Source: Myxococcales bacterium
GTDB taxonomy: Bacteria; Myxococcota; Myxococcia; Myxococcales; Anaeromyxobacteraceae
Reading direction: 5' to 3'
Assembly: GCA_038320275.1 (NCBI GenBank)
Contig: JBBQEB010000104.1
Location: forward strand, 1 to 13,782
DNA: 13,782 nt
This document shows, one piece after another, positions 1 to 13,782 of the stretch. The notes under the pieces were generated by a model. It was given only the letters and a program-made list of their open reading frames with translations, was not told the origin of the DNA and did no database searches. Within the stretch, counting starts at the first letter, position 1. The number at the start of each line of letters is the position of its first letter. Position numbers and translations under genes: made by a program.

Positions 1-1
1 G

Positions 2-1108
2 GAGCGGCGACTCGCGCTGGAGTCGGCGCTCTTCGAGAGGCTGCGGATGCGCGTGCTGGCGGAGGCGGCCCGGCAGCGCACCGCGGCGCGCGCGCTCGCC
101 ACGGCCGACGCGCTCCTGTCCTTGGCGAGGGTGGCGGTGGAGCGGGGGTACGTGCGACCGGAGGTGGACGGCGGGGAGGCGCTCGAGATCGTCGATGGGC
201 GCCATCCGGTGGTGGAGGCCATGCTGCCCGCCGACTCGGCTGGCTTCGTGCCCAACGATGTCGCGCTGGCGTCGTCGGCGCGCGGCGCGGGCCACGAGCG
301 GGTCGGCGAGCCGCTGCCGCAGCTCCTCGTCATCACCGGCCCCAACATGGCAGGCAAGAGCACCGTGCTGCGACAGACCGCGCTCGTGGTGCTGCTGGCG
401 CAGATGGGGAGCTTCGTCCCGGCGCGGCGGGCGCGGGTGGGGCTGGTGGACCGCATCTTCACGCGGGTGGGCGCCTCCGACGACCTCGCCCGCGGTCGCT
501 CCACCTTCATGGTGGAGATGACCGAGACGGCCGCCATCCTGCACAATGCCACCCGCCGCTCCCTGGTGGTGCTGGACGAGATCGGCCGGGGGACCTCCAC
601 CTTCGACGGCCTCTCCATCGCCTGGGCGGTCGCCGAGCACCTGCACGACGCGGTGGGCTGCCGGACCCTCTTCGCGACGCACTACCACGAGCTGCAGGAC
701 CTGGCGCGGGAGCGCCCGCGGGCGCGGAATCTCACGGTGGCGGTGCGGGAGGTCGGCGACGCGATCGTCTTCCTGCGCAAGCTGGTCCACGGCGGCGCGT
801 CCCGGAGCTACGGCATCGAGGTGGCGAAGCTGGCGGGGCTTCCTGCGGAGGTGCTCGCCCGGGCGCGGGAGATCTTGCACAACCTCGAGGCGCTGGAGGT
901 GGACGAGGCGGGTCATGCGGCGCTGGCGCGGGGAGGGCGCCGCGCCGGGCGCCGCGCGGCGGAGGTACAGCTCGGGCTCTTCGCCACCCCGGCCGACCCG
1001 CGGCAGGAGGCCGTGCTGCGCGAGCTGGGCGCGCTCGACCTCGACGCCGTGCGCCCGCTCGACGCGCTCAACCTCCTCGCGGGGTGGAAGAAGCGGCTCG
1101 GCCCGTGA
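2..1108 (+). CDS. mutS: DNA mismatch repair protein MutS, C-terminal ATPase region (5' part lies outside the window)
   Basis: The frame is open from base 2 ([16 protein letters not shown]...). It carries GRHPVVE, Walker [36 protein letters not shown], Walker [36 protein letters not shown] and a clamp-binding-like QLGLF near the C-terminus. Confidence 0.98.
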
Positions 1109-1164
1109 GGTGAGGCGCGGAGCGCGCCGGGCGGCATGCCGGCCGCGGAGGTCGCAAGGGCGCG

Positions 1165-1193
1165 CTGCAAGCTCGGCCGACGCTCTCTATATT
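1165..1193 (+). promoter_or_regulatory. Candidate sigma70-type promoter for the cupin gene
   Basis: CTGCAA (1165-1170), 17-bp spacer, TATATT (1188-1193). It sits in the only AT-rich patch of this intergenic region. Confidence 0.45.
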
Positions 1194-1332
1194 TAGCCTG
1201 AGAGTCCGGCTCGCGCGCGCGGAGGTGCGGAGACGGGTCTGCTCGAAAGCAGCAAGGCGAAGGGCTGGACACCACATCCTTCGGGGTGAGCGCGAGCGCT
1301 CGGCCGCGAAGGGCATGAATGCGGGAGAAGAC

Positions 1333-1761
1333 ATGAAGGATGCACTGGGGGGCGGGAACAAGACGGAGGGCACCGACGGGAGTCGGCACCTCGATGATGC
1401 GGTGCGGGAGTTCGACCTCGGGCGCGTAGCGCGGGAACTGCGCGAGGAAGAGGCGTGGCAGCGAGAGGGGCACAACGCGAGAACGTTGGTCAAGAACGAG
1501 AGCCTGCGCATCGTGCTCATCGACATGCATGTGAAGGGGCACCTCAAAGAGCACCAGACCGACTCCCGGATCTCGATCCAGGTCCTGACCGGGAAGATCT
1601 CGGTACGCCTCCCCGGCGCGACCCACGTCATCGAGGCCGGGAAGCTCCTTTCCATCGACCAGTCGATCGCTCACGACGTGGAGGCCCTCGAGCCCAGCAC
1701 GTTCCTCCTCACCCTCGCGCGAAGCGCTCGCGACGCCGAGACCGGCGCCGCATCGGGGTAA
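1333..1761 (+). CDS. Cupin-domain protein (142 aa; alternative ATG at 1315)
   Basis: GGAGAAG RBS before ATG 1333. The sequence ARTLVK...LRIVL...LKEH...ISIQVLTGKI...G.LL......HDVEALEPSTFLLTL is typical of small cupin-barrel proteins. Confidence 0.85.
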   Translation: MKDALGGGNKTEGTDGSRHLDDAVREFDLGRVARELREEEAWQREGHNARTLVKNESLRIVLIDMHVKGHLKEHQTDSRISIQVLTGKISVRLPGATHVIEAGKLLSIDQSIAHDVEALEPSTFLLTLARSARDAETGAASG

Positions 1762-1941
1762 CGCCTCGCGAGTGAGGCATCCCGGTGGACGACGCGACCC
1801 GGTCATCTGCGAGGGCGCGCAGATCGACCGGGAGACACAGCGCCTCCCTGGGTGACCCCCGGGAGTGCGCGTGCTCGCTCTGGCAGCGGCCCGACAGCGT
1901 CATCCAGGAGCGGCGAAAGCGCGAGGTTGGCCGACCACCGG

Positions 1942-3381
1942 TCAGTGGGGACCGGCGCTCGGCCCGCCCGCCACATCGGGGACGATCCTCCGTCCGACCT
2001 CTTCACCGCCCGGCGAGGGGCGGTCGATCGACTGCGGGAGCTCGATCCAGAACACCGAGCCTGAGCCATCGCTCACGGCGGACCGGACCCCGACCCGCCC
2101 GCCATGCGCCTCGCACAGACGCTTCACGGTCGCGAGGCCCAGACCCAGGCCCTCTTTCCCGCGGGTGGGTCCCTCGCACGTAGGGGAGGAAGATCGCGTC
2201 CTCGCTTTCCGGCGGAATGCCCGGCCCCGTGTCCTCGACCTCCACGTGCACGACGCAATCGTGGACGGCCGCCCGGAGAGTGATTCGCCGGACTCCCGTG
2301 TCCCCCATGTACTTCATCGCGTTCTGCGTCAGGTTCGAGACGATGCTCGTGAGGACGCCAGCGTCGCACCGGACCCATGAGGGAGGGATGCCATCGACGC
2401 GCAGATCGATCCCAGCGCCCTCTGCCGCGGGTCTGATGCCGGCCGCGACGTCCTCGATCACGGCTGCGACATCGACGCTCGCATGGGGCTCGGGCTTCGC
2501 GCCGGCGCGTGCGAACTGGAGCAGCCCACCGACGATGCTTCGTATCCGCAGCAAGCTGCGCTGTGCGCGCGCGAGGAGCTCCCGCGCCCGCGCGTCTTCG
2601 ATGTCGCGCTTCTGGGCGAGGTCCAGCGACATCTGCACGGCCGCGACCGGGTTGAGGATGTCGTGGGCCGCGCGCGCCGCGAACATCTCGAGCTCGCGCG
2701 CTTTCGACTCCTCGAGGGCCGCGTGCTCCTCGGCGAGGGCGCCGAAGCGGCGCACACCACGCTGGGTCACGAATCCTGCGAGGATGGTGACGACCACGCA
2801 GCACGAGGTCAGCAGGTAGCCGATCCAGGTGGCGTCATGCCGGATCGACTTGATACGCAGGGCGAGGTCTCGGCCGTTCCGTGCATTGAATCGATCGCCT
2901 CCGAGCTGATCCTGGCGACGCGATCAGCGGCGGCCGCGACGGCGGGTAGGTCCGACCGCGCCGTCTGGAGGGATCCCGCGTCGAGCTGGGCGAGCGTGCG
3001 GTGAACGGTGCCGTCGAACCCGGCGATGGACTCGTTGAGCTCGCGCCAGAGGTCTTTCTCGCCGGGAAAGGTCCGCAGGAGGAGGTACGCGTTGGCCTCG
3101 TCCGCGAGGTGTGCGAGCGCCGGTGCCACAGCGGCACGATTCTTCGGCGTCCCCGAAGAAACGGCAGCATCGAGCAGAAACTCAGCGTGACGAACGGTGG
3201 TGCGAACTCCGGACAGCCGCTGGATGCTCGGCGCGGAGTTGAAGGCGATGTCGTCCGAGGCGGCATCGATCTGGGCCATCGCGCGCTGCGTGAAGATGTT
3301 GGCGGCGAAGAACGTCAGCGCGACGGCGACGAACGTTCCCATCATGAAGGGTACTTCGAGGCGCGAAGAAGTGTCGTGCAA
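1942..3381 (-). pseudogene. Membrane sensor histidine kinase split by two frameshifts (pseudogene or sequencing indels); ~479 aa if restored
   Basis: TTG start at 3381 with GAGG upstream. ORF 2809..3381 gives TM1 and a helical periplasmic domain. A shift at ~2890 gives FNARNGRDLALRIKSIRHDATWIGYLL (TM2), the H-box ELEMFAARAAHDILNP, N-box NLTQNAMKY and G1 VEDTGPGIP. A shift at ~2172 gives G2 GLGLGLATVKRLCEAHGG...GSVFWIELP, ending at the stop at 1942. Confidence 0.88.
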
Positions 3382-3561
3382 CGTCTACCTCGGATGCAGT
3401 CTCGCAACGTCCAAGCCGGCGACCGGCTCGCGAACGAGCGGCGTCTCGCTCCGGGTCGAGCGTGCACCACGAGCGCGGCGGACGACATGCCTCCCGCGCG
3501 TGTCGGGTGGCGCGGATGGGCTCTGGTCGATCCGTGGCCGGGTCGGGCGCAACACTCCAAG

Positions 3562-3605
3562 AGAATAGTTAGGACGCCTAACTTGAACAAGGCCCCGAGC
3601 ATGTC
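3562..3605 (-). promoter_or_regulatory. Leftward sigma70-like promoter with palindromic operator (copy A of a duplicated element)
   Basis: Minus strand reads TTGTTC (3590-3585), 17 bp, TATTCT (3567-3562). The spacer holds the inverted repeat AGTTAGG-acg-CCTAACT (3567-3583). Bases 3587-3605 are identical to 7929-7947. Confidence 0.7.
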
Positions 3606-5065
3606 GCCCCCGTCTCCGGGAGTCGATGGGACGATCCCTGCGGCGCCGGAGTGGACTCGATGGCGATCCGCTCGGGCTCGACCCTGCGGCCATCGAGAAG
3701 ATGAAGGCGCCCGTCTTGGTGCGGGTGATGGACGCCCTCGCGCACGACGCGCCCAAGGAGGACCTCGCCGCGGCAGTGCGCCGCTTCAACGAGGGCATGA
3801 CGCAGGCGCTCTCGCCCAAGGCGCGCGCGGTGGCGGAGGCGCGCTCCATGACGCCCGGAACGGTGGAGGCCATCGGCAGGCTCCTCGCCGGCGAGGGCGA
3901 CGCCACCCTGCGCGAGGTGATGCGGGACCGGCCGGAGGGGCTCATCGAGGCGCTCCGTCGCGACGGCATCATCAACGCCCAGAACCAGAGCTCGTGGCTC
4001 GCCGGCGGCCGGCTCACCGAAGAGGCGAAGGACCGGGTCGAGGGGATGTTCCTCGGTCGCGTGCTCGGCTCAGGGGACCGGATGGCGGCGACCTCGCCGG
4101 CGGTGCTGTCGAAGATCGAGCGCATCGCGCCCGAGCTGGTGCGCGTGGAGGGCGTGAACCCGGAGATGAATGAGGTGCCCACCGTCCAGGCTGCGATCGA
4201 CGTGATGAATGACGCCAAGCGGCGCGGGTTGACGGTGGAAGACCTCAACGCGCAGACCGGGCTCTTCGGCGGCGACCGGGTGCCGGCTGACGTGGCTGCG
4301 CTCGCGGGGCTCATCGAGACGGCGAAGCCAAAGGAGCTGCAGGCCCGGTTCAAGGCCTGGGCCGAGCTCGCGGCGCACGACCCGCGCCAGGCGACGATGT
4401 TCGCGCCGAACGCGACGCGGGAGGAGGCCCGGGCGGCTCTGCTGGAGGGGAAGGTTTCGGTGCCGGAGCGTGAGGCGTGGGCGCGCGAGCAGGCTTCGGC
4501 TGAGCTGGCCGCGAACCCGGAGCTGCTGCGCGCGGCGCAGCGGTCGAGGCTGGAGCAGCCCTCGCGGCTCGTGGAGATGGGGCCGGTCGAGCTCGACCCC
4601 GAGACGTCTATCCCGGCGCACGGCATCGAGCGCTCGGCCGAGCCGCTCACGCGCGAGAAGGTCGTCGAGGCGCTCAAGCAGCGGAGGGACGAAGAGGCGG
4701 CTCGGCGTGGCATCAAGCCGGGGAAGGGCGAGCAGGCCTGGGTGATCCGCAACGCGGACACCGGGTGGAACGTCGGCATCGGAACGGACGGCATCGCCGA
4801 GATGACCGCCAGTGGCGAGCACGAGGCGAACCTGCTGTCCGCCCTGAATATCGAGCCCCTCCTCGAGCGCGCGGTGCGGTCCGAAGCCCAGGAGCGGAAG
4901 CCGCACGAGGGGGAGGCGGAGCCGGACAAGAACATCCTCGCCTTCCACACGTTCTACGCGCCGGCCGTCATGGACGGCGTCCTCTACCGCGTGAAGATGC
5001 AGGTGAAGGAGACGCAGCACGGGAGAGGCTCCCATCTGCATCAGTATTCCGTGACGGCGCTGGAG

Positions 5066-5155
5066 GTGAAAGAGAGCCCGGCTCCCGGCGGTGGCCGCGG
5101 TGGCGTCGGTGAGGACACCAGGCAAGGCGCCTCGGGTCCGGTTGAGCCAGGCTCG
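5066..5155 (-). ncRNA. Candidate antisense hairpin sRNA 1 embedded in the phage ORF
   Basis: An 11-bp terminal stem pairs GAGCCUGGCUC with GAGCCGGGCUC (5154-5144 with 5084-5074). Its one imperfection is a U-G wobble only on the minus strand. Inner stems are CCGG/CCGG and GGUG-UCCU-CACC, followed by a UCUUUC tail. The stem begins 7 nt after a -10 box. Confidence 0.55.
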
Positions 5156-5161
5156 CCCATC

Positions 5162-5190
5162 AAGCTATCCCGTCTGCTGGCAGGCGCCAA
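5162..5190 (-). promoter_or_regulatory. Antisense sigma70-like promoter for candidate sRNA 1
   Basis: Minus strand reads TTGGCG (5190-5185), 17 bp, TAGCTT (5167-5162). Confidence 0.55.
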
Positions 5191-5340
5191 GCGGGAGGGT
5201 GGGGGCGAGTTCCTGTGGAGGCAGCGCTTCGAGCAGGGCGAGCGCCCGCCGCTCCCGGTGGAGCGCCGCGCGGACCAGTGGGGCGGTGGCGAGCGCGCCG
5301 TCTACACGAGGCCCGACGGCATCGAGATCCACGTCTCGCT

Positions 5341-5417
5341 GGAAATGAAACGCCCGGCGTTTCTAGACGACCGCGCCCCGGGACTAGGCCGGGGTGGCAA
5401 GCCGCTTACGCCGGGCA
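5341..5417 (-). ncRNA. Candidate antisense hairpin sRNA 2 embedded in the phage ORF
   Basis: A perfect 9-bp terminal stem pairs GCCCGGCGU with ACGCCGGGC (5416-5408 with 5360-5352). The middle stem GCGGCU/GGUCGU pairs via G-U only on the minus strand. The apical stem is CCCCGG-CCUAGUC-CCGGGG, followed by a GUUUCAUUUCC tail. The stem begins 6 nt after a -10 box. Confidence 0.6.
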
Positions 5418-5422
5418 GCACA

Positions 5423-5451
5423 AGCGTAAGGGACCTGCTCCGCGGACTCAA
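5423..5451 (-). promoter_or_regulatory. Antisense sigma70-like promoter for candidate sRNA 2
   Basis: Minus strand reads TTGAGT (5451-5446), 17 bp, TACGCT (5428-5423). Confidence 0.6.
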
Positions 5452-6776
5452 GCGCCGGAACAAGGAGCCATTCTTTCCGGAAGATTTCCCGGGGGATGCG
5501 CGTCACCTCGAGCAGGGCGGGCGGGCGCGCGAGCCCCTCCTGCAAGATGGCCCTGTGACCGGCAATCTGGTGCTCGAGTCGAAGGGCCGCCGGGACACCG
5601 GCCCGCGGGGCTACATGGAGTTCCAGGCCGTGCCCGCGGGCGAGCCGGTCCGCATCGACGTCCACCTCCTGCGCACCGCGGACAAGAGCACCCTCGCCCA
5701 CGAGCTCTTCCACGCCTTCTCGGTGGTGCTGGGCCAGGTGGCGACGCGCGAGGACGCCTCCCCGGAGGTCCGGGCGCAGTACCAGGGCCTGCTCGCCCTC
5801 ATGGGCTACGGCTCGCACGAGGAGCGCCTCTCCGCGCCGGACCGCGCCAAGGAGGAGAAGGCCTCGCACCTCTGGGAAATGTACCTCTCGGAAGGGAAAG
5901 CCCCGACGGCCGCGCTCGAGGGCGCCTTCACCCGCATGAAGCGCTGGCTCGTGCACAGCTACGGCGACTGGAAGGGCATCTCGAAGCAGTACGAGCAGGC
6001 CTACGGCCAGAAGCTCGAGCTCTCGGACGACGCGCGAGCGCTCTTCGACCGGCTCCTCGGTTCGGACCAGGCGGCAGAGGAAGCCGCGGTGGCGCACGAG
6101 CAGCGCCTTTTCACCCCGCTCTCGGCGCAGGAGCAAGTCCAAGACCGGGAGCTCTCGGCGGCGGGCCGCGCCGCGAGCTCGGACGAGATCCTCCGGGCCG
6201 CCGCTGCGGACGACGCCACCGAGCGCCGCCGCATTGCGCGCGAGGAAGGCCCGCGTCTTCGGGCCGAGGCGGAGGACGCCCTCAACCAGGACCCCGACAT
6301 GCGCGCGGTGGGGTTCCTTCAGACGGGCGAGATCCGGGGACATTCGCGCGAGGTGCTCGAGGCGGCCGGGCTCATCGACTCGGACGGGCGCCCGGTGAAG
6401 CTGTCCCGGGAGGACGCGCTCGCCGAGCTCGGCGCCGCCGGGGTCCGGGCGCTCCCTGCGGGCATCCTCGACCGCAAGGGCCACGGGCTCAAGGCGGACG
6501 ACCTCGCGGCCCGGCTCGGCTACGAGGACGGGCGCGCGCTGCTGCGCCAGCTCGCGGGCAAGGACTTCGACCGGGCGGCGCAGGACCTCGTCCGCCAGAA
6601 GCTCGAGGAGCGGTTCGGACCGGCGCTGCTCGACGACCCGGACCGGCTCCGCGACGTGGCGGCCGGGGCCTTCTCGAACGAGCCGGAGCTGAAGCGCATC
6701 TTCCTGCGGCTGGGGGCCATCGCGCGCGAGCTCGGGCCGTCGCTCGCCCGGCGCCTCGCCAGGCGGCCAGCGCGGG

Positions 6777-7139
6777 CTAAGGCACGCGACGCGCGAGCAC
6801 GTCGCGCAGCACGACCGCGCCGTTGTGCTCCTCGTCCCGTGCTCCGTAGACGAGCGTCATCGTCCCGACGACCGAGCGATGCGTCAGGTCCGCAAGCAGC
6901 GCCCGCGCCGGGCCGGCGCGGAGCTCCGCCCTGTAGCGTCGCGCGAACTCGCGGAACCGCTCGGGATCGTGGCCGAACCAGCGGCGCAGCTCAGGGCTCG
7001 GCGCGAGGTCCTTCGCCCACGCATCGAGCTCGAGCGCCTGCTTCCTCACGCCGCGCGGCCAGAGGCGATCGACGAGCACGCGGTACCCGTCGGTGCGCCC
7101 CGGCTTCTCGTAGGCTCGCTTGATCCGGACCATCGCCAT
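6777..7139 (-). CDS. DUF488 / YeaO-family protein (120 aa)
   Basis: Characteristic sequence VRIKRAYE...DGYRVLVDRLWPRGVRK...WAKDLAPSPELRRWFGHDPERF.EF..RY..EL...TLVYGARDEEHNGAVVL, with GAGG upstream of ATG 7139. Confidence 0.93.
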   Translation of the reverse strand: MAMVRIKRAYEKPGRTDGYRVLVDRLWPRGVRKQALELDAWAKDLAPSPELRRWFGHDPERFREFARRYRAELRAGPARALLADLTHRSVVGTMTLVYGARDEEHNGAVVLRDVLARRVP

Positions 7140-7236
7140 GTCGTGCCTCGAGCCTGGTGCCGTCGCGTCGGGCGACCCTTCGATCCCGCGGCGAGCGCTT
7201 CTCGGCAATCGCGCGAGGTCGTGGCCCCGGAGGCGC

Positions 7237-7896
7237 TCAGCCGGCGCGCACGAACCTCCCCCACGTTTCCTCGCGCTGTGCCTCGGATGCCTCCGCCTGC
7301 TCTGGGCAATCGAGGCGCAGGTCCCCGTCCGCGAGCGGCGCATCGATCGAGTCGCAGTGGTGCGGCAGCGGGCCGTCGTGGGTCCGGGGCCGGAAGTGCA
7401 CGCAGGTCACGCACATGCGGCTCGCCGGGATCTGGCGGTTCTCCTGGAGGGCGCGAATCACCTTCACGAGCGCGCCGAGGAATGCCTGCTGCTCGCCCGT
7501 CGGCAGGCTGGCGACCGCCGGCACGAGGAACTCGGACCAGGCACGCACCTTCGCGGCGCGCTTTCTCCCCGCGCCGGTGAGCTCGATCAGGCTCGCGCGC
7601 GGGTGGCGCACGTCCTGCCGTTTCGACGCCAACCCCTTCTCCACGAGCACGCGCGCCGAGTCGCTGATGGTCGGCAGCGTCACGCCGATTCGCCGGCCCA
7701 GCTCCGTCGCGGTGAGCGGTCCATCGGTCGCCAGCGCAGAGAGGATCTGGCCCTGGGTCGGGGACAGACTCAGCTCGCTGGCCGCAAGCCAGGTCTGGTA
7801 CCTGAGCACGAGGCCGATCTTGTGGAGCCCCGTCGCGATCCGCCGCTCGAGAGTCTCCGAGCTCGGATCGACCATCAGAAGTCTCGAGCGGGGCAT
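7237..7896 (-). CDS. MarR-family winged-helix regulator with C-terminal Cys-rich extension (start 7896, possibly leaderless; alternative 7875)
   Basis: LSPTQGQIL...TATELGRRIGVTLPTISDSARVLVEKGL......D.RASLIELTGAGR is a MarR winged HTH. The C-terminus MCVTCVHF...HHC...LRLDCPE contains four Cys. Confidence 0.92.
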   Translation of the reverse strand: MPRSRLLMVDPSSETLERRIATGLHKIGLVLRYQTWLAASELSLSPTQGQILSALATDGPLTATELGRRIGVTLPTISDSARVLVEKGLASKRQDVRHPRASLIELTGAGRKRAAKVRAWSEFLVPAVASLPTGEQQAFLGALVKVIRALQENRQIPASRMCVTCVHFRPRTHDGPLPHHCDSIDAPLADGDLRLDCPEQAEASEAQREETWGRFVRAG

Positions 7897-7902
7897 CCCT
7901 TG

Positions 7903-7947
7903 AACGTACTTAGGAGTCCTAAAGATGTACAAGGCCCCGAGCATGTC
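7903..7947 (-). promoter_or_regulatory. marR promoter with palindromic operator (copy B of the duplicated element)
   Basis: Minus strand reads TTGTAC (7932-7927), 18 bp, TACGTT (7908-7903). The spacer holds the palindrome TTAGGA-g-TCCTAA (7910-7922). The ATG at 7896 lies at the expected +1. Confidence 0.75.
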
Positions 7948-8011
7948 TCCTGTCGAGGGCCGCGCGATCTCATCCATCGCCTGAGTCGGCGGCTACGGTA
8001 CGGGAGAGTCC

Positions 8012-8248
8012 ATGTCCGAGTTCAAGTACGTGGTCATCGGCGGCGGGATGACTGAGCACGCGACGACGAAGGGAATCCGATCGGTGGACGCGAGCGGCTC
8101 GATCGCCGTCTTCGGCGACGAACTGGCGCATCCGGATGCGCGCCCGTCGCTTGGCGCGTCTTCGAGAAGATGAATGCCGCGCGCGCCCTCATCGCCGAGG
8201 CAGGCCCGCACGATGCCGGGACGCTCCGCGGAAGGATCGACCCCCTGA
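8012..8248 (+). pseudogene. Relic of an FAD-dependent pyridine nucleotide-disulfide oxidoreductase (ferredoxin-reductase-like), N- and C-termini joined by an internal deletion
   Basis: GGAGAG RBS and ATG 8012 give MSEFKYVVIGGGMTEHATTKGIRSVDASGSIAVFGDELAHPDARPSL, a degenerate Rossmann FAD-binding start with a P..RP.L motif, stopping at 8171-8173. Another frame from 8152 gives WRVFEKMNAARALIAEAGPHDAGTLRGRI, which resembles the family's extreme C-terminus. Confidence 0.7.
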
Positions 8249-8360
8249 CGCCCACGTCACCGCTGGGGAATGCGTTTGCTCCCCATGTAAGACGGGTGGC
8301 CGCGGACCTTCCGCGCGCCACCCGTGCGTACCTCTCCTCCTCGGAAGGAGGGCTGTAGCC

Positions 8361-8660
8361 TTACGCCTTCTTGTGGCACTCCGTGCACTTGGTGGGCGCC
8401 TTGTGGGAGGCGTCGGCCTTGTGGCACTCGAGGCAGGTCGCGTGGCCGGCCTTCATGTTGCCGTCGAAGTCGGCGATCTTGCCGTGGCCGGCCTCGCCGT
8501 GACACACGGTGCACTTCACCGACTTGTGGTTGGAGTGGTTGAACGTGATGTTCGCCTGCTTCGTACCCTTGATGGTGATCGGGCCGGTCGGAGCGTCGAC
8601 CGCGAGCACGGGGGAGGCGAACAGAGCTGCCGCGAGGGCGAACGACATGAGTCGGAGCAT
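8361..8660 (-). CDS. Periplasmic triheme class III cytochrome c (c7/PpcA-like, 99 aa precursor)
   Basis: Signal peptide MLRLMSFALAAALFASPVLA, the ITFNHSNH distal-His motif and three CxxCH motifs (CTVCH, CLECH, CTECH). RBS AGGAAGGGG. Confidence 0.93.
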   Translation of the reverse strand: MLRLMSFALAAALFASPVLAVDAPTGPITIKGTKQANITFNHSNHKSVKCTVCHGEAGHGKIADFDGNMKAGHATCLECHKADASHKAPTKCTECHKKA

Positions 8661-8850
8661 CGGGGAATCCCCTTCCTGAGGATGTACGCGGAGCGACAGG
8701 CTTCGCGAGTGGTCGCGGACTGTACGGCCTGGCTTTCCGTCCATTCAAGCCCAGTAGGGTCTGCGTCGCCGTGTCGCACCCGATCGAGCGTGAGGATCTG
8801 TGCTCCCGGAAAATGGACGGGCGATGGAGGACATCTAGACTCGCCGGCCG

Positions 8851-10287
8851 ATGCTCGCACCCCTCTGCGCTGCGCTTGCGCTTGCGCTGGCGCTGGCCGC
8901 GCCAGTCCGGGCGCCTTCATCCGGCCGGAGCCGGGCCGCCCGTCCGGTGGCGAGCCCAGCCGCGAGCTCGCTCGCGAGCGCCCGTGCGCTGCTCGAGGCG
9001 GTGAAGCGCGACCCCGTCCGGCGGCGCCACCGGGACGCCTGGGAGCGGGCCATCCTCGCCATGGAGGCGGCGGCGAAGGGTTCACAGCGCGCGCCCGCCT
9101 TGCTGGAGGCGGCACGCGCCCGGTACGCGCTCTACCGCTTCTCGCAGGTGGAGTCCGACCGCGCGGCGGCGCTCCGCCTCGCCGCAGAGGCGAGGGCCGC
9201 GGGAGCGAAGGAAGCCGGCGCGCTCGCCGCCGCCATTCGCAAGGAGATGGCCGGGAAGAGCCCCGCGCGGCCCAAGGCCCCCTCCACCCCGTCGCTCCCG
9301 CGTTTCGCCACGCCGCTCCCGCCTGCGCTCCCCCGGCCGGAGCCCTCTGCCGGTGCCGAGGAGGACGAGGAGGGCTCCATGGACCCTGTCCTGGAGCGCG
9401 CGCTGGCGGGGGAGGCCGACGATGGAGCGGCAGCGGGCGAGGCCGCGCCGCCAGCCGCCCGGACTGGAAAGGGAGTCGAGACTGCCGACGCCGCCGAAGA
9501 GGACGACGACGGCGGCGAAGGCGCGGCGGTGCTTCGCTCGCGCGGGCTGGGGGCGGAGCTCCCCGCCCGGCGGCCGGTGAGGCGGGTGGTGGTGGACGCG
9601 GGGCATGGCGGCCACGACACGGGCGCCATCGGCCCCAGCGGCGTGCGGGAGAAGGACGTCACCCTCGCCATGGCGCGGCGGCTGTCGCGCCAGCTCCGGG
9701 CCCGCGGCTTCGAGGTGGTGCTCACGCGCGACAGGGATGCTTACCTCGCGCTCGCGGAGCGCAGCGCAGCAGCCAATGCCCGCAAGGGCGACCTTCTCGT
9801 CTCGCTGCACGCCAACGCGCACCCGCGGCGGGACCAGCGCGGGGTGGAGACCTACGTTCTGAACGTCGCCGACGACCGCTACGCGGCGCGGCTGGCGGCG
9901 CGCGAGAATGGCGCCCTGGTGCGGTCGCGCCGCCCGGGCGGCGGCGGAGCGGTGGTGCGCCACATCCTCGCCGACCTGGAGGCGAAGTCGAGCGCGGAGG
10001 CCTCGCGCAAGCTCGCCGTGCTGGTGCAGCGCGAGGTCTGCACCGGTGTGCGGGAGAAGGTGGGCGAGGTGCGCGACCTCGGCGTGAAGAGCGCGCTCTT
10101 CCACGTCCTCCTCGGCGCGCGCATGCCGGCGGTCCTGGTGGAGACCTCCTTCATCTCCAATCGCGAGGACGAGCGGCGGCTCGCGAGCAGCCGCTTCCAG
10201 GAGGAGGTCGCGGCCAGCATCGCGAGGGCAGTGTCGCGCTTCGCGGAGCGGGAGGCGCGCGACGCAAGGGTGGCGCTGGCCAGGTGA
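8851..10287 (+). CDS. N-acetylmuramoyl-L-alanine amidase (Amidase_3, AmiA/AmiC-like)
   Basis: An N-terminal signal sequence, a helical region and a low-complexity linker precede the catalytic motifs VVVDAGHGGHDTGAIG, EKDVTL, LTRDRD, SLHANA and MPAVLVETSFISN. Confidence 0.95.
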   Translation: MLAPLCAALALALALAAPVRAPSSGRSRAARPVASPAASSLASARALLEAVKRDPVRRRHRDAWERAILAMEAAAKGSQRAPALLEAARARYALYRFSQVESDRAAALRLAAEARAAGAKEAGALAAAIRKEMAGKSPARPKAPSTPSLPRFATPLPPALPRPEPSAGAEEDEEGSMDPVLERALAGEADDGAAAGEAAPPAARTGKGVETADAAEEDDDGGEGAAVLRSRGLGAELPARRPVRRVVVDAGHGGHDTGAIGPSGVREKDVTLAMARRLSRQLRARGFEVVLTRDRDAYLALAERSAAANARKGDLLVSLHANAHPRRDQRGVETYVLNVADDRYAARLAARENGALVRSRRPGGGGAVVRHILADLEAKSSAEASRKLAVLVQREVCTGVREKVGEVRDLGVKSALFHVLLGARMPAVLVETSFISNREDERRLASSRFQEEVAASIARAVSRFAEREARDARVALAR

Positions 10288-10404
10288 GGGGGCGAAACGC
10301 GGTTTGCAGGGCTCACGCGTCGAGGGCTTCGCGGGCCGAGAGCGACGCCGCGGCATGGTGCCCGATCCTTTCCGCCCCCCGGAGGCGCCGCTAGCCCAGG
10401 GGCG

Positions 10405-13176
10405 ATGCTCCTCTCGACCTCCAGCGCCGCCGTGCTCCCCCAGCCGCCTCCTTACGAGCTCGAGCGGCGCCTGCCCGAGCTTCCGCCGCTCACCGGAGAC
10501 CTCAAGGCCGACCTGGCCGCGGGCCGCCGCTTCGTGGAGGACCTGCACCGTGGGGGCGCGAGCGGGCACACCGTGGTCCGGCTCCAGAGCGCGGCCATGG
10601 ACCGCATCGTGGTGGCGCTCTGGGAGCGGGCGCTCGCCGCCGCGGCCGAGCACTACGGCCCGGCGCCGCTCGCGCTCGTCGCCATCGGCGGCTACGGGAG
10701 GCGCGAGCTCGCCCCGTTCAGCGACCTCGATCTGCTCCTCCTGCACGAGGCTGGGGCGCCCAAGGACTTCGCCAGGGAGGCGAGCGAGCGGTTCGTGTAC
10801 GCGCTCTGGGACCTGAAGCTCGAGGTGGGCTACGGGGTGCGCGACCTCGCCGGCTGCGAGGAGCTCGCGAGGGAGGACCACACCGCGCGCACGGCGCTCC
10901 TCGACCTGCGCCCGCTCGCCGGGGACCGCGGGCTCTACAAGGAGCTCGAGCGCGAACAGCTCCACGGGCTCTCCCAGGTGCGGGTCGACGCCTTCGTGGC
11001 AGACAAGATCGCCGAGACGCGCGAGCGGCGGGAGAAGTACGGCGACTCGCTCTACCTCCTCGAGCCCAACGTGAAGCAGTCGGAGGGCGGGCTGCGGGAT
11101 CTACAGTCGGCGCTCTGGATCGCGCGCGCCCGCTGGAAGGTGGCCGGCATCACCGAGCTGCTCGCCCGCGCCATCCTGCCCGACCGCGAGATCCGCGACC
11201 TGCGCCACGCGCGCGACTTCCTCTGGCGCGTGCGCAACGAGATCCACTACGTCGCTGGCCGCAAGTCCGACCACCTCACCTTCGACGTCCAGCCCCAGGT
11301 GGCCGCCTTCCTCGGGTATGCGGACGCCAAGGAGGGCAGCGGAGTGGAGGCGTTCATGCGCCACTACTACCTGGCCGCGAAGGTCGTCCTCACCGCCAGC
11401 GACGCCATCGTCGACCGCGCGCTCGAGGCCCAGAGCACCACCGGCTGGAGACAGGTGCCTCCGCCAGCGGCGCTGTCCGGCGCCGAGCGGCGCCCGCCAT
11501 CCTCCCGCGACGCGTGGTCTCTCGCGGGCGGCGAGCTCAAGGTGTTCCGGGGCCGGCTCACCGTGTCCGACAGCGAGGTGCTGCGCCGCTCTCCGGCGGC
11601 GCTGGTGCGCCTCTTCGCCACGGCCGACCGGGAAGGGCTCGAGCTCTACCCGTACGCCCGCGACCTCGCCACCGCCGCCGCCGCCGAGCTTCCGCCCGAG
11701 GCCGCCGAGGACCGGGAGATGAACCAGGAGCTCCTGGCCTGCTTCACGCGGCCGGGGACGCGCGGCCGGTTCCTGTCCCTCATGCACCAGCTCGGGGTGC
11801 TGGCCCGGCTCATGCCCGAGTTCGCGCACGTCACCGCGCGCCGCCAGATCGACGTCTACCATGTGTACACGGTCGACGTTCACCTGCTCTTCGCGCTGCG
11901 GCGGCTGTTCGCGCTGCGCGCGGGCGACGTGCAGGAGGAGACGGTCGGCCCGCTCATGCGGCAACTGGAGCGACCCCTCTCCGTCTACCTGGGAACGCTC
12001 TTCCACGACATCGGCAAGGGGCTCGGCGGTGACCACTCGGTGCGGGGCGCCGAGATCGCGGGGCGCGCCTGCGTGCGCATGGGCATCGATCCGCCGGACG
12101 CTGCGGACGTGGAGTGGCTCGTCACGAAGCACCTGCGCATGAGCGCCATCGCGCAGCGGCGCGACCTCTCCGATCCCGACCTCATCCATGCCTTCGCGGA
12201 GGAGTGCGGCTCGGTGGACAGGCTCGACCAGCTCTACCTCCTCACCTACGCGGACATCGCGACGGTGGGCCCACGGACCTGGACCGACTGGAAGGCGCGC
12301 CTGTTGCGCGAGCTGTACGGCAAGACGCGCGCGGCGCTCCTCGAGGGCACTTCCCGCAGGGTGGAGCCTGGCACCGCCGAGTCGGTGTCGCGCGCGCGCG
12401 TGGCCGGCGAGCTCGCGGGTCGAGCATCGGCGAGCCGGGCCGCCCGATTCCTGGCGGGGATGCCGGCGCGCTACTTCCTCACCGTCGAGCCCAGCGCGGC
12501 CCCGCGCCACCTCCGCCTCCTCGGCATCGCCCGGAGCATGTCCTTCGCGACGGCCATCCATCACCGCCGGGAGCTCGGCATCTCGGAGCTCACGCTCACC
12601 GCCCCCGACCGGCCAGGTTTGCTGGCGCTGGTGGCCGGGGTGCTCTCCGCGCACCGCATCGACGTCCAGCACGCGGAGGTGTTTTCCACCGCTGCCGACG
12701 AGCGCTCGCTCGGTTGGCTGTCGTCGCGGGCGCTGGACCTCTTCGAGTTGCGCGGTCCAGAAGGGGGAGCCATCGACCCCTCTCGCTGGCGGGCGGCGCG
12801 CCGGGACCTCGCGCGCGTGCTCACGGGGGAGGAGTCGCTGGACAGCTTGCTCGCTCGCAAGCTGAAGGCCTCGTCCATCCCGCCCCGCCCGCTGCCTGGC
12901 GTCTCCACCAAGGTCGTCATCGACAACGACGCCTCACGCACCCACAGTGTCATCGACGTCTTCTGTGCCGATCGGGTGGGGCTCCTGTACACGCTCTCCC
13001 GTGCCTGTTTCGAGCTGGGGCTCTCCGTCGATCTGGCCCGCATCTCCACCGAGGGACACCGGGCCGCCGACGCCTTCTACGTGCGCTCGGGAGACGCGAC
13101 CCGGCTCGAAGGTGAGCGTGCAAAACGGGTGACGGAGGCGCTCCGGACGGCGCTGGGCGGGACGTCCCCGCCGTAG
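10405..13176 (+). CDS. glnD: [Protein-PII] uridylyltransferase / uridylyl-removing enzyme
   Basis: NTase motif AIGGYGRRELAPFSDLDLL, LEPNVKQSEGGLRD, HVYTVDVH, HD domain LFHDIGKG and two C-terminal ACT domains (DRPGLL, DRVGLL). Confidence 0.98.
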   Translation: MLLSTSSAAVLPQPPPYELERRLPELPPLTGDLKADLAAGRRFVEDLHRGGASGHTVVRLQSAAMDRIVVALWERALAAAAEHYGPAPLALVAIGGYGRRELAPFSDLDLLLLHEAGAPKDFAREASERFVYALWDLKLEVGYGVRDLAGCEELAREDHTARTALLDLRPLAGDRGLYKELEREQLHGLSQVRVDAFVADKIAETRERREKYGDSLYLLEPNVKQSEGGLRDLQSALWIARARWKVAGITELLARAILPDREIRDLRHARDFLWRVRNEIHYVAGRKSDHLTFDVQPQVAAFLGYADAKEGSGVEAFMRHYYLAAKVVLTASDAIVDRALEAQSTTGWRQVPPPAALSGAERRPPSSRDAWSLAGGELKVFRGRLTVSDSEVLRRSPAALVRLFATADREGLELYPYARDLATAAAAELPPEAAEDREMNQELLACFTRPGTRGRFLSLMHQLGVLARLMPEFAHVTARRQIDVYHVYTVDVHLLFALRRLFALRAGDVQEETVGPLMRQLERPLSVYLGTLFHDIGKGLGGDHSVRGAEIAGRACVRMGIDPPDAADVEWLVTKHLRMSAIAQRRDLSDPDLIHAFAEECGSVDRLDQLYLLTYADIATVGPRTWTDWKARLLRELYGKTRAALLEGTSRRVEPGTAESVSRARVAGELAGRASASRAARFLAGMPARYFLTVEPSAAPRHLRLLGIARSMSFATAIHHRRELGISELTLTAPDRPGLLALVAGVLSAHRIDVQHAEVFSTAADERSLGWLSSRALDLFELRGPEGGAIDPSRWRAARRDLARVLTGEESLDSLLARKLKASSIPPRPLPGVSTKVVIDNDASRTHSVIDVFCADRVGLLYTLSRACFELGLSVDLARISTEGHRAADAFYVRSGDATRLEGERAKRVTEALRTALGGTSPP

Positions 13177-13307
13177 CCCTTCAGCGCCCATCGGCCGGCC
13201 GGGCGCCGGGCTCTGGACCCAAAAGGCGTGCATCGCTCGAGCTCCCTTGTCCCCTTGGCACCCCGTGATCAGCGTTAGCCGCGCGAGCGGGAGGGAGCAG
13301 GCCCTTG

Positions 13308-13782
13308 GTGAGCGGAACGGTTCGGTTCGGGGTCGTCACGGCCTGGCCGGAGGAGGACTGGCACAGCCAGAGCCTGCTCCAGGCCTGCGCGCGCCTGGGT
13401 CCCTCCCGGGCGCTCGACCCTTCCGTGCTCGCCGCCTTCGTGGGCGATGCGTCGGTGGAGATCCTGCTCGGGGAGAGCCCTGCCTCGGACTTCGATGCCC
13501 TCCTGCTCGCCCGCGGGCTCGGGCCGGATGGCGATCCAGACGTGCAGTTCGAGATCTACCGGGCCCTGGAAGGCACCGGGTCGCTGGTCGTGAATCGCAT
13601 CGACGCGCTGCTCGCGGCGCAGGACAAGCTGCGCACCTCCTGGCTCCTGAGACTCGCTGGCGTACCCACCCCCCGGGCGGCGTGCGCCCAGGGCCCGCGC
13701 GAGGCGCTCCTCGCCCTCGATACCCTGCGGGATGCCGTGCTGAAGCCCATCGCCGGCTCGCTCGGGGATGGACTCCTTCGTG
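13308..13782 (+). CDS. RimK-family ATP-grasp ligase, 5' part (runs off the window; absent from the ORF track)
   Basis: GGGAGGGAG RBS, then TTG 13305 or GTG 13308. The frame reads ...VVNRIDALLAAQDKLRTSWLLRLAGVPTP...AVLKPIAGSLGDG, matching RimK/LysX ATP-grasp motifs. Confidence 0.88.
   Translation, partial: MSGTVRFGVVTAWPEEDWHSQSLLQACARLGPSRALDPSVLAAFVGDASVEILLGESPASDFDALLLARGLGPDGDPDVQFEIYRALEGTGSLVVNRIDALLAAQDKLRTSWLLRLAGVPTPRAACAQGPREALLALDTLRDAVLKPIAGSLGDGLLR

Follow-up and report, generated by a model that had tools for sequence, protein, structure and literature searches.

Why should a phage protein gene carry, in the middle of its reading frame and on the opposite strand, two units that each consist of a promoter, a hairpin and a tail? 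The question is raised by a window of 13 782 nucleotides (the whole stretch of DNA analysed) from a Myxococcales bacterium, contig JBBQEB010000104.1. Its plus strand contains a fragment of a phage polyvalent-protein gene, about 3.1 kb long (3626..6770, from the ORF list and the extent of homology). The frame is open from 3626 to 7123 and, as the preliminary description of this DNA had stated, is uninterrupted across both units; homology stops near 6740, short of the frame end. That description was right about the type of gene, but the gene is a truncated fragment inserted among host housekeeping genes of a bacterial chromosome, with no visible prophage around it. There is no second copy in the host genome, 4 of 91 family relatives contain matches to the fragment, and searches with one protein at a time against viral contigs and named phages gave no match. 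The plus-strand region 5640..5960, with an HExxH motif (AHELFH) and 54% identity to relative G380, has no Pfam match; we take it to be a zincin-like metallopeptidase, following the architecture of Iyer 2017.

Both minus-strand units have the design and the coordinates first proposed for them. Unit 1 has a sigma70-type antisense promoter (5162..5190), with the -35 box TTGGCG (5190-5185), a spacer of 17 nt and the -10 box TAGCTT (5167-5162), and a predicted +1 at 5155. It is followed by an RNA hairpin of about 81 nt (5074..5154) and the U-rich tail UCUUUC (5068..5073), which recurs in homologues and is the reverse complement of the E-V-K-E codons closing the LPD3 core. The promoter overlaps the tail helix of the LPD3 domain, IKLSRLLAGAK. 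In unit 2, the promoter (5423..5451) has the boxes TTGAGT (5451-5446) and TACGCT (5428-5423), again 17 nt apart; the predicted +1 is near 5416-5417, and the 65-nt hairpin (5352..5416) is directly followed by the tail GUUUCAUUUCC (5351-5341). This promoter overlaps a second tail motif, TSVRDLLRGLK, the only part of unit 2 that matches the LPD3 profile. Unit 1 thus ends an LPD3 domain, as both units had been thought to do, whereas unit 2 has the tail of a domain and no core. The spacer of about 35 codons ahead of unit 2 (5236..5340, plus strand) lacks the core according to profile and homologue searches, and a weak search found no homologue of the unit-2 segment; the spacer may be what is left of a module that was deleted or duplicated. 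We infer that the RNA gene of unit 1 is cognate to the domain, and that unit 2 is an additional copy that lacks one.

Compared with dinucleotide shuffles, unit 1 folds with z -3.5 on the minus strand and -1.05 on the plus strand, and unit 2 with -2.89 and -2.41; the minus-strand preference is clear for unit 1 only. The minus-strand folds contain the G-U pairs 5149/5079, 5117/5104, 5402/5370 and 5400/5372, which had been thought to favour that strand, but the plus-strand folds have G-U pairs of their own, three in unit 1 and one in unit 2. Neither hairpin is significant against synonymous-codon resampling (z -0.4 and -0.5). Both promoters have 7 of 12 consensus bases, and a stock promoter scan of 3400-7300 returned 0 promoters. 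Codons for Ile, Val or Leu ending in TA number 4 of 198 in 3626-6770, and two of these four are the two -10 boxes. A detector trained on 48 homologues, with the window left out, gave unit 1 a score of 11.3; in the host genome (8.19 M strand-nt), 6 matches reach 11 or more. Unit 2 scored 5.7, a level attained 52 times there (6.3 per Mb).

The LPD3 core (Pfam PF18798) lies at 4742..5026 on the plus strand; the Pfam match spans amino acids 373-467 (E 1e-15; 58.1 bits against a gathering cut-off of 27). A conserved His in the 4946-4948 region (AFHTFYAP) is near-invariant (131/138) and sits at a strand start, outside the N-terminal helix. The AlphaFold model (pLDDT 77) has an alpha/beta fold, in which the plus strand of the unit 1 hairpin encodes a low-confidence linker within the domain (model residues 151-164, pLDDT below 50). 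In a fold search with comparison to RelE, BrnT and CdiA-CT, which have a helix and then a sheet of 4-5 strands, 12 of the top 13 matches are toxin–antitoxin or CDI toxin structures, the best with Z 5.5 and an rmsd of 3.2 over 85 residues; no transposase or reverse transcriptase fold was seen. Foldseek gave nothing at E<=0.001 with this model, no match below E 0.6 came from a sequence search of the PDB, and an ESM Atlas search gave LPD3 clusters only. LPD3 is therefore predicted, with modest scores, to have a RelE/CdiA-like BECR fold. It had been put forward as already described in these terms; in its accessible part, Iyer 2017 (PMC5512222) keeps LPD3 separate from the PBECR domains in its list and does not name it BECR, so that the assignment follows from the model, with Z 5.5 at best. 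ParE-type BECR folds are not RNases, according to the accessible part of PMC11980606.

Homologous loci were then compared. Broad alignments were too divergent for seeding locus searches, and a subfamily alignment with degenerate core patterns was used instead, which biases the sample toward domains with those residues. In 48 homologous loci, the promoter falls in synonymous codon positions with strong codon preferences: an NTA codon is used in 38 of 45 cases (6.3 expected), AGT for Ser in 26 of 32 (4.0 expected) and GTC for Val in 24 of 27 (8.0 expected), and spacer controls show no bias. The hairpin is stabler on the minus strand in 48 of 50 homologues and has z<-2 in 25 of 50, against 0 of 100 control segments; the homologues are kin, and P values are thereby overstated. 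U-tails are often imperfect. Tandem hairpins are present in L013, L024, L035, L044, L067, L074, L085 and L099, tandem tail duplications in, for example, L148, and one Nitrospirae assembly has five loci.

With the detector, a unit is found behind 20 of the 29 BECR-type domains and behind none of the 32 other domains. The detector finds one after three of four MuF-C domains, which were absent from training, and none after Mu gp30, which is inactive according to the accessible part of Iyer 2017 (PMC5512222); it misses 6 of 23 LPD3 cases, the gonococcal one included. The units lie mid-CDS in proteins of 1000-4000 amino acids and in valS and carB; the hosts of domain and RNA gene comprise portal, MuF and polyvalent proteins, ValRS and CarB, and the unit of an Stx phage occurs in 182 phage records. 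The promoter and hairpin behind LPD3 homologues are thus under selection at the DNA/RNA level and travel with BECR-type domains, as the synonymous-site bias, the domain specificity and the covariation described below show.

In genomes of Verrucomicrobia and Acidobacteria, the domain and its RNA gene are inserted in frame inside valS or carB. The module-bearing valS is the only valS found in three of three genomes, and the module-bearing carB the only carB in two of two. ValRS modules occupy two sites, with their labels intermixed in the tree, and CarB modules form a separate clade; the 25 valS copies included in the tree make up a single clade (support 0.998), which corresponds to one entry. 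In these 25 copies, 91.9% of cells are paired, two-sided changes occur at 16 of the 24 pairs, and none of 500 shuffles reaches the observed score. The internal-loop codons are invariant (CCT 24/24, GCA 18/18, TCT 16/16 and GGT 19/19, against 1.4-3.0 expected), and the apical loops vary. Codon resampling gives weak z values (median -0.5, below -2 in 5 of 26), and the first -10 base is kept in just 10 of 24 copies. The conserved His is absent from 5 of 26 copies, where the RNA is retained. A covariance model of the valS clade gave one strong outside match among 53 sources and did not recover the window's units: the primary sequence is specific to the clade.

Published start-site maps contain antisense starts 7 nt past the predicted -10 box in two prophages, and the units are thus transcribed in two lysogens. 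In the gonococcal prophage gene NGFG_04208, the start, its position mapped by an anchor, is that of NgncR_132. The upstream anchor is length-polymorphic (4549-4665 nt) and was discarded, and in L111 a 10-nt insertion moves the downstream-anchor mapping to -3. Antisense reads exceed the nearly silent mRNA (604 against 4.5 RPKM), a hallmark of type I and cis-antisense systems. In ECs1242 of Sp5, the Stx2 prophage of EHEC, the start is that of EcOnc36 (enrichment 24, the strongest of the gene's four starts), at a position predicted before the published map was consulted. The proposal that the RNA is expressed while its host gene is silent is supported in both prophage genes. The annotated length of NgncR_132 is 309 nt, far beyond the U-tract; a Northern for smRNA6 of N. 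gonorrhoeae gave no signal, and a 5' end is present in a 50-250-nt gel fraction. EcOnc36 was found as an Hfq-bound peak, with which an ordinary sRNA would also agree. NGFG_01087/NgncR_145, considered for a time, was dropped because it is a haemagglutinin gene.

The explanation that we favour, and to which we give about an even chance, is that the RNA is a ligand or antitoxin of the BECR-fold domain. Such a domain (LPD3, but also MuF-C and certain PBECRs) would bear on its opposite strand an RNA gene, occupying the flexible loop and last helix of the domain coding sequence and made up of a constitutive sigma70 promoter and a closed, bulged hairpin of 60-85 nt ending in a U-tract. By way of its conserved internal loop, the RNA would bind the domain, which would stay inactive in the producing cell, as with a type III antitoxin; the domain would become active where the RNA is missing, once injected from the virion into another host or on arrest of RNA synthesis. 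With the antidote gene inside its coding sequence, the domain could be shuffled in frame into virion proteins or even essential enzymes without killing the carrier. In-frame residence in valS and carB, covarying stems and an invariant internal loop favour this over antisense silencing. The initial idea, that a nuclease-like domain comes with a small RNA cognate to it, is supported by synonymous conservation, covariation, the tracking of BECR domains and the antisense starts, with the exception of unit 2, which has no domain of its own; of the roles then offered (antitoxin, processing substrate or antisense regulator), the last is weakened by the valS and carB insertions. A more tentative extension, which we regard as possible, is a self-immunising mobile domain. 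Here an RNase would have its RNA antidote encoded antisense within one of its own loops, so that one in-frame insertion delivers both.

An antisense safety catch in cis is rather unlikely. The promoter, which is directed at the domain, would fire into its coding region; in the lysogen, leaky mRNA of a toxic domain would be destroyed or blocked by read-through transcripts or colliding polymerases, the hairpin being a stabiliser or a leaky terminator. A 309-nt NgncR_132 would span the LPD3 coding region, and the near-silence of the gonococcal host gene, the imperfect U-tails and the Hfq association of EcOnc36 agree with this. However, silencing would be costly in the essential valS and carB, where the unit is retained (although -10 decay there could be accommodation), a closed hairpin with an invariant internal loop is superfluous for pairing in cis, and the 5' end in the 50-250-nt fraction also speaks against it. 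We give a lower probability still to the RNA being the payload, a trans-acting decoy or regulator in the lysogen, directed perhaps at a defence protein of the host or at BECR domains delivered by incoming phages, with the domain as chaperone, processing enzyme or hitch-hiking carrier. Core-less units (unit 2, the tandem hairpins and L148) and the His-less valS copies that retain the RNA fit such a role, but no non-BECR domain among 32 has a unit, the apical loops are not conserved, and the host genome has no long complementary target (best 19 nt).

That the hairpin is a REP/MITE-like mobility signal or substrate for domain-driven copying into in-frame sites, its transcription being incidental, seems improbable. 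The spread over portal, MuF and polyvalent proteins, two ValRS sites and CarB, and the five Nitrospirae loci, are what such copying would give, yet the 5' junction of 26 valS modules has no hairpin (median z -0.33 and +1.14), and hence no palindromes lie at both ends; the single valS clade points to one entry, the G-U pairs and promoter fit an RNA, and the fold search gave no transposase or reverse transcriptase. An artefact of high GC content and conserved protein motifs, to which the codon-resampling result, the 7/12 promoters and the 52 genomic matches to the unit 2 score would point, is very improbable. The synonymous codon bias, the covarying pairs, the restriction to BECR-type domains and the start sites published for two prophages speak against it, and for the family it is largely refuted. 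Unit 2 could be a decayed copy, to which the artefact reading may still apply.

Type III toxin–antitoxin systems (ToxIN, TenpIN, CptIN) and AbiF/RCd22 (PMC12373285; see also PMC8860590) likewise combine a putative RNase with a cognate structured ncRNA, and are also phage-associated with extra tandem RNA copies. Their RNA is an upstream, co-directional repeat array, whereas that of the LPD3 unit is one closed hairpin, antisense, nested in the 3' part of the domain coding sequence and with its own promoter; no such repeats occur in the window. The LPD3 protein is BECR-like by its predicted model, and the folds of ToxN and AbiF differ from BECR. Small structured phage RNAs of lysogens are also known as P1/P7 C4, P4 CI and type I antitoxins. 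The LPD3 unit has no target boxes, however, and in the window it lies mid-gene, about 1.5 kb from the ORF start, with no overlap of a translation start. The suggested likeness to C4 and CI was not borne out: Rfam models, including ToxI, CptI, TenpI, AbiF, C4 and CI, gave nothing relevant in the window or in 20 loci. With in-frame mobile inserts such as inteins and Rickettsia palindromic elements, the LPD3 module shares palindromic DNA and placement in tolerant loops of essential proteins with the frame kept open; it has no Hint motif in Pfam scans, and carries a full toxin-like domain with a promoter-driven RNA gene.

The protein part belongs to a known group, the PBECR, MuF-C and LPD3 domains of polyvalent proteins, presented in the accessible part of Iyer 2017 (PMC5512222) as shuffled, virion-packaged predicted RNases; that part describes no RNA partner or valS/carB insertion, and the words antisense, small RNA and noncoding have 0 occurrences in the main text. 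NgncR_132/smRNA6 and EcOnc36, catalogue entries coinciding with the unit 5' end, were listed without structure, family, function or BECR link. No published description of an RNA gene nested antisense in a BECR-type domain was found, in a coverage that excludes most subscription papers.

According to the accessible part of Iyer 2017 (PMC5512222), as many as 26% of polyvalent proteins have BECR-type domains, whose targets are unknown. A nested RNA antidote would answer the puzzle of how a virion-packed RNase can be made by a phage while the producing cell stays unharmed. On the self-immunising reading, the virion domain would be a weapon armed upon injection only, lysogens and hosts keeping orphan RNA units such as unit 2 would be immune, and the ValRS and CarB modules would be an addiction or abortive-infection device fused to an essential enzyme. 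RNA-antitoxin biology would gain a toxin fold and a gene arrangement that are both new to it, the orphan sRNAs NgncR_132 and EcOnc36 would gain a family and a function, and the recurring protein motif S-I-x-x-L-L-x-G-V-K would be explained as partly promoter. It would also become clear in what way toxin-like domains can get into essential enzymes.

The preliminary description had placed two minus-strand promoter-hairpin units inside a phage polyvalent-protein gene, and both are found there, within the frame 3626–7123 (+), with hairpins at 5154–5074 (unit 1) and 5416–5352 (unit 2). Each promoter has 7 of 12 consensus bases; a stock promoter scan of the region called none at either unit. The fold preference claimed for the minus strand is clear in unit 1 (z −3.5 versus −1.05 on the plus strand) and only slight in unit 2 (−2.89 versus −2.41). 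Both were also said to follow the polyvalent-protein domain LPD3; unit 1 does (Pfam match at aa 373–467 of the frame), whereas unit 2 has a repeat of the domain's tail motif without the core. The window hairpins alone do not stand out from synonymous resampling (z −0.4 and −0.5). TA-ending Ile, Val or Leu codons number only 4/198 in 3626–6770, and two of these four make both −10 boxes. When a detector trained on homologues was applied to the host genome (8.19 M strand-nt), unit 1 ranked among six hits, and the score of unit 2 was attained 52 times. Considered singly, the window units are modest evidence. The best detector match of the host genome, on contig C340 (approx. 570–675, +), has TTGGCA-17-TATCGT, a 70-nt closed hairpin and a U-tail. 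It appears to lie between genes, with no LPD3 domain, and is a candidate stand-alone small RNA.

The gene at 3626–7123 is a phage polyvalent-protein gene, present as a truncated piece within host DNA. The window is contig C104 of an assembly (4.1 Mb, 91% complete) that holds no second copy of the frame. The frame is matched in 4/91 family relatives and in none of 10 genus relatives; its homology stops near 6740. The left junction is spanned by a contig from one DNA run, which may be the source sample. The window also carries mutS, a MarR regulator gene and ORFs that, from the ORF list, we take to resemble glnD and an amidase gene. At 6770–7143, the long plus-strand frame overruns the end of a minus-strand gene, presumably YeaO/DUF488-like. 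The final stretch of this 1165-aa ORF, approximately 115 codons long, probably does not encode a genuine protein segment. Adjoining the fragment on the left is a sensor-kinase-like gene (2003–3381, −), apparently frameshifted and read in overlapping frames (2809–3381 and 2003–2797). In the tree, the window LPD3 clusters with loci L002 and L003. In the gene of the closest relative (L002/L185, genome G380, contig C31), a frameshift separates the LPD3 tail from the peptidase region, but the hairpin and the promoter TTGCCG-17-TATCGT have been kept.

Across the family, promoter and structure of the units are under selection. After the core, nearly all of 125 homologous proteins have E-I-E-(K/N)-P, 20–40 variable residues and x-S-I-x-x-L-L-x-G-V-K, a tail motif whose antisense reading is TTGAC(A/G)-17-TATACT. 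The DNA was retrieved by core-residue patterns that leave the promoter region out. Among 73 distinct domains, the window copy was excluded, 14 lacked an in-frame tail by protein score and 58 had one (48 after removal of near-duplicates). A TA-ending codon occupies the −10 in 38/45 (6.3 expected from the same ORFs), the tail Ser is AGT in 26/32 (4.0 expected) and Val is GTC in 24/27 (8.0 expected); at four spacer control positions, codon choice is at expectation. Judged by codon choice, the tail shows selection at the DNA level. Starting a few bases past the −10, the variable linker is a closed 55–85-nt hairpin with UUUUCUAU-like tails at its end; it is more stable on the minus strand in 48/50, with z < −2 in 25/50 versus 0/100 control segments. 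The P values of the homologue tests are overstated because the rows are kin. Genome G402 (locus L081) contributes one row of 48 to the promoter and hairpin sets, one of 80 to the fold alignment and one of the three valS genomes, and none of the conclusions depends solely on it; genome G758 was excluded throughout. Many dispersed LPD3 copies with near-consensus promoters, some stand-alone or interrupted by stops, occur in Magnetominusculus-type genomes (L055, L056, L057, L080 and L084 in one Nitrospirae assembly; also L051, L053, L060, L061, L065, L068, L069, L077 and L079).

The LPD3-RNA module is mobile in frame. It resides inside two essential enzymes, ValRS in Verrucomicrobia and CarB in Acidobacteria, and the gene bearing it is the sole valS match in 3/3 genomes and the sole carB match in 2/2. 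LPD3 is present in 23/201 genomes of the valS-host order and 3/151 of the carB-host family; 28 of the 29 domain matches examined fall in ValRS, at two sites, at one of which relatives have 26–103 unrelated residues. The 25 valS copies in the tree form one clade (0.998) with the sites intermixed, and the carB copies lie apart. In 25 aligned valS RNAs (one misplaced-tail row dropped), 91.9% of cells pair, against 39–48% in slid controls, and 16/24 pairs change on both sides; the score was reached by 0/500 shuffles, and RNAalifold returned the same stems. The apical loops vary, and at synonymous sites the basal internal loop shows no variation. The −35 is retained (GTC in 25/25), the first −10 base in just 10/24, and the conserved His is missing from 5/26 copies. 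Some ValRS carry two modules (L121/L078, genome G401, contig C56, approx. 9700–10800; L135; L147; L148); the second in L078 has flanking ValRS residues of the other site, which suggests recent copying within the gene.

The units are coupled to BECR-type domains. Thirty proteins were Pfam-scanned and 28 used: a unit follows LPD3 in 17/23, in a partly circular test, and MuF-C in 3/4, and the detector found none after one PBECR1, one PBECR3 and 32 other domains. A looser scan gave one unit behind this PBECR3 domain. Mu gp30 (n = 1), termed inactive in the available part of Iyer 2017 (PMC5512222), has no unit. In loci L016/L017, LPD3 is fused to a phage portal, the next gene (4906–7080) encodes a Hint-domain/DUF559 protein, and an additional unit lies near 7825, behind a WLLTAFE-type domain. 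In the LPD3 model (pLDDT 77), core and tail helix are both confident, and the linker between them, which the hairpin encodes, is of low confidence. Foldseek gave no significant match with the model; a wide fold search ranked CdiA-CT, BrnT, RelE and ParE structures at the top (Z 4.6–5.5), several alignments extending into the tail. Together, the pLDDT pattern and this ranking suggest, short of proof, that the domain adopts a BECR fold and that one of its loops contains the RNA gene.

The unit is transcribed in two lysogens. A gonococcal prophage gene combines LPD3, the hairpin and TTGCAA-17-TATCAT. In excerpts of Remmele 2014 (PMC4176332), a 309-nt antisense RNA, NgncR_132, is reported in NGFG_04208, with its primary start at 1122204 and 604 RPKM versus 4.5 for the sense gene; the start lies 7 nt behind the −10, as mapped in related loci, not in MS11 itself, by a capsid-gene anchor (3288 nt to the −10 in 3/4 loci). 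According to excerpts of McClure 2014 (PMC4148029), smRNA6, antisense to NGO1092 and from a 50–250-nt fraction, gave no Northern signal; by the coordinates excerpted from Piekarowicz 2007 (PMC1931599), it starts at +9. The 2.17-Mb gonococcal record NZ_CP119140 (L111), filed as a plasmid, is evidently a chromosome. In the Stx2 phage gene L0134/ECs1242, TTGCGA-17-TATTTT and a 66-nt hairpin were predicted after MuF-C before start sites were looked up. The antisense start 1301472 (enrichment 24, the highest of the gene's four; Sy 2020, PMC7547250, in part) has this very promoter as its printed upstream sequence and lies at +7. At this site, the available part of Tree 2014 (PMC4104026) gives EcOnc36, an Hfq peak in five datasets without a Northern size, and part of a phi24B preprint reports a homologous giant protein in virions.

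As to function, the RNA would bind and inhibit its domain, a mechanism to which we give an even chance. That the unit is instead a cis-antisense guard of its host gene seems rather unlikely, and that its RNA is a payload or decoy somewhat more so. A hairpin serving as a mobility signal is improbable, and we can hardly credit an artefact.

In mode of action, binding and inhibition would probably liken the LPD3-RNA unit to a type III antitoxin (AbiF/RCd22; abstract of PMC12373285), although the layout of that group is lacking and its Rfam models give no match. Neither antisense nor small RNA is mentioned in the main text of Iyer 2017 (PMC5512222), and LPD, antisense and polyvalent occur 0 times in the main text of a 2026 BECR classification preprint. 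In the literature covered, which leaves out subscription papers, we found no description of an RNA gene nested antisense in an LPD3-type domain. The nested antisense unit family is real and widespread, and apparently undescribed. If the module were a mobile, self-immunising RNase that encodes its own RNA antidote antisense within a loop, it would be a categorically new system; under the best reading, RNA-antitoxin-like systems would gain a variant.
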